Origin: a virus
IMG/VR virus record: IMGVR_UViG_3300009159_000067
Location: 2,922 to 66,921 of that record
Reading direction: 5' to 3' (one strand)
Length of the DNA stretch: 64,000 nucleotides
Shown: positions 1-64,000 of the stretch, in pieces
How the letters are laid out: each line of letters opens with the position of its first letter
Position numbering within the stretch: the first letter of the stretch is position 1
Program-made: the position numbers and the translations under genes
The notes under the pieces: model-generated
Seen by the model: only the letters and a program-made list of their open reading frames with translations
Databases searched by the model: none
What the model was told of the DNA's origin: nothing

Positions 1-1
1 G

Positions 2-643
2 AAATATTTTGGTAACGACAGAAATGTTACGATTGGTAGTAGGCATACTATAGCAAGGATTGGAAAATACTTGGTTCAAATGGGGGCTCATACTCTTCCA
101 TCATTAAGACAAGAGAAAAAGTTTACTGAAAGAATTGGAAAACGCATTATTGATAATCTTATTGAAATGTTAAAACTTCCTAGTTATGCAAAATTGATAT
201 TAGTTGAAGATACACCAAATGATATTGATGCAATTTTATATATCGATTATCCAACTTTTCTAAAATCTGAAGAACCTTCAATAAGTAGTTATTCTAATCC
301 TATTTTAATTAAATTAAAATCTTTGCTTGCGAATACCTTGGGTGTTGAGTTTGGTAATCCTGTCCATGGAAAAATTAAATTAAATTTTGATACAAAACTT
401 AAAAATGAAGATGAATGGGTTAAAAAAGTTTTAAACAAAGAAATTAAAAAACACATTAAGCAAATGCCTGATGGTGATTATGTCCATTCAATAAGATTTG
501 AACCAAAAACCGATAAAGCTATTATAAAAATAGTATATAAAGAGAGTTCTTATAGACGCATGCTTCAACATGAATTTAGAAAAAAAGTTGATGAATATCT
601 CAAAAGTTTGGGATATACCAAAATAGTTGTTGAAAATATTTAA
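2..643 (+). CDS. Hypothetical protein, 5'-truncated at window edge
   Basis: Frame is open from base 2 to TAA at 643; followed by a terminator hairpin. Confidence 0.7.
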   Translation, partial: KYFGNDRNVTIGSRHTIARIGKYLVQMGAHTLPSLRQEKKFTERIGKRIIDNLIEMLKLPSYAKLILVEDTPNDIDAILYIDYPTFLKSEEPSISSYSNPILIKLKSLLANTLGVEFGNPVHGKIKLNFDTKLKNEDEWVKKVLNKEIKKHIKQMPDGDYVHSIRFEPKTDKAIIKIVYKESSYRRMLQHEFRKKVDEYLKSLGYTKIVVENI

Positions 644-648
644 TTCAT

Positions 649-678
649 TAACCCCTCCCCTTTGTGAGGGTTTTTTTT
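649..678 (+). terminator. Intrinsic terminator, CCCTC...GAGGG family
   Basis: aacccctcccctttgtgagggtttttttt; similar hairpins near 2871, 4547, 6902, 9927, 16909, 35555, 60866. Confidence 0.75.
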
Positions 679-685
679 ATAAATT

Positions 686-715
686 TTTGTTTGTTTAAAA
701 TATTTCGTATATTTG
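686..715 (+). promoter_or_regulatory. Bacteroidota sigmaA-type promoter (TTTG ... TATATTTG)
   Basis: TTTG 686-689 and TAnnTTTG 708-715; no ORF downstream. Confidence 0.65.
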
Positions 716-717
716 CA

Positions 718-801
718 TTGTGATTGAAGACAACCTATTTAGATACAATTGATCACAAAATTACGGGGAGGGTCAACGATTTAGATACCCTTCCTGTTTT
801 T
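718..801 (+). ncRNA. Candidate two-hairpin small RNA
   Basis: Stems 718-727/749-758 and 763-773/787-797 with G-U pairs; both carry ATTTAGATAC; ends in a U-tract. Confidence 0.55.
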
Positions 802-1210
802 ATTTACTCAAAACTAATTGGTCTTGGGCAACTAATAACCCAAAACTATCAGAAGATGGAAAAATTGTAAGAATAAGTAATGACCAATAATTGTCGTCAT
901 TTATTGTTGCAAGAATTGCGAAATCAATTTTTGATTCTTTATCTTTAATAACAAACTTATCTCCATCAACAATATAACCATTTATAATTGCTTCTGCAAT
1001 ATCTCTTTTATATTTTTCAATTACATCAATAATTTTTTGATTGGAAATAATTCTATCACTTAGTCCTCCCCTACCTAGATTTGACCTATCTCTTGTATGT
1101 TTTGATGTGGAGATGTCAAATCCAAATGTTACTTGGAATGTATCAGAAATTTGTGCAATTTTTCTTTCAAGTAATAAATGTTCTTTAATTAAATTTCTAA
1201 TATTTTTCAT
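800..1210 (-). CDS. Leader-bearing hypothetical protein, possible RNase-like fold
   Basis: N-term MKNIRNLIKEHLLLE; SKHTRDR motif; TATTTAT upstream. Confidence 0.6.
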   Translation of the reverse strand: MKNIRNLIKEHLLLERKIAQISDTFQVTFGFDISTSKHTRDRSNLGRGGLSDRIISNQKIIDVIEKYKRDIAEAIINGYIVDGDKFVIKDKESKIDFAILATINDDNYWSLLILTIFPSSDSFGLLVAQDQLVLSK

Positions 1211-1268
1211 ACAAAAATAAATATTTATGTTTGTAGTATTTTTGTATCTTTATAATAATTATAATACA

Positions 1269-1419
1269 ATGAGGAACACAATGCGTCATATTGTCTTTAG
1301 TAAACAAGAAGAAATTTGTTGTTATAAGACATGCGTTGTGGTCTTGTGATAGTTTAGTATAATTCCTGAAGAGTTATATATACAAACCTCGGACTACAGA
1401 AATGTGTGTGGGGTTTTTT
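1269..1419 (+). ncRNA. Candidate long-hairpin RNA with 26-codon ORF and terminator
   Basis: CACAATGCGT/ATGCGTTGTG and TGTCTT/AAGACA arms; GAAA-capped terminator 1384-1419. Confidence 0.4.
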
Positions 1420-1439
1420 AATTATATGTATTTATCTAT

Positions 1440-1595
1440 ATGGACAAGTTGGAACATAGTATTAGGGTTTTGGACAAGGTGTTGAATAGTGAATTATTCT
1501 TGGGGAAATATCCAATGGTTAAAAGAGTTGAGGTTGAAAAAAATGGCAGGTCTTCTATAAACATTATTTTAATCTATGATGAGACAAAATATTAA
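1440..1595 (+). CDS. Short or truncated paralog of the 'KYP' small-protein family
   Basis: 51 aa containing LGKYPMVKRVEV; resembles the N-terminus of 1607..1933; TATTTAT upstream. Confidence 0.45.
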   Translation: MDKLEHSIRVLDKVLNSELFLGKYPMVKRVEVEKNGRSSINIILIYDETKY

Positions 1596-1606
1596 AAAGT
1601 GATAAT

Positions 1607-1933
1607 ATGGTAAAACCGGAAACTATAATGGAAAATGCATTTGAGAAACTTCTTAAGAAAATGCTATCAGAAAAATATCCAATGTATTTTTTGGATATTC
1701 ATGTTGTCCATTATGGTGGATTTAATGCAATAATGCATTCTCCAAAAAAATCTTATGAGGTATTTCTTATTATTCTTGATAAAGATTCAATAAAGGTGCG
1801 TCCTCAAATGGAAGAAGTTAAAAAATATATCATTGATCTTTCAAAATATATGGATATAAGAATTCATGGGATTTATGTTGAAGCTGTTAATGAAGAAGAA
1901 TGGGAAGAAATGAAGTTGGGTAGTAAAAAATAA
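1607..1933 (+). CDS. Hypothetical protein ('KYP' family)
   Basis: ORF; LSEKYPMY motif resembles motifs in 1440, 5951 and 6952. Confidence 0.7.
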   Translation: MVKPETIMENAFEKLLKKMLSEKYPMYFLDIHVVHYGGFNAIMHSPKKSYEVFLIILDKDSIKVRPQMEEVKKYIIDLSKYMDIRIHGIYVEAVNEEEWEEMKLGSKK

Positions 1934-1939
1934 ATATAT

Positions 1940-2218
1940 ATGAAGGTTATAATAACAGAAGATCAATATCATCAGATTAGAGTTCGTAGAAGACTTGATC
2001 AGCTTTGGGACCTGATTAAGATGACCTATCCTTATATGTATCCTTGTGATTATGAAAGGGATGGTTATCTTTCTGGTATTGCTCATGAGGTTGGTGATGT
2101 TATAAGTGATACAGAATATATGGATGATAATACCACCCCCATGGCAAAAGAAATGGTTTCATCCTATTTTGCCAATCGTTTGCTAAGGCATTGGATGGAG
2201 AATTGTGGTGATAAGTAA
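1940..2218 (+). CDS. Leader-bearing hypothetical protein
   Basis: MKVIITEDQ leader; RRRL...YPCDY module also in 6952..7866. Confidence 0.7.
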   Translation: MKVIITEDQYHQIRVRRRLDQLWDLIKMTYPYMYPCDYERDGYLSGIAHEVGDVISDTEYMDDNTTPMAKEMVSSYFANRLLRHWMENCGDK

Positions 2219-2342
2219 ATGTGTGGTGCCGGAAACGACTTTGTCGTTATTTTCCCCGAATTTTTGACCGACGGTCCCCGACCGACTTCGTCGGATCGAA
2301 TGACCCCCTCATGACGAACCATCTTAAACAATAGGGTCGTGA

Positions 2343-2349
2343 TATTTAT
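2343..2349 (+). promoter_or_regulatory. TATTTAT motif, putative phage late promoter (representative copy)
   Basis: Same motif a short distance upstream of about 30 genes on both strands. Confidence 0.6.
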
Positions 2350-2364
2350 TATAAAATAAATTAA

Positions 2365-2850
2365 ATGAGAAAAATAGTAAGGTTATCTGAATCTGATTTG
2401 ATAAAATTGATCAGTCGTATTCTTAAAGAAGAATCAGATAAAGAAATGGATGAAGCGTCCAGTCCTGCACAACAAGCAGCAATCGCCATCAATATGAAGA
2501 AAAAGGGTATTAAACCAAAAAATGAATCTTTGTATGAAGATGAGTATGGTTCGGTTGAAGAAACTGAATTTGATGAGGATTCATTAAACGAAGCTGAATA
2601 TCAAGGTAGAAAAGTCCAATTGGGAAAGATTATGCAGGGAGATGTTAAAAAATTCAAAGTTTATGTTAAAAATGATAAAGGTAAAGTTGTGAAAGTTAAT
2701 TTCGGTTTTGGTGGAAAATCTGCCCACGGAAAAAGAATGGTCATCAAAAAAAATAATCCTGAGCGTAGAAAAAACTTTAGAGCTAGAATGAATTGTGATA
2801 ATCCTGGACCAAGATGGAAACCAAGATATTGGGCTTGCAGAACTTGGTAA
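2365..2850 (+). CDS. Leader-bearing protein with conserved basic C-terminal domain (paralog of 24161..24787)
   Basis: RLSESDLIKLI leader; KKFKVYVK..KVNFG..FRARxxC..YWxCxxW. Confidence 0.75.
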   Translation: MRKIVRLSESDLIKLISRILKEESDKEMDEASSPAQQAAIAINMKKKGIKPKNESLYEDEYGSVEETEFDEDSLNEAEYQGRKVQLGKIMQGDVKKFKVYVKNDKGKVVKVNFGFGGKSAHGKRMVIKKNNPERRKNFRARMNCDNPGPRWKPRYWACRTW

Positions 2851-2975
2851 ACATTTTAATAAAATTAATTAACCCCTCCCATAACGGAGGGTTTTTTATT
2901 TTATTTTATTTTATATATAGAAAAAAATCTTTTATTTTCTTGAAACTTGATTATATTTTTTGTATAAAAAAAATT

Positions 2976-3179
2976 ATGAAAAAAATCAAGTCTTTAAACT
3001 ATCTCTTAATAATTTTCTCATGTGTTATATTGTTTTCATCATGTGCGGCAATAAACCATATGGTTAGTAAGATATTCCCAAGCAAAGCATCCGTATGTCC
3101 AACTAACGATCCTAAATTCTTTTTTAGACAAAATGGAGTAAGACCTACAAAACAATATAGAAGAAATCACAGAAATTAA
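2976..3179 (+). CDS. Small lipoprotein
   Basis: Signal peptide with lipobox FSSC; ATG at 2976. Confidence 0.6.
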   Translation: MKKIKSLNYLLIIFSCVILFSSCAAINHMVSKIFPSKASVCPTNDPKFFFRQNGVRPTKQYRRNHRN

Positions 3180-3222
3180 ATAAAATTTTGGAGAATTTGT
3201 TTGGATTGTATATCTTTGTGGT

Positions 3223-3348
3223 ATGAAAAAATATATATTGTTATTTGTTGTTGCATCTTTATTGTTAAGTTCATGCAAAACTTCAGGTTATGGTTGTCAC
3301 GGTAGAGAAAGTTGGAATCGTATGGTTAGAAGAATTAATAGTCAGTAA
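3223..3348 (+). CDS. Tiny lipoprotein (41 aa)
   Basis: MKKYILLFVVASLLLSSCKTSGYGC...; TATCTTTG promoter at 3211-3218. Confidence 0.6.
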   Translation: MKKYILLFVVASLLLSSCKTSGYGCHGRESWNRMVRRINSQ

Positions 3349-3360
3349 AAAATAATTAAT

Positions 3361-3546
3361 ATGTTTAATCATCTTGTTCGTTTTATTGTTGGCTTGTTTA
3401 TTTTAACTGGCGTTTATTTCTTTTCTCTTTGGCTATTTGTCGAATGGTATGATAAAATATTCTGGATTGTATTTTTGATTATATCATATGTTGTTGGATA
3501 TTCCATTGATTCTTTCTCTAAAAAAAATAATAGAAAAAAATATTAA
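3361..3546 (+). CDS. Small two-TM membrane protein
   Basis: Two hydrophobic segments and a basic tail. Confidence 0.6.
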   Translation: MFNHLVRFIVGLFILTGVYFFSLWLFVEWYDKIFWIVFLIISYVVGYSIDSFSKKNNRKKY

Positions 3547-3571
3547 GTTCTTGTATTAGTATTTATCTATT

Positions 3572-3967
3572 ATGAAATACATTATTACCGAGGATCAGAA
3601 TGATAGACTTAAAAATTACATCATAGATTATTTTGATAAATATCTTACTCCATATGGTGGATGGAAGCCTCACAAAGAATATTTGGAAGAGCTTAAAGAT
3701 ACCAGTGGTGAAATTTTTTTCTTTTTTGAAGAACTTCGTGATGAGGGAGATATTGAAGATTATCCTCATATAAGGTATTATAGCTGCAGTAATTTTCTTG
3801 TTTCCCGATATGACTGTCCCCTTATTGTAATTTCTGATAAAGTATTTTGTGATCTTAATGCTCTTCCCGTTGATTTATGGAAACCAATTTTTATTGAATG
3901 GTTTCAGGGTCACACCAAACTTCCACTTAAAAAAATTAATACTTTGAATGATCTCGAATCTGATTAA
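3572..3967 (+). CDS. Leader-bearing protein, WKPIFxEWF family
   Basis: MKYIITEDQ leader; C-terminal DLWKPIFIEWF. Confidence 0.75.
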   Translation: MKYIITEDQNDRLKNYIIDYFDKYLTPYGGWKPHKEYLEELKDTSGEIFFFFEELRDEGDIEDYPHIRYYSCSNFLVSRYDCPLIVISDKVFCDLNALPVDLWKPIFIEWFQGHTKLPLKKINTLNDLESD

Positions 3968-4009
3968 ACAAATAGGTTGGATGATATATTTATTATAAAA
4001 TAATTTATA

Positions 4010-4528
4010 ATGAAAAAAGTCATACGATTAACTGAATCTGATTTGGTTAAATTAATTAAAAGAGTCATAAATGAACAAGACCCTGGCTTGGAAATAAACC
4101 CTCCGGCTCCTCCAGCTAATTCTCAACCTAAACCAACAACCAAAACAACGGCAAAGGTAAAACCTAATAATCAAGCAGCTACTCAAATAAAACAAAAACC
4201 AAAACCAAAACAATTTCAGTTACCAAAACAAACAAATGAAGATCAATATGATTTTTGGAATTATGATAATGAATATATAAACACAGGTAAAAAAACACAT
4301 TCAGGGATTGTAATTCAAAAAAATGGTTTAAATAAAACAGCCAGTAACACTAATCAGGAATTCATTAAAATATCGGCAAAAACTTTGCGTGGTGAAAACA
4401 TTGTAATGGTTTACAAATGTGGTAATTCATTTATGGAAGTGAAAAGTGGTGGTGTAAATGAAGGTAAAAAAATTACAAATGAAGATCTTATAAGTGATTT
4501 GAAACAAAGTATTTGTCCGCAAGGATAA
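4010..4528 (+). CDS. Leader-bearing hypothetical protein
   Basis: MKKVIRLTESDLVKLIKRVINEQ, then a Pro/Thr/Lys linker. Confidence 0.75.
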   Translation: MKKVIRLTESDLVKLIKRVINEQDPGLEINPPAPPANSQPKPTTKTTAKVKPNNQAATQIKQKPKPKQFQLPKQTNEDQYDFWNYDNEYINTGKKTHSGIVIQKNGLNKTASNTNQEFIKISAKTLRGENIVMVYKCGNSFMEVKSGGVNEGKKITNEDLISDLKQSICPQG

Positions 4529-4618
4529 AATCAATGTATATTTTTTAAACCCTCCCCTAATTAAGGAGGGTTTTTTATTTAGGTTATCTAAACAAATGAA
4601 TCAAACTATTTATTTGTT

Positions 4619-4975
4619 ATGAAATATATAATAACTGAAAGTCAATCAAATTTTTTATTGCATGACATTTTGGATGAAATGTTTGAAGGATATACAATTA
4701 AATTTGTTGAAACAGGAGAAATGTTAATTTATGTTGGAGATAAATTGATGATGGTAAAAGAACCAGGTAGAGCAGTATTATCAAAAGATATTCTTGACAA
4801 AGCTCAAAATACTTTGTTTTATGATAGTATGAAAGATTTTAAGGATTCGGTTAGAGCTTGGGTAGTAAAAAATTTTCACATTAAACCCGGTAATGAAACA
4901 TTATATGGAATTAGTTTTAAGGATTTTGATGGTGATGTGAAAATTGTTAAGCGTAGAAAAAATAAAATGAAATAA
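4619..4975 (+). CDS. Leader-bearing hypothetical protein
   Basis: MKYIITESQ leader; TATTTAT upstream. Confidence 0.7.
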   Translation: MKYIITESQSNFLLHDILDEMFEGYTIKFVETGEMLIYVGDKLMMVKEPGRAVLSKDILDKAQNTLFYDSMKDFKDSVRAWVVKNFHIKPGNETLYGISFKDFDGDVKIVKRRKNKMK

Positions 4976-4990
4976 TATGAAATATAATAT

Positions 4991-5935
4991 ATGCCCAATG
5001 TAATTAAATCCGCAACAACGGTATCTATTGGATCATTAGATAAATATAATTTTTTAGTTGGAGTAGATAGTTCTGTAGGTTATTCACCAACATCAATTAC
5101 CGATTTTTGGAATGGTATTGTTCCTCCTTCTGGCGGATATACGGTATATGCCCAAAAATCATCTGAAGGACCAAGTATTAGAGTAGCGGCTAATGATAAT
5201 GAATTAATAACGATTGCAAAACAATACGGAGGAACAAATATTAATACTGTTTATGATGCATTAAATTATTTTAATGGACAATCAATTTATATGGTTACAA
5301 ATATAGACTATCCAAATATTGTAACAAGCGGATTAACTTTATTAATGGACGCCGGTTTTATTCCTTCTTATCCAAGAACAGGAACAACATGGAGTGATTT
5401 GAGTGGGAATAATTATGTCGGAACTTTAAATAATGGACCTACTTTTAGTGGTGCAAACGAGGGAAGTATTGGTTTTAACGGTTCTAATACTTATGTGTCT
5501 ACCACATACACCCAACCTGCACAAAGTAGCTCAACATCGTTTTCATGGAATTTATGGGTGTACCCTGTTAGAAATAGTAATTTAGATATTTTTATGGGAA
5601 ATCGTAATACAACACTTAATTTTATTAAATTAACAAGCAATAATTTTGAATATTATCCAATGGCTTTTGGAGGTACAATGACATTAAACACATGGCAAAA
5701 TATATCTGTAGTAAAGAATGGATCAAGTTTCGCTTATTATAAAAATGGATCTCAAACATTAACATCCGGATCTACAGCATCATTAGTTGCAAATCCTTTT
5801 TTCATAGGAGGAGATAATACAGCCGCCGAATACGCTCAAGGAAGAGTGGCTATAGCATCAATATACAATCGTGCGTTATCCGCAACTGAAGTATCCCAAA
5901 ATTATAACGCATTAAGAAGTAGATTTGGTTTATAA
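4991..5935 (+). CDS. LamG/concanavalin-A-like domain protein, likely virion-associated
   Basis: GLTLLMDAG..SYP.TGTTW.DLSG, FS..LWVYP, YNRALSATEVSQNY motifs. Confidence 0.8.
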   Translation: MPNVIKSATTVSIGSLDKYNFLVGVDSSVGYSPTSITDFWNGIVPPSGGYTVYAQKSSEGPSIRVAANDNELITIAKQYGGTNINTVYDALNYFNGQSIYMVTNIDYPNIVTSGLTLLMDAGFIPSYPRTGTTWSDLSGNNYVGTLNNGPTFSGANEGSIGFNGSNTYVSTTYTQPAQSSSTSFSWNLWVYPVRNSNLDIFMGNRNTTLNFIKLTSNNFEYYPMAFGGTMTLNTWQNISVVKNGSSFAYYKNGSQTLTSGSTASLVANPFFIGGDNTAAEYAQGRVAIASIYNRALSATEVSQNYNALRSRFGL

Positions 5936-5950
5936 AACATATATACAAAA

Positions 5951-6214
5951 ATGAAAAATCTAACTGAAGAACAAAAATTACGGATGATAAACAAATTGTT
6001 AAATACATTTGTTAAGCCAAGATTTCCTGAAATAGATAAAATAATTGTAACAGAAGAAATTCCAGAATATTTTGGAGGTTGGTATAAAATTGAAGTTATT
6101 GTTGATGGAATAGAATATGATCAAGAACTTTTAATTGATAATGAAATTGAACATATTTTACAATATACAGGATTTGGAAAATTAAAATATAATTTAAATT
6201 TTACAACATTATAA
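5951..6214 (+). CDS. Hypothetical protein
   Basis: ORF; LTEEQ start, RFP motif. Confidence 0.6.
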   Translation: MKNLTEEQKLRMINKLLNTFVKPRFPEIDKIIVTEEIPEYFGGWYKIEVIVDGIEYDQELLIDNEIEHILQYTGFGKLKYNLNFTTL

Positions 6215-6260
6215 TTTTGATTCCACTTTTATTTTTAATATTTTTATTAAAAATAATAAT

Positions 6261-6446
6261 ATGAAAATTTTTAGGTTCAAAGGAGAGAGACAATACATCG
6301 AATATTTTACTGTTGATATTGAAGCAGAAACATTGGAAGAAGCTCAAGAAATTATAGATGAAGGTGAATACGAAGAATCAGATCATAATCACGATTTTGT
6401 TTATGGTACTGATGAAATTGAGTTTGATCAGATAGTTGGTGAATAA
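6261..6446 (+). CDS. Small acidic protein (VEAxxxEEA type)
   Basis: TVDIEAETLEEAQE motif. Confidence 0.6.
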   Translation: MKIFRFKGERQYIEYFTVDIEAETLEEAQEIIDEGEYEESDHNHDFVYGTDEIEFDQIVGE

Positions 6447-6462
6447 CACATATTTATAATCT

Positions 6463-6876
6463 ATGAAGTATATTCTCACTGAATCACAATATTATAGATT
6501 AACCGAAAATAAATTAACTAATGTTGATTTTTTTCAGGATTTAATTAATAAAAAATTGAAATACATAAGAGATCATTGTGATGAAATGGATTCAGAAGAA
6601 TATGGTGGTGATATTGGTTTTGAATCTTGTGACGAGGTCTTGTCTATTGAACAAATTAAAGTTAAAGATATAGAAATTACTCAATCTAAACATTACGACG
6701 GATCAAACATTAAAACTTTGATAATATTAAATCTTGTAATAGATTATAATTCTACGAAGTATCAATCATTTGATAACATTATGTGGGATATGAAACAAAT
6801 TTTGAAATCAAGAACTAAATTGCCCATAGACATACATTTTGAAGCTATTAATCTTAAAAAAAACTTTGAATTTTAA
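6463..6876 (+). CDS. Leader-bearing hypothetical protein
   Basis: MKYILTESQYYRLTEN. Confidence 0.7.
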   Translation: MKYILTESQYYRLTENKLTNVDFFQDLINKKLKYIRDHCDEMDSEEYGGDIGFESCDEVLSIEQIKVKDIEITQSKHYDGSNIKTLIILNLVIDYNSTKYQSFDNIMWDMKQILKSRTKLPIDIHFEAINLKKNFEF

Positions 6877-6951
6877 TAAAATAACACAGGTGCTGTTTTC
6901 TCCCCTCCCCTTAAAGGAGGGGTTTTTTATTTATAGATGTATTTATTGGAT

Positions 6952-7866
6952 ATGACCAATTACGAAACAAAAGTAAAATTAATACATAAGTTTATGGAAA
7001 CCTACCCAATGGAAGATATGTGCGGTTATTGGATAGGTGAAGGTAATGATGACGATCATGAAGCTAATTTTATTTCAATATATCTTGTTTTTGATTCTGA
7101 AAAATGGGGACCAAGATTAAATAAGGCGGTAGAGGTCAATAGAAAAAGAAATAGTTTAAAATCAACTTTAGAAAATATGTTTGGATCTCATGTTTATGTT
7201 GGCGGTGGCGTTCAAAAATGTGAAGATGATGTAGTAATAAATGAAAGTATTCCACTAAAATTCAGAAGAAGATTATCATTTGAAAGAATTAAAAAAGATA
7301 TGAATTCATCTGTTCTTTCAGGAATAGAACCTTGTCAATTCTCAAATGTTGGAGAATTTATTTCTGAATCTTGTGACATGCTTAAAGATCTTTATCTTGA
7401 TGATTTTTTTCATCAAAAACTTGATATCACTCCAAAGGATCAAGATGATCTTTATTATACTTTAGTTGATATGTTTGGTGAATACTTAAGTAAAATATAT
7501 TATAATAAATGTGGTGATAGCAGGAAGTCTAAAATTAGGTATGAACATAGAAAAAAAATAAAATATGTTATAAGAGAAAATCATTATAAATTATTGAGAA
7601 GAATAACTGAAATTGAAAAAGAAGTTGACAAAGTATTAAAGCAGATATCAAATCAAAATTCAATTTCCGAACTAAAAGCATTACCATTAGAAAATTTAAT
7701 ATTGATTGTTTCTTCATATGTTGCTATTGAAATTGCTGACAAAGCAAATATTCAGGGAGAGGGTGATGACTATATTACTTTAAGAAATCAAGTAAAACAA
7801 TATGTTAAAAATAATTTTTATGATGAAATAAAAAGTTATTTAGATAAAATTAAACAAAATAATTAA
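6952..7866 (+). CDS. Multi-module (polyprotein-like) hypothetical protein
   Basis: ATG after TATTTAT; internal INES and KYVIRENHY leader-like segments. Confidence 0.7.
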   Translation: MTNYETKVKLIHKFMETYPMEDMCGYWIGEGNDDDHEANFISIYLVFDSEKWGPRLNKAVEVNRKRNSLKSTLENMFGSHVYVGGGVQKCEDDVVINESIPLKFRRRLSFERIKKDMNSSVLSGIEPCQFSNVGEFISESCDMLKDLYLDDFFHQKLDITPKDQDDLYYTLVDMFGEYLSKIYYNKCGDSRKSKIRYEHRKKIKYVIRENHYKLLRRITEIEKEVDKVLKQISNQNSISELKALPLENLILIVSSYVAIEIADKANIQGEGDDYITLRNQVKQYVKNNFYDEIKSYLDKIKQNN

Positions 7867-7872
7867 ATTATT

Positions 7873-7980
7873 ATGGCACAAGCAAAAAAGAAACCAAGAC
7901 CAATGAAAAGTAGAAAGAATGGTCTAAAATGGGCAGAACTTATCAAAAAGAATTTGGAAGTAATTAAAAAATATGAATAA
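7873..7980 (+). CDS. Small basic peptide (35 aa)
   Basis: MAQAKKKPRPMKSRKNGLKWAELIKKNLEVIKKYE; fills the intergenic gap and overlaps the next ATG. Confidence 0.5.
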   Translation: MAQAKKKPRPMKSRKNGLKWAELIKKNLEVIKKYE

Positions 7981-8317
7981 GAAATATACGATTGGAGAGG
8001 GAAAACTAAAAGAAGTGATTATGAATCATTTTGATAGTTATTTTGATGTTAAAAATTTAGATTCATATACTCAAGATGATGAACCTAATCTTGTGAGTAT
8101 ACGCAATATCAAAAATGATTATGATAATGTAATGGTGTGGTATGATAAAGAATATTTTATTAATCCTCATTCTACATTTGGCAAACGAGCTCCCGTGGTG
8201 TCTATTGAAAATGAGTATTTAGATCCTCTTGATTCAATGTTTGGAGATCTATGGAAACCTATATTTAAAGAATGGTTTGAAAAAAACTTTAATCTTCCTG
8301 TTAATTTTGTTGGATAA
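7973..8317 (+). CDS. WKPIFxEWF family protein
   Basis: DLWKPIFKEWFEKNFNLPV; paralog of 3572. Confidence 0.7.
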   Translation: MNKKYTIGEGKLKEVIMNHFDSYFDVKNLDSYTQDDEPNLVSIRNIKNDYDNVMVWYDKEYFINPHSTFGKRAPVVSIENEYLDPLDSMFGDLWKPIFKEWFEKNFNLPVNFVG

Positions 8318-8361
8318 TTAAATATTCTTTCATTTATTGATATTTATAAAAAAACATTGAT

Positions 8362-8943
8362 ATGCGCAAAGAAATTTTAAGTGAAATAAATCAAATGAAA
8401 TATTTGTTTGGTTATAAAGCAGGAAAAGTTATTTCTGAACAAGCGGTACCAACAACAGGTACAACACCAACTCAAAATAGGTCTTACAAATTAGATATAA
8501 TAAAAAATGATGAAGATTTTAAAAATTTTTTATCTGCAGCAGAAAATACTAGTGCTTGGAAAATTGCTGGATTAGGAAATAAATTTGATGAAATCCAAAA
8601 TGACGTAAAACAAAAAACAGACCAAACCGAAGACCCTAATATTTTATCTCAACAAGGGAAAAGGTTATCATCATCACATGGAATTATTAGAAGTATTATA
8701 ACACCTTTACTAAAATATGCGGCAATGAATGGTAAAAATGGACAAAATATTAATCAATTACCTGACACATCATTACTTAAAATGATTGGCATTTATATGA
8801 CACCAGAAGAAAAAGAAAAAATAAAAGATGCTCCTATTGAAAATTATATAGAATCATTTTTTGGTGATGTATCTTCGTTAAAAGCAGGTGTTGCAAAATT
8901 GATAGATAATAAAATAAAAGAATTAGGAGAACAACCTCAATAA
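8362..8943 (+). CDS. Leader-bearing hypothetical protein
   Basis: ILSEINQMKYLFGY...VISEQ leader. Confidence 0.7.
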   Translation: MRKEILSEINQMKYLFGYKAGKVISEQAVPTTGTTPTQNRSYKLDIIKNDEDFKNFLSAAENTSAWKIAGLGNKFDEIQNDVKQKTDQTEDPNILSQQGKRLSSSHGIIRSIITPLLKYAAMNGKNGQNINQLPDTSLLKMIGIYMTPEEKEKIKDAPIENYIESFFGDVSSLKAGVAKLIDNKIKELGEQPQ

Positions 8944-8960
8944 TAAATAAAAAAGGAGAA

Positions 8961-9392
8961 CTAATCGTTCTCTTTTTTTATTTGTGATTCTTTTGAATCC
9001 CAACCTTTAACTTTTTTATCTTCAACCCACCTACAAATTACCCTACTAATTTCAAGATTGGAATCATCTAAAAGAATCACATAATTGAACATTTTTTTTT
9101 GGTATAAAACATTAAAATTATATTTTTCTATTTTTTTTTCAAATTTAATTATTGGAAGAGTATCAATTGAGTTATTTATTTTTCGTATTAACATTTTTTT
9201 ATTAGTATCAACCGTTAGTTGTAAATTGGTTAACCCATGAGTTAAATATGATACCTGATCTTTAATAATTGCTTCGTTGGTTGTCATTATTGGATGCTCA
9301 AAATTTTGAATTTCAGTTACATAAAAAATCATCTTTTGTGAACGAGAATACATTGTTGATAAAACCAACATAATTGTAAAAATATATTTCAT
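8961..9392 (-). CDS. Secreted hypothetical protein
   Basis: Signal peptide ending SRS/Q; TATTTTTG promoter upstream. Confidence 0.6.
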   Translation of the reverse strand: MKYIFTIMLVLSTMYSRSQKMIFYVTEIQNFEHPIMTTNEAIIKDQVSYLTHGLTNLQLTVDTNKKMLIRKINNSIDTLPIIKFEKKIEKYNFNVLYQKKMFNYVILLDDSNLEISRVICRWVEDKKVKGWDSKESQIKKEND

Positions 9393-9491
9393 ATTAATTT
9401 GTTTTTACAAAAATACAAAAAAGAATAGTACAAACAAATATTTTTCCTTGTTTATTTAGTTATTTTGTTTTATTTTTTAAAAAAACAATTT

Positions 9492-9920
9492 ATGGCTAAA
9501 GTAAAAATTTCTACAGACAGAGGGGATATGATCGCAGAACTATACGATGAGACCCCAATTGCAACTAAAAACTTTTTGGATCTTATTGAGAAAAAATTCT
9601 ATGATGGATTAACTTTTCATAGGGTTATTCCTAATTTTGTAATTCAGGTCGGATGTCCTAAAGGAAATGGAACTGGAGGACCTGGTTATACAATTCCATG
9701 TGAAGTGACTGCTCCTAAACAATTCCACGATAGAGGTGTTCTTTCTATGGCTCATGCAGGAAGAAACACAGGAGGATCACAATTTTTCATTTGTCATAAT
9801 AGACAAGGAACTCAACATTTGGACGGAAATCATACTTGCTTTGGTAAGGTAGTTGAAGGTGTTGATATTGTTGATCAAATTAAACCAATGGATAAAATTA
9901 ATTCAATTTCGGTTTTATAA
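9492..9920 (+). CDS. Cyclophilin-type peptidyl-prolyl isomerase
   Basis: FYDGLTFHRVIPNFVIQ, GTGGPGY, LSMAHAG.NTGGSQFFI, HLDG.HT.FG. Confidence 0.95.
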   Translation: MAKVKISTDRGDMIAELYDETPIATKNFLDLIEKKFYDGLTFHRVIPNFVIQVGCPKGNGTGGPGYTIPCEVTAPKQFHDRGVLSMAHAGRNTGGSQFFICHNRQGTQHLDGNHTCFGKVVEGVDIVDQIKPMDKINSISVL

Positions 9921-9978
9921 TTAAAAAACCCTTTCTTATGAAGAGAGGGTTTTTATTTTGGTTTGAATATTTATTTAT

Positions 9979-10647
9979 ATGAAAAAACAAAAGGTAGTTG
10001 TATTAACAGAGCAAGATTTGGGATCTATTGTAAAAAAAATTTTAGATGTTCTTGGTGTATCATCTGATCAAATATTTGGTGATGATAAAAAAGAAGGAGG
10101 ATTAAAACAAGGAAAAGATCCTTCATTTACCGAATTAGATTTGAATTCAGGTGAAGGATATAATGCTTATAAAGAAATTGCAGATAAATTTATAGATACC
10201 AGATCTTCAAATTTATTAAATATAAATGGAGATATGTTAGCCAGTGCGGCAAAAAGTGCTTATAGTCAATATGGTAATTATGTCCCACCTGAATTAGCTT
10301 TGGGTCAATTAGCGGCTGAAGGAGGATTTTCAAAAAACCCTAATGCAAGACCAATTAAAACAAAAAATCCATTTAATGTCGGTAATGTTGATTCAGGAAA
10401 AAATGTTTATGAATCATCAGTTCAAAACGGAATTCAACGGTATTACGATTTAATTGCAAAAAATTATTTAACCGGTGGTAAAACCGCATCTGATTTAATA
10501 AAAAATTTTGTGAATAAGAATGGTAATAGATATGCAACTGGAACAGAATATGAAAATCTTGTTGGAAAAATAGCAAACTCTGTGAAGTCAATATCTGAAC
10601 CAATATATGCATCTTTAGTTAAAAAAGCGTCTTCAGATATTTCGTAA
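9979..10647 (+). CDS. GH73/glucosaminidase-like peptidoglycan hydrolase with leader
   Basis: [17 protein letters not shown] and YAT motifs; VLTEQDL leader. Confidence 0.65.
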
Positions 10648-10649
10648 TT

Positions 10650-11132
10650 ATGGATTTAAAAAAAATTGAAAATTTTAAAAAAATAATTTATTTTAAATTA
10701 AATTTAGACCTTTTTGATAAAGTAATAAAACCTTACGCTGGAGAATTTTGGGTAATTGATCCTAAAGACAATAAATGGTTTTTACGATTTACCAATCAAG
10801 GTGAATTACGATACAATCAAACTTTTTTCAATAATTTCTTTTCACTATTTTCTTTAGAATTTAAAGAATTTCAACCATTTATAAAAGATTGGTTTGAATA
10901 TAACTTTGATCTTTCTGTTAATGAAGTTCAAAGAGTAAATTCTATTCATGATTACTTTGTTATCAACATAATAAACAATGAAAAACCTTGGTCTATAAAA
11001 GACAGGAATGGATTTGCATATTATTTTGTTAAAAAATATTTGGACTTACAAAAAAATATTAAAGAATCCGATGTTATTATTGAACATTACATAAGAGACT
11101 ATAATACAACACCAACTCCAATTTCAATATAA
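10650..11132 (+). CDS. Hypothetical protein, distant WKPIFxEWF family
   Basis: FQPFIKDWFEYNFDLSV. Confidence 0.6.
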   Translation: MDLKKIENFKKIIYFKLNLDLFDKVIKPYAGEFWVIDPKDNKWFLRFTNQGELRYNQTFFNNFFSLFSLEFKEFQPFIKDWFEYNFDLSVNEVQRVNSIHDYFVINIINNEKPWSIKDRNGFAYYFVKKYLDLQKNIKESDVIIEHYIRDYNTTPTPISI

Positions 11133-11950
11133 TCTCTAACAAAATTATAGTCCGCCTTTAATGAAAGATGTTTAATATCTTTAATAACACCCACTTTCAC
11201 TGAAAAATATCTATCTGTAAAGTTTTGAAACGAGTAATTTCCGTTATTAGATAGAATTTTTAATTCATCGTAATATTGGTATTTGTTTATTTCTTTTCCA
11301 AATCCAATTAACGCATGAACATTAATTGTTTCCATATTTCTTCCAAGTCCGGCATGAAATGACCAATCGTCAGATAGATTTGATAATTTTTTGTCATCCC
11401 AAGGTAAAACTTGATCCATTGTTAGATCTGAATAATAAGTTGAATGATCTTTTTGTGTAGATTTGGAAAATTCTGTAATAAAGTAGTTTTTATTTCCTAT
11501 TGTAAGCCATCCACCGACCATTTTTTTGTTATTATATGACACACCAAATCTAACATTTGTTTTTTGACCTCTAATTGTGTCTTTTGTTCCATTTTCATAG
11601 ATATAAATCCTTGCTGGTTGTCTATAACCAAATCTATCGTAATAAAACCAATTGTCATAATAACTATACCCGCCTAAAGGAGCTCCCCACCTGTTCCATC
11701 TATTACCCCAACCAAAATTGTAGTAAGGATCCGAATAATATGGGTATTGTGGATGATAATTAGGTCTTGGTCTTGGGTTATGATCGTAATTTTGGGTTGA
11801 ATTTTCTCTAACTGTATTTTTTTGAAACGATTCGCTAGATCTTTGAGTTGAAAATGAACTATTATTTCTTATTGACAACTTCTGACCTCTTTCTGATTGA
11901 GAAACTCCAAAAATTGGAATTAACATCATAAAAAATATAATTTTTTTCAT
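11099..11950 (-). CDS. Secreted protein, possible outer-membrane beta-barrel
   Basis: Signal peptide, Y/W/G-rich linker, amphipathic beta strands ending IEIGVGVVL. Confidence 0.55.
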   Translation of the reverse strand: MKKIIFFMMLIPIFGVSQSERGQKLSIRNNSSFSTQRSSESFQKNTVRENSTQNYDHNPRPRPNYHPQYPYYSDPYYNFGWGNRWNRWGAPLGGYSYYDNWFYYDRFGYRQPARIYIYENGTKDTIRGQKTNVRFGVSYNNKKMVGGWLTIGNKNYFITEFSKSTQKDHSTYYSDLTMDQVLPWDDKKLSNLSDDWSFHAGLGRNMETINVHALIGFGKEINKYQYYDELKILSNNGNYSFQNFTDRYFSVKVGVIKDIKHLSLKADYNFVRDYIEIGVGVVL

Positions 11951-11978
11951 ATGTGATTTGTTTTATATTTATAAATAT

Positions 11979-12257
11979 ATGAAAAGAACAATTAAAATAA
12001 CTATAAAGGAGTCAGAATTGGTAAAACTGATTGAAACCGCGATGGATACTGACATTTATAATCAAACTATGGACACACCTGCTAGCACACCAAATGAAGA
12101 TGAAAGTGATTCAATTGAAACTGTTATAGAAAGATTGAAAGAATTGTTAAGTATGTTAAAAACAGGAAAAAAGTTAAGGACTGATGCAAGAACTCAAATT
12201 TTTAACAATTTGGATCAAATAAATCAAACTTATAATAAAATTAAATACGATAAGTAA
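11979..12257 (+). CDS. Leader-bearing small protein
   Basis: ITIKESELVKLIE; TATTTAT upstream. Confidence 0.65.
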   Translation: MKRTIKITIKESELVKLIETAMDTDIYNQTMDTPASTPNEDESDSIETVIERLKELLSMLKTGKKLRTDARTQIFNNLDQINQTYNKIKYDK

Positions 12258-12297
12258 TTTACATAAACGGGATAACCCTTACAATTAAAAAAAACGC

Positions 12298-12489
12298 ATG
12301 CAAAATCTATCAATGGAACAAAAAGCAAAAATGTATAATCAACTATTATTCAAATATCAAAGACTTCAAGAACAAGTTAGACAAATTAAAGCGGAAGACA
12401 TCAATCTTTCAGAACAAAATCAAAGAAAAATTGATCTTTTGGAAAAAGAAATGAAAGTTGTGTATAGTCAGACACAAAGATTATACTAA
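12298..12489 (+). CDS. Small coiled-coil protein
   Basis: ORF with heptad pattern. Confidence 0.6.
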   Translation: MQNLSMEQKAKMYNQLLFKYQRLQEQVRQIKAEDINLSEQNQRKIDLLEKEMKVVYSQTQRLY

Positions 12490-13121
12490 AAAAATTTAAA
12501 TCCTGTGAGTTTGGTTATTTTTGTTAATGGAACCTCGTTGTTATCTATACCATCGGGTTTGGAATCGTCATTTTTAAATAGATACGCGACAAATTTATTG
12601 GGTTGTTTAAAGTAAACCACTTTCCAACAATATTCAGGAACAGAAACGGTTCCTATTTTTTTAATTTCTCCAATGTTTCCGGCCCATACATGGATTGAAT
12701 CAATATTTTGGGCAAATTCCCTTGTTAAAGTTTCCAATGATTTCCAATCACCAGCATTTAATGAATGTTTTTGTGCTGACATATTTGAAAAATAAAAGCA
12801 TTCATCTTGAATTTCTTGAGTTTGGCATAAATTGTCTGCCGCTGGCATCATATGACCTCTATCATACCCACTGTGAACATAATCATTTAATAAATCAGTT
12901 TCTTTGGGTAATTTTGGATCTGGCTTGAAATTATCCTTCCTTTTTAATGGTTTATCGCAATTAACCATTTTTTTTGTTATCCACCATTCAACTAAAACTG
13001 GATATTTTTTTGTTTTATTAAAAACTGAAATATAATTGGTATGTTTAAGTCTGACTGTATCTTGAGAAAGCGCAAAACTTGCAAAAAATACAAGTTTTGA
13101 TAATAGAATAATTTTTTTCAT
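12486..13121 (-). CDS. Secreted DNA/RNA non-specific endonuclease (NucA/Serratia family)
   Basis: Signal peptide; SGYDRGHMMPA, FYFSNM..Q...LN.G.W..LE. Confidence 0.9.
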   Translation of the reverse strand: MKKIILLSKLVFFASFALSQDTVRLKHTNYISVFNKTKKYPVLVEWWITKKMVNCDKPLKRKDNFKPDPKLPKETDLLNDYVHSGYDRGHMMPAADNLCQTQEIQDECFYFSNMSAQKHSLNAGDWKSLETLTREFAQNIDSIHVWAGNIGEIKKIGTVSVPEYCWKVVYFKQPNKFVAYLFKNDDSKPDGIDNNEVPLTKITKLTGFKFF

Positions 13122-13141
13122 CTTTATAAATATTTATTAAT

Positions 13142-13642
13142 ATGGCAATTAAATTTCAAATAACAGAAGAAGAAAAAAAAGAGATAAGAAAAAATTATTT
13201 TTTCGAACAATCAGAGAAAAAGGGCGGTGATAGAAAGTTCTGTCATAGCGGTAATGTAAAATCATTAGAAGAGATCGTAGGCGAGGAAGATGGTCAAGAT
13301 TATATCGAAGGAGTTAAATTAAGAAATGGTGGCATTAACGGTCTTGCTGATCGTCTTGAACTATTAAAGACTTTAAGACTACATCCTAAAGTTTCTGATG
13401 GTGGAGAACATCTTGCTTTCGAGATAATGAACAATCTTAAAACTTTCAAACCATACAATTATTTTGATGAGGCTAAAAAAGAATGTGGAAGTGCAATGGA
13501 TAAAATAATTGAACTTTATAAAGAGAACGATCACGGAGAAGAATTGGTTAAAGACATTGAAAAAGTTTATGGATTGTCTCATGTTTCACCAAGAGCAAAG
13601 GAATTTTTGAAACACGGAATGAATATGATAAAAGGTCAATAA
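13142..13642 (+). CDS. Leader-bearing hypothetical protein
   Basis: FQITEEEKKEIRKNYFFEQ. Confidence 0.7.
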   Translation: MAIKFQITEEEKKEIRKNYFFEQSEKKGGDRKFCHSGNVKSLEEIVGEEDGQDYIEGVKLRNGGINGLADRLELLKTLRLHPKVSDGGEHLAFEIMNNLKTFKPYNYFDEAKKECGSAMDKIIELYKENDHGEELVKDIEKVYGLSHVSPRAKEFLKHGMNMIKGQ

Positions 13643-13698
13643 CTTGAAATTCAAATTAAATAAATTATAATTTAAGTCCCAACATTGGGACTTTTTTT

Positions 13699-14082
13699 AT
13701 GTCCACACAATCACATATCGACAAGGTTAATTTGCAACCAATGATAATCCCATATCCGACACATGTCGGAGCACCCAAAATTGAACCCCAGGATTTGACG
13801 GCCTTTAAAAGACAAGGATTAACTAAAATGGATCGGGTGATGAAGAAACGATTCGATGAGATCGTTAAAGAGGCAGAAACCCTCCAAAAATCGATGATGC
13901 TAAATCAGGAGATATATGAGTCGAGATATAAATTTGAACCCATTATTGGGGACATATATCACTTATACGAAGATTCTGATGGTGGTAATACATTATCTAT
14001 CATTGGACCCACTGAATGGAAAAAAAAATATCTTTATTCTGTTATTTTTAATTCTGATATGACTTGGTCAAAATTAGATTAA
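13699..14082 (+). CDS. DUF2452-like protein
   Basis: PYPT.VGAPKI, FEP.IG.IYHLY, LSII.P.EW. Confidence 0.7.
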   Translation: MSTQSHIDKVNLQPMIIPYPTHVGAPKIEPQDLTAFKRQGLTKMDRVMKKRFDEIVKEAETLQKSMMLNQEIYESRYKFEPIIGDIYHLYEDSDGGNTLSIIGPTEWKKKYLYSVIFNSDMTWSKLD

Positions 14083-14231
14083 AATTTCCTAGAACTAGTA
14101 CTAGTATTTTATATTTTTCTTAATTTTTTATAAATCTTATTATTATTCTATAAGAATAATAATTATTGCCCTTCCGACAAAAAGTCAGTTTTTTGTAAAA
14201 AAAGTAATATTTATTTCTAAACTAACTTTAC

Positions 14232-14540
14232 ATGCAGCAAGAATCGTTTTGGACAGTCGCAATCACAATCGTCACAGTTTTAGGATCCGCAAGTGCTTGG
14301 AGATTTTACGAAAAGAGAGCAATGAGAAAAGAAAGAGATGAAGAATTTATTCGTCACGATTGTAGAGATAGGATTGCAAAATTAGAAGCTTTACTTGAAG
14401 CAAGTAGTGATGAGAAAGATGAAATGAGAGCAACAATTTTGAAACTAACGGAACAAGTCTCAGCACTTGCCGTTAAAGTTGATTTTCTTCAGAAAGAAAA
14501 CAGTGAACTCCTAAAGGCGTTGAATAAAAATAGTTTATAA
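14232..14540 (+). CDS. Single-TM coiled-coil protein (holin-like)
   Basis: N-terminal TM followed by a long heptad repeat. Confidence 0.55.
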   Translation: MQQESFWTVAITIVTVLGSASAWRFYEKRAMRKERDEEFIRHDCRDRIAKLEALLEASSDEKDEMRATILKLTEQVSALAVKVDFLQKENSELLKALNKNSL

Positions 14541-14542
14541 AA

Positions 14543-14827
14543 CTATACATCCCAACCTACTATAACCTTAACATAGTGTTCCGGATAAAAATACACCAAA
14601 GCATCTTGAATTAAAACATCAGCAAGTTTGCGATCCAAGACTTCTTCGTTAATTGTTTCAGATAAAACAATTTTAACTTCTGCTAAAATACATTTTTGAG
14701 AATTGATATATTCTAAACTACGGACTTTGATTTTTGCACCCTTACCATAATATTCTTCCACAGATTTTTTTTGATAATCGTTGATGTAGTATTCGATAAG
14801 GTCAAACAATTTCCGTTTCTTATCCAT
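14543..14827 (-). CDS. Hypothetical protein
   Basis: ORF. Confidence 0.6.
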   Translation of the reverse strand: MDKKRKLFDLIEYYINDYQKKSVEEYYGKGAKIKVRSLEYINSQKCILAEVKIVLSETINEEVLDRKLADVLIQDALVYFYPEHYVKVIVGWDV

Positions 14828-14864
14828 AATAAGAAAAATAAAAGATTATTAGAGAAATTATATA

Positions 14865-14999
14865 CTAATTGCGACCTTGTCCTCTATAGTTTTTTTCGCT
14901 TCTATCGTGTTTGTTAAAACTTTTTTTAGCTTTACCTGTTGTTTTTTTACCAAAGCCAACTTTTCTTGATTCACCGAGAGATTTTCCACCTTTTGCCAT
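14865..14999 (-). CDS. Small Lys/Gly-rich basic peptide (44 aa)
   Basis: MAKGGKSLGESRKVGFGKKTTGKAKKSFNKHDRSEKNYRGQGRN; TATTTAT upstream. Confidence 0.6.
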   Translation of the reverse strand: MAKGGKSLGESRKVGFGKKTTGKAKKSFNKHDRSEKNYRGQGRN

Positions 15000-15048
15000 A
15001 TTATAATTTTATGAATAAATAGTTCATAACGCTAATATTTATATTGAT

Positions 15049-15678
15049 ATGAATTATCTTATAACAGAAAATCAATTGGCTCTTTTAATCAAAGAATCTG
15101 AAGAATCCAAAATTGAAAATAAAATAAAGTCTTTAGGATCCTTCGCAAAAGAAGTTTGGGATAAGTCTGGTCTTTTGAGAAAATTGAATTTGAAGTTTTG
15201 GTCCACTTGGGGAACTGCAATGGGAGGATTCATAAAACCTTTAAGTGATTTTGTTGAAACACAAAATTTAAGTTTAACACCACAACAAATAGCTGTAATA
15301 TTGGTTGGAGTCACAACAAGTTATTTTTTCCAAAATGAGGAAGAGTTCAAAAAAATCTATCAGGTCATTAAAGAAGAAGGATTGGAAGAAATCTATGATA
15401 AAGTTTCTTTAAAGGCCAAAGATCTTAAAAGAGGATTTTTGAATTTTATGAAAAGCTTAAATGTTAGTTTTTCTACAATCACTGAAATGATGCATTATTC
15501 TTTTCTGATTCCAATCATTTCAGACCTACAAACATTATCTACAGGAGCGACTGATCTATCTTCAACAGCACTTATGATTGCCAAAAGAATATTAGCATCT
15601 GAAACCGTTTTAATTTCAGGATCGTTTTTAGTCAAAGTAATTGATAGAATACTTAAAAAATTTTCAACAGAAAAATGA
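15049..15678 (+). CDS. Leader-bearing helical protein (paralog of 28840..29463)
   Basis: MNYLITENQL; TWGTAMGG..PL. Confidence 0.75.
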   Translation: MNYLITENQLALLIKESEESKIENKIKSLGSFAKEVWDKSGLLRKLNLKFWSTWGTAMGGFIKPLSDFVETQNLSLTPQQIAVILVGVTTSYFFQNEEEFKKIYQVIKEEGLEEIYDKVSLKAKDLKRGFLNFMKSLNVSFSTITEMMHYSFLIPIISDLQTLSTGATDLSSTALMIAKRILASETVLISGSFLVKVIDRILKKFSTEK

Positions 15679-15965
15679 TCTTATCTGAAAACGATAAAAA
15701 AGAAATATTAGCAAAATATACAGGTGAAACCTCAAATGAGGTTTTGACTCACCTGAAAAGAAACTTCCCCACTTATGATTTTCAACTTAAATGGATGGAA
15801 AAACCTTTAAGACAAATACTTGTTGATGACAAGCTAGTTATTTTAGAAAAAAACAAGAAATATTTGGTTGGAAAAATATTTTCCACCATAGAAAATCAAT
15901 TCCCCCATATCGAAAAGTCAGTTTTGAGAAGAACAATAAAGAAATATTTGGATGGTATAAAATAA
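15675..15965 (+). CDS. Leader-bearing hypothetical protein
   Basis: MILSENDKKEIL. Confidence 0.65.
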   Translation: MILSENDKKEILAKYTGETSNEVLTHLKRNFPTYDFQLKWMEKPLRQILVDDKLVILEKNKKYLVGKIFSTIENQFPHIEKSVLRRTIKKYLDGIK

Positions 15966-16004
15966 TAAATTTGATTGTTTAAAAAAGTTTATCTAACTTT
16001 GTAT

Positions 16005-16052
16005 AGAGTTTGAAACTTATAGGAGATGAAAGATACTCGGTATTCAAATTTA
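16005..16052 (+). ncRNA. Candidate single-hairpin small RNA
   Basis: TAACTTTG promoter 15994-16001; GAGTTTGAA/TTCAAATTT stem enclosing GATGAAAGATAC. Confidence 0.4.
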
Positions 16053-16111
16053 AATTGTTCTTTCAAAATTTGATTTTCTAAAAATGATTTCTTACTTTTG
16101 TAAGACAAATT

Positions 16112-16207
16112 GGTTGAGGTAGCTCAGTTGTGTGGCATTACCACACATAGGTAGAGCATCCGTCTGAACGCGGTGTGCCAGTGGTTCGATTCCACTCCCA
16201 ACCACCA
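16112..16207 (+). tRNA. Aberrant tRNA-Phe(GAA)-like RNA with D-loop hairpin insertion
   Basis: Acceptor GGTTG(A)GG/CCCAACC, T-arm AGTGG-TTCGATT-CCACT, encoded CCA; 6-nt anticodon loop CTGAAC. Confidence 0.65.
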
Positions 16208-16282
16208 AATTATCCAAATTTATTTGGAAATTTTGATCAGCAAGGTTTGACAGTTTGAAATAAACTTGTTATCTTTGTAAAA

Positions 16283-16597
16283 GAAAATCGGACAGAGAGT
16301 TTTTATGAAGTGGTGGTTCCCCATACTCACCCAGTAAACCTTCCAACCTCTCTTAAATAAAAAAAATGGTTTCAAATAAAACACGGGCAGTTTATTAGAA
16401 TGGTCAACTTTTCCTAACTGTAATCAGGATAAACAAACCAAAGTTTTTTGTCGCGTTTTTTTTCTTTGATAAAAAAACAAAGTATGTCCAACTTTAGGGT
16501 CTTGTTGTTCACCCAGCTAAAAAAACACTAACTTGTCTTGACGGAGACATCACCTCGGCGGGGGTTTGGGGAGAACGGTAGTTCTCCCCTTTTTTTT
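16283..16597 (+). ncRNA. Candidate ~310-nt structured ncRNA
   Basis: TATCTTTG promoter 16270-16277, no substantial ORF, several stems, terminator 16568-16597. Confidence 0.5.
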
Positions 16598-16643
16598 ACA
16601 TTTAATAATTTGAAGATATTTATACATAGTAAATTACCAAGCT

Positions 16644-16901
16644 ATGAAAAAATTTTTTAACGATCTATTCAATGATCAAAATTCAATTAATGAAAAAGCA
16701 GTTATTGGTTTTTTAGCTTTCTGTATGATGTGCGTGTTTGCAGTAGCAGATATAGTTACAGGAACTATGAACAAACCGTTAGTAATAAATGAGTTTATAT
16801 ATGACTCATTTAAAATACTAACAATTGCTTGTTTTGGAATTGCTTCAGTTGATAAGTTTATCACTCTGACTAAAGGAAAAAAAGAAGACACTGAAGAGTA
16901 A
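16644..16901 (+). CDS. Two-TM membrane protein (holin-like)
   Basis: Two hydrophobic helices and a charged tail. Confidence 0.6.
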   Translation: MKKFFNDLFNDQNSINEKAVIGFLAFCMMCVFAVADIVTGTMNKPLVINEFIYDSFKILTIACFGIASVDKFITLTKGKKEDTEE

Positions 16902-16960
16902 AAAACTGAATCCCCACCTATGAGTGGGGATTTTTGTTTATTATTGGTATTTATATTGAT

Positions 16961-17896
16961 ATGAATATCATCCTAAAAGAGCAACAAGTTTTAATTTTGG
17001 AAAATAACTACGAATCGTGGGGATGTAATTTATTTCCTGACAATTCTGAAAAAAAAGAATGGTGTAAAAACGCTCAAAATAAAATAATATACAATTTTTC
17101 AAAAGTTCAAGAACAAATAGACAAAATTGGTGATCATTTGAAAAATGATGAAGAAATTTCTTATAGAGAAAAAGTTAAATATTATATGTCAGGAGACACA
17201 TTTTTTGACGATAATGTTAATAATTTGAATTTGGCGGAAGAACTCATTTCGCCTACATGTGAAAAAGGAAAAAAATCTATTGATAATTTTAAAGCCGATT
17301 TATCTAAAAAGTTTTTATTCGTTGACAAAATCAATAATAAATTTAAATATAGTAAGCTAACCAGATTGAATTCTAATTATAGTGCTTTAGCATATCTCTT
17401 AACAGAATTTAGAGATAGAAAAAAATTAGTTGGAAATACATTTAAAGAAATATTTGAATCTTATTTTGAAACCCCTACTGATACATTAAAAGAAAGTCCA
17501 TTTTTTAATCTGATAATACATTATTTCTCAAATAAAAAAGAAGCTATTGAAATAATGGAAAATGTATTAAAAACAATAAAAGGAACTGATGATATGGGTC
17601 GTGCGTCAGAAGAACAAGGTTTTGAATTCTTGTCTAGTCATTTTGGGTCAGAAAATATTAAAGTTTTTAGTGGTGATTTTTCTTGGCCTGATTTTTTAGG
17701 GATAGATATGTTAATTAATGAAAAAGATTTAGGATGGGGGTGGGTACCTGTTCAAGTTAAAACTAGTATTGGAAGTTGTAGACCTAATCGTAAATTTTGT
17801 AAAAATATTTGTATTGGAAAAGATAAATCTAAAAATTATAATTGGGACTATAGAATTTATGATGGGGAAAAAGAACTTCATCCTTCTGAAATTTAA
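16961..17896 (+). CDS. Leader-bearing protein with probable C-terminal PD-(D/E)xK nuclease domain
   Basis: IILKEQQ..ILEN leader; GRASEE...DFLGIDML...VQVKT. Confidence 0.55.
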   Translation: MNIILKEQQVLILENNYESWGCNLFPDNSEKKEWCKNAQNKIIYNFSKVQEQIDKIGDHLKNDEEISYREKVKYYMSGDTFFDDNVNNLNLAEELISPTCEKGKKSIDNFKADLSKKFLFVDKINNKFKYSKLTRLNSNYSALAYLLTEFRDRKKLVGNTFKEIFESYFETPTDTLKESPFFNLIIHYFSNKKEAIEIMENVLKTIKGTDDMGRASEEQGFEFLSSHFGSENIKVFSGDFSWPDFLGIDMLINEKDLGWGWVPVQVKTSIGSCRPNRKFCKNICIGKDKSKNYNWDYRIYDGEKELHPSEI

Positions 17897-17917
17897 TTTT
17901 TTAATTACTTTTGCATC

Positions 17918-18148
17918 ATGGCAGTATCAGTAAATCAAAAAGAAGTCGTAAAACCGACCAAATGGGAAGTCGTATATGAAGACGACGAATGTATTTCTAT
18001 TTGGAAATATAATACAAATAAAACAACTTCGGGTCCTGTTGAAGTTGAATACAAATGGAAAAGATCATTTAATCCTTGGGACAAAAAGGCAAAGAAAACA
18101 CTTGGAGATCTTGTTAAGGAAGAGAAGAAAAAATTAAAGGGATCTTAA
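17918..18148 (+). CDS. Hypothetical protein
   Basis: ORF after TACTTTTG promoter 17906-17913. Confidence 0.65.
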   Translation: MAVSVNQKEVVKPTKWEVVYEDDECISIWKYNTNKTTSGPVEVEYKWKRSFNPWDKKAKKTLGDLVKEEKKKLKGS

Positions 18149-18757
18149 TTTATTTTCTATAATTGATTTTAACTTAAGAAGAGTTTTTTTATCTAAAGTG
18201 TCTAAAACCGGTGTTTTATTTTCTAAAATCATTTTGGTAAAAATAGATTCATTCATTTTAGAATCTATTGGTTGTACATCCTCAATTGTCCAATCACTCA
18301 TTTCATGATTATCATATTCAGTGTTGATATTTCTTCCTTCAAACATATTCCAATTTCCGTCTCGTTCATCTTGATATAATGAATCTTTAACCCAATTTTT
18401 ATCGTAGCATGTTACTTTATCTTCAAGATATTCGGTATAAGTGCAACTACCCCAAACATAATAATCAACTTTATATTCTTTAGGTATTGGTATTATGAGT
18501 TTATCATAAAGAGATTTGTCTTTTGTTTGATATATTTCTGATAATACGGGAAAATTTATTTTCATAAATTTGGCTAAAAATTGAAAATCTTCAGATGAAA
18601 CTACTTCTCCAAAATATTTCATAATATTTTCCAATTTTACAAAATTTTTCTCAGCCTCATCGTAAGGTTCTTCAAATTCAAAATCCGCATCAATAAGTGC
18701 TTTTGACATTAATACTAATTTAGACTTTGGAAATTTTGAAAAAGTACTTTGTATCAT
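18134..18757 (-). CDS. Hypothetical protein
   Basis: ATG after TATTTAT; C-terminal MNES..ILEN segment. Confidence 0.65.
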   Translation of the reverse strand: MIQSTFSKFPKSKLVLMSKALIDADFEFEEPYDEAEKNFVKLENIMKYFGEVVSSEDFQFLAKFMKINFPVLSEIYQTKDKSLYDKLIIPIPKEYKVDYYVWGSCTYTEYLEDKVTCYDKNWVKDSLYQDERDGNWNMFEGRNINTEYDNHEMSDWTIEDVQPIDSKMNESIFTKMILENKTPVLDTLDKKTLLKLKSIIENKLRSL

Positions 18758-18795
18758 ATGGTATAAATATAAAAAAAGTGAGATTTCTCTCACTT

Positions 18796-19107
18796 TTAAA
18801 AATTCAATTTTGAAACGAAGTTTTTTAATAAATGTAATATGTTATCCCTGCCGACAGGATTTGCAGAATGGACATTGTATTCAGGAATTGGTAATCCATT
18901 ATCCCAACAATATTCACATAACCATTTAGCACAATCATATCCGGTTTTTTCATCGGTTTCACCTAAATCGTGATCAAATGAAATGAGATCAGGAGTACCA
19001 TTTGTTTCAATCCATTTAACAAAATCACTATAACTTCTAACAATTTCCCATCCTTCAGTTGTTGGGTTTCTTATATCATCAAGGTATAATTTTTTAGACA
19101 TAATCAA
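18796..19107 (-). CDS. Cyclic-phosphate-processing receiver-like domain protein
   Basis: LYLDDIR.P, ISFDHDLG, TGYD..KWL, HSANPVG. Confidence 0.75.
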   Translation of the reverse strand: MIMSKKLYLDDIRNPTTEGWEIVRSYSDFVKWIETNGTPDLISFDHDLGETDEKTGYDCAKWLCEYCWDNGLPIPEYNVHSANPVGRDNILHLLKNFVSKLNF

Positions 19108-19774
19108 TTTTTTTAGTTTCTAAATCAAAATCAATAACTATGGGTTTATTCTCATACTCATATCTTTCATTCAAAACGGACGCATTCAAAAACTCAACAC
19201 CATTAAAATTCTTTTGACCATAGGCCCAATGAATATGTCCACAAACATGAATTTTTGGTTGAACTTCCATTATTCTGTGAAATAGATCTTGACAACCTAC
19301 TTGTTGACCTGTGATGGTGTGATCTAACATACCAAACGCAGGACCGTGAGTAATGAGAATATCAGTATTTCCAGGGATCTTGGCCCATTTTTCGGCAAGT
19401 TTTTCTCCTCTTGGAAGATTGAATGCCCAATCATAGAATTCAGGTTGCCAAGGACTTCCATAAAATTTTATTCCATCTATTACAACCTCACTATCATAAA
19501 GGTAATGAACACCTTTTTCTTTGTATTCGGGTGCGATATCTGTGTGTAATTCAAAACCAAAATCGTGATTACCTGCAATGAATATTTTGTGCGTGAAATC
19601 TGTATTAGAGAACCAATCCAAAAATTCTTTTATTTCATGAGATTTACCAACATTAGATATGTCACCAGCATGGATCAAATAATCACCACTACCAAGTATA
19701 TTATCAAATCCCTTACTTGTAAGGTGTTTGTGTCTACCGTGAGTGTCGCTGATGAATACCATTTTCTTGTTCAT
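19094..19774 (-). CDS. Metallophosphoesterase (MPPED-like)
   Basis: ISDTHG, HAGD, IAGNHD, THGP, GHIH. Confidence 0.9.
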   Translation of the reverse strand: MNKKMVFISDTHGRHKHLTSKGFDNILGSGDYLIHAGDISNVGKSHEIKEFLDWFSNTDFTHKIFIAGNHDFGFELHTDIAPEYKEKGVHYLYDSEVVIDGIKFYGSPWQPEFYDWAFNLPRGEKLAEKWAKIPGNTDILITHGPAFGMLDHTITGQQVGCQDLFHRIMEVQPKIHVCGHIHWAYGQKNFNGVEFLNASVLNERYEYENKPIVIDFDLETKKIDYV

Positions 19775-19953
19775 AAAATATCTTTTTTCTCTTCTTCTGT
19801 TAAATCCCAATCTAACCAATCTTGACCGTTATAATGAGGATGTTTTTCTTTCATATAAGTTATTCCACCGGCCCATAACCAAGCGAGTGATCCTGCAATT
19901 GCTAAGATAAATAAAATAATTCCAATCATAAAATATAGTTTTAAATAAATAGA

Positions 19954-20550
19954 TTAATCCCACCATCCTTTAATACCTGATCCATCAAACCATTCATACC
20001 ACAGGTCTTTTTTCTTAATATCCTCCTCACTTTGGGAATCATACAAGGATTTGTACTCTTTATGATTTTGTCCCTTCAGAATCGTAAATAATTCCTCAAA
20101 TTCGGATGTTTCAATTTCAGAAGCACGATCAAATACTTTTCGATTATGTTCTCTTTCTTCTGAAGAATCGTCTCTTTCATCCCAACCAATATTTTTTATC
20201 TCACCTAATTCTTTTTCTGCATCTGAAAGATAGTTATCCGTTTTAATCCGATCAAGTAAATAAATTACTCTTTTGATCTTTTCAACTTTTTTCAATCTTG
20301 AAGAATCTATTTCAATACCATAAAATTCAATGGTATTTGCGGTTTTTTCTAACGAACGACGAAACATTTGAAGATTATATGTGTAATCCCAAGATCTAAA
20401 TGCCCAAAGTTCTTTTCTAAAAAACCAAATGTTTTCCAAAAAATATGGTAAGTCCCTACGAAAAAAATTATAGGTTTTATACCACCAAGTTTGGTGTCTT
20501 GATAATCTTTTTAATGATTTCCAAAAACTATCGGAAAATGTTATATTCAT
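19954..20550 (-). CDS. Hypothetical protein
   Basis: ORF with WDY motif, ends GWWD. Confidence 0.7.
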   Translation of the reverse strand: MNITFSDSFWKSLKRLSRHQTWWYKTYNFFRRDLPYFLENIWFFRKELWAFRSWDYTYNLQMFRRSLEKTANTIEFYGIEIDSSRLKKVEKIKRVIYLLDRIKTDNYLSDAEKELGEIKNIGWDERDDSSEEREHNRKVFDRASEIETSEFEELFTILKGQNHKEYKSLYDSQSEEDIKKKDLWYEWFDGSGIKGWWD

Positions 20551-20784
20551 TTTAATCTTTTTTTTCAGTTTTAAATAATATTGTTATTGTAATAACTAAT
20601 AATAAACCTAATCCAAATAATACTAGTCCTAATAACTCTAATTTCATTTTACAAATATAGGAAAAAAATAAGACCCGACAAAATTTTGACGGGTCTTTTG
20701 GAAAGGGATATATGAGAACACTCATTTGAGTGATGTGATAATAAATATAGTAAAAAATTAAAAAAATCCAATTTTTTGATACTA

Positions 20785-21195
20785 TTAGAAGGAATTTTTT
20801 ACTTTTTCCAATAATTTTTCATCGAATTTAATACCGTGCCTTTTTTTGAAATTTTTTAATAATTGTTTAATTGATCCAATTCTATCTTTTTGTTTTAATA
20901 GAATATACGCACCAAGATCAGCTTCCAATTCTTCTTCATCACTTCTTGGACCATCGTGGCCCAAAATGATATGTGAAATTTCATGTGCTTCTATGAACTT
21001 TAAAACATCCGAATTAAAATTATCAATAAATTGTTCTCCATCAACAACAATCAGTTTTTTACCTGGTATCATAAACCCATAACCATATTCATCAAAGAAT
21101 GGTTTTAAGAATTCATATTGAGGATTATCAGAAAGAACAATTGCGATTGTAATTTCAGGTAAAAATTCACTTGTGAATGTAAGAGGTTGCTCCAA
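20785..21195 (-). CDS. Zincin metallopeptidase-like (ImmA/IrrE-like)
   Basis: AHEISHIILGH ... ELEAD. Confidence 0.65.
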   Translation of the reverse strand: MEQPLTFTSEFLPEITIAIVLSDNPQYEFLKPFFDEYGYGFMIPGKKLIVVDGEQFIDNFNSDVLKFIEAHEISHIILGHDGPRSDEEELEADLGAYILLKQKDRIGSIKQLLKNFKKRHGIKFDEKLLEKVKNSF

Positions 21196-21418
21196 TTTTA
21201 AAAATTTTGTTTTTGAATTTAGCCCAATAGTTTGATTTTAGAGAGTTTAAAAAAATTATTTCATCTGCTTTGAGTTTTTTTAACATATATTTCTTTTCCC
21301 AAACAGAAAAACAATTTTGAACAACACCCATTTGACTTTCAGATTCCGCAGAATCTAAAATTCGGATGACCCACTCAAATTCATAGAATGCTATATTTTT
21401 ATTCACTTCTAATGTCAT
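21167..21418 (-). CDS. Hypothetical protein
   Basis: ORF after TACCTTTG promoter. Confidence 0.55.
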   Translation of the reverse strand: MTLEVNKNIAFYEFEWVIRILDSAESESQMGVVQNCFSVWEKKYMLKKLKADEIIFLNSLKSNYWAKFKNKIFKIGATSYIHK

Positions 21419-21445
21419 AACTTATTTTTTTCAAAGGTAATTAAA

Positions 21446-22261
21446 TTATTTCAATAATTCATAATATTCTTTGAAATGTTTAATTCTGTCAGGTAATCCT
21501 ATTGTTCCTCCGTTTACACATTTTGTAACAGAAGTTACAGTTGCGTCAGATGCATCAACACATTTACTCAAACAATTTTTACTGAAAAACCAAGCAGCAG
21601 ATAACAAAGCGTATTTTGTTGAAACAAGGTCTGGATTTGATGCAATGTCTTCATTGATTGCCTTACCAAATGCGGTATAGTTATCCTTTCCGGTAAGTTG
21701 GATGAATCCGCGGCCTCTAAATTTCCAGCCTTCACCTGTTGATTCCGGACCATTACCCATGCGTCCACCATAAACTCTGTTTGCAATTTTTTCAGGATTT
21801 CTAGCATAACCTTCAGCAAGAACATCTTTAAAATATTTTGTGAATATTTTTTTAAGACCATCTGAAGAATAATTTAAGTTTTCATTTACAACTTTAAATC
21901 CTCCTGATTCGTGACCACATTGGGCCAAGAAATGAGCCAATTTAATTGGCGTATTTATTCCAAATTTTGCTGCAGTATCAGGTATTTGTGCAATAACTGA
22001 ATCAGGAATATGACCCTTTAGTTTATCTAAATTTAATCCTCCGACTTGAGGGGCGACTTGGGGGGCGACTTGAGGGGTAATGCCCATAAGTTTATTCCAT
22101 GTTCCCTCTCCGACAATTCCGTCAGGAGTCAACCCATTTTTTAATTGGAAAGCTTTTACTGCATCCTCTGTTTTAGCGCCAAATGATCCATCAGCGCCTA
22201 ATCCTAATTTTTCTTGTAATTTTTTAACATCATCACCTTTAGATCCGTTTTTTAATAGCAT
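21446..22261 (-). CDS. Endolysin: PG-binding domain plus GH19 lysozyme
   Basis: GSKGDDVKKLQ..DG.FG.KT..AV..FQ; AHFLAQCGHESGGF, FRGRGFIQLTG, VNGG. Confidence 0.92.
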   Translation of the reverse strand: MLLKNGSKGDDVKKLQEKLGLGADGSFGAKTEDAVKAFQLKNGLTPDGIVGEGTWNKLMGITPQVAPQVAPQVGGLNLDKLKGHIPDSVIAQIPDTAAKFGINTPIKLAHFLAQCGHESGGFKVVNENLNYSSDGLKKIFTKYFKDVLAEGYARNPEKIANRVYGGRMGNGPESTGEGWKFRGRGFIQLTGKDNYTAFGKAINEDIASNPDLVSTKYALLSAAWFFSKNCLSKCVDASDATVTSVTKCVNGGTIGLPDRIKHFKEYYELLK

Positions 22262-22328
22262 AAAAAAATATTTAACAGTTTATTATTATGATAAATATTT
22301 TATAATTGGAGATTGATCATATCAATCC

Positions 22329-22682
22329 TTATAATTTTACACCAATACCTATAAATTTAGAATCAATTCCAGCAATTGTTAGTAAATTACAACCAATACT
22401 AATCCGTTTATAATCAGCTCTTATAACAAAACCTGCCTGCCCAAAGTTATGATTGTGTTTTTCGGTGTCAAACCAAATTATAGGAGCCAATGCAGTTCCT
22501 ATTGTAAACTTTTTAGTTAGATTTACTTTTAAAAATGCGGGTGAAACCGCTCCAAATCCAATTTTATTATGGAAATTATTGAACACCATAATAGATCCTT
22601 CAATCAGTTTAGGTTTTGGAGTTTGTGCATTGGTAATTAAACCAATCAATACAATTGATAATGTAATTAATATTTTTTTCAT
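22329..22682 (-). CDS. Secreted small beta-rich protein in lysis cluster
   Basis: Signal peptide; amphipathic strands ending IGIGVKL. Confidence 0.55.
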   Translation of the reverse strand: MKKILITLSIVLIGLITNAQTPKPKLIEGSIMVFNNFHNKIGFGAVSPAFLKVNLTKKFTIGTALAPIIWFDTEKHNHNFGQAGFVIRADYKRISIGCNLLTIAGIDSKFIGIGVKL

Positions 22683-22684
22683 AG

Positions 22685-23083
22685 TTATCTTTTATATCTG
22701 TCTTCCAATACCTGTAAACGAGCTTTGATATCTGCTCTTTCCTGCATTGCGCCAACTTTAACATCTGTAATTAAATTGTTTAATTCCATTTTCATGTCTG
22801 CTCTAGCTTGCATTGCGTTTGCTCTTAATTGTTCGAGTTCAATTGTAGTTCCTTGAACTGGTATCGCTTTATTCTCAGCGTTAACTACTATTGCCACTTT
22901 ATTTTCTAATACAGTTACATGATCACTTAATTCATTTACTTGAGTAAGTAGCCATCCAATTGCCGATACGCATACTGGAAATAAAATGAATACTAATTTT
23001 TCTACCAGATCTGATTTACCTTTGTCTACCGCTAATGTTTTTTCTAACTCGGCAGTTCTCTCTTGTTGTGATTGTTGTGCCAT
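22685..23083 (-). CDS. Single-TM coiled-coil protein (putative holin)
   Basis: One TM plus heptads, upstream of the endolysin. Confidence 0.5.
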   Translation of the reverse strand: MAQQSQQERTAELEKTLAVDKGKSDLVEKLVFILFPVCVSAIGWLLTQVNELSDHVTVLENKVAIVVNAENKAIPVQGTTIELEQLRANAMQARADMKMELNNLITDVKVGAMQERADIKARLQVLEDRYKR

Positions 23084-23087
23084 AATT

Positions 23088-23519
23088 TTAATTATTTTTA
23101 ATTGTATCAATTTTTATTTGGTCAGACATTGAAGTATCTATATTTTGAGATATGGAACTGTCGGATTTAACCGAAGTAGTAGTTTTTTTTCTACCCCAAA
23201 AATTCTTTTCAACTTCAATAAAAACTGTATCTACTTTGTAAATAACTTTTTCGTTAATTACATTTTGTAGGGTCATGAGTTGAGTTCTTTCTGTTTTAAA
23301 TCTTTCAACTTCATTTGTAAGAATTTTAAATTCTCTAATTACTTTTATTACTTGTTCTTTTGTTTTTAAATCACTCTTTTTTTGCACCGAATCTGAAATA
23401 GATAAATTTTGTTGACTCTTTGTTAAAAGACTATCAAACTCTACAGGAGCAACAACAGATTTCTCTGAATTAGTACACGAAAAAAGAAATAACCCAAAAA
23501 TGAATAATGATTTTTTCAT
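23088..23519 (-). CDS. Lipoprotein, putative o-spanin
   Basis: Lipobox LFSC; lysis-cluster position. Confidence 0.5.
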   Translation of the reverse strand: MKKSLFIFGLFLFSCTNSEKSVVAPVEFDSLLTKSQQNLSISDSVQKKSDLKTKEQVIKVIREFKILTNEVERFKTERTQLMTLQNVINEKVIYKVDTVFIEVEKNFWGRKKTTTSVKSDSSISQNIDTSMSDQIKIDTIKNN

Positions 23520-23521
23520 TG

Positions 23522-23833
23522 TTAGTTAATTTTACCTAATTCCTGTAATACAGTTATTTTTGAAACTGCTGCAGAAAGAGAACTATCAGATCTTCTTAAC
23601 TGATTTGTTAACGCATCAACTTTAGTTTCTAAAATTTCAATTTTTTTACCTTGAGCATTAATTTGACTATTGTAGTTTACTTTACCATCAACATATAGGT
23701 AGCCAATTGCAATGATCACAATAAATAATAATCCCTTAACAGGTTCTTTAGCAAATTCTTTAAATGAAATTGGAGGTTTAATTGTTCCTGCAATAGATTC
23801 CACAGTTGAATCTACTTTTTTTCTTGTTGCCAT
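23522..23833 (-). CDS. Membrane-anchored coiled-coil, putative i-spanin
   Basis: One TM plus coiled coil directly upstream of the lipoprotein. Confidence 0.5.
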   Translation of the reverse strand: MATRKKVDSTVESIAGTIKPPISFKEFAKEPVKGLLFIVIIAIGYLYVDGKVNYNSQINAQGKKIEILETKVDALTNQLRRSDSSLSAAVSKITVLQELGKIN

Positions 23834-24160
23834 TTTTTCTTTATTTATATTTTATTCCACAATGTGGAAAGTATCTTGGTATAAATAAATATTATATTAT
23901 AAAGGAAATGAATATTAATCTTCAATTTTTTTAATGGTAATTTCAGTTGGTTGGCCGGAAACTCAAATATCTAAAACCATCAATACGAGATATGGTTCTA
24001 TTTCAGAAATAGGATGAGGAACATTTGTAAAAAAATTTAAAATTACCCAAGAAAAAACCCTTACTCCTATTAAAAGTCTTACTATTATTAAAAATGCAGC
24101 AAAAATTATTTTAAAAGTCATAATGTAAAATTAAAACTATTTATCTAAAAAACAATAAGT

Positions 24161-24787
24161 GTGAATAATTTAAGAGAAATAATAAGAGAATCTTTAGAAA
24201 GTTATAAAACTTCCACATTGATTCTTAAAGAAGAATGCCAAATTTCAGAAAATTTACAATATCATATTGATAATAAAATATCTTTAACTGATAATGTTTT
24301 CAGAGTTTATTCTGAAAATTATTTTGATCTTGTAAATGAAGTTAGAAATCTTTGGAAAGAAGGTAAAATTGATCTAAATGAAGAGGATACATTAATGGTT
24401 GAATCTAGTTTGGGTGAAAAAGTAAAAGTTAATGGTGAAATAGTTTATTTAGATGCTCCTTATATTTTAGAATATGAAACAGAAGAAGATATTTTAGAGG
24501 AAGCAAAACATCACGGAAAAAATGTTAAATTAAATAAACCATTCAGAACATCAGGAGGACCAAAAAAGTTTGCCGTTTATGTTAAAAGTAAAAGTGGTGG
24601 TATTAAAAAAGTTACTTTTGGTGATCCTAAATTAAAAGTTAAAAACGCAAATAAAAAAGCCGCAAAATCTTTCAGAGCAAGACATAGATGTGATCAGAAA
24701 AAAGATAGGACTACTGCAGGATACTGGAGTTGCAATGTCGGACGATATGCTAAACAACTTGGATTATCATCTTCAAATTCTTGGTAA
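24161..24787 (+). CDS. Leader-bearing protein, paralog of 2365..2850
   Basis: LEEA.H.GK.V.L.KP..KKF.VYVK...KKVTFGDP...FRARH.C...YWSC. Confidence 0.75.
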   Translation: MNNLREIIRESLESYKTSTLILKEECQISENLQYHIDNKISLTDNVFRVYSENYFDLVNEVRNLWKEGKIDLNEEDTLMVESSLGEKVKVNGEIVYLDAPYILEYETEEDILEEAKHHGKNVKLNKPFRTSGGPKKFAVYVKSKSGGIKKVTFGDPKLKVKNANKKAAKSFRARHRCDQKKDRTTAGYWSCNVGRYAKQLGLSSSNSW

Positions 24788-25053
24788 TGGATTTTCCTTT
24801 TGAACAATATATTAAAGAAGGAAAAATGGTTAGGGTATTTACCCCTGATGTTCCTGCCGATGAATTAAAATGGCATCAAGATCTCAAAGATAGAAAAGTT
24901 ACGGTAGTTGAAGATGGAGGATGGTCATTTCAAATGGAAAATAGTCTGCCAATCAAATTGTCAGATGCTAAACAAATTTCAATTCCAAAATTTGCTTGGC
25001 ATAGAGTTATTAAAGGTAAAGGAGATTTAATTGTAGAAATTGAAGAATTCTAA
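24787..25053 (+). CDS. Small cupin-like phage protein
   Basis: ELKWHQD..DR.V.V..GW.FQ...IPK..WHRVIKG. Confidence 0.6.
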   Translation: MDFPFEQYIKEGKMVRVFTPDVPADELKWHQDLKDRKVTVVEDGGWSFQMENSLPIKLSDAKQISIPKFAWHRVIKGKGDLIVEIEEF

Positions 25054-25820
25054 TATAATTTTTTTAAATCAAATTTTTTAACAAAAGCAGGAAACGCTTC
25101 TTCATATGATTTTTCTGATTCATCAGTAACTTTGTTAGTGAATTGCCAGTTCCAATAAAATGTATCATTTGGTTTGAAACCATAAAAAGTATGAACTCTT
25201 TTTTGAGTATCTACAACATCCATACCTTTCCAGTTTTGTCCTGTGCAGATAAAACCACTTTGAATATTTTCAACAATGTTTGATTCACCTAAAGTTTCGT
25301 GTCTATTTTCAATCCAAGTCAATCTTTCAATCAATTTTTGATAGAACATATTAGCCTGACCCCATCTTACTGAAGTAAAAAATATAACAGCATTTGATTC
25401 AAATAATTCTTTAGATATTTTCCAAAGTTCATCACCTTTTTCATTTACACTAGCCCAACATCTATGATATCCTGTTGGGTTTTTATCTTTATCTTTTAAC
25501 TTGGCTTTCATTAAACCACAGGAGTTACCATCTTTTCTTGATACATTTCCTTCACATGGAACAATATTAAGTTCAGGAACATCTATTAAAACTGATTTAT
25601 CATTTAGATATTCATTGATAATCATAGCAAGAATTGTTGATTTGGGTATGTCCATATCATTTGGATCCCAATTGTATCTGTTTGAACAAGTCAATAATAA
25701 TACCTTATCTAATTTTTGAAGTTCAGATATTGTTTTTTCAAGTTTTTTTAAATTACCTGTAGAATTGTTCTTTTCGGTAACATTATACTTATCAAATAAT
25801 TCTTGTAGTCTATTGTCCAT
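25050..25820 (-). CDS. Flavodoxin-like (NADPH-dependent FMN reductase / iron-sulfur flavoprotein-like) protein
   Basis: LLLTCSNR, I.PCEG, AVIFFTSVRWG...QKLIERL. Confidence 0.65.
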   Translation of the reverse strand: MDNRLQELFDKYNVTEKNNSTGNLKKLEKTISELQKLDKVLLLTCSNRYNWDPNDMDIPKSTILAMIINEYLNDKSVLIDVPELNIVPCEGNVSRKDGNSCGLMKAKLKDKDKNPTGYHRCWASVNEKGDELWKISKELFESNAVIFFTSVRWGQANMFYQKLIERLTWIENRHETLGESNIVENIQSGFICTGQNWKGMDVVDTQKRVHTFYGFKPNDTFYWNWQFTNKVTDESEKSYEEAFPAFVKKFDLKKLY

Positions 25821-25878
25821 TGAATATAAATACTTCGTATATGGTAATAAAAAACCCATCATTTAGATGGGTTTATAA

Positions 25879-26811
25879 TTATGCTCTCATATTTGGCAGT
25901 CTTTGTATGATATTTTCTAAAGTTTCTAAATCTTCAACATTCATAATTTCAGATTCTAATGGCATTGGATACATTTCTTTAAGTTCATAGGGATCAATAC
26001 ATTCTTTATGAACTTGTTGTTGAATCTCATCTGAACATAGATTTTTATTGCTGTGTTCTGAATTTAAAATTCTTTTAATGATGGGAAATAAATAATCGTC
26101 AATATCAAGAGTTAAAAAATCAACTCTTGAATCTTCCGCATTCCAAAAACTAATATCATTTTTATCTGAAATACTTTTGAAAGCCGCAAATTTATATCCG
26201 GTTTTTTTATTTATAAAATAAACTAAAATTCCCTGTCTCCAGTATCTTTCAAAATAATTTTTTTCTTTTTGATAGGTTGTACACCATCTTGTATTTGACC
26301 CGTATTTAATAGACGCAGAAAAAGTCAAAGGTCTCACAATTACCCACTTATCATCTTCAAACTCTTTAATTACTTGTTTCTCCATTCCTTTATCCAACTC
26401 TTTCATTGTTGCAATGGTTATGGCATTCCTTAAGTCATCAATTTCATTATATGATGTTACATCTTTATTTTCAATTTGATTAATATCAATGTAATATATA
26501 AAATCTTTTATGGTTGTAAAAATACCATCATCCCAAAAATCTGAAAGAGTAGTTAATACAAACATTTGCTCTTCATTTAAACCATTGGTTGATATTCCCC
26601 TTCCAATTAAAAGAGAATTTAACTGTAAAACCCCTTTTGCTTGATCTTCTTTATCAACAAATTGTGAATCAAAATCAAATTTTTTATTAAAAAGTTTGCA
26701 AAAAAGAGCTAAATATTTATAACTTTTTGAAGTATCCAATCTAACCATAAGATCAAATAATGACATGTTTAATTGTGGATATTCTTTTTTTAACTCGTCA
26801 AGTCGGGACAT
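25879..26811 (-). CDS. PxTxxASxxYGxxTxWC-domain protein (PcfJ-like)
   Basis: IVRPLTFSASIKYGSNTRWCTT. Confidence 0.65.
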   Translation of the reverse strand: MSRLDELKKEYPQLNMSLFDLMVRLDTSKSYKYLALFCKLFNKKFDFDSQFVDKEDQAKGVLQLNSLLIGRGISTNGLNEEQMFVLTTLSDFWDDGIFTTIKDFIYYIDINQIENKDVTSYNEIDDLRNAITIATMKELDKGMEKQVIKEFEDDKWVIVRPLTFSASIKYGSNTRWCTTYQKEKNYFERYWRQGILVYFINKKTGYKFAAFKSISDKNDISFWNAEDSRVDFLTLDIDDYLFPIIKRILNSEHSNKNLCSDEIQQQVHKECIDPYELKEMYPMPLESEIMNVEDLETLENIIQRLPNMRA

Positions 26812-26858
26812 AATAATATTTTTTTAAAATATAGAGGATTTAAAAATGATAGTCAAAG

Positions 26859-27019
26859 CTGTTGGGGAAGGATTCGAACCTTCACACGGAGATTCAGTAA
26901 TTGACAAAAGTGCTTGCAAGCAGGTGGTCTACCCCAATATCAATTACCTATTTCTTTGTCCGTGCCGTCGGGACTGGACGGTGTGTCTGCCATACTCGAG
27001 AGTTTTTCACCACCCAACA
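26859..27019 (-). tRNA. Giant tRNA-like RNA (161 nt), GUC anticodon, ~80-nt variable arm
   Basis: Acceptor TGTTGGG/CCCAACA, anticodon stem CCGTC/GACGG, T-arm GAAGG-TTCGAAT-CCTTC. Confidence 0.65.
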
Positions 27020-27102
27020 ATTTTTGATTTCAAATAAAAATAATCTATTTGACTTATTAAAACAATATTTTTGTTAAGTTAAATTAGAAGTATTTATTAA
27101 CA

Positions 27103-28095
27103 ATGAAAGAATTAGATTTTCCAATAGAGCGACTTAACTCCTTTTTTGATAAATATATTTTTGAGGTTTATGGACTTGATGAAAATGGTATAGACACTTC
27201 AAATATCCCTTTAAATATTAAAATTCAAATTACTGGTATAAAAGAATATATTAGTTTGGGAAAAGAAACGCCTTTTATTGAATATACTTTATATGTTTTA
27301 CCTCACAAAGAATATTCAAATGTGTATTATCAAGTATTGAGAAAGCATTTTGGTAGAGAAACAGATATAAATACAAGAAGTGATCAATATCAAGATATAA
27401 GGTGGGTAATGAATGAAAAGTTATCTCGAATGTTAAAATATTTTTCAATTGATATGCCAGCAATTTGTAAAAAAGTTATCAATGAAATTGAGCCATTTAA
27501 ATTAAATGAAAATTTAATTGTTGAATCACTTATAAAAGAAGATAAGTATGATTCGATAGTTAGACAAGTTGTTAGGGATATTTTTATGTTATTTAAAAAT
27601 AAAGAACAAGGAAGATTTTACTTGCCACCAGATGTTCACAACGATCAAGAACTTTATTTTTTTGGTGATTCAATATCATTTAATGTTGAACTTGAACTTA
27701 TACCTGATGACAGCGTTGATGGATATGATATTGAATCAAATTTTTATAGGGATGAAGATGTTATGGATATTGCAATAGTATATAACCCACAATATGGTAA
27801 GTCTGTTTTATATAGTTTAATTGGGGATTTAAATGACAATGTGAGACACGAATTACAACATTCGATACAACATTCACAAGAGTATAAGTTTCCAAAAAAA
27901 GAACCAAAAAGTCCATTAAAATACTATACACAACCTCATGAAATAGAAGCCCAAAAAAAAGGATTTAAAAGAGTTGCCAAACTCCAAAGAAAACCTTTAG
28001 AACAGGTTGTTAGAAATTGGTTCAGTAGTCATAGATCAAGACACGGACTAAATGATAAAGAAATAGAAATGGTTGTTAACCAAATTTTAAAATGA
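27103..28095 (+). CDS. Protein with C-terminal HExxH zincin-like domain
   Basis: VRHELQHSIQ...YY..PHEIEA; internal LNE/IVES/IKE sites. Confidence 0.65.
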   Translation: MKELDFPIERLNSFFDKYIFEVYGLDENGIDTSNIPLNIKIQITGIKEYISLGKETPFIEYTLYVLPHKEYSNVYYQVLRKHFGRETDINTRSDQYQDIRWVMNEKLSRMLKYFSIDMPAICKKVINEIEPFKLNENLIVESLIKEDKYDSIVRQVVRDIFMLFKNKEQGRFYLPPDVHNDQELYFFGDSISFNVELELIPDDSVDGYDIESNFYRDEDVMDIAIVYNPQYGKSVLYSLIGDLNDNVRHELQHSIQHSQEYKFPKKEPKSPLKYYTQPHEIEAQKKGFKRVAKLQRKPLEQVVRNWFSSHRSRHGLNDKEIEMVVNQILK

Positions 28096-28850
28096 GTGTA
28101 AGTGATATAATAGTTAAAACATTAAAAAATTCATCATTTAAAGAAGATGGGTTTATTTATAATTTTTATGACGCTAATTATGAGATTAAAGGTAAAATAA
28201 AACCATACCATAATGCCACAGGATATTATAATTTTTTTGTGAATGTAATTTTACCCCAAAAAAACCAATCTTACTCAATAGTTAAATTTGAGTATGATGT
28301 TAACGATTATATTGGACGGTTTTCAAAATATTTTGGACAATCAATATCTTATAAATTACATTTTTTAGTGGATAATAAAGATCCCGAACTTGTTTATATA
28401 AACCCCGAATCACTTTCTGAAATAGTTGATGCAGCAGAACAAAGTATAAAAAAAGGAAAACTTGAATTTGTAAATGATAGTGAATTAACATTTAATATTG
28501 ATATTTTACAACCAAAAAAGAGAGGGTTTACAGAATTTAGTGACTATTCAATTAGTTTCTTTTTTCCATTGAATATTAGTAATGTTTATTATGATGGAGA
28601 AAAAATCGATATTTCAAAATTTGATAAAGAAAAAATTGAAAATTTCACAGGTTACCTTAATGATTTACTTATAGAAGATGATGGATCAAGAGGAAGAATG
28701 GAAAACATAATCTACGATATTTTAGAACCGCAACTCAAATTAAGAAATTGCGACCAATTTGTTCAAGCTAATACATATGTGGTCCAATTATACGGAAAAG
28801 ATGTAAAACCAAGTTGGGGTAATTTTAAGATTGAGGACTTTATCTCTTAA
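28092..28850 (+). CDS. Hypothetical protein
   Basis: ORF overlapping the previous stop. Confidence 0.7.
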   Translation: MSVSDIIVKTLKNSSFKEDGFIYNFYDANYEIKGKIKPYHNATGYYNFFVNVILPQKNQSYSIVKFEYDVNDYIGRFSKYFGQSISYKLHFLVDNKDPELVYINPESLSEIVDAAEQSIKKGKLEFVNDSELTFNIDILQPKKRGFTEFSDYSISFFFPLNISNVYYDGEKIDISKFDKEKIENFTGYLNDLLIEDDGSRGRMENIIYDILEPQLKLRNCDQFVQANTYVVQLYGKDVKPSWGNFKIEDFIS

Positions 28851-29463
28851 ATTTTTTCAATAGTTTTTTAATAATCGCATATAATGAAGTTGATGCAACT
28901 GATATTACTCCTGATAATATTAATCTTTCTGTAATTAATTTAGCGGCCTCATTTAAATTTTTACTATTGTTTGCGATTGAATGAATATCATCAATGATTG
29001 GAACTAAAAAAGCATAAGATGCGGCATCCATAAAAGAACTAACTGCAATGTTTGAACTTGATAAAAAATTTAAAAAGGCTTCTTTTAATTCAATTCCTTT
29101 TGATAAGACTTGATCAAAGACATCCTCAATGCCGTCTTTTTTAATTTTATCGTATATCTTGTTAAAAAGCCTTTTATTTTCAAAAAATAAAAAAGATGCA
29201 ACTCCTAAAACAATAAGCAAAATTTGAAATTCTGTTATTTTAAAGTTTCCTTTTCTAACATAATTGTCCAATGGCATCATTAATCCACCAATTGATGCTC
29301 CCCAAGTTAAAAGCATATTCAAATTGATTTTATATTTTTTACCCACTTTATTTACAATGTCGCGAGTAAAAGAATATAATTCTTTCATATAGTCTGTCAT
29401 CTTGGACTCATCCTGTTCCTGAAGAATTATTTTCAGTTGTGTTTCATTAATTAAAAAATCCAT
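28840..29463 (-). CDS. Leader-bearing helical protein (paralog of 15049..15678)
   Basis: MDFLINETQL; TWGASIGG..PL. Confidence 0.75.
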   Translation of the reverse strand: MDFLINETQLKIILQEQDESKMTDYMKELYSFTRDIVNKVGKKYKINLNMLLTWGASIGGLMMPLDNYVRKGNFKITEFQILLIVLGVASFLFFENKRLFNKIYDKIKKDGIEDVFDQVLSKGIELKEAFLNFLSSSNIAVSSFMDAASYAFLVPIIDDIHSIANNSKNLNEAAKLITERLILSGVISVASTSLYAIIKKLLKKFKR

Positions 29464-29500
29464 ATAAACAATAAATATATCGGATATATTTATTGTTTAT
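29464..29500. repeat. Perfect 18-bp inverted repeat forming back-to-back TATTTAT motifs
   Basis: ataaacaataaatatatc-g-gatatatttattgtttat. Confidence 0.85.
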
Positions 29501-30113
29501 GAAAGGACAGCTAAAACAAAAATTAGAGGTAGGAGATCGTGTAATGTTATATCATATGGAAGGTGAAGGATCTGTTACACCAGGAACATTAGGGACTGTA
29601 AGTCGTATAACAAGAGATCCGTTTGAGAAAAATTCGGATGAAGAAATTGTTATGGTTAAGTGGGATAATGGAAGTACATTATCTTTGATTACCGCAACTG
29701 ATGTCTGGAAAAAGATATCTGAATCTCACATATCTGAAGAACGTATAAAAACAAATGATTCCAGATTAGATTTTGCCGTTGAAAATGAAGAGTTATTTAG
29801 ATTATTTGATTGGAAATATTTGAGAGAATATCTTGGAAAAGTAAGAGATTCTGGTATTATTAATATGTTTGGATCAGCTCCTTTTTTATATTCAGGTGAA
29901 CAATGGATTGATAGATACTATGGTGAAAATCCACCAGATCAAGAATCTTTTGATGAAGTTCTTGAAATGGCAGATGAGGCCAAAGATAAGATGATACAAG
30001 GGACATTAAAATATATGGAATCCAAAAATATGGAAATTGAACTTTCTCGTGTTAATAATTACATAGGAAGATTGGCCACAAAAATGGTTGGACTTTATAT
30101 TACTTTTTATTAA
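29499..30113 (+). CDS. DUF4314-like SH3 domain fused to DUF5049-like domain
   Basis: VGDRV.L..M...PGT.GTV...VKWDNGS.L.L; VRDSGIINMF. Confidence 0.6.
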   Translation: MKGQLKQKLEVGDRVMLYHMEGEGSVTPGTLGTVSRITRDPFEKNSDEEIVMVKWDNGSTLSLITATDVWKKISESHISEERIKTNDSRLDFAVENEELFRLFDWKYLREYLGKVRDSGIINMFGSAPFLYSGEQWIDRYYGENPPDQESFDEVLEMADEAKDKMIQGTLKYMESKNMEIELSRVNNYIGRLATKMVGLYITFY

Positions 30114-30118
30114 TTGGT

Positions 30119-30307
30119 TTAATTATTATTGTTGTATGTTCTTTTTATTGGTTCTTTTTTAAAAAAGTATCCTGATATGTCTACATAACGCATCAATTCT
30201 TTATCTCCTTCAATTGTAGTTGTTCCCTTTGATGCTTTTAGCATTACAATTTTGTATCCAAATTTGTTAGCAAACCATTTGATTAATTTTACGTGCGTCC
30301 TATTCAT
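30119..30307 (-). CDS. Hypothetical protein
   Basis: ORF. Confidence 0.5.
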   Translation of the reverse strand: MNRTHVKLIKWFANKFGYKIVMLKASKGTTTIEGDKELMRYVDISGYFFKKEPIKRTYNNNN

Positions 30308-30362
30308 AATTTTATTATTTTAATTTATATAATACTAATTTTTATATTTTTCTTTGTCCATT

Positions 30363-31409
30363 TTAATTACTTAAAGGTGCTTTAATTGATGGATGTGATT
30401 GGTAGTTTATTAGTTCAAAACAATCTGGTCTATAATTTAATATCTTCTCATCAAAGCTTTTTTCACCTAAATGTTCTTTAACTTTTTCATGAATATACCA
30501 ATCCCTTTCAGTTATTTTTACAGTGGGTAATTCATACGAATGTCTTGAACATTGTTCTGCAGCTTGTTCTAAATGATTATTATACAAATGAACATCACCT
30601 AAATTGCCAATTAAATCTTCAGGAACCATATTTACTTCTTTTGCAATAATTTCTAATAACAAACCATATGATGCGATGTTAAATGGCAATCCCAAGAATG
30701 TATCTACCGATCTTTGATTCCACATTAATGAGATTGCTCTATCTGGTGCGTAATCTAATGGGTCTATATTTTTTGTATATCCTTTTTTTTCATATATTTT
30801 TATCTTCTCTTCCGAGCTTAACTCTCTTGTGTAAACTTGAAATCCATAGTGACAAGGTGGTAATACCATTTGATTTAATTCACCTACATTCCAAGCATTA
30901 ACCATTAATCTTCTACTATCAAAATTTGTTTTAAGTTGGTTGATTAGGTTTTTGATTTGGTCTATACCACCTTTATTTAGTTCATTTGGAACATTCAACC
31001 AATTTCTCCATTGTGCACCATAAATTGGACCCAATTCACCCCACTTTTTAGCAAACTCATCATCTGTTTTAATCATATTTATGAATTGTTCTTTATTCCA
31101 AATTAGGTCTGGGTCACTTTCACTATTATCCATAAAATTTTTGAAAGCGTCACCATCCCAAATGTGACAATCATAATCTAATAAGAATTTTATATTAGTG
31201 TCTCCGCGTAGGAACCATAACAATTCTGTTACAATAGATTTCCAAGCCATTTTCTTTGTTGTAAGTAAAGGAAATCCCTCACTCATTTTGTGTCTGATCT
31301 GCCTACCAAATATTGACTTGGTTCCAGTTCCTGTCCTATCTGATTTATCAACTCCAAAATGTATTATATCGAGTAATAATTCTTTATATTGTTTGTCTAT
31401 GTTGTTCAT
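30363..31409 (-). CDS. thyA: Thymidylate synthase
   Basis: DRTGTGT, FPLLTTKK, ELLWFLRG, LPPCH, QRSVD.FLGLPFNIASY. Confidence 0.97.
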   Translation of the reverse strand: MNNIDKQYKELLLDIIHFGVDKSDRTGTGTKSIFGRQIRHKMSEGFPLLTTKKMAWKSIVTELLWFLRGDTNIKFLLDYDCHIWDGDAFKNFMDNSESDPDLIWNKEQFINMIKTDDEFAKKWGELGPIYGAQWRNWLNVPNELNKGGIDQIKNLINQLKTNFDSRRLMVNAWNVGELNQMVLPPCHYGFQVYTRELSSEEKIKIYEKKGYTKNIDPLDYAPDRAISLMWNQRSVDTFLGLPFNIASYGLLLEIIAKEVNMVPEDLIGNLGDVHLYNNHLEQAAEQCSRHSYELPTVKITERDWYIHEKVKEHLGEKSFDEKILNYRPDCFELINYQSHPSIKAPLSN

Positions 31410-31690
31410 TCTGTTTCATTTGAAATTATATCACCATATTCTTCAGCTGCTTTAGGATTTCTTTTTAAGAAGATTTCAAACGCAATCTGATATCTATTTA
31501 ACTCTATTTCATCTTCATATGATTTATTATGAATTGAGTCTGCGACATGTTGAATGCTATCGCATTTTGTTATAAGCTGTTGTTCGTAAATTTTTTGATT
31601 TTTACTACTCATTACTATTTCCAAAATTAGAAATAATGTAAGTATTACAACAGTTATTTTTAACGATTTTGTACTCATTGATTCTGACAT
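31406..31690 (-). CDS. Single-TM hypothetical protein
   Basis: ORF with N-terminal TM. Confidence 0.6.
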   Translation of the reverse strand: MSESMSTKSLKITVVILTLFLILEIVMSSKNQKIYEQQLITKCDSIQHVADSIHNKSYEDEIELNRYQIAFEIFLKRNPKAAEEYGDIISNETE

Positions 31691-31702
31691 TTTATTATTA
31701 TT

Positions 31703-31909
31703 TTATGATTTATGTTGATTATGCCATTCATCTATTATGTATTTTATGTTATCCGATAAATGATCCATTTTAGATAACCATTCCAACACATCTTCTGATC
31801 CTAACATATATGCTTGATGCATACAGGACATTATGGATCTTTTATCTAAAAATGAACTATGAGGAATTGTGTTTTCAAAAATTTCTTCGTATTTATCTTC
31901 GTTTTTCAT
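31703..31909 (-). CDS. Hypothetical protein
   Basis: ORF in a packed minus-strand run. Confidence 0.55.
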   Translation of the reverse strand: MKNEDKYEEIFENTIPHSSFLDKRSIMSCMHQAYMLGSEDVLEWLSKMDHLSDNIKYIIDEWHNQHKS

Positions 31910-31923
31910 GACATAATTTGATA

Positions 31924-32220
31924 TTATTTATTTATGTTATTGTAATAATCAATCCCAAAACTTGGTGATTTTTTTAATGTTCCATTTTTCCATCCATCCT
32001 CATATGCCTTTATTATCTTTTCCATCTCAACTGATTTTGCGTGTTCAATCTCTTCTGAACATGCATTAATGATAGCATTCTTGAATCTTTTAGGTAAATT
32101 TTCAATTAACCATTCTACTGCAGTAACCATTTTGTTGGTGTCACCAATATGGTACAATCCATCTTTAGCATCTGCTTCCATGATTTCTGTAAGGAGTTTC
32201 TTTTGTTCTTCTTTGTTCAT
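31924..32220 (-). CDS. Small phage protein (TAVEWL type)
   Basis: TAVEWL...AK..E.E.II.AY. Confidence 0.6.
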   Translation of the reverse strand: MNKEEQKKLLTEIMEADAKDGLYHIGDTNKMVTAVEWLIENLPKRFKNAIINACSEEIEHAKSVEMEKIIKAYEDGWKNGTLKKSPSFGIDYYNNINK

Positions 32221-32222
32221 AG

Positions 32223-32474
32223 TTATAACTTTTCTATCTCTTGTTTTACTTCTTCCCAGTATGGAATGTGATTGTCCCTGATGTATTCAGTATGATGTTT
32301 ATTTAATCCTAATCCTAACACAGTTTTAGATATCTCATCTACAGCTACTAATGCACACTTCTTTGCTTCTTCAAACTTGAATGGTATAGAATGTTCACCA
32401 GTGAATTGTCCATTATTAGATATAATAAGATACATTGTATCCACTATGATTGTGGCTTTTTCTTTTGGTGTCAT
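32223..32474 (-). CDS. Small phage protein (MTPKEKA type)
   Basis: AKKCALVAVDEI...YWEEVKQEIEKL. Confidence 0.6.
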   Translation of the reverse strand: MTPKEKATIIVDTMYLIISNNGQFTGEHSIPFKFEEAKKCALVAVDEISKTVLGLGLNKHHTEYIRDNHIPYWEEVKQEIEKL

Positions 32475-32605
32475 AGGTTTTATTATTTTATAAAAATTAT
32501 CATAACAGTTAAAAGTATCCCAAATGCTATAATTCCTAAAACTAAACCTTTCCAAAAACTTTTAGGATTTCCCCAATCTTGAAAATTTAATATTTCCATA
32601 ATATA

Positions 32606-32818
32606 TTATTTATTTATAAACATGTTTGTATTAGCAATAGGAACTCGTAAAACAGGAATTGATTTTTCGAATTCATCTTTTTGCATAATCTCATAAAAAT
32701 TATCGACAATTTTAACTGTCGGAATATTTCCTATTGATACAAGAATTTCGCTTTGTTCCGCATGATCTTTGTAGAGTTTTACGGTTTTTGTTGTTGTGTT
32801 GAATACTAATGTTTGCAT
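32606..32818 (-). CDS. Hypothetical protein
   Basis: ORF. Confidence 0.55.
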   Translation of the reverse strand: MQTLVFNTTTKTVKLYKDHAEQSEILVSIGNIPTVKIVDNFYEIMQKDEFEKSIPVLRVPIANTNMFINK

Positions 32819-32829
32819 ATTTGTTTTTT

Positions 32830-33066
32830 TTAAATTTCTGAATATTTTATTGTTGCGTCTCCTTGAACATGATCAAAACTTTCCCACCTTGTGAATCCTA
32901 AATTTTTAGGAAGTATGTGATGTTCCCTATGTCCACAAACACTACATTCTCTAACAGGAACTCTCACAAATTCACGACCCGAAGGGTGATTGATAACTTT
33001 ATGTTTTTCTCTTTTATATTTCCAAGTATGAATATCAAAGATACAAAAAATTTTTCTAATTTTCAT
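32830..33066 (-). CDS. Small Zn-ribbon-like protein
   Basis: FC...H.W ... RECSVCG. Confidence 0.55.
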   Translation of the reverse strand: MKIRKIFCIFDIHTWKYKREKHKVINHPSGREFVRVPVRECSVCGHREHHILPKNLGFTRWESFDHVQGDATIKYSEI

Positions 33067-33070
33067 AATT

Positions 33071-33739
33071 TTATTTTGAATTTAATAATCTTTCAACATG
33101 ATGGTCTTCAGGCATTTCAGATAATTTATCCCTGTGTCTTAACAAAGGAACAACTTCTCTATAAACATTATAAGGTCTAAATTCAGGGTGACCATCCACA
33201 CCCACATCCATTCTTTGACCTCTACCAAATCTCATGTGAGTAGGTAAGTGACAGTGGCCATGTAAGTGCATTATACCCTTATTTAGACCATCCCAAGAAC
33301 TTATGGGATAGTGCATCAAACGAAACTTAAATTGTCCCATTTCAAGAGTATTGTAATGAGAAACGGACTTAAATAACCCTTGAGATCCTTTACGATTGTT
33401 TTCTATGTGATGATCGTGATTACCCAAAACCAAATGTATATTTTTACATATTATTCTATCCCAAAACTCTCGTATTTTTTCAAAACCACCAAAAGACCAG
33501 TCTCCAAGATGTATCAATATATCATCTTGTCCAACAACTTCGTTTATGTTATTAACTATAGACGCATTCATTTTTTCTATTGTTATAAAATCACGAGTTT
33601 GTGATATAGGAACCAGTCCATCTTCAGTTCTCCATTCGGTCGTTCCTCTACATATATTTTTATGGGAATAATGGGTGTCGGAAGTTATCCACACATTTTG
33701 CAATGGCACATTTTTGCTATCTACTTCTATCTTTATCAT
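33071..33739 (-). CDS. Calcineurin-like phosphoesterase
   Basis: TSDTHY.H.NI, HLGD, GNHD, HYP, LHGH.H, DVGVD. Confidence 0.9.
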   Translation of the reverse strand: MIKIEVDSKNVPLQNVWITSDTHYSHKNICRGTTEWRTEDGLVPISQTRDFITIEKMNASIVNNINEVVGQDDILIHLGDWSFGGFEKIREFWDRIICKNIHLVLGNHDHHIENNRKGSQGLFKSVSHYNTLEMGQFKFRLMHYPISSWDGLNKGIMHLHGHCHLPTHMRFGRGQRMDVGVDGHPEFRPYNVYREVVPLLRHRDKLSEMPEDHHVERLLNSK

Positions 33740-33756
33740 TGTGCAAATCTAATAAA

Positions 33757-34011
33757 TTATTCTGAAATTAAAAAAACTGGATTTTGTTCTCCGGCATAAA
33801 GACCAATAATATTATAACCATAAAATTCATCAGCTTCCTCAATAGACATCCCGTCTCTTTCACATAAAATGGAAAGAATTCTGTCTCTGGAATATAAAAT
33901 ACGAGGACCGTTACCAAATTCTTCGACAATTCCAATAATGGCATCATCAAGTCCATCAAGTATTATTGCACCTTCCGCAAATTCGTTTATATCGTCATTA
34001 TCTATAGTCAT
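33757..34011 (-). CDS. Conserved phage hypothetical protein
   Basis: LDGLDDAIIG..DGMS.EEA.EF..YNI.G.Y.GE.NP.F. Confidence 0.65.
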   Translation of the reverse strand: MTIDNDDINEFAEGAIILDGLDDAIIGIVEEFGNGPRILYSRDRILSILCERDGMSIEEADEFYGYNIIGLYAGEQNPVFLISE

Positions 34012-34176
34012 AAAATAAAAAAACAAGCGAGTTCAAAATTTGGCGATAAGTAAATTACCAAGATACTATCAAAAGAATTATTGAACTTCACTTGTTCTAT
34101 ACAATGATAATTTGTTTTTAAACCTATGTCAAATAAAAAATTGAAAAAACAAAAGTATTTATATAAAAAATAAATT

Positions 34177-35550
34177 ATGAGAGGATACTTCGCAGTTAAT
34201 ACAATATCAGAAGAAGAAAGATCTAATATATTGTCACAACACAAAACATTATATAATGGATATCAGACAATGAACCCTGAAATCCCAAATACTCAACCAC
34301 TTTATGTTCAAGATTTTGCAAAAGACAAAGTCGGAGCAGTAATGGGAAATAAAGGTAATATCAAAGGATACACCAATATGGGAATAAACGAGCAAGTTGA
34401 AGAGCAATCTTTTCCTTATGATAAACCAATCGTTTCTGAAGGTGAATGTTCTGAATGCGGTGGCACAATGATGGAAGGTGAATGTTCTGAATGCGGATGG
34501 AAAGGTAATATGGATGAACATGCAGAAGATGGAGATCCACAATATACAAGATTGGAAGAAGGTGAATGTTCCGAATGTGGAGGAATGATGGAAGAAGGCG
34601 TTTGTAATGAATGTGGATACGGATCAATGGAAGAAGAGACAGGTCATCTTGATGACATTTATCATGAAGAAGATTTAGATCCAAATGCTGAATTTGATTA
34701 TGTTAAAGGTGCAAGCAACAAAACAAATGCATTCCATGTAAAAGAACAAATGATGAAAACTCCAATTGGAAAAATATCGGCAATTGGCGGAATGAAAGAG
34801 AAATCTGAATTAGAAGAATTATCAACTCACGAATTAGAGAAGGGTAAAAAATATAAATATAATTTACCAAGTTTTGATGATGAAGTTGAATTTGACGACG
34901 AATTTGAAGATAAATCAGGCGGTGAAAAAATGTATATGTTTAAAGGAAGAAAAGATTCAATGTCTCATTTGATGCCTGGTAAACATATTGAAACTTATAT
35001 TGATAACATAGAAGAACAAGGTGGAAATGCTGATGATATGGATGTCGATGATGTTCAACCAGCATATAATTTTGATTCTGACGGACCAATGGACGGAGGA
35101 GATGTTTATCCAGTTAATGAATACGATGATCAAGAAAGTTTTGATGAGTTAATCAATATGGATTCAGCAATTGAAGATGAAAGAGATAATCTTGAACAAG
35201 AAGGTTATGAACAAATGGAATCAGCATTTGCTGATGAAATGGATGAAGTTGATATTTCAGGATCTCAAGGAGTTTATGGTGATATGGACCCAGCATATGA
35301 TTTTGATAGTGAAGGACCTGGTAAAGGCGGACCTTATCAAGAATATCACGGAGAAACAGTATCTGGTGATGATGATGAATTAGAAGTTAATTTTGATGAA
35401 TTTGATCCAAGAGATAAATCTTGGGAAGAAATCACACAACACACAGGAGATGATGAATTCGGATATGTTGATGAAGACATTAGAGAATCACTCATTATTC
35501 AGAAAAATAGGATAATGGAAATGATGAATCGAATGAAAGTTATAAAATAA
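34177..35550 (+). CDS. Acidic repeat protein with CxxC knuckles (scaffold/core-like)
   Basis: EGECSECG repeats, PAYxFDSxGP twice, leader ISEEER. Confidence 0.7.
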   Translation: MRGYFAVNTISEEERSNILSQHKTLYNGYQTMNPEIPNTQPLYVQDFAKDKVGAVMGNKGNIKGYTNMGINEQVEEQSFPYDKPIVSEGECSECGGTMMEGECSECGWKGNMDEHAEDGDPQYTRLEEGECSECGGMMEEGVCNECGYGSMEEETGHLDDIYHEEDLDPNAEFDYVKGASNKTNAFHVKEQMMKTPIGKISAIGGMKEKSELEELSTHELEKGKKYKYNLPSFDDEVEFDDEFEDKSGGEKMYMFKGRKDSMSHLMPGKHIETYIDNIEEQGGNADDMDVDDVQPAYNFDSDGPMDGGDVYPVNEYDDQESFDELINMDSAIEDERDNLEQEGYEQMESAFADEMDEVDISGSQGVYGDMDPAYDFDSEGPGKGGPYQEYHGETVSGDDDELEVNFDEFDPRDKSWEEITQHTGDDEFGYVDEDIRESLIIQKNRIMEMMNRMKVIK

Positions 35551-35642
35551 ATTGAATCCCCTCCAAGTCGAGGGGATTTTTATTTTTGGTAATATATGGA
35601 TTTTCACATATTTTATGATATTTCTTATATAAATTATGTGTT

Positions 35643-35942
35643 ATGGAAATTAAAGAAGTTATATCTTATTTTGTAAATTCTGATTCAAATATATTGGAAG
35701 TATCTTTTAGGACAATTGACGATAACGAAGATGTTTTAAGAACTGATAATATTGATTATACATTGGTTGAAGAATATGGGTTTGAACTTGAAACCATATC
35801 TTTTAACTTCTTTGATGATGAATTGTCGGAAGATTCAGAAGAGGAAACAAAAATTGAATTGGATGAAGATGAATTAATATCGTTTTTGAATGAATACTAT
35901 ACGGTAAATCCAAGATCAATACCAAAATCAGAGTTTTATTAA
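35643..35942 (+). CDS. Acidic hypothetical protein
   Basis: ORF. Confidence 0.65.
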   Translation: MEIKEVISYFVNSDSNILEVSFRTIDDNEDVLRTDNIDYTLVEEYGFELETISFNFFDDELSEDSEEETKIELDEDELISFLNEYYTVNPRSIPKSEFY

Positions 35943-36460
35943 GGACCAACCCTACTAAAAACCATTGTTAAGGTTTGATTTTCACCATTGGCCCGAGTTC
36001 CCAAAAGCTTTAACTGAAGTGATTCAATTCCATCTTGCTCAATCAAGAAATTCATTGTTCTTGATGTTATATCTTTTGTAAGGTAAGTGAAATTTAATAT
36101 TCCGTTATTATATGAGTTATTGCAATACACTCTATAGAATATTTCATTTGGTCTATCTCCGTATTGCCAGATATCCCTTCCATCTGGTGTCTCTAACAAA
36201 TTCATTCGTACTTCCGAATAAGTTAGATGAATGTAAAAACGATTTACTACCATAGAATCAAACGGATTGGGTAAATTTTTATTCTTATATACAGATCCTG
36301 GTCTATAAAGAGAATCTCTATAATCATTTTGATTCTCACTCGTCACATCCAATAAACTCAACACATATTTTCCACTTAAAGTTAAATTTGTCCCTGTGCT
36401 GTATTTTTCACAAGAAACAAAAAAACAAATAATTAAAGATAATACAAGTATTCTTTTCAT
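35939..36460 (-). CDS. Lipoprotein (lipocalin-like)
   Basis: Lipobox FVSC; LSGKY.L strand. Confidence 0.6.
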   Translation of the reverse strand: MKRILVLSLIICFFVSCEKYSTGTNLTLSGKYVLSLLDVTSENQNDYRDSLYRPGSVYKNKNLPNPFDSMVVNRFYIHLTYSEVRMNLLETPDGRDIWQYGDRPNEIFYRVYCNNSYNNGILNFTYLTKDITSRTMNFLIEQDGIESLQLKLLGTRANGENQTLTMVFSRVGP

Positions 36461-36508
36461 AATTGTGAAGATATTCTATTTTTATCAAAAACAAAAATAT
36501 TTATTCAT

Positions 36509-36823
36509 ATGATTTTAGATATAGATTATTTAATAGAATTTTTTAGAAAACATACAACTTCATTTGAAAAAAAAGAAATTGAAGAACAAGGTGATCCTAC
36601 ATCTGCACCAAGTGGAGGCGGATCAGCAGGAGGATCAACAGCACCTGCAGGAAAGAGTCCCAAAAAATGGGAAACAGGTCTTACCAGAGGTAAAGCAAAT
36701 CAAATTGGAAATACAAAATGGGAAAGCGGAAGAACCTTGGGAAAAACCTATATGAACGACCCAAAGTATAAATGGACATCAGGAAGAACTATGGGTAAAA
36801 CTGGGGGATCTGACTTTGCTTAA
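36509..36823 (+). CDS. Small protein with three KWxxGxTxGK repeats
   Basis: KWETGLTRGK / KWESGRTLGK / KWTSGRTMGK after IEEQ. Confidence 0.7.
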   Translation: MILDIDYLIEFFRKHTTSFEKKEIEEQGDPTSAPSGGGSAGGSTAPAGKSPKKWETGLTRGKANQIGNTKWESGRTLGKTYMNDPKYKWTSGRTMGKTGGSDFA

Positions 36824-36831
36824 ATATTAAG

Positions 36832-37119
36832 TTAAAATAAGCCAAAAAACTTCTTTTTCTTTTTAATTTTGAATGTTCTTATTAATCCCTCAGAAATCAA
36901 ATTTGTATTAACAAAATTTTTTGCAGAAATATTATTAACTTTTATAACATTTTGAAGATGAGTAAAATTTTTATATTCTAAAAAAATTTGTTCTGATTCA
37001 TATGATTGATTATCTAAAGTATAATAAATTTCTTTTCCCAAAATAATTTCAGAATCTATAATTTTCTTTACCTCCATAGATCCTGAAATTACAACTGAAC
37101 TTCCTGTATTATATTTCAT
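36832..37119 (-). CDS. Hypothetical protein
   Basis: ORF after TACCTTTG promoter. Confidence 0.55.
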   Translation of the reverse strand: MKYNTGSSVVISGSMEVKKIIDSEIILGKEIYYTLDNQSYESEQIFLEYKNFTHLQNVIKVNNISAKNFVNTNLISEGLIRTFKIKKKKKFFGLF

Positions 37120-37131
37120 TTTGAATTATTT

Positions 37132-38874
37132 TTGTACAAAGGTATTTATTTTTTATTATATAACAAACTATTTATAAAAAACTCTTTAATTGAAAAAGTG
37201 AAAAATTTTAATGAAACTTATAGTAAAATTAGATTTCTTATTGAATATGATCCAAAAAAAACTTTGCTTGAACAAACAGGCCCCGGAATAACAAGTTTTA
37301 CAAACTCGGAAGATATTACCCCAAAGGAAGAAAAAAAATCTGAATTTTATAAAGAAGGATGTAGTGCACCTGAAAAAGCTATAAAACCTCCTCAAACTAT
37401 GGCGGGAGAGGAAGGAATGATTCCTGGTTTTTGTTATTATCCTGTTGCTACATGGGGGGATGAAAAAAAAGTCGGTAGCATAAGTGGAATTTATTTGCCA
37501 AACGACGCAAAAATTAGTTTTTGGGATGGTATTAAAACATATAATGATGGTCTTGAGGCTACCTTTAAAAGTAATAGTTGGAAAAAACTATCAGCAACTT
37601 TTGATGGAGTTATCGAAAATCTTACAGATACATTTCCTTTAGGAACGGTATATAGCTTTAAATGGGGAGGATCAACATATCTTCCAAATGTTAGTTACAG
37701 TCCATATAAAGTTACAAATGGAAAATTCGATAGATTTTATTTTACAGGATTTTTCAATCAAGATAATGTACCCTATGAACCACCAACAATAGGCGATGAT
37801 AGAAAACAATATCAAAAGTTTATTGATGAGTGGGGTAGTGTTTTACAATGGACCACAGTTATTGTTACAGCAATAGGAGGATTATTTTGTGAAGGTTGTA
37901 CCTTACCTTTAGCATCTGAATTGGCGTTGGAATTTGGTATAGGAACTGCTGTTGGTATTAGAGAAATACAAAAAGGTAATGATGTTTCTGGCGTTTTTTC
38001 TATCATTACTGGATTATTACCTGCTTTAAAAAGTTTTCCGGCTTTCAGAGGTATTGACCCTAAATGGGCAAATACTTTATCAGAAAAATTTGCAAAATCT
38101 GGACTAAATTCTGGTTCAAAATTTTCTCAATATGTTAGTTTTTATAATAAACTAAACAAACCAGAAAGAGAAATTATGGCTAAGATGTTTAGAAGTGGAG
38201 ATTATTACACAAAAAAAGAAATTCTTGAAGTTTTATCAAATGAAGTAAAAGAAAGATTACCAAATTTATTAGAAAAAGGATTTTTAGAAATGTGGAGAAA
38301 AAAACCAAAATTATTCAAATCGATACCGGTTTTTGAAAGATTGTGGGTGAGGGAATTGTCAACAAATGCGGCGGTAGGAACTGCAGGATATCTTATTAAT
38401 TACAATTACCCCCAATTAAATTCCGCACAAAAAGAAGGATTAACTGAAGAAATGATAGATAAATTAGATAATATATATTATGTAATACCTGAAAACACAC
38501 AAAAATTATTGTCCCTTAATCTTTTATCAAATCCAGAATTCGCACAGCAAATAATAAATGATCCTGAATTTAAAAAAAGCATTGAGTTTGGTAAGAATTA
38601 TGTTGGAGAAAAAGGAGATAATGTTTCTAAAGGATTGATAAGTTATTTCCAAAATAAAATTACGGATTCGGTTAAAAACAATGGAGGAAAACCTATAGTT
38701 TTTGAAGAAAGTTGGTTTGAAAGTGATAAAATGGATGAAAAACAATTAATCGAATTAAAAAATCAAGGATATGTAGAAAAAGATTCTGTTCCTTTTGGGA
38801 CAAAATATTCTGACATAAAATGGATTAATGATATTTATTGGATAAAACCAACACAAAAGGAAAACAAAAATTAA
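37132..38874 (+). CDS. Large leader-bearing protein with hydrophobic hairpin (start uncertain, possibly GTG 37198)
   Basis: IEYDPKKTLLEQ; Gly/Ala-rich hydrophobic stretch around aa 235-300. Confidence 0.7.
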   Translation: MYKGIYFLLYNKLFIKNSLIEKVKNFNETYSKIRFLIEYDPKKTLLEQTGPGITSFTNSEDITPKEEKKSEFYKEGCSAPEKAIKPPQTMAGEEGMIPGFCYYPVATWGDEKKVGSISGIYLPNDAKISFWDGIKTYNDGLEATFKSNSWKKLSATFDGVIENLTDTFPLGTVYSFKWGGSTYLPNVSYSPYKVTNGKFDRFYFTGFFNQDNVPYEPPTIGDDRKQYQKFIDEWGSVLQWTTVIVTAIGGLFCEGCTLPLASELALEFGIGTAVGIREIQKGNDVSGVFSIITGLLPALKSFPAFRGIDPKWANTLSEKFAKSGLNSGSKFSQYVSFYNKLNKPEREIMAKMFRSGDYYTKKEILEVLSNEVKERLPNLLEKGFLEMWRKKPKLFKSIPVFERLWVRELSTNAAVGTAGYLINYNYPQLNSAQKEGLTEEMIDKLDNIYYVIPENTQKLLSLNLLSNPEFAQQIINDPEFKKSIEFGKNYVGEKGDNVSKGLISYFQNKITDSVKNNGGKPIVFEESWFESDKMDEKQLIELKNQGYVEKDSVPFGTKYSDIKWINDIYWIKPTQKENKN

Positions 38875-38879
38875 TAAAA

Positions 38880-40712
38880 ATGGAAAAAAAATTAATATTA
38901 GAGGTTGAAAGAATACTTGAAATAATGGGAGTTGATCCTTCTAACAACCTTATTGTTGAGCAAAACATATTCCAAAAAGTTTTAAGTTGGGCGGAAAAAG
39001 AGTTAGTAGCTAATAGGAGAAATATACCGGGTGTTTTGGATCAAGTAGCAATTAAAGGTAGAAAAGTGTCAAAAGTTATGTATGAAAAAATTCTTAAAGC
39101 GTTAAGGGGTCAAATTAAATTTTCAGATTTATCAGGAAGGGAATCATACGGTTTAGGTCAATTACTTGGAGAATTTGCAGATCAATCATCAAGTTTATAT
39201 AAACAAGAAATAAGAAAAACCTTAAAAGAGTTAGAATTAACAGAAAAAGAATTAGTAGAAAAAATAAAAAATGAAATTGATCAAAATGGTGGAGATGTTA
39301 GAAAGGCACTGAGGAAAATGTTTCAAGATCCCGAAGACCCAACCGGAAATAGTGGAGAATTTTTAGCCGGATTGATGGAAATTAAAGTAGCTAAAAGAAT
39401 CGATGATTTAAATTCTGGTAAATTTAGTGATGAAATATTTATTCCTGAAAATAAATGGAAAATATTAGGAAAAAATTTGGAACCTACTTTTGTTAAGGCG
39501 TTTAGAGAAATCTTTATTAAATATTATAAAAAATCACAAGATGATTTAGAAAAGGAAATTGTTAGAAGATTAGATTTAATTGAAGAAAAATTAACAAGAA
39601 TTTCTCCCGATGGAAAAGTCAGACCAAAAAATATAAAAACTGATATGAGAGAATTGTTTAATATTATTGCCGCATGGAAAAAAAGTGCTGACGATGATAT
39701 AGAAGAATTATTAAATTTACACATTTGGAATAATACAAAAATTCCTGAAAAAGTTAAAAACACATTAAAAAAGGCAGGGTATGTCAAAGAATTTATGAGT
39801 CATATTGATGAAGAAATTAATCGATCTGCTGGAAGTATATTTATGAATGCATTAACTGCACATGGTAAAGCAATACCTCTTTTGTCTGGAATAATCAAAT
39901 CTGTTGAAAAGGACGGATATAAATATTTAAGTGGTTTGGCCAAAGATGTTGGTGAAAATTTTTTAAGGATATTTAATTATATTGCAATAAAAACACCTCA
40001 ATTTCCATCTGAAATATTATCAAACGCAATAAGATCAGGAAGAAATGCAACATTAGTTGAAAAGGTACTTGGTTTTATTTTTATTCATAATGTTGCACTC
40101 CCTTGGGCGATTGCCAGTTTAGAGGCTATATATACAAATACAGAAATAAATAAATTTAATGATCAAATTGCTGTAATAGAAGAATTATGTGCCGCAGGAC
40201 AACTAGAAAATTGTCCTTCTGCAGAAGAAATAGCAAAATTAAAAAACTATACTAAAGAACAATTTAATCAAAATTGGAAAGAACATGCTCCTTTATATAA
40301 ATTGTTTTATGGAACCAATAAGGAACATAAGTTTTCGGATTTATTGTTTTTTACTTATTTAGACGAGGTTTATGAGTTTGGAGATAAACTTTATACATCA
40401 GAAGCTTTTGAGAAAGGTGATTACTTGGAAAACGAAATAAATAAATTAAAAGGATATCAATTAGAAGTTGATACTTGGTTAAAATCTCATGGAATTGATC
40501 CACAAGATAAAAACAAATTAGAAGAATTGAAAAATGTGGCAAATAAACAGTATAAGAATAATGAACAAAATTTTAAGCAATATTTAATTGATCAAGGTGG
40601 GTATAGTGAAGAAAAAGTTAATTCCGCTCAAAATTTGAAAGTTGGAGAAGATTATAATTTTGACGGAACAACATATCAATTTGAGCAAGGGACTTTTACT
40701 TTAAAAAAATAA
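38880..40712 (+). CDS. Large helical leader-bearing protein
   Basis: LILEVERILEIMG..LIVEQ; one hydrophobic segment. Confidence 0.7.
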   Translation: MEKKLILEVERILEIMGVDPSNNLIVEQNIFQKVLSWAEKELVANRRNIPGVLDQVAIKGRKVSKVMYEKILKALRGQIKFSDLSGRESYGLGQLLGEFADQSSSLYKQEIRKTLKELELTEKELVEKIKNEIDQNGGDVRKALRKMFQDPEDPTGNSGEFLAGLMEIKVAKRIDDLNSGKFSDEIFIPENKWKILGKNLEPTFVKAFREIFIKYYKKSQDDLEKEIVRRLDLIEEKLTRISPDGKVRPKNIKTDMRELFNIIAAWKKSADDDIEELLNLHIWNNTKIPEKVKNTLKKAGYVKEFMSHIDEEINRSAGSIFMNALTAHGKAIPLLSGIIKSVEKDGYKYLSGLAKDVGENFLRIFNYIAIKTPQFPSEILSNAIRSGRNATLVEKVLGFIFIHNVALPWAIASLEAIYTNTEINKFNDQIAVIEELCAAGQLENCPSAEEIAKLKNYTKEQFNQNWKEHAPLYKLFYGTNKEHKFSDLLFFTYLDEVYEFGDKLYTSEAFEKGDYLENEINKLKGYQLEVDTWLKSHGIDPQDKNKLEELKNVANKQYKNNEQNFKQYLIDQGGYSEEKVNSAQNLKVGEDYNFDGTTYQFEQGTFTLKK

Positions 40713-40722
40713 AAAAGGTATT

Positions 40723-41673
40723 ATGAAAAAAATTAATTTTAGAAAATATTTGTTAGAACAAAGTGAATGGAAAGAACTCACACCTGAAGAAAAAGAAAAT
40801 GTGAAAGCTTATGCCGATGCCAGAGTTATTAGATATTTTAAAGAATTAAGTCCTGCCTACGAAGTAAGAAAAAATGGAAAATGGAAAGATGATAACGGGA
40901 TAACTAGAGATAAATGGGAAAAAAAATTAAAAGGGTCAACTCCGCCTCCCACGCCTCCACCACCTGCCCCTGCAAGTGAAGAGTATTCATGTATAAACAA
41001 TTATAATAAAGCTAAAAATTTTGATCCATTAACTGCGTTATTTGATCCATTAACTGCGTTAAGTGATCCTAATTTTGCAAAAGAAGAAGCAGAAGATTAT
41101 AATAATAGAAAAAGTATTTATTTTTATATTCCAGGTAAAAAAATATTTCATCTTTATGATGATGAAAATAAAGAAGTAATAAAAAAAGGGACTTGGGAAT
41201 GTTCAGGTAATGATTCATATACGGTAAAATGGGAAGATGGAAATATAAATTCATATGGAAATGCAGGTAGTTCTGGATCTTCAGGAACTGCAGGTAGTTC
41301 TGGAACATCAGCAAGTTTATATAAACAAGTTAATTTTACTGGTGAAGACATACTTAATAACAACGCCGAAATTAAAAAATTTATGAGAGGTGGAATTGTT
41401 AGAAAAATTCAAGATTATTTAAAAAAACTTGGATTTGGAAATGTTTCAAAAAGCGGAAGATCTGACGGTGATTATGGAGAATTAACAAAAAAGGCAGTTG
41501 AAGATTATCAAGCAAGCACAAACGGACAATTGGTAGATGATGGAATTGTGGGTGATAAAACTTGGACAAAAATGGTTGAAGATATTCTTAAAAAAGAAAA
41601 AAAGGTACCACAAGAAATTGATGTCTCTGATGAGATATCAGTTGATGATGAAGTAAATAATATTGATTATTAA
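40723..41673 (+). CDS. Leader-bearing protein with C-terminal peptidoglycan-binding domain
   Basis: VRKIQDYL..LG...DGDYG..TKKAV..YQ....DGIVGDKTW. Confidence 0.75.
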   Translation: MKKINFRKYLLEQSEWKELTPEEKENVKAYADARVIRYFKELSPAYEVRKNGKWKDDNGITRDKWEKKLKGSTPPPTPPPPAPASEEYSCINNYNKAKNFDPLTALFDPLTALSDPNFAKEEAEDYNNRKSIYFYIPGKKIFHLYDDENKEVIKKGTWECSGNDSYTVKWEDGNINSYGNAGSSGSSGTAGSSGTSASLYKQVNFTGEDILNNNAEIKKFMRGGIVRKIQDYLKKLGFGNVSKSGRSDGDYGELTKKAVEDYQASTNGQLVDDGIVGDKTWTKMVEDILKKEKKVPQEIDVSDEISVDDEVNNIDY

Positions 41674-41683
41674 AAATAGAATT

Positions 41684-42781
41684 ATGAAGAAAATAACAAT
41701 TATAGAATCAAAAGAAATAGAAAGAATTTTAAAATTGCACGATAAAGAAAAAAATGCAAAAAATAAAATTATTTTAGAACAAGCTCAATACAAAAGTAAG
41801 GCGGAACTTACTAAATTCTTTACAGATGCAAAAAACGCAGGTTGTTTAACTGATCCAAATTTGGATTTTGCCAATTTCAAAAGAATTGAAGGAGAACCTG
41901 GATCATATATTAAAGCAATTTCAAAAACAACAGGAAATGTTAAAAGAGTTTATGATGATTATACTTGGAAAGTAGTAAATCCTGAAGGAAAAGTTATAAA
42001 ATCTGGAACTTGGAAATGTGATGCAAAACCACAAACTACGATCGGTTCGGTTGCAAATTCTGAAACTGATGTTGCAGATGTTGCAGCAAAATTATCAGAA
42101 TATAAGAGATCAGGGTATCAAGAGTATAAAGATGTTGTACAAAAAACAAAAGCTGATGATCCTAAATTTTATCAAGTAATTGCATTTAAAGGTGTGGAAA
42201 ATGACAAATTATATAGACCATTGTATAGTACGAATACTGTTGGAAAACTTGAAACTTGGCCAGTGGATTCTGAACAAAGAAAAGTTTTAGATGCCTTAAA
42301 GGGACAAGGTTATGTAATTGACCCAAGTCAAGCTGATCGTATGAGAGGTGTTTTGAAACCATATAATCCACCAGTAGATGCAAGTTTATTTCCAAACGGA
42401 TTAACAGTTTATACAGATGTTAGACAAGGATCACAATCAAATGTTTCAGATTCACAACAAACATTACAATCAAGCATTGTCGGAGCTGAAAATTGTGAAA
42501 AAAATGTTCAATTATATTGGGATTCTTATAAAAACAACATTCCGTCAAGCGGATCAGATTTTGATAATTTAAAAAATGTTGTTCAGGCATGTGCAAACCA
42601 AAATATGTATAGATGGAAAAATATTGGAGGAGTTCTTGGTATTGGTGGAGGTGCAAGACATCTTGACAACATTCTTGAAGTAATGACCAACAAACGTAAT
42701 GAATATGAAAAAACGAGACTTCCTGGTAATGGTACTCCTTGGGCATTAAATGCACCAAGAAGACAAGGAAGAGGAAGATAA
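41684..42781 (+). CDS. Leader-bearing hypothetical protein
   Basis: EIERILKLH..ILEQ; KVIKSGTWKC resembles VIKKGTWEC of the upstream gene. Confidence 0.7.
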   Translation: MKKITIIESKEIERILKLHDKEKNAKNKIILEQAQYKSKAELTKFFTDAKNAGCLTDPNLDFANFKRIEGEPGSYIKAISKTTGNVKRVYDDYTWKVVNPEGKVIKSGTWKCDAKPQTTIGSVANSETDVADVAAKLSEYKRSGYQEYKDVVQKTKADDPKFYQVIAFKGVENDKLYRPLYSTNTVGKLETWPVDSEQRKVLDALKGQGYVIDPSQADRMRGVLKPYNPPVDASLFPNGLTVYTDVRQGSQSNVSDSQQTLQSSIVGAENCEKNVQLYWDSYKNNIPSSGSDFDNLKNVVQACANQNMYRWKNIGGVLGIGGGARHLDNILEVMTNKRNEYEKTRLPGNGTPWALNAPRRQGRGR

Positions 42782-42949
42782 AAACCAAATGGTTCGATTA
42801 CTCTAAATAAGAGTATAAATTTTAAAACAAAAAAGGGGGTGTTCTAAAATTAAAAAAGAAGGGTTATTTACCCTTCTTTTTTTTATAAAAAAACTAAACC
42901 ACCCGAATAATAACTATGAAGTTTTAAATATATTCATATATTTATTGTT

Positions 42950-43666
42950 ATGGAAAAAACTTTTATTTATGGATTAGTAAGTAAAACAAATCCGAATGTT
43001 ATTAGATATATTGGTAAAGCGGATGATCCTGAGAATAGAAAAAAAAGACATATACATAACACAAAGTATAATTCAAAAATCAATAAAAAATTGACTCACA
43101 AAGATTATTGGATTATAAATGAAAATTATGAAATTGATTATGTTATTTTAGATGTATGTAATAAAAATGAATGGCAAGAAAAAGAAAAATATTATTTATC
43201 CAAATTTGATGATTTAACAAATACTTCTGAAGGAGGGATGGGAGGATCTGGTATTATATATTCAATGACTTATGATGAAACTAAAAAATGGGTCAAATTA
43301 AATTTAAATACTGCTTCGAAAAGTAATTGGTATCAAAATATAAAAAATCTTCCTGATTTTATACCGTCAAATCCTAGAGAAGTTTATTTAAAAAAAGGGT
43401 GGATTAGTTGGGGTGATTTTTTGGGGACAAATAAGGTTTGGGATAATTTAGTCACTTATTTTCCATACGAAGAATCAAAAAAAATAATAAAAAAATTATT
43501 CATTAGTTCGGGTGCTGAATACAAAAAATTGGCCAAAGAAAAAAAAATACCAAATGGTGTTCCTAACAGACCTGAAAGATACTACAAAAAAAGAGGATGG
43601 ATTAGTTGGGGTGATTTCTTAGGGACAGGAAGAATAGCAAATCAATATAAAAAAAGGTCAGATTAA
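42950..43666 (+). CDS. GIY-YIG homing-type endonuclease with integrase-repeat-like units
   Basis: FIYGL...RYIGKA..P..R..H; (I/V)PxxPxxxYxxxGWISWGDFLGT twice. Confidence 0.8.
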   Translation: MEKTFIYGLVSKTNPNVIRYIGKADDPENRKKRHIHNTKYNSKINKKLTHKDYWIINENYEIDYVILDVCNKNEWQEKEKYYLSKFDDLTNTSEGGMGGSGIIYSMTYDETKKWVKLNLNTASKSNWYQNIKNLPDFIPSNPREVYLKKGWISWGDFLGTNKVWDNLVTYFPYEESKKIIKKLFISSGAEYKKLAKEKKIPNGVPNRPERYYKKRGWISWGDFLGTGRIANQYKKRSD

Positions 43667-43683
43667 TTCTGACCTTTTTTTAT

Positions 43684-44355
43684 TTATTTCCTCTTTATGA
43701 TAATTTCATCAATCAGTCCGTAATCTAAAGTTTCTTGAGATGAAAACCAAAGATCTCTATTGGCGTCAATTTTTATTTGATCCGATGATTTTCCACAATA
43801 TTCGCCAAGGAGATTAAATATTGTATCATTGATTTTTGTCCATTCCTCAAAGTTTACTTTCGCATCTGCATAAGTCCCTTGAAATCCTGACGATGATTGG
43901 TGTATCATTGTTCTCGAAAATTTTAAAGAACTTCGTTTTTCTTTTGTACCTGATCCTAAAAGAACTGCACCCATTGACGCACACATACCAACATTTATTG
44001 TTCTAACATCGCATTTAATATAATTGATAACATCAATCATACTCAATCCAGATTTAATACTTCCACCACCAGTATCTAAATGTATTGTAATATCTGTTTT
44101 ATCTGTATTATCTAAAAACATCAATTGAGCTTGAACTACGGTAGACATTCCATCATCTACCGGCCCTGCAGCCCATAAAATTCTATCTCTGAGTAATCTT
44201 GAGAAAATATCCATTTGGGTTACCCTCATTTCTCTTTCTTCCAAAATATATGGAGTCATAGACGATTCAATTTGCTTACCATAATAATCTAAATTAGAAG
44301 ATGGTTTGCCCAAATGTTTAACAAAATAATTCTGAAAATCTTGTCCTACTGTCAT
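43684..44355 (-). CDS. clpP: ATP-dependent Clp protease proteolytic subunit
   Basis: DIFSRLLRDRI, VQAQLMFL, CASMG (catalytic Ser), MIHQ (His), RDLWFS..YGLIDEI. Confidence 0.95.
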   Translation of the reverse strand: MTVGQDFQNYFVKHLGKPSSNLDYYGKQIESSMTPYILEEREMRVTQMDIFSRLLRDRILWAAGPVDDGMSTVVQAQLMFLDNTDKTDITIHLDTGGGSIKSGLSMIDVINYIKCDVRTINVGMCASMGAVLLGSGTKEKRSSLKFSRTMIHQSSSGFQGTYADAKVNFEEWTKINDTIFNLLGEYCGKSSDQIKIDANRDLWFSSQETLDYGLIDEIIIKRK

Positions 44356-44390
44356 AATATATGTTTTTTACAAAAGTAATAAATCAATTT

Positions 44391-44876
44391 TTAATAAACA
44401 AAAGAATTTTGAAAATCATTCCAAATATTTTGGATTGTTATGTTTTCATTGATCAATGTCGGAGCAAATGGAGTATGTCTCATTTTCATTTTTGCTTCTT
44501 CAGGAGTTCGATCTCTTTTTTTCAAATTACATTTAAAACAAGAAGTAACCAAATTCATCCAATTATTTTTTCCACCTTTTGATTTTGGAATAACATGATC
44601 TAATGTTAGATCCTTTTTTGATCCGCAATATATACATTCATGTCCATCTCGTTTGTAGATCCTATTACGGTTTGCACGAAGGGTTCTTGTATGATATTTG
44701 ATATAGTTTAATAACCTTATGATTACAGGTCTTACATAGGTCTTAAAACCACATACAATAGGGTTCTCATCAGACTTAACAATCTCGGCTTTACCTTTAT
44801 CAACTAATATGAATCCCCGCCGATATGTAGTTACATTTAGGGGTGTATAATCAAAATTTAGAACTAATACTCCCAT
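44391..44876 (-). CDS. HNH endonuclease (McrA-like)
   Basis: VLVLN.DY.PL, RD.H.C.YCG, TLDHVIP.S.GG...W.NLV..C..CN..K. Confidence 0.9.
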   Translation of the reverse strand: MGVLVLNFDYTPLNVTTYRRGFILVDKGKAEIVKSDENPIVCGFKTYVRPVIIRLLNYIKYHTRTLRANRNRIYKRDGHECIYCGSKKDLTLDHVIPKSKGGKNNWMNLVTSCFKCNLKKRDRTPEEAKMKMRHTPFAPTLINENITIQNIWNDFQNSFVY

Positions 44877-45132
44877 TTAAACAATTTTTACAAAAATAGG
44901 TTATTTTTTCATATAAAAAAAGGGTCAAATTTTTGACCCTTTTTAATATACTAACAATTTAGTAATAGTTTATGGTTCGAGATTTTCCAAGTCTCATTAC
45001 ATCCGAATTCTCATATTTTTTCGTAATTCCCAAAAGACACACTATTTTGTCTATATTCATAATAATAAATATCACAAAAAAAATTGGAAAATCCAATTAA
45101 AAATTATTATATTATTACGACAAATATAGTAT

Positions 45133-45612
45133 ATGAAATTAATTTTGTTAAATGTCTTACTTGGTTTAAGTTTTTTATCTTATTCACAACACACTCAACC
45201 AAAACGAGGTGAAAAATGGATAAGAGCAGGATTATTTGTGTCGTCAATTGCATTTGATGCTGTTAGTGATGGACTGTGTGATAATAAACAAAAAATGTTA
45301 TCAAAGTCATTTAAAGTTGCGTCAATAGGAACTTTGTTAGTTGTTCCTTTATTTACAACTATAAATAAAAGAAAAAATTTTGAATATGTACTTGAATTTG
45401 CATTAATGAGATACGCTTTATTTGATGATGTTTATTCGGTAACTCGTGGATATATGCCATTTACCTCATATTCAGGTACGACAAGCGTTCAAGACAAATT
45501 AATACGAAGAGTCCCAACAAGCCTTATAGTGATGAGTAAATTTGTTTCTCTTGGAGTTGCATTTCACATAAATGATCATATTCATCACGATAGAAAGGTT
45601 CGTAAAAAATAA
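45133..45612 (+). CDS. Membrane or secreted hypothetical protein
   Basis: Signal peptide plus hydrophobic helices. Confidence 0.6.
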   Translation: MKLILLNVLLGLSFLSYSQHTQPKRGEKWIRAGLFVSSIAFDAVSDGLCDNKQKMLSKSFKVASIGTLLVVPLFTTINKRKNFEYVLEFALMRYALFDDVYSVTRGYMPFTSYSGTTSVQDKLIRRVPTSLIVMSKFVSLGVAFHINDHIHHDRKVRKK

Positions 45613-45662
45613 ACATTTTTATTTTTTATTTTTTTTTCTTATTTTTGTTAAAATTAAAAATT

Positions 45663-45893
45663 ATGATTTGGTTTATTTACATTGTTAGTATCGCTTATTG
45701 TATATGGAGGATGGCGAAAGGTTATAAAAGAACTTTTGGTTCAGGAAATCCAATTGGTCCGACTCCTGGTCTTGAAACTCTATTTATTATTCCTTTTGCA
45801 CCAATTTTGGCGGCAGTTGATTTAAGTTTAACTTGGATCAGGTTGTATATGAAAGCAGAAGAAACAAGAATAGATAGAGATAAAATTTTTTAA
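45663..45893 (+). CDS. Small membrane protein
   Basis: Two hydrophobic segments. Confidence 0.55.
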   Translation: MIWFIYIVSIAYCIWRMAKGYKRTFGSGNPIGPTPGLETLFIIPFAPILAAVDLSLTWIRLYMKAEETRIDRDKIF

Positions 45894-45894
45894 T

Positions 45895-46248
45895 ATGTCA
45901 CACCCAAATTTGCATGCAAAATCTTCCGCAAAGAAATTTGGTGGAAAACCAGAAGACTATATTCATCTACACGAATGGTTAGATGAAACCAAAAGTTGGT
46001 TTGGAGATTCACTTCACAGGATGTTTAGGCATCATAGTGAAGGGATCTTTGAAATGGAAAAAAGGTTTGGAACAGAATTTAAAAACTCTGATGGGAAAAT
46101 AGTTTATACAAGATATGTTGGTGAGCAACATGTTAAAGAAGATTGTAATAATTATATTCCTTGTGCCAAAGAATGGATAAACAATATATCGGAAAATAAT
46201 AGACCGATGTGGATGTTGAGAACGGTTAAATTAGAGTTCGAAGACTGA
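45895..46248 (+). CDS. DUF6915-like protein
   Basis: HP..HA.SSAKKFGG..EDY..H.W.D..K...HR..RHH..GI...E. Confidence 0.7.
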   Translation: MSHPNLHAKSSAKKFGGKPEDYIHLHEWLDETKSWFGDSLHRMFRHHSEGIFEMEKRFGTEFKNSDGKIVYTRYVGEQHVKEDCNNYIPCAKEWINNISENNRPMWMLRTVKLEFED

Positions 46249-46259
46249 TATTTATATTT

Positions 46260-46961
46260 ATGAAAACATTATTAGATCCAGAAGAAAAAAAATATTTAAG
46301 AGTTATATCAAACTACCTTAACTCATTGGGAATGAGAGAGGGAACAGTTGATTTTGATGTTGATTATGGTGATTTGTTTAGACCAGAAGAGATAAATTGG
46401 AAACAAATAACACATTTTTCAAACAATTATAGAGCAGAAATACCCGACAAATTGATTCCAATTTTTCAAAAAATTTTTCATCTTATATCAAACAGATTTG
46501 ACACTCCAACAGTAGAAAGTATAAATTGGGAAAATATTTCTCTTGAAATCGATACGGAAGAAAAAGTTGTGAGAATTAACCATAATTGGAGTTATACAAC
46601 AGAAGGAGAAACACGAGTAACCGAATGGGATTATACTGAAGATGAAGATGTAGCTAAAATGTTCAAAGATCTTGAAGAAGGAGATCCAAGTTTGGATAAA
46701 ATTTTAACATTAAAATATGACGGTGGTGGAGATAGTGGATATATTGAAGATTTTTTTGATAATGGAGATTCGATTCCTGCCGGTATTGAAGATTGGTGTT
46801 ATGAAAAATTAGAAAGTTTACATGGAGGATGGGAAATCAATGAAGGATCTTTTGGATCTTTTGAATTTGATTTTAATGATAAAAAAATTACCCTTTATCA
46901 TACAGAAAATTATAATGAAGATGAAGGTAATACAATATACGAAGAAAGTTTTGCAAAATAG
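46260..46961 (+). CDS. DUF6878-like protein
   Basis: YDGGGDSGYIE, GWEINEGS.G.F.F. Confidence 0.65.
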   Translation: MKTLLDPEEKKYLRVISNYLNSLGMREGTVDFDVDYGDLFRPEEINWKQITHFSNNYRAEIPDKLIPIFQKIFHLISNRFDTPTVESINWENISLEIDTEEKVVRINHNWSYTTEGETRVTEWDYTEDEDVAKMFKDLEEGDPSLDKILTLKYDGGGDSGYIEDFFDNGDSIPAGIEDWCYEKLESLHGGWEINEGSFGSFEFDFNDKKITLYHTENYNEDEGNTIYEESFAK

Positions 46962-47055
46962 ATAATACTTAACTATGAAAAAAACCTGAACATCGTAAAT
47001 TGAGTTCAGGTTTTTTTGTTTATATAAAATACTATTCGTAAATTTGTAAAACAAT

Positions 47056-47127
47056 GGCCCCGTCGTCTAATGGTTAGGACGCTACCCTTTCACGGTGGAA
47101 ATTTCGGTTCGACTCCGTGCGGGGCTA
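47056..47127 (+). tRNA. tRNA-Glu(TTC)
   Basis: Cloverleaf, anticodon loop CTTTCAC; TAAATTTG promoter 47039-47046. Confidence 0.9.
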
Positions 47128-47132
47128 CAAAT

Positions 47133-47223
47133 GGAGAGATGGCAGAGTTGGTCTATCGCGCTTGACTTGAAATCAAGAGATCTTGAAAGGGATCCGTGGG
47201 TTCGAATCCTACTCTCTCCGCCA
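47133..47223 (+). tRNA. tRNA-Ser(TGA)
   Basis: Class II cloverleaf, loop CTTGAAA, G73, encoded CCA. Confidence 0.93.
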
Positions 47224-47226
47224 AAT

Positions 47227-47298
47227 GGTGACTGTGGTGTAATGGTTAGCACGAATGATTGTGGTTCATTTAGTCAGGGTTCGAGTCCCGCTGTCACA
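47227..47298 (+). tRNA. tRNA-His(GTG), slightly degenerate
   Basis: G-1, loop TTGTGGT; T-stem bulge; A instead of C at position 73. Confidence 0.75.
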
Positions 47299-47434
47299 CA
47301 AATAAAATTTAATGTTATGGTAGTATTATTGATTGTATTAGTTAGTTTTTTGATAGCAATACCTTTGGCCAAAGAAATGGCAGAAGTTTATGGAGACGAT
47401 GACCCATTTACTAATTGGAGAAAAAAAGATTAAT

Positions 47435-47659
47435 ATGAAAGTAAAAGTTATAAAAGATAGTACAGACATTTTTCCTCATTTGTATGAAGGATCGGTAATA
47501 CAGAATGTTGAAACCAAAGGTGATAATTATTATGGTGTATTTTCATCATTTATGGGTTCATATTATGTTGAAATTCCAAAAAAAAGATGTAAAAAATTAA
47601 AAGATGAAACTAAAAAAAGTAAGAACATTTTCGGAAGCTGGCAAAGACCCAAGAGTTGA
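47435..47659 (+). CDS. Hypothetical protein
   Basis: ORF within tRNA cluster. Confidence 0.5.
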   Translation: MKVKVIKDSTDIFPHLYEGSVIQNVETKGDNYYGVFSSFMGSYYVEIPKKRCKKLKDETKKSKNIFGSWQRPKS

Positions 47660-47822
47660 TTCCATTTTCAGTGAAATTGATAATTTTGAAGATAATAAAC
47701 CTGACTATTGGATAAATTTAAAAGAGGGTTATATTTGCAAATCTATGGATTGTGGTATAATTCATGAAAGGACTGTTAAAAGATGTTTATGGTTATTAAA
47801 TAATGATGTAATAAAAAAATAA
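47604..47822 (+). CDS. Hypothetical protein
   Basis: ORF. Confidence 0.55.
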   Translation: MKLKKVRTFSEAGKDPRVDSIFSEIDNFEDNKPDYWINLKEGYICKSMDCGIIHERTVKRCLWLLNNDVIKK

Positions 47823-47825
47823 AAT

Positions 47826-48059
47826 ATGAAAGCAATATTAGAATTTAACCTTCCTGACGATCAACAAGAATTTAATTTGGCAAATAGCGGTCTTAAATTT
47901 TGGAGTGTTCTTTGGGAATTAGACCAAGAATTGAGAGCAAAAACCAAATATGCTTCCGATGATCTTCCTCAAGACAAATATGATGCATATCAAGAAGTTA
48001 GAGATAAACTTTATGAACTAATGTCAGAAAGTAATCTTAGCTTTGATATGGTAAGATAA
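47826..48059 (+). CDS. Conserved small phage protein
   Basis: MKAILEFNLPDDQ motif. Confidence 0.65.
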   Translation: MKAILEFNLPDDQQEFNLANSGLKFWSVLWELDQELRAKTKYASDDLPQDKYDAYQEVRDKLYELMSESNLSFDMVR

Positions 48060-48067
48060 GGAATATT

Positions 48068-48141
48068 GGTCAGATACCCAAGTGGTTTAAGGGGCTTGTT
48101 TGCAAAACAAGTATTCGTCGGTTCAAATCCGACTCTGACCT
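48068..48141 (+). tRNA. tRNA-Cys(GCA)
   Basis: Loop TTGCAAA, U73. Confidence 0.9.
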
Positions 48142-48147
48142 CAAAAT

Positions 48148-48219
48148 TGGAGTATAATTCAGTGGTAGAATGTCATTCTGATACGATGAAAGTCGGTGGT
48201 TCGAGTCCACCTACTCCAA
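48148..48219 (+). tRNA. tRNA-Ile(GAT)
   Basis: Loop CTGATAC; acceptor TGGAGTA/TACTCCA. Confidence 0.85.
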
Positions 48220-48234
48220 CTAAAATAAAAAAAT

Positions 48235-48549
48235 ATGAAAAAACTATTATTCATTATGTTTTTGGTCCCAATTTTTTCTTTGGGTCAAGAAAAAATCAAA
48301 TTTACTGCGGCAGGCATAACTTGTTCGATGTGTTCAAGCGCAATTCATAAATCACTCCAAACTGATAAATCAATCATTAAAATTGATCCAAATTTAAACA
48401 CTCAAGAATGGTATGTTGAATATAAATCAGGAGAGTTCAATGTAGAAAACCTCACCAAAAAAGTTGAGGATGCTGGATTCAGCATAGAAAAAATTTACTT
48501 GAATGATAAACTTATTTTTGACAGAAAAAATAAGAAAAAAAAGAAATGA
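48235..48549 (+). CDS. Secreted heavy-metal-associated (HMA) domain protein
   Basis: Signal peptide; GITCSMC; VEDAGFS. Confidence 0.85.
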   Translation: MKKLLFIMFLVPIFSLGQEKIKFTAAGITCSMCSSAIHKSLQTDKSIIKIDPNLNTQEWYVEYKSGEFNVENLTKKVEDAGFSIEKIYLNDKLIFDRKNKKKKK

Positions 48550-48644
48550 AAAATTTTTTAAAAAAAATTGTAACTTTCCTTAAATTAGTTGAAGAAAAAC
48601 GACTTGAATATATGGAAAAGTCCGGTTGGGGAAAATTATAACAC

Positions 48645-48717
48645 GCGTGCGTAGCTCAATTGGTAGAGTACTGGTCTCCAAAACCAGGAGTTGTAGGTTC
48701 GAGTCCTACCGTGCGTG
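48645..48717 (+). tRNA. tRNA-Trp(CCA)
   Basis: Loop CTCCAAA, G73. Confidence 0.9.
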
Positions 48718-48722
48718 CAATT

Positions 48723-48840
48723 AGTCAGGTGGCGGAATTGGTTAGACGCAGTGTAAAGTGTTACCGATGTAGATAGGTAACTGGTCACGCAGCGAGATAG
48801 CGTACACTTTCTATTACAGGTTCGAATCCTGTCCTGACTA
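48723..48840 (+). ncRNA. tRNA-scaffold RNA without anticodon arm (branched insert)
   Basis: Leu-type acceptor AGTCAGG/CCTGACT, D- and T-arms intact; middle is a junction with two AGATA-loop hairpins. Confidence 0.7.
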
Positions 48841-48965
48841 CATAATGAGAAATATTGTATAAATAAAAGTTTATTAATACAAAAAAATTGATTAACTTTA
48901 ATTTATTAGTATTTATCATAAAAGTTTTTGTTTAATACAAAAACATAAAAATTAAAAAACCAAAT

Positions 48966-49925
48966 ATGTCAAAATTTTCAGAAAAAGTTTCAAGTTTAAA
49001 CCATAAAGTTGTTTATGGTGTTTTAGTTGTATTATTGTTATTATCCTTTGGATACATTTATTATTCTAATAATAAAAGTACTAAAATAATCCACGAAAAA
49101 GAGATACAGTATCTCCAAATAGATTCTTCTAAAGATGTATTGCAGTTGCAATATGATGAATCTATTTTAAAGTTAAATTATCTAACTAGTCAAAATTCTG
49201 GGTTGGATAGTATTGTTAAAAGAAAAACAAAAGAATTAAACATTTTGAAAGATCGTATTAAAAAAATAATACATAAACAAAATTTAACAAATTCAGAATT
49301 TCGTAAAGCTCGTAGATTAATTCAGGTACTTAATGAAATGATAGAAGATTTATCTAAAGAAAATGATAAATTAAAACTTGAAAATCATAAATTATCAGAA
49401 GAAAAAGAAGTTCTTATTGTTAAAAACAATGAACTTGAAAAAGTTCTATTAAAAACTGAAGAAGAAAAGAAAGTAGCAGAAAATAAAGTTGATATTGGAA
49501 GTACTCTTTCTGTTTCAGATATGAAAGTTATTGGAATTAATGTTAAACACAATAAAAAAGAAAAGATTACAGATAAATTTCAAAAAATAGATAAATTAAA
49601 TTTATCATTTAATGTTAATGAGAATAAAATATCTAATAGCGGTACAAAAGAAATTTTCATTATCGTAATCAATCCTTTAAATAATGTTATTTTAGATAAA
49701 TCTTCATCAGGATCATTTGTTACCAGAGAAGAAGGTGAAAAAGAATATACAATAAAAACAGCTATTGATTATAGACAAGGAGCAATACAAAAATTTTCAT
49801 TTGATATTAATTTGAATGAAAAATATGTTGACGGTGTTTATAAAGTAAAAATCTATGAAAATGGATTTAAGATCGGAGAAAGTAATATATCTCTAAAAGA
49901 TAGAAAAATATTAGGTATTTTATAA
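48966..49925 (+). CDS. Membrane-anchored coiled-coil protein with beta-sandwich C-terminus
   Basis: N-terminal TM, long heptads, G.YKV.IY..G. Confidence 0.7.
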   Translation: MSKFSEKVSSLNHKVVYGVLVVLLLLSFGYIYYSNNKSTKIIHEKEIQYLQIDSSKDVLQLQYDESILKLNYLTSQNSGLDSIVKRKTKELNILKDRIKKIIHKQNLTNSEFRKARRLIQVLNEMIEDLSKENDKLKLENHKLSEEKEVLIVKNNELEKVLLKTEEEKKVAENKVDIGSTLSVSDMKVIGINVKHNKKEKITDKFQKIDKLNLSFNVNENKISNSGTKEIFIIVINPLNNVILDKSSSGSFVTREEGEKEYTIKTAIDYRQGAIQKFSFDINLNEKYVDGVYKVKIYENGFKIGESNISLKDRKILGIL

Positions 49926-50030
49926 GTTATAATAAATAATATTAAAATGGTCATCAAATTTGGTGACCATTTTTTTTAAATAAAAAAGTCAGACATTTCT
50001 GTCTGACTCCAAAACCTAATTACAAAAAAG

Positions 50031-50195
50031 TTACTTCTTTTTTGAAAAGATAGACCAGGTTGCACCAACAAATGTAATCGCACCGCCCAATAGTTCTTGA
50101 ACCATAACATCATCAGCATATCCTTTAATTACAAGAATACCTCCAATGAATGTAAATGCGTGTCTAACGATACCTAAAAGTTGTTCTTTTGTCAT
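50031..50195 (-). CDS. Small two-TM holin-like protein (54 aa)
   Basis: MTKEQLLGIVRHAFTFIGG...ATWSIFSKKK; TATTTAT upstream. Confidence 0.65.
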   Translation of the reverse strand: MTKEQLLGIVRHAFTFIGGILVIKGYADDVMVQELLGGAITFVGATWSIFSKKK

Positions 50196-50340
50196 TTTTT
50201 TTTATTTAATGGTTTATGATAACTATAAATATCTTTTAACTAATCTAATTAATGTTTTTTATAAGGATTCCTCTAAATTAAATTAGGGGGATTTTTTTTT
50301 GATCATAAAATTATTTTTTTTATATTTGTATGTAAAATAT

Positions 50341-50415
50341 GGTCCCGTAGCTCAATAGGATTAGAGCAACACTCTTCTAAAGTGTAGGTTTTGTGTTCGA
50401 ACCACAACGGGATCA
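50341..50415 (+). tRNA. tRNA-Arg(TCT)
   Basis: Loop CTTCTAA; TATATTTG promoter 50321-50328. Confidence 0.9.
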
Positions 50416-50503
50416 CAAAAAATTTTTTATAAAAATTGACTAATGCCATAATTAGTCTTATATTTATAGTACATAACACACATTAAAATTAAAAAACACA
50501 ATT

Positions 50504-50713
50504 ATGAAAAAAGTCCTTGCATTGTTATCTATCGTGGCTCTCGCATCTTGCGGAGGAGCATCTACTTCTACTGAAGCTAAAGATTCTACTATTGTTGATT
50601 CTGTTGTAGTTGCAGATTCAGCTGTTGTTGCAGATTCAGCCGCAGTTATTGTTCTTGACACAGTACAACCTGTAAATGGTGATGCTAAAGAAGGTATCAA
50701 ACCAGTGAAATAA
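50504..50713 (+). CDS. Small lipoprotein
   Basis: Lipobox LASC; VVADS repeats. Confidence 0.7.
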   Translation: MKKVLALLSIVALASCGGASTSTEAKDSTIVDSVVVADSAVVADSAAVIVLDTVQPVNGDAKEGIKPVK

Positions 50714-50765
50714 TTAAAAGTTATCACACTAATACACCCCTAGCTTATTGATAAGTTGGGGGTTT

Positions 50766-51455
50766 TTATTTTAGTAGTGTTTTAATTCTATCTACATCTT
50801 TAATAATTCTTTTTTTGTTTCTATTTTTTTTGTCAGATTCCGAAATTCCAAATATTGATGACAATTTATTAATAAATTTATCGATATTTGATCCTGAAGG
50901 AGTTTCATTAGAGTCTGTTGATTCTGTATCTGATGATTCTGTATCTGATGATTCAGCATCATAGTCTGATCCAATTGATGAAGTATTGTCTGTAGTATTT
51001 GAGACATGCACATGATCATCGTGACCTGGAAATCCGAATGTTAATACCGCTTTAGGGTGTGAAGATCCTTCAGCATTTTTATTATATCCCATACTTATTA
51101 AAGCGTTAACAAATTTATTAACTATTTCTTTATTTGCAGGACTAACCGCTTTTCCGTCTATAAAATCTATATCAACGGCATTATTGGCCCAATGTCTACT
51201 TATATTTCCACTTTTAGCAAATTTACCATGTCCTGTTTTTGCATAATCAATTGTCACATTAACTCCCGCAGCTTTAGCAGCAGTTTCAATATCGTCTAAT
51301 AGTGGTTTATTAATTTTGTCTTGTTTTGCTTTGTTTGAAAATTTCATTGTTGAATAACTTGTTTCTGAAGGAGAAACCAATAATTCAGAAATGATTTTTT
51401 TATTTTCAGATAATTCTGAATACAAAGAAAAAATATTTTTTAGTTTATTATCCAT
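50766..51455 (-). CDS. Peptidase M15-like Zn peptidoglycan peptidase
   Basis: SRH...AVDI and H.DHVHVS motifs; ISE leader; acidic Ser/Thr linker. Confidence 0.65.
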   Translation of the reverse strand: MDNKLKNIFSLYSELSENKKIISELLVSPSETSYSTMKFSNKAKQDKINKPLLDDIETAAKAAGVNVTIDYAKTGHGKFAKSGNISRHWANNAVDIDFIDGKAVSPANKEIVNKFVNALISMGYNKNAEGSSHPKAVLTFGFPGHDDHVHVSNTTDNTSSIGSDYDAESSDTESSDTESTDSNETPSGSNIDKFINKLSSIFGISESDKKNRNKKRIIKDVDRIKTLLK

Positions 51456-51502
51456 ATAACTAATAAATACATTAATTAATAAAAAAACCGAGTTTCCTCG
51501 GT

Positions 51503-51826
51503 TTATCTATTAGAATTATAATTCAAAATTTTTTTTTCTAACGGTTTGGGTATTTCTATTTTAATTTCATCTTTGGTTGATTCTGAAATTATTTTTTTCT
51601 TTTCTTGGTTGACAATAACGCCAAATTTAATCCATTTATACCATATTCTTTCGTGTATATAATATTGGATTGGTTTATATAATAATTCCGCAATACCAAA
51701 AGCTGCTCCTATTTTGAAGTTTCCTGAAATCCACCACATGGCTAAAAAACCAACTCCTGTACTAACTATTCGATAACTAATTGTTTTTGCAATGTGTCTT
51801 TTGTAAGATATTTTTGTTTGATTCAT
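51503..51826 (-). CDS. DUF2061-like membrane protein
   Basis: RHIAKTISYRI ... YYIHERIW. Confidence 0.8.
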   Translation of the reverse strand: MNQTKISYKRHIAKTISYRIVSTGVGFLAMWWISGNFKIGAAFGIAELLYKPIQYYIHERIWYKWIKFGVIVNQEKKKIISESTKDEIKIEIPKPLEKKILNYNSNR

Positions 51827-52025
51827 ATAATTTTATAAGATGGTCGGCAGTTGGTGGGTAAAATACCTAGGAGCTAGCATCCGTTTACTGCTGCAGACAG
51901 TTACACCAACTTGACCACCACGCGTTAAAAATAGATAATATCAGTAGGAGATTCGTCATCACCAGAATGAATAAGATCTTTAGGATCAGTCATAAGATAC
52001 ATTATTTTACGCAGTTTATTTATTA

Positions 52026-52217
52026 TTAATTATCAATAAAATTTTTTTTATTCATTTCATTTATTGATATTCTTCCCATCCTCCAATCTAACCAAGTGTC
52101 CATATTTTTTAAATTTTCTAATGTTTTTTCGTGAACTAAAATAAATCCTTCAGGAGCAACGCCATCATATTTTCTAATATGGCTCTCTTGCGTTATGATT
52201 TTTTTTATATCAATCAT
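52026..52217 (-). CDS. Hypothetical protein
   Basis: ORF. Confidence 0.5.
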   Translation of the reverse strand: MIDIKKIITQESHIRKYDGVAPEGFILVHEKTLENLKNMDTWLDWRMGRISINEMNKKNFIDN

Positions 52218-52303
52218 TTTTATTGAATTTTTCGGATAACCAAAATGAAATTTTAAGAATTATGACTATGATTATAGCCAGTGTTGAAAGTCCAAATAAT
52301 AAA

Positions 52304-52830
52304 TTAATGATTTGATTCCAAATACTCATTATTTAATATTTTGATTATTTTATCTTTTATTCCAAGTTGTTTTAATCCTTCACTACTTTTAGTTAAAACA
52401 AACTTATCATTACCTGAATCTAAATAATGACCAACATCAAGATCGTCAATTACGACATAATTTGCAAATTGAAAATGTTTTAAAAACAGATCAATTTCAT
52501 GAGATCTATTTTTTGTTAAATTTCCAAAGCTAATCGGACTGTTTTTGTAACCATCCTTGGAGACTTTATAACTCCGTTATTTTGAAAGATATTATGTAAT
52601 CTAATTAGGTCCCAGTGAAATCTCCAATCTGAACTTAAAACAATTTCTGCATCTGTTTTGTTTAAGATTTCATTTAATATTTTTACACATTTTTTATCAA
52701 ATGGATATGGAATATTATCTTCGTAAGCCCACTTATTTTTTTCTTGAAACTTTTTACGATTCATCATAAATTGTTTATCAGTTGCAAGAACTCCATCAAT
52801 GTCTAAAAAAATTATTTTTGTCTTTTTCAT
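52304..52830 (-). pseudogene. HAD phosphatase (Swiss-army-knife RNA-repair type) split by a -1 frameshift
   Basis: FLDIDGVL and IVLSSDWR in one frame; RSHEI..FL..YVVIDD..EGL in the -1 frame after the A5 run (52542-52546). Confidence 0.75.
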
Positions 52831-52906
52831 ACAAACACAAATATAAGTATTTATTATTGGATTACAAATCTTTTAGATATAAATTATAAATTTTAAAGAA
52901 TGGAAG

Positions 52907-53131
52907 ATGGAGAAAAACAGATCGACATGGAGGTCAATTTTTCAAGACAACCTCTCACAAGTATTTTTAATGGTAGCTCTCTTCTTAAATCCATTTGGAT
53001 TCGATGTAATTCAATATTCTCTAATATTATGGACAGGAAGTTTATGGAAAGCGAACTTCGTTTTGTATTGTTTTGCGGGAGTGTTCTTTGGATTGTATAT
53101 CTACTTTCGCAGATTGTCTAAAAAAAATTAA
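52907..53131 (+). CDS. Small membrane protein
   Basis: Two hydrophobic helices, LFLNPFGFD. Confidence 0.5.
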   Translation: MEKNRSTWRSIFQDNLSQVFLMVALFLNPFGFDVIQYSLILWTGSLWKANFVLYCFAGVFFGLYIYFRRLSKKN

Positions 53132-54639
53132 AGAGCTTTTAATTCACCTTTTTTAAAGGCATCAAAATTTGGTCCTTGAACCAAAAGATATTTTCCTCCT
53201 GATTTTCTATAATTTAATATTCCTGCATTCTTTGCAGATGCAAAAAAACCGGCAAAATGACCCCTTAAATCACCTGAAGTTCTCCAACTGTGATTAGTGC
53301 CTTTAATTCTATATATAGGGTTATTATTATCATCATTTTTTCTTTCAAGTTTACCTATATCAACAAGAAAATCTAATTTGGTTCCAACAGTGTTATCATT
53401 ATCTAACCAATCAACCAATTTTTTAATCAAACCTTTGTTTTTTCCAAATGTATATCCATAACTTATTCTATTTGGGTTCCAAACTTTAGTGGTTCCTGCA
53501 ACTTTTTGAACAAGTTTTGGGTTGTTTTTAATGTGAAATAAAATTTTATTTACAATATTTCTTCTAACTCCAAAAGAGGTATAAGATGGATCTTCTTCAG
53601 TAAATCTATATATTTCATTTATATTCCAATCTTCTAAACCAAGATCCATAAAATAATCTACAGGAATATATTCTTCATTTCCTTGAAAACTTATTTCTAC
53701 TTGAAATGATTTAAATGATTGAACTTCATTTTTTACTAGTTTATAATTTAAATAAATTATATATTCATCAATCAAATGGTCTGATATATATATTTTGACT
53801 TTCCCTTGAGAATGTCCAAACCCAAGATCTGTAATATTTTCAAAACCACTTACAATTACTTTTAAAGTTTGACCGGACTTTAAATAATTTCTTTCTTCGC
53901 TTTCATTTGTTCCAAAATTATTGAAGGTTTCAGTTAAAAACTTATCTACGTTAGATAAACTATTTTTTTTATTGTCTTCTATAATAGAATTTATAACTTC
54001 AGGAAATGCATATTTAAGGATTTTAATTTCTTTTTCTGTTAAAGATTTATCTTGAGAATCCCAATAAGTTATATCTCCTCTATTACTAAAATGAACCGCT
54101 ACTTTGGAAAATTCTCGATCTGTTGAATTTTTTTTATCAATAATAAAATATAGCGCTTGATTTCCTTTAGTATATCTTTCGAAATGACCAGATCCTTTTT
54201 GTGTTACGCACCATTTTGTGTTGGAACCGTATTTACAAGAAGCTTCTTCAGTTTCTGGTTTTATAACTAAAAACTTATCATCTTCGTAAATTTTGTTGGC
54301 TTGTTTTTCTAATTCTTTTTCTTTCTCTTTTTCTATGAAAGGTTTTAATGCGGTATCTAATTCAGTAAAACTATTGTATTGATTAATGTCTTTCTTTTTT
54401 AATTGAGATTGGTATTTGTCAAAATCTTTTACTAAACCAACAGCAACATCAACCATCATATCAATATCTGAATGGATATCTAAAGCCTTTAAAATAAAGT
54501 CAGTGTATTTGTGATTGAAATCTTGTAAATCAGAAATCCCTAAAACATCGTCTAACACTTCATCATCAAACTTGTCTGAATACTTTTTCTTTAAATCTTC
54601 TTTTCTACCCTCCTTCAATAAAATGGACATAAATTTCAT
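53128..54639 (-). CDS. Leader-bearing PxTxxASxxYGxxTxWC-domain protein
   Basis: ILLKEGRKE; KPETEEASCKYGSNTKWCVT. Confidence 0.7.
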   Translation of the reverse strand: MKFMSILLKEGRKEDLKKKYSDKFDDEVLDDVLGISDLQDFNHKYTDFILKALDIHSDIDMMVDVAVGLVKDFDKYQSQLKKKDINQYNSFTELDTALKPFIEKEKEKELEKQANKIYEDDKFLVIKPETEEASCKYGSNTKWCVTQKGSGHFERYTKGNQALYFIIDKKNSTDREFSKVAVHFSNRGDITYWDSQDKSLTEKEIKILKYAFPEVINSIIEDNKKNSLSNVDKFLTETFNNFGTNESEERNYLKSGQTLKVIVSGFENITDLGFGHSQGKVKIYISDHLIDEYIIYLNYKLVKNEVQSFKSFQVEISFQGNEEYIPVDYFMDLGLEDWNINEIYRFTEEDPSYTSFGVRRNIVNKILFHIKNNPKLVQKVAGTTKVWNPNRISYGYTFGKNKGLIKKLVDWLDNDNTVGTKLDFLVDIGKLERKNDDNNNPIYRIKGTNHSWRTSGDLRGHFAGFFASAKNAGILNYRKSGGKYLLVQGPNFDAFKKGELKAL

Positions 54640-54656
54640 ATGTTATAAATATAACA

Positions 54657-55004
54657 TCACTTCATAAGTAATTGAACCAATAAAATTAAAAGTGCAAGAA
54701 AGATAGAGATAACGGTTTTTAGGGTAAATTCTTCTTTGAAGAGAATTACTGATAATAATGTGAATACAAAAACACCAATTGCAAATCCAATCAATCGACT
54801 TGGCCATATTTCTCCTCCAAATCCTTGAACAAGAAAACTTACAGATTTAATAAATAACCAACTTGTTGGTATGCTAGTTAATAAAATAACCCACATGTAT
54901 TTTCCATGCCAATTATATTTTATTCCACCTTGTAATTGCATAAAAGAACATAATTGACCAAGAAAGCCAAACAAAACACCGTAAAAAATTTTAATAAGAT
55001 CCAT
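54657..55004 (-). CDS. Small 4-TM DMT/SMR-like membrane protein
   Basis: Four hydrophobic helices, LFKEEFT; TATATTTG promoter. Confidence 0.6.
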   Translation of the reverse strand: MDLIKIFYGVLFGFLGQLCSFMQLQGGIKYNWHGKYMWVILLTSIPTSWLFIKSVSFLVQGFGGEIWPSRLIGFAIGVFVFTLLSVILFKEEFTLKTVISIFLALLILLVQLLMK

Positions 55005-55045
55005 TTGTCTCAAATATAGTAAAAATTTGAGACAAAAAAAGATAA

Positions 55046-55469
55046 TGGTGGAGGTGGCGGGAATCGAACCCGCGTCTTTCCTGTTCAACAATAAGTCACT
55101 ACAAGTTTATTTTATTGGTTCTCAACAAACAAATAGAAAGTTCTTATTTTTCCATCAGAACTCACAACTGTGGTCGGTTCCTGTTAAATTGGATTGAACC
55201 GAAAACATCTCCCGACAAATTCTCTGAACTAAATCACGTGGTATTTGTCAAACCTCATGGACTTCTGTTCCAAGGTATATGTCCTTACCGACCCGTAGTT
55301 GTTCTGTACGATTAAGCACCAACAACAGCTTCTTCTCTTGTTAAACCAAGAGCAGCAAGCTTAGCAAATGTATTGCCTGTTATTTTTACCACCGATGTTT
55401 AAAGTCGTAGATGACATCCGACTACTTGCGACCTATTCCTGATACCTGAAATCGAAACCTGTCACCCCC
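55046..55469 (-). ncRNA. ssrA: tmRNA
   Basis: 5' GGGGGTGACAGGTTTCGA, 3' GCGGGTTCGATTCCCGCCACCTCCACCA, G3-U70 pair; tag ORF 55377-55312. Confidence 0.93.
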
Positions 55470-55550
55470 ATATGTTAAAGAACTTTATCAAAGGTAAGTA
55501 TAAATATGGATATTTCAAACAAAATCTCTATTTATATAAAAACTGATATT

Positions 55551-57353
55551 TTGGCGTTAATACTTGAAGGAAAAAAAGAAGAAGTTGCAGAAAAGCTCAA
55601 ACAAAAATTTGAGTATGACAATAGATTTATTGATTCTGTATTGGGTCTTGATCCTACAGGATACAAGTATATTGATTATTTGGAAAAACAACTTGAAAAA
55701 TGGATCCCTGAATTATCCGGTGACAAGGGGGGATTAAATTATTTACAAGGACAAACTCTTTATAATGTATTTGAAGATATCATTCCTTGGTTTCACAATA
55801 GTTCAGGTCGTATTACTCCTGAATTTTTAAAACAAGCAAGAGATAGATACATTATTGCGATGGATAGGGATGTTGAAAATTTTGATAAAATATTAAAATC
55901 GCCAAAAGATATTACAAATTATCATCCATTTTTTATTCAAACATTAAAAAATGTTGTAGAAGAAAATAAAAGTAATAAAGAAAAAGAAAAAAACGCCAAA
56001 TCACAAGTTGAAAAATTATATGAGGATGACAAATATTTGATTTTAAAGCCAAAAACTTATGAAGCTTCGTGTTATTATGGTGCAGGAACTAAATGGTGTA
56101 CCGCATCAAAAGATAATAAAGAACATTTTAGAAAATATTCAAGAGAAGGTGAATTGTATTATTTTATAGATAAAACTAACAGTAATAAAATAGCTTTACA
56201 CAAAGATGGGTCAGATAAAGAAATATTTGATATGTATGACCATAAAATAACTTCAGCTGTTTTATTAGACGACTTTCCATTAGATATTACTGAAGAATTA
56301 TTAGGAGGTGGATTGTTAAAAGTTCTTTTAGATTATGCAAAAGGAAATGCGCTTAGAAGTGATGTTTTATCTGCTGGAGAAATGATAAGAAATGTAATTC
56401 CTGATAAACCATTAGGTAAAAGTCAGGTGATTATTGATTTTGAATCAGATGAGGATTTTTTCTCTTTGATTGGTGTTGATGAAGACGATTCTAATTTTGC
56501 TGGTTGGGTGACTTCAACAGGTAATAGTTGGGATTTTACGGATTCGTATCAAATTATGGAAGACTTTAAAGAGGGATATAATGTTTATGGTGATATAGAT
56601 GAAGAAAATATGGAAAAATTAAAACTTATTTCGACTTTGATAATGGGTGGAAAAAAATTTGATTTAACTGACGATAATTTTAAACAAGAATTATCAAAAA
56701 AACTTGTAGATCTATTTCCAAAGGAAATGGATCGCATAATAGGTGATTGGGAAACGGAATATAACTACATGATGAATCAATCTGCTGATAAAAAAATTAC
56801 AAAAGATGTAGAAGAATATTTGAATCGTTTTGGGTTTAGTGTTAGGTCCCAATTCCAATCTATTTCTACAACAGTAGGGAATTTAATAATGTGGTATGTT
56901 AGATTGAGTAAAGAAAAATTAGATTTGTATAGTTTAATGAAAAATATATTTGAAACTAATAAAAATACTATTGGGGGATGGGTTGAAGATCAATATTCGT
57001 TTGAAGATTACGAATTTTTTGATAATACTTCTTTTAATAATGAAGTAACAAGACAATTTGATAATATTATTGAGAAAGTAGAAGACAATTCAGATAAAGC
57101 GGGACTTAGCATCAAAGATTTTATTGATATGGTAGAAAGAATCCAAAATAAATTCCCAACAACAAAAAATTGGACAAAGTTACCAAAAAATAAAAACTTT
57201 TCTTATAAAATTGAAGGGTTTGATCTTGATACAATGAAAATAATAGTTTTAGTGAATCATCCTGAAAAAGGAATAAAAAAGATAATGTTATCTGAACAAA
57301 ACTTTTATAATCTATTATATCAGCCTGAATTATTTGAATTTGGAGAAATATAA
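55551..57353 (+). CDS. Leader-bearing PxTxxASxxYGxxTxWC-domain protein (start may be 55506)
   Basis: LILEGKKEE; KPKTYEASCYYGAGTKWCTA. Confidence 0.7.
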   Translation: MALILEGKKEEVAEKLKQKFEYDNRFIDSVLGLDPTGYKYIDYLEKQLEKWIPELSGDKGGLNYLQGQTLYNVFEDIIPWFHNSSGRITPEFLKQARDRYIIAMDRDVENFDKILKSPKDITNYHPFFIQTLKNVVEENKSNKEKEKNAKSQVEKLYEDDKYLILKPKTYEASCYYGAGTKWCTASKDNKEHFRKYSREGELYYFIDKTNSNKIALHKDGSDKEIFDMYDHKITSAVLLDDFPLDITEELLGGGLLKVLLDYAKGNALRSDVLSAGEMIRNVIPDKPLGKSQVIIDFESDEDFFSLIGVDEDDSNFAGWVTSTGNSWDFTDSYQIMEDFKEGYNVYGDIDEENMEKLKLISTLIMGGKKFDLTDDNFKQELSKKLVDLFPKEMDRIIGDWETEYNYMMNQSADKKITKDVEEYLNRFGFSVRSQFQSISTTVGNLIMWYVRLSKEKLDLYSLMKNIFETNKNTIGGWVEDQYSFEDYEFFDNTSFNNEVTRQFDNIIEKVEDNSDKAGLSIKDFIDMVERIQNKFPTTKNWTKLPKNKNFSYKIEGFDLDTMKIIVLVNHPEKGIKKIMLSEQNFYNLLYQPELFEFGEI

Positions 57354-57374
57354 ATTTTTGTTTATATTTGTCCT

Positions 57375-58211
57375 ATGACTCAAAATATAGACTTTCTTAA
57401 AGAAGTATTAAGTATACCTAGCAAGACATATAGAGAAGAACTTATGGTTCAATATCTTGTTAAATGGCTCACGGAAAATAATATCGAACATTTTGTAGAT
57501 GAACATAAAAATGTTTATGCTACTAAACAAGAATCTTCCGTAATTCCTGAAGATTTTTATTTTCCTTGTGTAGTATCCCATACCGATACGGTACACGACA
57601 TATGTAATATTAATATTGATGAAGAACAATTATATAACGCTCAAGGAGAATTAAAATTATCATTAAAGGCTTATGATAATAGTGGAGATCCAACAGGAAT
57701 TGGTGGAGACGATAAATGTGGAGTTTTTGCTTGTTTAACTTTACTCAAAGAACTTCCTTATTTGAAAGCGGCATTCTTTGTATCTGAAGAAACAGGATGT
57801 CACGGATCCAAAAAAGCTAAAGAAGAATTTTTTAAAAATGTTGGATATGCTATTCAGTTTGATGCACCTGAAAATTGGATGATCACAGAAAAATGTTTTG
57901 GACAAGTTCTATTTGATAGGGATTCTGATTTCTTTCAAGCTTGTGATAAAGTTCTTACAGAAGGTATGATCAAAGAAGATATGCAATATATGGTTCATCC
58001 ATATACCGATGTATATGCGTTAAGAGGAAAATTTGATTTTTCTTGTATAAACTTCTCAATAGGATATTATGATTATCATACTCGGAATGAATATGTTGTT
58101 GTTGAGGATGTATTTAACGGAATTGAAATGGGTAGAAGAATGATTTCAGAATTAGGGCATAAATTACATTATAAAAAATCCGTTGGTTATGAATGGAAAA
58201 GACCAATTTAA
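57375..58211 (+). CDS. M20/M28-family Zn peptidase
   Basis: SHTDTVH, GGDDKCG, SEETG, YH...E. Confidence 0.8.
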   Translation: MTQNIDFLKEVLSIPSKTYREELMVQYLVKWLTENNIEHFVDEHKNVYATKQESSVIPEDFYFPCVVSHTDTVHDICNINIDEEQLYNAQGELKLSLKAYDNSGDPTGIGGDDKCGVFACLTLLKELPYLKAAFFVSEETGCHGSKKAKEEFFKNVGYAIQFDAPENWMITEKCFGQVLFDRDSDFFQACDKVLTEGMIKEDMQYMVHPYTDVYALRGKFDFSCINFSIGYYDYHTRNEYVVVEDVFNGIEMGRRMISELGHKLHYKKSVGYEWKRPI

Positions 58212-58255
58212 TAAAAAACAATAAAAAAGGGAAGATTAAATCTTCCCTTTTTTAT

Positions 58256-60271
58256 TTATCTACCCTTTTTAACCACTTTAATTTCATCACCATCAACTTT
58301 TATGTTGTAGGTTTTACCTTCAACCATCTTGCCAGTTAACACTTCTTCAGATAGAAGATCTTCAATCTTATCTTGAATTGCTCTTTTCAATGGACGAGCT
58401 CCATACAATTCATCAAACCCAACTTTTGCCAAATAATCTACCAATGTTTCATCATAGGTAATTTTGTATTTCATTTCACCAAGACGAGATACCAACTTTT
58501 TCAGTTCTATATCAGTAATTTTCTTGATGTCTTCAGAACTCAACGAATTAAATACAATTGTATCATCAATACGATTTAAGAATTCGGGTGAGAAGAAATT
58601 TTTCATTTCTTTCATCAGGATTTGTTTCTTAGCTTCTTCATTTCCATAAGTGTTACTTGAGAAACCAATACCTGTTCCGAAGTCTTGTATCTTTTTAACC
58701 CCTAAATTAGAGGTTAAGATGATCAATGTGTTCTTAAAATTGATCTTGCGACCCAAACTATCAGTAACATGCCCATCATCCAAGATTTGAAGAAGAATAG
58801 TGAAAACATCTTTATGAGCTTTTTCAACTTCATCAAATAGAATTACAGAATATGGTTTGTTTTTAACTTTCTCGGTTAACATTCCACCTTCTTCATATCC
58901 AACATAACCTGGAGGTGCACCTACTAATTTGGATATTGTATGTTTTTCTTGATATTCACTCATATCCACGCGGATAAGTGAATCTTCACTACCAAACATT
59001 TCTTTTGCTATTTGTTTTGCCAAATAGGTCTTACCGACACCTGTTGATCCAAGGAACACAAATGATCCTATTGGACGATTTGGATCTTTAATACCTAATC
59101 TATTTCTACGAACTGCTTTTGCAATTTTGATAACTGCTTCATTCTGACCAATAACCTTATCCATAAGAGATTTATCAAGATCCAAAAGAGCTTTGGAATC
59201 ATCAACACTCATTTTACTTACAGGAATTTTAGTCATATTTGAGACAACATCATAAACATCCTCAATAGATATTTTTTGTTTGTCTTTGGTCATTTGTTCT
59301 TCAAACTTTGCCTTTTCTTGTTCAAGTTTGTTTAAAAGTTTCTTTTCTTTATCTCTTAACTCTGCTGCCTGCTCATAGTTTTGTTTTTTTACAACATCAA
59401 TCTTGAGTTGTTTGAGTTCAGCCGCTTTTCTTTTTAATTCTTCAATTGTTGGTGGTACTTTTAATTCTGTTTGCATCCTTGCACCTACTTCATCAAGAAT
59501 ATCAAATGCCTTATCGGGGAATTCACGATCTGTGATGTATCTATCGGCAAGTTTAACACAAGCATCAATAACTTCATCAGAATAAGACACCTTATGAAAA
59601 CTTTCATATTTGTCCCTCACATTTTTCAATATTTGAATTGTTTCATATACTGATGAAGGTTCAACTATTACTTTTTGAAATCTTCTTTCCAAAGCGCCAT
59701 CTTTTTCAATATTTTTTCTGAATTCATCAAGTGTTGTTGCTCCGATACATTGAAGTTCTCCACGAGAAAGTGCAGGTTTAAATATGTTTGAACCATCCAT
59801 AGAACCTGCAGAATTACCGGATCCAACTAAAGTATGGATTTCATCAATAAAGATAATAATATCAGGATTTGCTTGAAGTTCTTCAATTATTACTTTCATT
59901 CTTTCCTCAAATTGTCCACGATATTTTGTACCAGCAACAACTGAAGTTAGATCAAGATTTACAATTCTTTTATCAATCAAATTTCTTGGACATTCTCCAC
60001 TTACAATTTTCATTGCTAAACCCTCAATGATTGCAGTTTTACCACAACCCGGTTCACCGATGATAATTGGATTATTCTTTTTTCTGCGAGATAAAATCTG
60101 TGCGATTCTTAAAATCTCACGATCTCTACCAATAACAGGGTCAAGTTTACCTTGTTCTGCTAACTTATTTAAGTCTCTGCCAAAATTATCCAATACGGGT
60201 GTGGTACTGTCTGAATTTTGCTTTTGTTTTTTGTTGGTTGTTTTTTCGTCGTCGTCCATTAGTTCATTCAT
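58256..60271 (-). CDS. clpC: ClpC-type AAA+ unfoldase lacking the N-terminal domain
   Basis: Two Walker A motifs (GEPGCGKT, GSTGVGKT), UVR-type middle domain YEQAAELRD, GYVGY pore loop, IGF loop. Confidence 0.9.
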   Translation of the reverse strand: MNELMDDDEKTTNKKQKQNSDSTTPVLDNFGRDLNKLAEQGKLDPVIGRDREILRIAQILSRRKKNNPIIIGEPGCGKTAIIEGLAMKIVSGECPRNLIDKRIVNLDLTSVVAGTKYRGQFEERMKVIIEELQANPDIIIFIDEIHTLVGSGNSAGSMDGSNIFKPALSRGELQCIGATTLDEFRKNIEKDGALERRFQKVIVEPSSVYETIQILKNVRDKYESFHKVSYSDEVIDACVKLADRYITDREFPDKAFDILDEVGARMQTELKVPPTIEELKRKAAELKQLKIDVVKKQNYEQAAELRDKEKKLLNKLEQEKAKFEEQMTKDKQKISIEDVYDVVSNMTKIPVSKMSVDDSKALLDLDKSLMDKVIGQNEAVIKIAKAVRRNRLGIKDPNRPIGSFVFLGSTGVGKTYLAKQIAKEMFGSEDSLIRVDMSEYQEKHTISKLVGAPPGYVGYEEGGMLTEKVKNKPYSVILFDEVEKAHKDVFTILLQILDDGHVTDSLGRKINFKNTLIILTSNLGVKKIQDFGTGIGFSSNTYGNEEAKKQILMKEMKNFFSPEFLNRIDDTIVFNSLSSEDIKKITDIELKKLVSRLGEMKYKITYDETLVDYLAKVGFDELYGARPLKRAIQDKIEDLLSEEVLTGKMVEGKTYNIKVDGDEIKVVKKGR

Positions 60272-60471
60272 GTGTTATAATTTTTACAAAGATTCATCAA
60301 AATTTGGACATTGCCAAATAGTTTGACAAATTGTCGTAGTTTATTTTTATTGTATGTCATTATGACATTATTTTAATTTTGAAAAGATCAAATTGACAGA
60401 TAGCTCCTGTCGGCATCAGAGTTGATTGTACAAATATAAATAATAAACATTAAATAAAAAAATTAAAAACT

Positions 60472-60861
60472 ATGATTTACAAAAATTCAAATTTTGACAA
60501 AATGTTTGATTCTATTTTTAATCAATCACCATTAATGTCTGTAAAAACTTACTCTAATCTTAAAGAAGAAAGTGATTATGAAATAAACTACACCAAAGAT
60601 GGTGCGTATCTAAATTTAGATGTTCCAGGATTTAACAAATCAAATTTGAAAGTAGAAATGGAAAACGGATATATCTTTATTGAGGGTAAAAGAGAATACA
60701 AACTAAATGGTGAGGAAGTTTCAAGGAACATCTCCAAAAAATTTCAAATTGGTGATGGTTATAAGTCAGAATCTGTTGAAGCAACCATTGAGGATGGAGT
60801 TCTTACAGTATTTGTTCCCAACTATAAGAAACAGGAAAAAAAGAGAATTAGTTTACTTTAA
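60472..60861 (+). CDS. Small heat-shock protein Hsp20
   Basis: DVPGF.K..L.V......L.IEG; A...DGVL.V..P. Confidence 0.9.
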   Translation: MIYKNSNFDKMFDSIFNQSPLMSVKTYSNLKEESDYEINYTKDGAYLNLDVPGFNKSNLKVEMENGYIFIEGKREYKLNGEEVSRNISKKFQIGDGYKSESVEATIEDGVLTVFVPNYKKQEKKRISLL

Positions 60862-60888
60862 AATAAAAACCCTCCAATCGGAGGGTTT

Positions 60889-61488
60889 TTATATATCCAA
60901 ACATTTTAAATTACCGTCTTTACCATACCCAAAATTATATTTGTGGGCATCAACTAATGTTTCGTGACCAACTACATTTTCTATTGCTTTTTGACATTCT
61001 TTAAATAATTTAAACCACTTAATAAATAAATTATATCCTTCAACATTATGGTTTTTTAATTCAGTTGCAATATGTGTAATTGTTTTTTGATCATCTTCAT
61101 AGTTAGTGTATATATCAGTAATGTCTCTTCCAAATGCACCATCTTCAAAATCTGTAATTCCTGATTCTTCTAATTTATTTTCTAATTGATCCCATTCTTT
61201 AAGTGCTTTATTTGTGTCTAATTTTTCGATTTCCACAAAATAAACATCAGAGTCATTGTGTTTGTATTTAGAAATTTTACCTACTCTAAAAATTTTTGGA
61301 AAAATTTTAGGATTAGATTGAAATATTTTTACCCATTGTTCAACAACATCTTTTTCTCCAACTTTAAGTAATCTATCAGGAAATTTTTTTGATGGAAAAA
61401 TACTATGCTCCATACCCTGACCATATTTAGTTTTTTCGGTCGTTCTGATTTCTTTTAATTCTTCTTTAATAAGTTTAGAAATATCCAT
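60889..61488 (-). CDS. Minimal protein-kinase-like protein with leader
   Basis: GQG.EH..F....LLK; EIEKL; DAH..NFG...G.L..LD. Confidence 0.6.
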   Translation of the reverse strand: MDISKLIKEELKEIRTTEKTKYGQGMEHSIFPSKKFPDRLLKVGEKDVVEQWVKIFQSNPKIFPKIFRVGKISKYKHNDSDVYFVEIEKLDTNKALKEWDQLENKLEESGITDFEDGAFGRDITDIYTNYEDDQKTITHIATELKNHNVEGYNLFIKWFKLFKECQKAIENVVGHETLVDAHKYNFGYGKDGNLKCLDI

Positions 61489-61498
61489 ATTTATAATT

Positions 61499-61834
61499 AT
61501 GGAATTATGGGAAAAATTTGCCACGGAAACAATTGAGTTTAGAAAATTGTTGGAAAAATATTTAGAAATGAGATTATATTTCCAAGAATTGGGATATAGT
61601 CAAAAACAATTGTCAAGAATTTCTGCCGCCCCTCCTAAATTGTGGAAACTAAAAAATGAATTAGATGTATTGCAAGATAGTTTACTTAAGATGATTTACT
61701 CTTATGGTTTTGATATCAAATGGAATGAATTTGTAAATTTTATCGGTCCAAGATATAAAAAAATTGATGATATAACACCTTTAAAAGATGGCGATAACGA
61801 AGGAACAGATAATTGGGACGAAGATATTGAATGA
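61499..61834 (+). CDS. Hypothetical protein
   Basis: ORF; TATTTAT upstream. Confidence 0.6.
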   Translation: MELWEKFATETIEFRKLLEKYLEMRLYFQELGYSQKQLSRISAAPPKLWKLKNELDVLQDSLLKMIYSYGFDIKWNEFVNFIGPRYKKIDDITPLKDGDNEGTDNWDEDIE

Positions 61835-62030
61835 AATTAAATCTTCAAATATTAAATCCACTGAATACGATACTGAAACAAAAAAATTGATGGTGGAGTT
61901 TAATAACGGATTTAAATATGAATACGAAGATGTCCCACATCAGATATACACAAAGTTTAGAATTTCCGAATCACAAGGAAAATTTTTTACCACAGATATT
62001 GCAAAAAAATTTAAATACAAAAAACTATAG
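61788..62030 (+). CDS. KTSC domain protein
   Basis: SSNI....YD.....L.VEF.NG..YEY..VP...Y..F....S.GKFF. Confidence 0.9.
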   Translation: MAITKEQIIGTKILNEIKSSNIKSTEYDTETKKLMVEFNNGFKYEYEDVPHQIYTKFRISESQGKFFTTDIAKKFKYKKL

Positions 62031-62051
62031 ATCTTGTGGTATTTATTAAGG

Positions 62052-62795
62052 ATGAGTAATTTTCAAAAAATTCTTGATAGTTTTAAAGTTAAAAATACAC
62101 TGAATCCAAAAGTTTGGAAAAATCCAGAGGATCCTAACGATGCTGTTATGAAACCTATAATCAGAAAAGCGTTGTTACGAATTGCAGAAGAATTTATTAA
62201 TTATTTAGGTGAAGATGTTTTTGTTGAGGATATTGTTTTAACGGGATCATTATCAAATTTTAATTGGTCGGAATTTTCTGATTTTGATTTACACATTATT
62301 GTTGATCTACAACAATATGAGAATCAGGCCGAATTATATAAAGAACTTTATAATCTCAAAAAACAAGTTTTTAACGATAGTCACGATATAAGAATTTATG
62401 GATATGATGTTGAATTATATGCTCAAGATGCTGAAGAAGAACATTATAGCTCAGGAGTTTTTTCAATTATGAATGATGAGTGGATCAACAAACCAAAAAA
62501 ATTAAAAAACGAAGTAGATAAAAAAGTTTTGGAAACAAAAATTAAACATTGGATTGAAAAAATAGACAAAGTAACTGACACGGAATCAAGCGAGGATGAT
62601 AAAAAGTTATTACAAGATGTAAAAGATAAATTAAAAAAATTTAGACAATCCGGATTAGAAAAAGATGGTGAATTGTCTTATGAAAATTTGGTCTTTAAAT
62701 TCTTAAGAAGATCTGGACACATTGAAAAATTGTTTGATTCACTAAATAAAGCAACAGATAAAGAATTATCTGTAGAACGAAAACTTGAAGAATAA
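62052..62795 (+). CDS. Pol-beta-superfamily nucleotidyltransferase
   Basis: LTGSL.N.NW...SDFDLH; DVELY. Confidence 0.75.
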   Translation: MSNFQKILDSFKVKNTLNPKVWKNPEDPNDAVMKPIIRKALLRIAEEFINYLGEDVFVEDIVLTGSLSNFNWSEFSDFDLHIIVDLQQYENQAELYKELYNLKKQVFNDSHDIRIYGYDVELYAQDAEEEHYSSGVFSIMNDEWINKPKKLKNEVDKKVLETKIKHWIEKIDKVTDTESSEDDKKLLQDVKDKLKKFRQSGLEKDGELSYENLVFKFLRRSGHIEKLFDSLNKATDKELSVERKLEE

Positions 62796-62848
62796 GTAAT
62801 TTTATTAAATTATTCTTATATTTCATATATTTATAAAGAAAAAAATAA

Positions 62849-64000
62849 ATGGCTTTAGTTACATATCTCATAGGTCCTTGTATTGGTGGTCCTGCCATAT
62901 TAGTTGACTTTGATAGTTCATCATTACCTGCGGTTAATGGTAATTATTATTTAACATTTACAGGAGCAACTTTAGCAGGATGTTATGACATTATTGATAA
63001 TGCAGAACCAACAACTGGTGTCGATAAAGTTTTAACCTTATCAGTGGATTATGGTGACTGTGGAGTTTGTCAAGCAGTGCCAACTCCAACACCAAGTGTT
63101 ACACCAACTAAAACCCCAACACCAACTCAAACACAAACACCAACTAAAACCCCAACACCAACCAATACACCAACTAATACTATAACTCCAACTAATACTA
63201 CAACTCCAACTACAACTCCAACACCAAGTGTTACAACAACTAAAACTCCAACACCAACTAAAACTCCAACCAATACACCAACTAATACTATAACTCCAAC
63301 AAATACTCCAACACCAACTAATACTACAACTCCAACTAATACTACAACTCCAACTAATACTACAACTCCAACACAAACACCAACCAATACACCAACTAAT
63401 ACTACAACTCCAACACAAACACCAACCAATACACCAACTAATACTATAACTCCAACAAATACTCCAACACCAACTAATACTTCAACTCCAACAAATACTA
63501 AAACTCCAACAAATACTAAAACTCCAACTCCAACTAATACTACAACTCCAACTAATACTACAACTCCAACACAAACCCCAACCCATACACCAACACCAAC
63601 TAATTCTGTATTTGTTACATATCTCATAAGTCCTTGTATTGGTGGTCCTGCTATACTAGTTGACTTTGATAGTTTATCATTACCTGCGGTTAATGGTAAT
63701 TATTATTTAACATTTGAAGGGGCAACAACCGAAGGATGTTATGATATTATTGATAATGCAGAACCAACAACTGGTGTCGATAAAGTTTTGACCTTATCAG
63801 TGGATTATGGTAATTGTGGAGTTTGTCAGGCAGTGCCAACTCCAACACCAAGTGTTACACCAACTAAAACCCCAACCCCAACTCAAACACAAACACCAAC
63901 TAATACTACAACTCCAACTAATACTACAACTCCAACTACAACTACAACACCAACACCAAGTGTTACAACAACAAATACACCAACACCAAGTGTTACAACA
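62849..64000 (+). CDS. Large Thr/Pro-rich repeat protein, likely virion surface, 3'-truncated
   Basis: [14 protein letters not shown]...; Cys-containing module repeated at 62858 and 63614, separated by TPT repeats; no stop to the window end. Confidence 0.8.
63078..63604 (+). repeat. Degenerate 18-bp (ACTCCAACTAATACTACA-like) tandem repeats
   Basis: Encode TPTNTT-type units. Confidence 0.85.

Follow-up and report, generated by a model that had tools for sequence, protein, structure and literature searches.

A predicted small RNA of large freshwater phages displays one 16-letter sequence in two hairpin loops, tail to tail with a probable RegB/RelE-like RNase gene

We analysed a 64,000-nt stretch of phage DNA (hereafter the window) comprising bases 2922–66921 of a 66.9-kb IMG/VR contig, which itself covers about 20% of the phage genome. 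Near the start of the window, a 299-aa gene ends at position 643 and is closed by its own terminator (653–670 plus T8). It is followed on the + strand by a −7 promoter box TATATTTG (708–715) that fits TAnnTTTG, with possible −33 TTTG elements at 686–689 or 690–693 (+) that were read from the sequence and presumably serve in this role; −33 TTTG/−7 TAnnTTTG is what we take to be the promoter consensus of Bacteroidota, the presumed hosts. From this box and the terminator described below we infer that a small RNA of about 85 nt is transcribed (718–805, +), with a 5′ end probably at about 718–720 and a 3′ end probably at about 801–805. Hairpin 1 (+) has a 10-bp stem with two G–U pairs (718–727/749–758; conserved helix, 720–727/749–756), and hairpin 2 (+), the terminator hairpin, has an 11-bp stem, also with two G–U pairs (763–773/787–797), followed by the U-tract TTTTATTT (798–805, +), which overlaps the stop codon of a convergent gene (800–802). 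The same 10-mer, ATTTAGATAC, lies inside both loops (737–746 and 779–788), each time with CAAC before it; it occurs exactly four times in the 64 kb (both strands), two of these occurrences being the loops, 42 nt apart. Two copies of a longer, 16-nt loop motif can be recognized here, ACCTATTTAGATACAA (733–748, +) and AACGATTTAGATACCC (775–790, +), each with two mismatches to AACGATTYAGATACAA; in the window phage, the final bases of the second copy are pulled into the stem. An earlier, sequence-only reading of this DNA had described the promoter, both stems, the U-tract and the paired loop motifs, and we recovered all of them at the same positions.

Folding with RNAfold gave both hairpins on the + strand (−23.3 kcal/mol, z −3.18, 0/200 shuffles as good) versus a weaker fold on the − strand (−15.4 kcal/mol, z −1.23, 23/200 shuffles as good). 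Hairpin 2 together with TTTTATTT has the form of an intrinsic terminator (a hairpin and then a U-run on the transcribed strand); it was missing from a simple terminator scan because its 13-nt loop exceeds the 8-nt limit of that scan. Being a terminator explains the shape of hairpin 2 alone, and neither hairpin 1 nor the loops. The sole open reading frame over the RNA is TTG-started (48 aa, 724..870), crosses the terminator and is antisense to the next gene, and no ATG-started frame longer than 29 aa is found across 39 distinct relatives of the RNA; the earlier statement that there is no ORF thus stands for ATG-started frames and has to be amended for this TTG-started one.

A scan of viral contigs for the double motif returned 88 stretches, of which 86 were chance occurrences and only two, L036 and L028, were true homologues. 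These two are identical in sequence and share 93.5% identity with the window over 93 nt. Homology begins at the promoter (the −7 box is kept in the form TATCTTTG), spans the RNA and continues into the minus-strand gene, and upstream of the promoter the DNA shows no relationship to that of the window. The RNA itself contains five differences, of which four fit a + strand RNA: in hairpin 1, T750C turns a G–U into a G–C pair and A752G turns an A–U into a G–U pair; in hairpin 2, G768A turns a G–U into an A–U pair; and G778A falls within a loop. The remaining one, T773A, breaks the pair that closes the loop. Both contigs also carry, immediately before the RNA, a tRNA-like sequence (L036:1942–2045 and L028:1678–1781, +) with a GGTTCGAATCC T-arm and an insertion of about 30 nt in the anticodon region, for which ARAGORN made no call.

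An unbiased set of loci was then assembled through the neighbouring protein only (18 viral and 11 metagenome loci). The DNA beyond the stop codon was readable in 28 of these 29 loci (L115 ends before the stop codon), and a convergent element made up of promoter, hairpin and T-run was present in 28/28. The loop motif NACGATTNAGATACAA occurred in two copies in 18 of the 28 and in one copy in eight, and L109 and L110 had it in degenerate form only. Across this set, identity of the neighbouring protein falls to 28–40%, and stem sequences are entirely different between clades while the loops hold AACGATTYAGATACAA. Loop conservation had been set as a check beforehand, the sequence-only reading having named conservation of the terminator stem alone as the outcome that would speak against it; what the homologues do is keep the loops and vary the stems, and thus conservation restricted to the terminator stem was not seen.

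A covariance model (R1) was built from 25 distinct aligned elements (A4) and searched in 85 sources, following an earlier suggestion that such a model be applied to related phages. In contigs of related phages it matched 52 copies (39 distinct), including 716–805 of the window (63.9 bits, E 2.6e-7). The stems covary: standard pairs fill 89.9% of 593 cells, versus 38–54% when the partners are slid by 1–3 columns, and compensatory cells number 115 versus 11–22 when slid, in an alignment that, being fitted to R1, leans towards its own structure. Changes on both sides are seen in 15/16 base pairs (8 of the 9 pairs of helix 1, in which 95.4% of cells are paired, and 7/7 pairs of helices 2 and 3), and the covariation score was reached by 0/500 shuffles. 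Many loci had been fetched by the loop motif itself, and in those the invariance of the motif is by construction because the motif was the search key. G–U cells outnumber A–C cells by 56 to 8, and therefore the strand that bears the promoter and T-run is the RNA strand, in agreement with the fold scores and with the earlier proposal that the G–U pairs favour the + strand. In 30/39 distinct copies, a TAnnTTTG box reaches exactly to where the model match starts, at its first base (several of the nine without it are second tandem copies or lie at contig ends); a 3′ T-run of at least four T is present in 37/39, and in about half of the relatives a third hairpin, lacking the motif, sits between the other two.

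These data bear on the simplest alternative, namely that there is no functional RNA here and that a terminator coincides with a repeat that is accidental or acts at the DNA level, for instance as a site for protein binding. A terminator is plausible for hairpin 2 and its U-tract, and the motif copies stand 42 bp apart, which is about four helical turns; against this, both stems covary, including that of the non-terminator hairpin 1, the position of the promoter is conserved in 30/39 distinct copies, G–U pairing is strand-specific and the motif always lies within a loop. We regard this alternative as extremely improbable. Sequence comparison instead bears out the earlier proposal of a self-standing RNA that runs from promoter to terminator and repeats its loop display.

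We compared the RNA with known families. At gathering score, Rfam 15 returned only seven tRNAs and a tmRNA for the whole window, and at E ≤ 10 only chance-level matches to TCV_H5 (13.5 bits) and Yar_3 (9.1 bits) for positions 690–815; three single-hairpin loci gave one tRNA and nothing else. The suggested comparison of the motif with type III antitoxin RNAs and CRISPR repeat families yielded no match in Rfam. No match to positions 600–1300 was found by blastn in 50,697 phage records, and full-text literature searches turned up no mention of the motif, nor of any large phage that combines a RegB-like RNase with a small RNA; a term search of a jumbo-phage survey (PMC7824862) gave no passage about either RelE-like genes or small RNAs. 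The predicted small RNA of these large freshwater phages, with a 16-letter sequence shown twice in hairpin loops, is previously undescribed. Elsewhere in the window, the seven tRNA genes form a cluster (47056–50416, +; confirmed by Rfam and ARAGORN) and the tmRNA gene (55046–55469, −; 95.6 bits) encodes the tag peptide GNTFAKLAALGLTREEAVVGA, and a 96-nt 'tRNA-Cys (aca)' (16112–16207, +) is an ARAGORN call alone, unsupported by Rfam. There is also a G+C-rich intergenic stretch of 120 nt in an A+T-rich region (2219–2340, +), with several short hairpins (−30.2 kcal/mol) and no Rfam match at gathering score.

The gene that converges with the RNA (800–1210, −) encodes a 136-aa protein, a probable RegB/RelE-like endoribonuclease (see below). 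The 3′ end of the RNA falls within −8 to +3 nt of the stop codon of a gene of this family, on the opposite strand, in 28/39 distinct copies; a further four are second tandem copies (L004, L010, L012 and L017) and seven have no neighbouring family gene. Two of these seven (L235 and L239) are weak matches to single hairpins, and five (L164, L188, L126, L157 and L165) are strong copies, the last four lying beside other genes. In L164, the RNase gene is down to a 3′ remnant of about 40 nt fused to an upstream terminator (3540–3703, remnant on the − strand) and lies immediately 3′ of the RNA, which is intact (3704–3820); this locus keeps the RNA and loses the RNase, the direction of loss that would be tolerated if the RNA were the antidote. 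The upstream neighbours of the family gene vary by clade and often consist of the terminator of another gene; as the outer neighbours vary in this way, it is the pair of RNA and gene that is conserved, not the wider region. The tail-to-tail arrangement with a probable RNase gene suggests that the RNA is probably the RNA partner or brake of the enzyme.

The fixed spacing of −8 to +3 nt also speaks for a cis-antisense or terminator element that would control the RNase gene. With the two genes transcribed towards each other and sharing a bidirectional hairpin, the RNase mRNA would end in sequence complementary to the RNA, and duplex formation, decay or transcriptional interference would follow, as in the analogous convergent type I toxin–antitoxin pairs; hairpin 2 comes directly after the RNase stop codon, and AAUUUUG follows the hairpin on the − strand. 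This route is nevertheless distinctly unlikely in our estimation: its − strand hairpins are weakened by the G–U pairs (56 G–U versus 8 A–C cells; z −1.23), an invariant loop sequence is not required for pure antisense action, the identical motif in hairpin 1 and in unlinked single hairpins would be left unexplained, and the protein, with 136 aa and an alpha/beta fold, is not a small hydrophobic peptide.

The two genes of the pair carry different upstream signals. Six nucleotides before the ATG of the 136-aa gene is a TATTTAT box (1217–1223, −), a candidate phage-type promoter or initiation signal, and RTATTTAT is conserved 4–12 nt before the ATG in relatives of the gene. TATTTAT lies no more than 30 nt upstream of 29/95 window ORFs of at least 80 aa, versus about 1.7 expected from its overall frequency, and it probably serves the phage as a promoter or initiation signal of its own, which would make leaders very short; it also stands, usually as RTATTTAT, upstream of the window ATGs at 2365, 3572, 4010 and 6463. 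With a host-type box on the RNA and TATTTAT on the RNase gene, the two are therefore likely to be read by distinct machinery or to differ in timing. We also observed, divergent from the RNase gene, a second non-coding-looking element in the four closest relatives (window 1236–1432, +; loci L092:2765–2975, L112:2270–2475 and L113:2270–2475, all −). It has a host-type box TATTTTTG (1237–1244), a long hairpin and a terminator with a T-run; 4 of the 48 predicted pairs of its consensus show compensatory changes. A frame of 26–32 aa (M.TTMRHIVFSKQ..C.Y...), conserved only in the four closest relatives, lies within it, and the element could encode a small protein, conceivably one that partners the RNase, or be a dual-function RNA.

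The 136-aa protein has 14 close homologues and 63 cluster representatives at E ≤ 1e-3, and sequence searches of it against Pfam, PHROG, NCBIfam, PADLOC and PDB gave no match, nor did Pfam match any of 47 family members. E15, H38 and F86 are invariant in a 47-sequence alignment (A3), with W109, T115 and Q131 nearly so, and D41 and R53 do not vary among the 14 close relatives (A2) but do in A3. An AlphaFold model (pLDDT 77, pTM 0.66), confident from residue 57 on, shows a helix, a strand, three helices and a four-stranded sheet; E15 and H38 fall in its poorly modelled N-terminal part (block pLDDT 48–69). The best Foldseek matches in the PDB were the toxins HigB2, RelE, YoeB and ParE, all weak (E 0.01–0.4, TM 0.27–0.36), and the RegB structure 2HX6 was absent from the best 50 PDB structural matches. 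Nine matches at E ≤ 1e-3 were obtained in BFVD, headed by an uncharacterised protein of Tenacibaculum phage PTm1 (E 4.7e-8) and with a 140-aa 'Site-specific RNA endonuclease', the product name carried by T4 RegB, in sixth place (E 3.8e-5, TM 0.46).

A T4 review (PMC3014915) describes RegB as a cyclizing RNase whose catalytic residues are His48 and His68 and whose structure resembles those of YoeB and RelE; according to it, RegB cleaves the mRNA from which it is made, and an antidote to it may await discovery. When the 47-sequence family was aligned by profile (hhalign) to T4 RegB and to eight RegB homologues, the result was not significant (probability 0.2%, E 0.26–0.27); that non-significant alignment pairs E15/H38/D41/R53 collinearly with RegB E19/H48/D51/R56, residues that are invariant in the 8-sequence RegB alignment, and H38 is the sole counterpart in it of a RegB catalytic His. 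The structural matches, this residue alignment and the RegB review together lead us to call the protein a probable RegB/RelE-like endoribonuclease, and it is most likely a metal-independent, sequence-specific endoribonuclease of the RegB/RelE fold. It is not filed here as a member of the RegB family, as the sequence searches gave no significant homology to RegB. Two other candidates were dropped. DUF4258 (PF14076), for which the only lead was an Atlas feature score of 0.75, had no HMM match in the genome fragment at E ≤ 10 and does not appear among the 25 families listed, out of 29 matched by any of the 47 members at E ≤ 1; PTm1, considered as a cultured model, had no match to the family HMM and carries the motif at chance level (11+7 versus 8+5 in the control).

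We further traced the loop motif away from the RNase gene. A scan of viral contigs for AACGATTYAGATACAA gave 115 distinct instances among the matches listed: 50/115 are hairpins with a second copy within 130 nt, that is, two-hairpin RNAs; 17/115 are single hairpins that have a TAnnTTTG box no more than 45 nt away; 19/115 are single hairpins without such a box, some of them between tRNA genes (L128 and L149); and 29/115 have no hairpin, consistent with chance in coding DNA. Among 131 hairpin instances, G is enriched 2–3 nt before the A-rich motif (86 and 73 instances). The 635-kb genome LR745206.1, from an uncultured phage, has three exact copies, in short hairpins after a host-type promoter and before another promoter, and encodes a family protein (37% identity) without an adjacent RNA; G001 (385 kb, 95% complete) has two copies, and G002 has the RNA–RNase pair plus one further copy. 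In the window, the two loops are the only such sites, the other six of its eight motif matches (3.4 expected), which have 2–3 mismatches, being within chance. Single-hairpin mini-units were also noted in L237, L238 and L239 (all LR745206.1), L151, L154, L156, L133 and others, in the order host-type promoter, 5–11-bp stem with a 16-nt loop, and A-run or T-run, followed by a second, near-identical promoter that would drive a gene or tRNA. ToxI-like arrays were considered for the single-hairpin units and rejected, since these repeat at most about 2.2 times.

That a 16-nt loop stays constant across RNases only 28–40% identical could equally mean that it has a more conserved partner, for example a host factor. 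The RNA would then be a decoy or sponge for ribosomal protein S1, the 30S subunit or a host defence RNase, its loops would be aptamer-like sites, and linkage to the RNase gene would reflect a shared pathway rather than direct binding. Besides the near-invariance of the loop, this reading can draw on the loops found far from the RNase gene, in single hairpins after host-type promoters and between tRNA genes, on a 363-aa S1-domain gene convergent with the RegB-like gene in LR745206.1 (L236:3451–4542, −; PF00575, E 4e-22) and on the dependence of RegB activation on S1 binding to an A-rich single strand, as given in PMC1702504. We consider it unlikely: by itself it does not explain why the RNA 3′ end sits at the RNase stop codon (28/39 copies), and the 67-kb fragment, about 20% of the genome, contains no S1-domain gene.

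Alternatively, the loops could act as seeds with which the RNA pairs to phage or host RNAs containing UUGUAUCURAAUCGUU or a part of it. Conserved, accessible loops are typical of seeds, and two identical seeds would increase avidity. Matches to the reverse strand of the 16-mer are, however, no more frequent than chance in the window and in LR745206.1 (2 at two mismatches versus 2–3 in the control); a 12-nt complement occurs once or twice per genome in five Flavobacteriia (6 in total versus 4 in the reversed control, with 0–1 each); and the genomes of 185,579 bacterial and archaeal species gave only scattered motif matches, spread over several phyla and in keeping with chance (about 550 expected by estimate), with no recurrent host locus among the matches listed. 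These instances lack a hairpin setting, a promoter box accompanies 1/81 of the bacterial and archaeal instances among the matches listed, and L267 and L292 are perhaps phage-like. A base-pairing regulator is, on these counts, very unlikely.

Given its fixed pairing with the nuclease gene, its single-stranded loops that repeat one sequence and the precedents from RegB, the RNA is best read as a ligand or inhibitor: tentatively, we propose that it may well be the cognate ligand of the RegB/RelE-like endoribonuclease, as a substrate mimic or an inhibitor. An approximately 85-nt non-coding RNA would be made from the host-type promoter and ended by the second hairpin and U-tract, each hairpin presenting single-stranded AACGAUUYAGAUACAA (slightly diverged in the window), and would form a conserved two-gene module with the convergent 136-aa gene. 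If the two loops are preferred recognition sites of the RNase, then the RNA would be a high-affinity substrate mimic that either titrates the enzyme by binding it or undergoes cleavage. The RNA would in this way set the timing and strength of enzyme action on its real targets, with an antitoxin-like logic, and a host-type promoter on the RNA versus the phage-type TATTTAT on the RNase gene would uncouple the two in time. The sequence-only reading had assigned the loops to an RNase or RNA-binding protein; this fits the strict linkage to a RelE/RegB-like gene, whereas the host toxin that it named as an example gives way to a phage-encoded candidate next door.

A more specific and rather doubtful version of this proposal is that the two-loop RNA restrains the RegB/RelE-fold RNase as the first RNA 'anti-RegB', the single hairpins being trans decoys or marked cleavage sites. 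Were it true that the RNA restrains or guides a RegB-like nuclease, this would answer the question of a RegB-type antidote raised for T4 in PMC3014915 and would reveal a new way to pair an RNA with a RelE-fold enzyme; if the 'anti-RegB' version in particular were true, it would define a new class of RNase module under RNA control, separate from both the type I and the type III toxin–antitoxin (TA) systems. The comparative data give huge phages, in which non-coding RNA has hardly been studied, a well-supported RNA family and link it to an unannotated protein family of at least 63 cluster representatives, and the invariant 16-nt loop offers a handle for pull-downs and a marker for these phages in metagenomes.

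Among known systems, T4 RegB (2HX6) is comparable to the 136-aa protein as modelled: both are small, basic and phage-encoded, and in both an antiparallel sheet comes after a helix, a strand and two helices. Sequence similarity between the two is not significant. The RegB literature adds self-regulation through its own mRNA and a postulated restraining partner (PMC3014915), a short recognition site whose full form is single-stranded GGA and an A-rich stretch (PMC1702504) and a reported inhibitor that is a protein, RIII, acting through S1 (PMC9409239). The G enrichment before the A-rich loop motif is only a loose parallel to the T4 site. Bacteroidota, the presumed hosts, are not known to use Shine–Dalgarno GGAG sites, and T4 is not known to have a dedicated small RNA next to regB. 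The RelE, HigB and YoeB toxins provide the best solved-structure matches of the protein model, albeit weak ones (E ≥ 0.01), and, unlike in RelE/ParE type II TA systems, no conserved protein antitoxin gene lies beside the family gene. Type I TA systems differ in that the protein here is a 136-aa alpha/beta protein and the overlap amounts at most to the stop codon unless the mRNA reads through.

Type III TA systems (ToxIN, CptIN and TenpIN) likewise link an endoribonuclease gene to a structured RNA that repeats one unit, and share the proposed logic in which the RNA is both ligand and inhibitor. Their antitoxin RNA is a tandem direct-repeat array upstream of, and on the same strand as, a ToxN/AbiQ-like toxin, whereas the phage RNA is convergent, has its 3′ end at the stop codon and consists of two hairpins, not head-to-tail repeats; its protein neighbour has no ToxN/AbiQ, CptN or TenpN match (Pfam, PADLOC and NCBIfam) and matches RelE-like proteins in fold. 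The CsrB/RsmZ sponges are also stand-alone, terminated RNAs in which several hairpins share one short conserved loop sequence; the phage RNA differs from them in its motif (16 nt, not GGA), in having two copies, in lacking an Rfam match and in that no CsrA-like partner is known for it. The RNA–RNase module proposed here thus works like a type III TA system or a protein sponge, yet it departs from the defining features of each.

Follow-up and report, generated by a model that had tools for sequence, protein, structure and literature searches.

A family of tRNA-shaped RNAs in freshwater jumbo phages with aspartate identity nucleotides and a palindrome-tipped arm

We analyzed a 161-nt element within a 64,000-nt stretch of viral DNA (hereafter the window), positions 2,922 to 66,921 of IMG/VR record IMGVR_UViG_3300009159_000067, a 66.9 kb contig estimated to be 20% complete. 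Sequence comparison places the element in a large, unannotated family of tRNA-shaped RNAs from freshwater jumbo phages; members occur on more than 110 viral contigs of IMG/VR, and the family is represented here by 106 distinct sequences of 144–177 nt. As judged from these sequences, the family is a new architectural variant of tRNA-like RNA: an intact tRNA frame keeps the identity of one amino acid, is released from the features of decoding, and carries a self-complementary 80-nt domain, a combination unseen among tRNA-like RNAs. We read it as a processed, non-decoding mimic of tRNA-Asp that self-associates and is probably read by the host aspartyl-tRNA synthetase (AspRS), a reading to which we give slightly better than even credence. 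Our confidence is strong in the structural claims on the family and weak in the biological role of the mimic.

The element and its fold

The RNA lies on the minus strand and is made up of the following parts, listed with the promoter-like site that adjoins it.

26859–27019, minus strand: whole tRNA-shaped RNA, U1 to G73, 161 nt
27013–27019, minus strand: acceptor 5' strand UGUUGGG with U1 and G2, pairing with 26860–26866
26986–27007, minus strand: enlarged D loop, closed by the 3-bp D stem G10-U11-G12/C35-A36-C37 (RNA positions)
26995–27000, minus strand: CUCGAG, a palindromic D-loop insert of 6 nt; relatives have other perfect palindromes there
26965–26981, minus strand: anticodon-type hairpin CCGUC-CAGUCCC-GACGG, with GUC at 26972–26974
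26884–26964, minus strand: ~80-nt arm at the variable-region position (RNA positions 56–136), with two covarying helices
26948–26959, minus strand: 5' side of the internal loop, ACAAAGAAAUAG, conserved
26923–26935, minus strand: arm tip GGGGUAGACCACC, possible hairpin GGGG-UAGA-CC(A)CC, putative pairing
26911–26922, minus strand: arm tip UGCUUGCAAGCA, a perfect 12-nt palindrome and proposed self-pairing site
26890–26896, minus strand: 3' side of the internal loop, UGAAUCU, conserved
26867–26883, minus strand: T arm GAAGG-UUCGAAU-CCUUC, the sole part matched by the Rfam tRNA model
26858–26866, minus strand: acceptor 3' strand CCCAACA with G73 (26859) and C74 (26858); CCA not encoded
26828–26856, minus strand: promoter-like TTGACT-17-TATATT of the next gene (310-aa ORF, 26811–25879), 10/12 consensus, outside the RNA

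The sequence of this copy reads as a 7-bp acceptor (UGUUGGG/CCCAACA) with G73, U8 and G9, a 3-bp D stem (GUG/CAC) around the enlarged loop, and a 5-bp stem (CCGUC/GACGG) that closes the loop CAGUCCC. The base helix of the arm (ACGGA/UCCGU) is followed by the internal loop and then by a 10-bp helix (GUAAUUGAUA/UGUCAAUUAC), and the tip has the sequence UUGGGGUAGACCACC-UGCUUGCAAGCA-CUUU. A first-pass annotation made from the sequence alone had described perfect acceptor, anticodon and T stems, a loop with GUC, A33 and C37 together with G73, and an arm with CACGGA/UCCGUG, a 10-bp stem and a UGCU-UGCA-AGCA hairpin. All of these are present between 27019 and 26859 of the minus strand, with one G-U pair in the 10-bp helix. 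Its class-II-style enlarged D region needs rewording: the loop is indeed enlarged, and the region is an ordinary 3-bp D stem and an ordinary D loop with A14, G18, G19 and A21, into which extra bases are inserted before G18-G19. Because the D loop of the shortest relatives is a plain one of 11 nt (AAAUUGGCAAA), we take the frame to be that of a class-II-type tRNA with A14, G18, G19 and A21 in place.

Standard searches pass the element by. ARAGORN at default settings does not call it as a tRNA, nor does Rfam at gathering threshold on the window; with E values up to 10 over 26600–27300, Rfam gave only a local T-arm match of 14 bits against a threshold of 29 bits. The single-sequence fold (−46 kcal/mol) has a z-score of −1.11, with 28 of 200 shuffles at least as stable, and so is not significant against shuffles by itself. 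The silent gene finders and this z-score are what a decayed tRNA gene or a chance fold would have in its favor.

A large family of relatives

The first route to the family was through relatives of the 310-aa gene on 20 viral loci, seven of which have a homologous element just upstream of that gene. A search with 24 nt from the arm tip (pattern 1) matched 113 IMG/VR viral contigs and gave 119 complete copies, all with seven of seven acceptor pairs, comprising 70 distinct sequences of 147–177 nt (set A1). Pattern 2, built around the internal loop so that the tip was unconstrained, matched at least 119 contigs, after which a covariance model (R1) recovered 44 further copies. Set A2 (44 copies, 36 distinct rows) was chosen via the internal loop and A1 via the tip motif, so that invariance of the tip within A1 and of the internal loop within A2 is partly by construction. 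Positions 1–171 of R1 align end to end with 27019–26859 (169.5 bits, E 9.9e-45).

The element occurs once on the source contig and exactly once in each of the phage sequences G000–G003, two of which are complete genomes with terminal repeats (288,673 and 256,444 bp). The DNA runs containing the window are labelled freshwater or lake metagenomes, and the family is abundant in lake jumbo phages. A blastn search of GenBank phages with a 901-nt segment spanning the element gave no match, and a 170-nt relative gave only T-arm matches to ordinary tRNAs at E values up to 10. The tip pattern was found among GTDB species genomes only on one 12.6-kb contig of a Flavobacterium MAG, at most a faint hint of the host.

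Since it is invisible to tRNA finders and to Rfam, the family has been left unannotated or ignored in hundreds of contigs. No description of it was found in the literature searched, and the supplementary motif lists of structured-RNA surveys may name it; on the sequence comparisons it is a genuine RNA family, and one that is apparently undescribed.

Covariation of the cloverleaf and the arm

Alignment of A1 gave 97.6% of cells paired, compared with 83.1% for shuffled and 38–56% for slid controls, and 24 of the 38 pairs had changed on both sides, a count reached by 0 of 500 shuffles. The corresponding values for the 36 distinct rows of A2, whose alignment was fitted to the model and whose statistics therefore lean towards it, are 98.2% of cells paired and two-sided changes at 30 of 38 pairs, including all three tip pairs. 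Compensatory changes occur in every helix of A1 but the tip hairpin, which is invariant there because pattern 1 demanded the tip motif. Two-sided changes were seen at 5/7 acceptor pairs, 4/5 pairs of the anticodon-type stem, 3/5 T-stem pairs, 3/5 pairs of the arm base helix and 7/10 pairs of the 10-bp helix, and the D stem covaries at pair 11–24 (CG in 47, UA in 23). A mutual-information scan of a fresh MAFFT alignment of 105 sequences recovered the same helices and added an arm pair, 65–130 (A-U in 93, C-G in 10). Pair 10–25 is GC in 52, AU in 34 and something else in 19 of the 105, so that G10 is not kept, a point against the tRNA-Asp mimic.

The nucleotides that make tertiary contacts in tRNA (U8, A14, G18, G19, T54–C56 and A58) are conserved, appearing in A1 as columns T8, A14, G29, G30 and GGTTCGA. 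The T loop fits UUCRANY, and the cloverleaf helices conform throughout to those of decoding tRNA (RF00005). In the arm, G66, A67–A69 and A71 on the 5' side of the internal loop and A126–U128 on its 3' side are invariant or nearly so among 70 sequences. Covariation, which the first-pass annotation had put forward as a check, is present in the cloverleaf and in both arm helices in A1 and A2 alike; the arm insert, which that annotation's reading required to be conserved, is the most conserved part of the element.

Compensatory changes in every helix across more than 100 distinct sequences, at a level that the shuffles did not match, have already refuted a decayed gene or chance fold, and we regard the probability of that explanation as negligible. 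The tRNA-like element at 26859–27019 is confirmed as genuine through its relatives, not through the single sequence.

Self-complementary sites at the arm tip and in the D loop

A perfect palindrome of 8–12 nt is found at the arm tip in 102 of the 106 distinct sequences, with UGCA (84), GGCC (15), CCGG (2) or CGCG (1) as its central four bases. The commonest form is GCUUGCAAGC (71 sequences), which is extended to UGCUUGCAAGCA in eight more, including this copy; GCCGGCCGGC occurs in 12, GCAUGCAUGC, GCUGCAGC and AGCCGGCU in two each, and GCUCGCGAGC, GCUGGCCAGC, ACUGCAGU, UCCGGCCGGA and UUCCGGCCGGAA once each. With the tip unconstrained, at least 44 different tips occur among the matches to pattern 2. 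The block GGGGU[A/U]GACYACC is kept before the palindrome even where the search did not require it, its GAC is invariant, and in short forms GGG would pair with CCAC.

For a hairpin to form, only its stem strands have to be complementary; its loop need not be self-complementary. Positions 1 and 4 of the tip loop covary (UA in 85 and GC in 10 of the mutual-information alignment), a pair that would leave a two-base loop if formed within one chain. As a control, we collected from the same loci 7294 distinct 10-mers in which a 3-bp stem encloses four loop bases; only 364 of them (5.0%) have a palindromic loop. The computed energy of the 12-nt tip is −20.9 kcal/mol as a two-strand duplex, compared with −2.4 kcal/mol as a hairpin. 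Three of the four tips that are not palindromic belong to sequences that also have no D-loop insert; the remaining one (L143) departs from a palindrome by one change and has a D-loop hairpin that belongs to the class of other hairpins below.

The D-loop insert falls into four classes among the 105 full-length sequences: none (33/105), a conserved hairpin with loop CUCAGUU (44/105), a palindrome of at least 6 nt as scored by script (17/105) and other hairpins (11/105). By eye, 14 of the 17 palindromes are genuine, of 10 kinds and including the CUCGAG of this copy, and three (L062, L079 and L135) were set aside. At the site of CUCGAG the relatives have GCGUACGC, GUUCUAGAAC, GCAAUUGC, GCUCUAGAGC, AGUGUAUACACU or GCUUAAGC; CACGUG, UACGCGUA and GCGCGC occur as hairpin loops.

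The switching of one palindrome for another has been used to argue for symmetric kissing loops in the OLE and GOLLD RNAs, which cryo-EM confirmed (Kretsch et al., 2025; available text of PMC12286853). Covarying loop palindromes are that study's sign of symmetric intermolecular contacts, and the present family has them. Because the tip hairpin and the D-loop CUCGAG are both self-complementary and covary as palindromes, self-association is indicated, and there is good comparative evidence pointing to it; the first-pass annotation had not recognized these sites as self-complementary. Two copies would pair tip to tip as a symmetric dimer, and where the D-loop site is present too, as here, larger assemblies could form. 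A search of 2.7 Mb of loci for trans complements of the tip or internal-loop motifs returned only the element's own opposite strand.

Genomic setting, flanks and expression

The element lies between divergent ORFs of 310 and 330 aa, for neither of which Pfam and PHROGs gave a function; the 330-aa protein is without relatives among viral contigs. The element stops two bases short of the −35 box in the 310-aa gene's promoter-like site, and in related loci this box again stands ahead of the homologous gene. We found no above-threshold promoter-like site upstream of the element and no terminator after this copy; several relatives have a hairpin and U-run after theirs. Clustering of 964 ORFs within 3 kb of 131 distinct contexts gave no synthetase, no transferase and no co-inherited protein, only lineage-specific neighbors such as the 310-aa family.

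The RNA libraries X19 and X20, examined over 25800–28200, have contigs on the neighboring gene and none over this copy of the element. X19 also contains a 1206-nt contig with a relative's element at a depth of 16.5; as the same piece is present in DNA run X2, these data indicate neither presence nor absence of transcription.

The flanks resemble those of tRNA genes. At position −1, 92 of 105 sequences have U and 11 have C, and at position −2, 99 have A; in all 106 sequences G73 is followed by C74, and eight of the 106 encode CCA. The 73 ordinary tRNA genes of G001–G003 have the same U−1 and N73-C74-A pattern, and in G001 and G003 the element stands at the end of a tRNA array. RNase P prefers U at −1. 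RNase P and 3' maturation would release the RNA as they do a tRNA, with CCA then added; a gene resembling a CCA-adding enzyme is present only in G002 among G000–G003.

These phages carry large sets of tRNAs, and the window itself has seven tRNA genes scored by Rfam and a tmRNA at 55046–55469. A second tRNA frame lies at 48723–48840 of the window. In related contigs this frame has nearly invariant acceptor, D and T arms with inserts of 9–121 nt between them, and is without an anticodon arm.

Aspartate identity is kept and the marks of decoding are lost

The anticodon-type loop among the 106 sequences is CUGUCUC in 66, CAGUCCC in 13, UCGUCUC in eight, UUGUCUC in seven and CCGUCUC in three, with CUGUCCC and CAGUCAC in two each and CGGUCCC in one; the strict filter left four unassigned, three of which are CUGUCUC by eye and one of which (L137) has a larger loop. 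Throughout the family G34, U35, C36 and C38 do not change, G73 is present in 105/106, and G2-C71 in 70/70 sequences of A1 and 35/35 of A2. The available text of PMC9976931 names G73, G34, U35, C36 and C38 as the strong determinants of aspartate identity and G2-C71 as a minor one. A putative Asp-tRNA decoy, one of two roles offered by the first-pass annotation, fits this invariance of exactly the aspartate identity nucleotides.

The first pair is U1-A72 in 70/70 sequences of A1 and 34/35 of A2. It replaces G1-C72, which together with G2-C71 is conserved in bacterial tRNA-Asp, strictly so for G1-C72, and which helps to place the 3' end in AspRS (PMC9976931, available text); this counts against reading by AspRS. 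The same source describes U1-A72 as the mark read by the Asp/Glu-tRNA amidotransferase and G1-C72 as an anti-determinant. That the element has the amidotransferase-type U1-A72 is recorded here as an observation only.

We found no match in G000–G003 to the class IIb synthetase core (PF00152), the anticodon-binding OB fold (PF01336) or GatB (PF02934), so that a reader of these nucleotides would be a host enzyme. Class II synthetases approach tRNA from the side of the variable loop, and the 80-nt arm might for that reason hinder AspRS. Our confidence in recognition of the element by AspRS is moderate.

The nucleotides that flank GUC have gone a different way from the identity set. A ribosome requires U33 and a purine at 37. 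Among 105 sequences, position 33 has U 78 times, A 15 times, C 11 times and G once, and position 37 is a purine in only two and a pyrimidine in 103; the two together are UU in 76, AC in 13, CU in 11, UC and AA in two each and GC in one, and this copy has A33 and C37. Each of G001, G002 and G003 has a normal tRNA-Asp(GTC) with loop CUGUCAC and G1-C72. Natural tRNAs have a variable region of 4–5 nt or an extra arm of up to ~16 added nucleotides, according to the available text of PMC9976931; the ~80-nt arm is about five times the longest of these. Given the loss of U33 and purine 37 and the presence of a normal tRNA-Asp in the same phages, the RNA is very unlikely to decode, as the first-pass annotation had supposed.

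A working tRNA-Asp isoacceptor with an extreme extra arm, decoding as it is or after the arm is spliced out, would explain the full cloverleaf, the tRNA-like flanks, the GUC anticodon and G73. It would have to do without U33 in 27/105 and without purine 37 in 103/105 sequences, beside a canonical tRNA-Asp in all three relatives checked, and the arm is the most conserved part of the element and smaller than a group I or II intron has to be. ARAGORN gives no intron-containing tRNA by default. At 70–80% of its threshold it does, but as Cys(GCA) with a 73-nt intron, a model that cuts across covarying helices, and we rejected it. We consider a working isoacceptor very improbable.

What, then, holds GUC, C38 and G73 in place? 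The first-pass annotation had also offered the tRNA body as a stable scaffold for a cargo domain. This is insufficient by itself: the second frame in the same phages dispenses with an anticodon arm, so the kept GUC, C38 and G73 need an explanation of their own. The same observation bears on a purely structural, assembling RNA, in which the tRNA frame would serve processing and stability, the arm and D-loop sites would build a homo-oligomer, and GUC would be kept for an RNA–RNA contact with the GAC of the tip or with a partner's GUC. The covariation of the palindromes supports assembly, the tip GAC is invariant, and the related G001 and G003 encode GOLLD, a phage RNA known to form cages. Invariance of GUC could reflect such a contact instead of a synthetase. 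Against it, G73 and C38 are left unexplained, and the frame is seen to need no anticodon arm. Pairing of the anticodon GUC with the tip GAC, or of position 37 with the base before GAC, was tried as a candidate contact and rejected for want of consistent covariation, the latter combination being A-U in at least 66, U-A in two, A-C in ~16 and U-U in ~12. We judge a purely structural role unlikely.

The invariant GUC loop with its variable 33 and 37 would also suit a role as decoy or sponge in which AspRS is uninvolved and the target is a defence enzyme of the host, for instance an anticodon nuclease, that attacks tRNA-Asp: an Asp-like loop altered at 33 and 37 would bind the enzyme yet resist it, and self-association would raise avidity. 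The large tRNA sets of these phages speak for it, and tRNA-targeting immune systems are countered by phage tRNAs (PMC12409363, available text). Yet G73, G2-C71 and the whole acceptor end are conserved like the loop, which speaks against such a decoy, as an enzyme that reads only the anticodon loop would not require the acceptor end; nor was a defence system aimed at tRNA-Asp identified. We regard this explanation as improbable.

A possible role for the mimic

The tRNA-Asp mimic that we favor would be bound, and probably charged, by the host AspRS. Our best guess at its role is that it engages the host machinery that reads tRNA-Asp off the ribosome, without taking part in translation. It could do so as a carrier dedicated to aspartate or as a multivalent decoy. 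Among a carrier of aspartate for a non-ribosomal reaction, a mimic directed at the synthetase and a decoy for a defence enzyme we make no choice. A bolder version, which we think doubtful if conceivable, is that the RNA is self-assembling, processed and charged in the manner of a tRNA and barred from the ribosome, with a two-fold dimer that matches the dimeric AspRS and chains or rings formed through the D-loop site. If true, RNA particles of a new kind would capture a host synthetase, re-route it or feed aspartate to a non-ribosomal reaction.

At ~150–170 nt the family is a small and tractable system in which to approach the role of phage structured RNAs near tRNA islands, a question also open for GOLLD and ROOL. 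It bears as well on whether natural RNAs build small symmetric assemblies through palindromic contacts and on whether phages target a specific synthetase.

Comparison with known systems

Bacterial and phage tRNA-Asp (GUC) has in common with the family the cloverleaf and its tertiary nucleotides, G2-C71, G73 and a loop of the form Y-N-G-U-C-N-C that includes C38. In the phages' own tRNA-Asp the loop is CUGUCAC, whereas most family members have CUGUCUC. The family differs further in U1-A72, in the variability of position 33 and the pyrimidine at 37, in a D stem of 3 bp as in class II, in the 80-nt arm and in the optional D-loop inserts, and neither Rfam nor ARAGORN scores it as a tRNA.

The RNA-only homo-oligomers GOLLD, ROOL and OLE are likewise phage-borne and near tRNA islands, and their symmetric contacts are marked by switching of palindromic loop nucleotides (PMC12286853, available text). 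They are 400–800 nt or more, with unrelated folds and without a tRNA frame, whereas for the present family oligomers are proposed from sequence comparison. Rfam found GOLLD elsewhere in the relatives and gave no match of GOLLD, ROOL or OLE type on the element.

Species 1 and 2 of phage T4 (rnaC and rnaD) are also small stable RNAs encoded among clustered phage tRNAs, and a T-arm-like CCGGGUUCGAAUCCCGG occurs in rnaC; to our knowledge their function is unknown. Homology with them was considered and rejected: R1 has no match at L179:1909–2172, the T4 locus matches only tRNA-Leu and tRNA-Gln, and no homologous arm is present.

Mimicry that recruits RNase P, the CCA-adding enzyme or synthetases is common to tmRNA, YrlA and the tRNA-like structures that plant RNA viruses have at the 3' end. 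Marks of tmRNA are the alanine identity pair G3-U70 and an internal tag reading frame with pseudoknots, whereas pair 3–70 in the family is U-A or C-G; neither ARAGORN in tmRNA mode nor Rfam gave a tmRNA match on the element. YrlA, a bacterial Y RNA, is topologically permuted and has no Rfam match on the element. The plant viral structures stand at genome 3' ends and have a pseudoknotted acceptor.

Diversion of tRNAs from translation has precedents. The cell-wall tRNA-Gly of staphylococci is one such tRNA. The Mom protein of phage Mu uses Gly-tRNA, so that a charged tRNA serves as the substrate of a phage enzyme off the ribosome (PMC13219725, available text). The likeness lies in aminoacyl-tRNA as an off-ribosome substrate; these tRNAs are of normal size, in contrast to the family, for which no transferase candidate was found. 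The tRNA-like RNAs form a small, well-studied set, to which this family adds.

A second tRNA-frame family with hypervariable inserts

Directly 3' of a tRNA-Trp gene, the window carries an uncalled second RNA built on a tRNA frame, and further copies are found on the related jumbo-phage genome G001:

48723-48840, + strand, window: second tRNA-frame RNA
L211:727-839 (G001): further copy
L210:7502-7628 (G001): further copy

A pattern search for this family matched at least 120 viral contigs, and the matches listed comprise 89 distinct copies of 73-185 nt. Among these listed matches, the acceptor stem (AGUCAGG/CCUGACU, with A73), the D arm (GCG-GAAUUGGUUAGA-CGC) and the T arm (ACAGG-UUCGAAU-CCUGU) are near-invariant, and hypervariable inserts of 9-121 nt stand in place of the entire anticodon and variable region. 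Some of the contigs among the listed matches contain two to three copies each, with differing inserts. The family has the appearance of a tRNA scaffold whose cargo can be exchanged.

An inserted hairpin is present in a tRNA of the window:

16112-16207, + strand: 96-nt tRNA, Cys(aca) according to ARAGORN

The D loop of this tRNA, which has an encoded CCA, holds the hairpin UGUGG-CAUUA-CCACA. It scores 16.7 bits against model R1, the covariance model built from relatives of the Asp-like element (the tRNA-shaped RNA with tRNA-Asp marks at window positions 26859-27019, - strand). Such D-loop hairpins in this phage are therefore not confined to the Asp-like family.

Sequences flanking the Asp-like element

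The 310-aa gene next to the element (26811-25879) is preceded by a promoter-like box:

26828-26856, - strand: UUUUUUGACU-N17-UAUAUU, upstream of the 310-aa gene

Across the related loci L002-L021, this box is strongly conserved 5' of all homologues of the gene and is kept in relatives with and without the RNA.

Conserved non-coding sequence lies on both sides of the element: AGGUUGACUGGAAU...AACUGUAGAAAGGGC...GUACGUGAUCGGU downstream in many loci (for example L024, L031, L069 and L128), and the block AUAAGGUUUCCAGUGAGUUAGUU upstream (5') in L015, L018, L041 and L097. These flanking blocks may be additional small RNAs or processing signals. In L035, L051 and L113, the sequence directly 3' of the element's G73-C74 contains CUGAUGAG, as in the hammerhead core; Rfam reported no ribozyme at this position in the three loci at the gathering threshold.

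tmRNA and GOLLD RNA

The phage carries a tmRNA, which is also present in the relatives L210, L126 and L072:

55046-55469, - strand: tmRNA, 95.6 bits, tag peptide GNTFAKLAALGLTREEAVVGA

No GOLLD RNA was found in the 64-kb window. Two related jumbo-phage genomes, G001 and G003, contain GOLLD RNAs, each adjoining a tRNA array:

L210:2884-3295 (G001): GOLLD RNA, 260 bits
L216:1-336 (G003): GOLLD RNA, 227 bits

In G001, GOLLD is directly followed by a 73-nt tRNA-like gene called with a four-base 'anticodon' (gtga).
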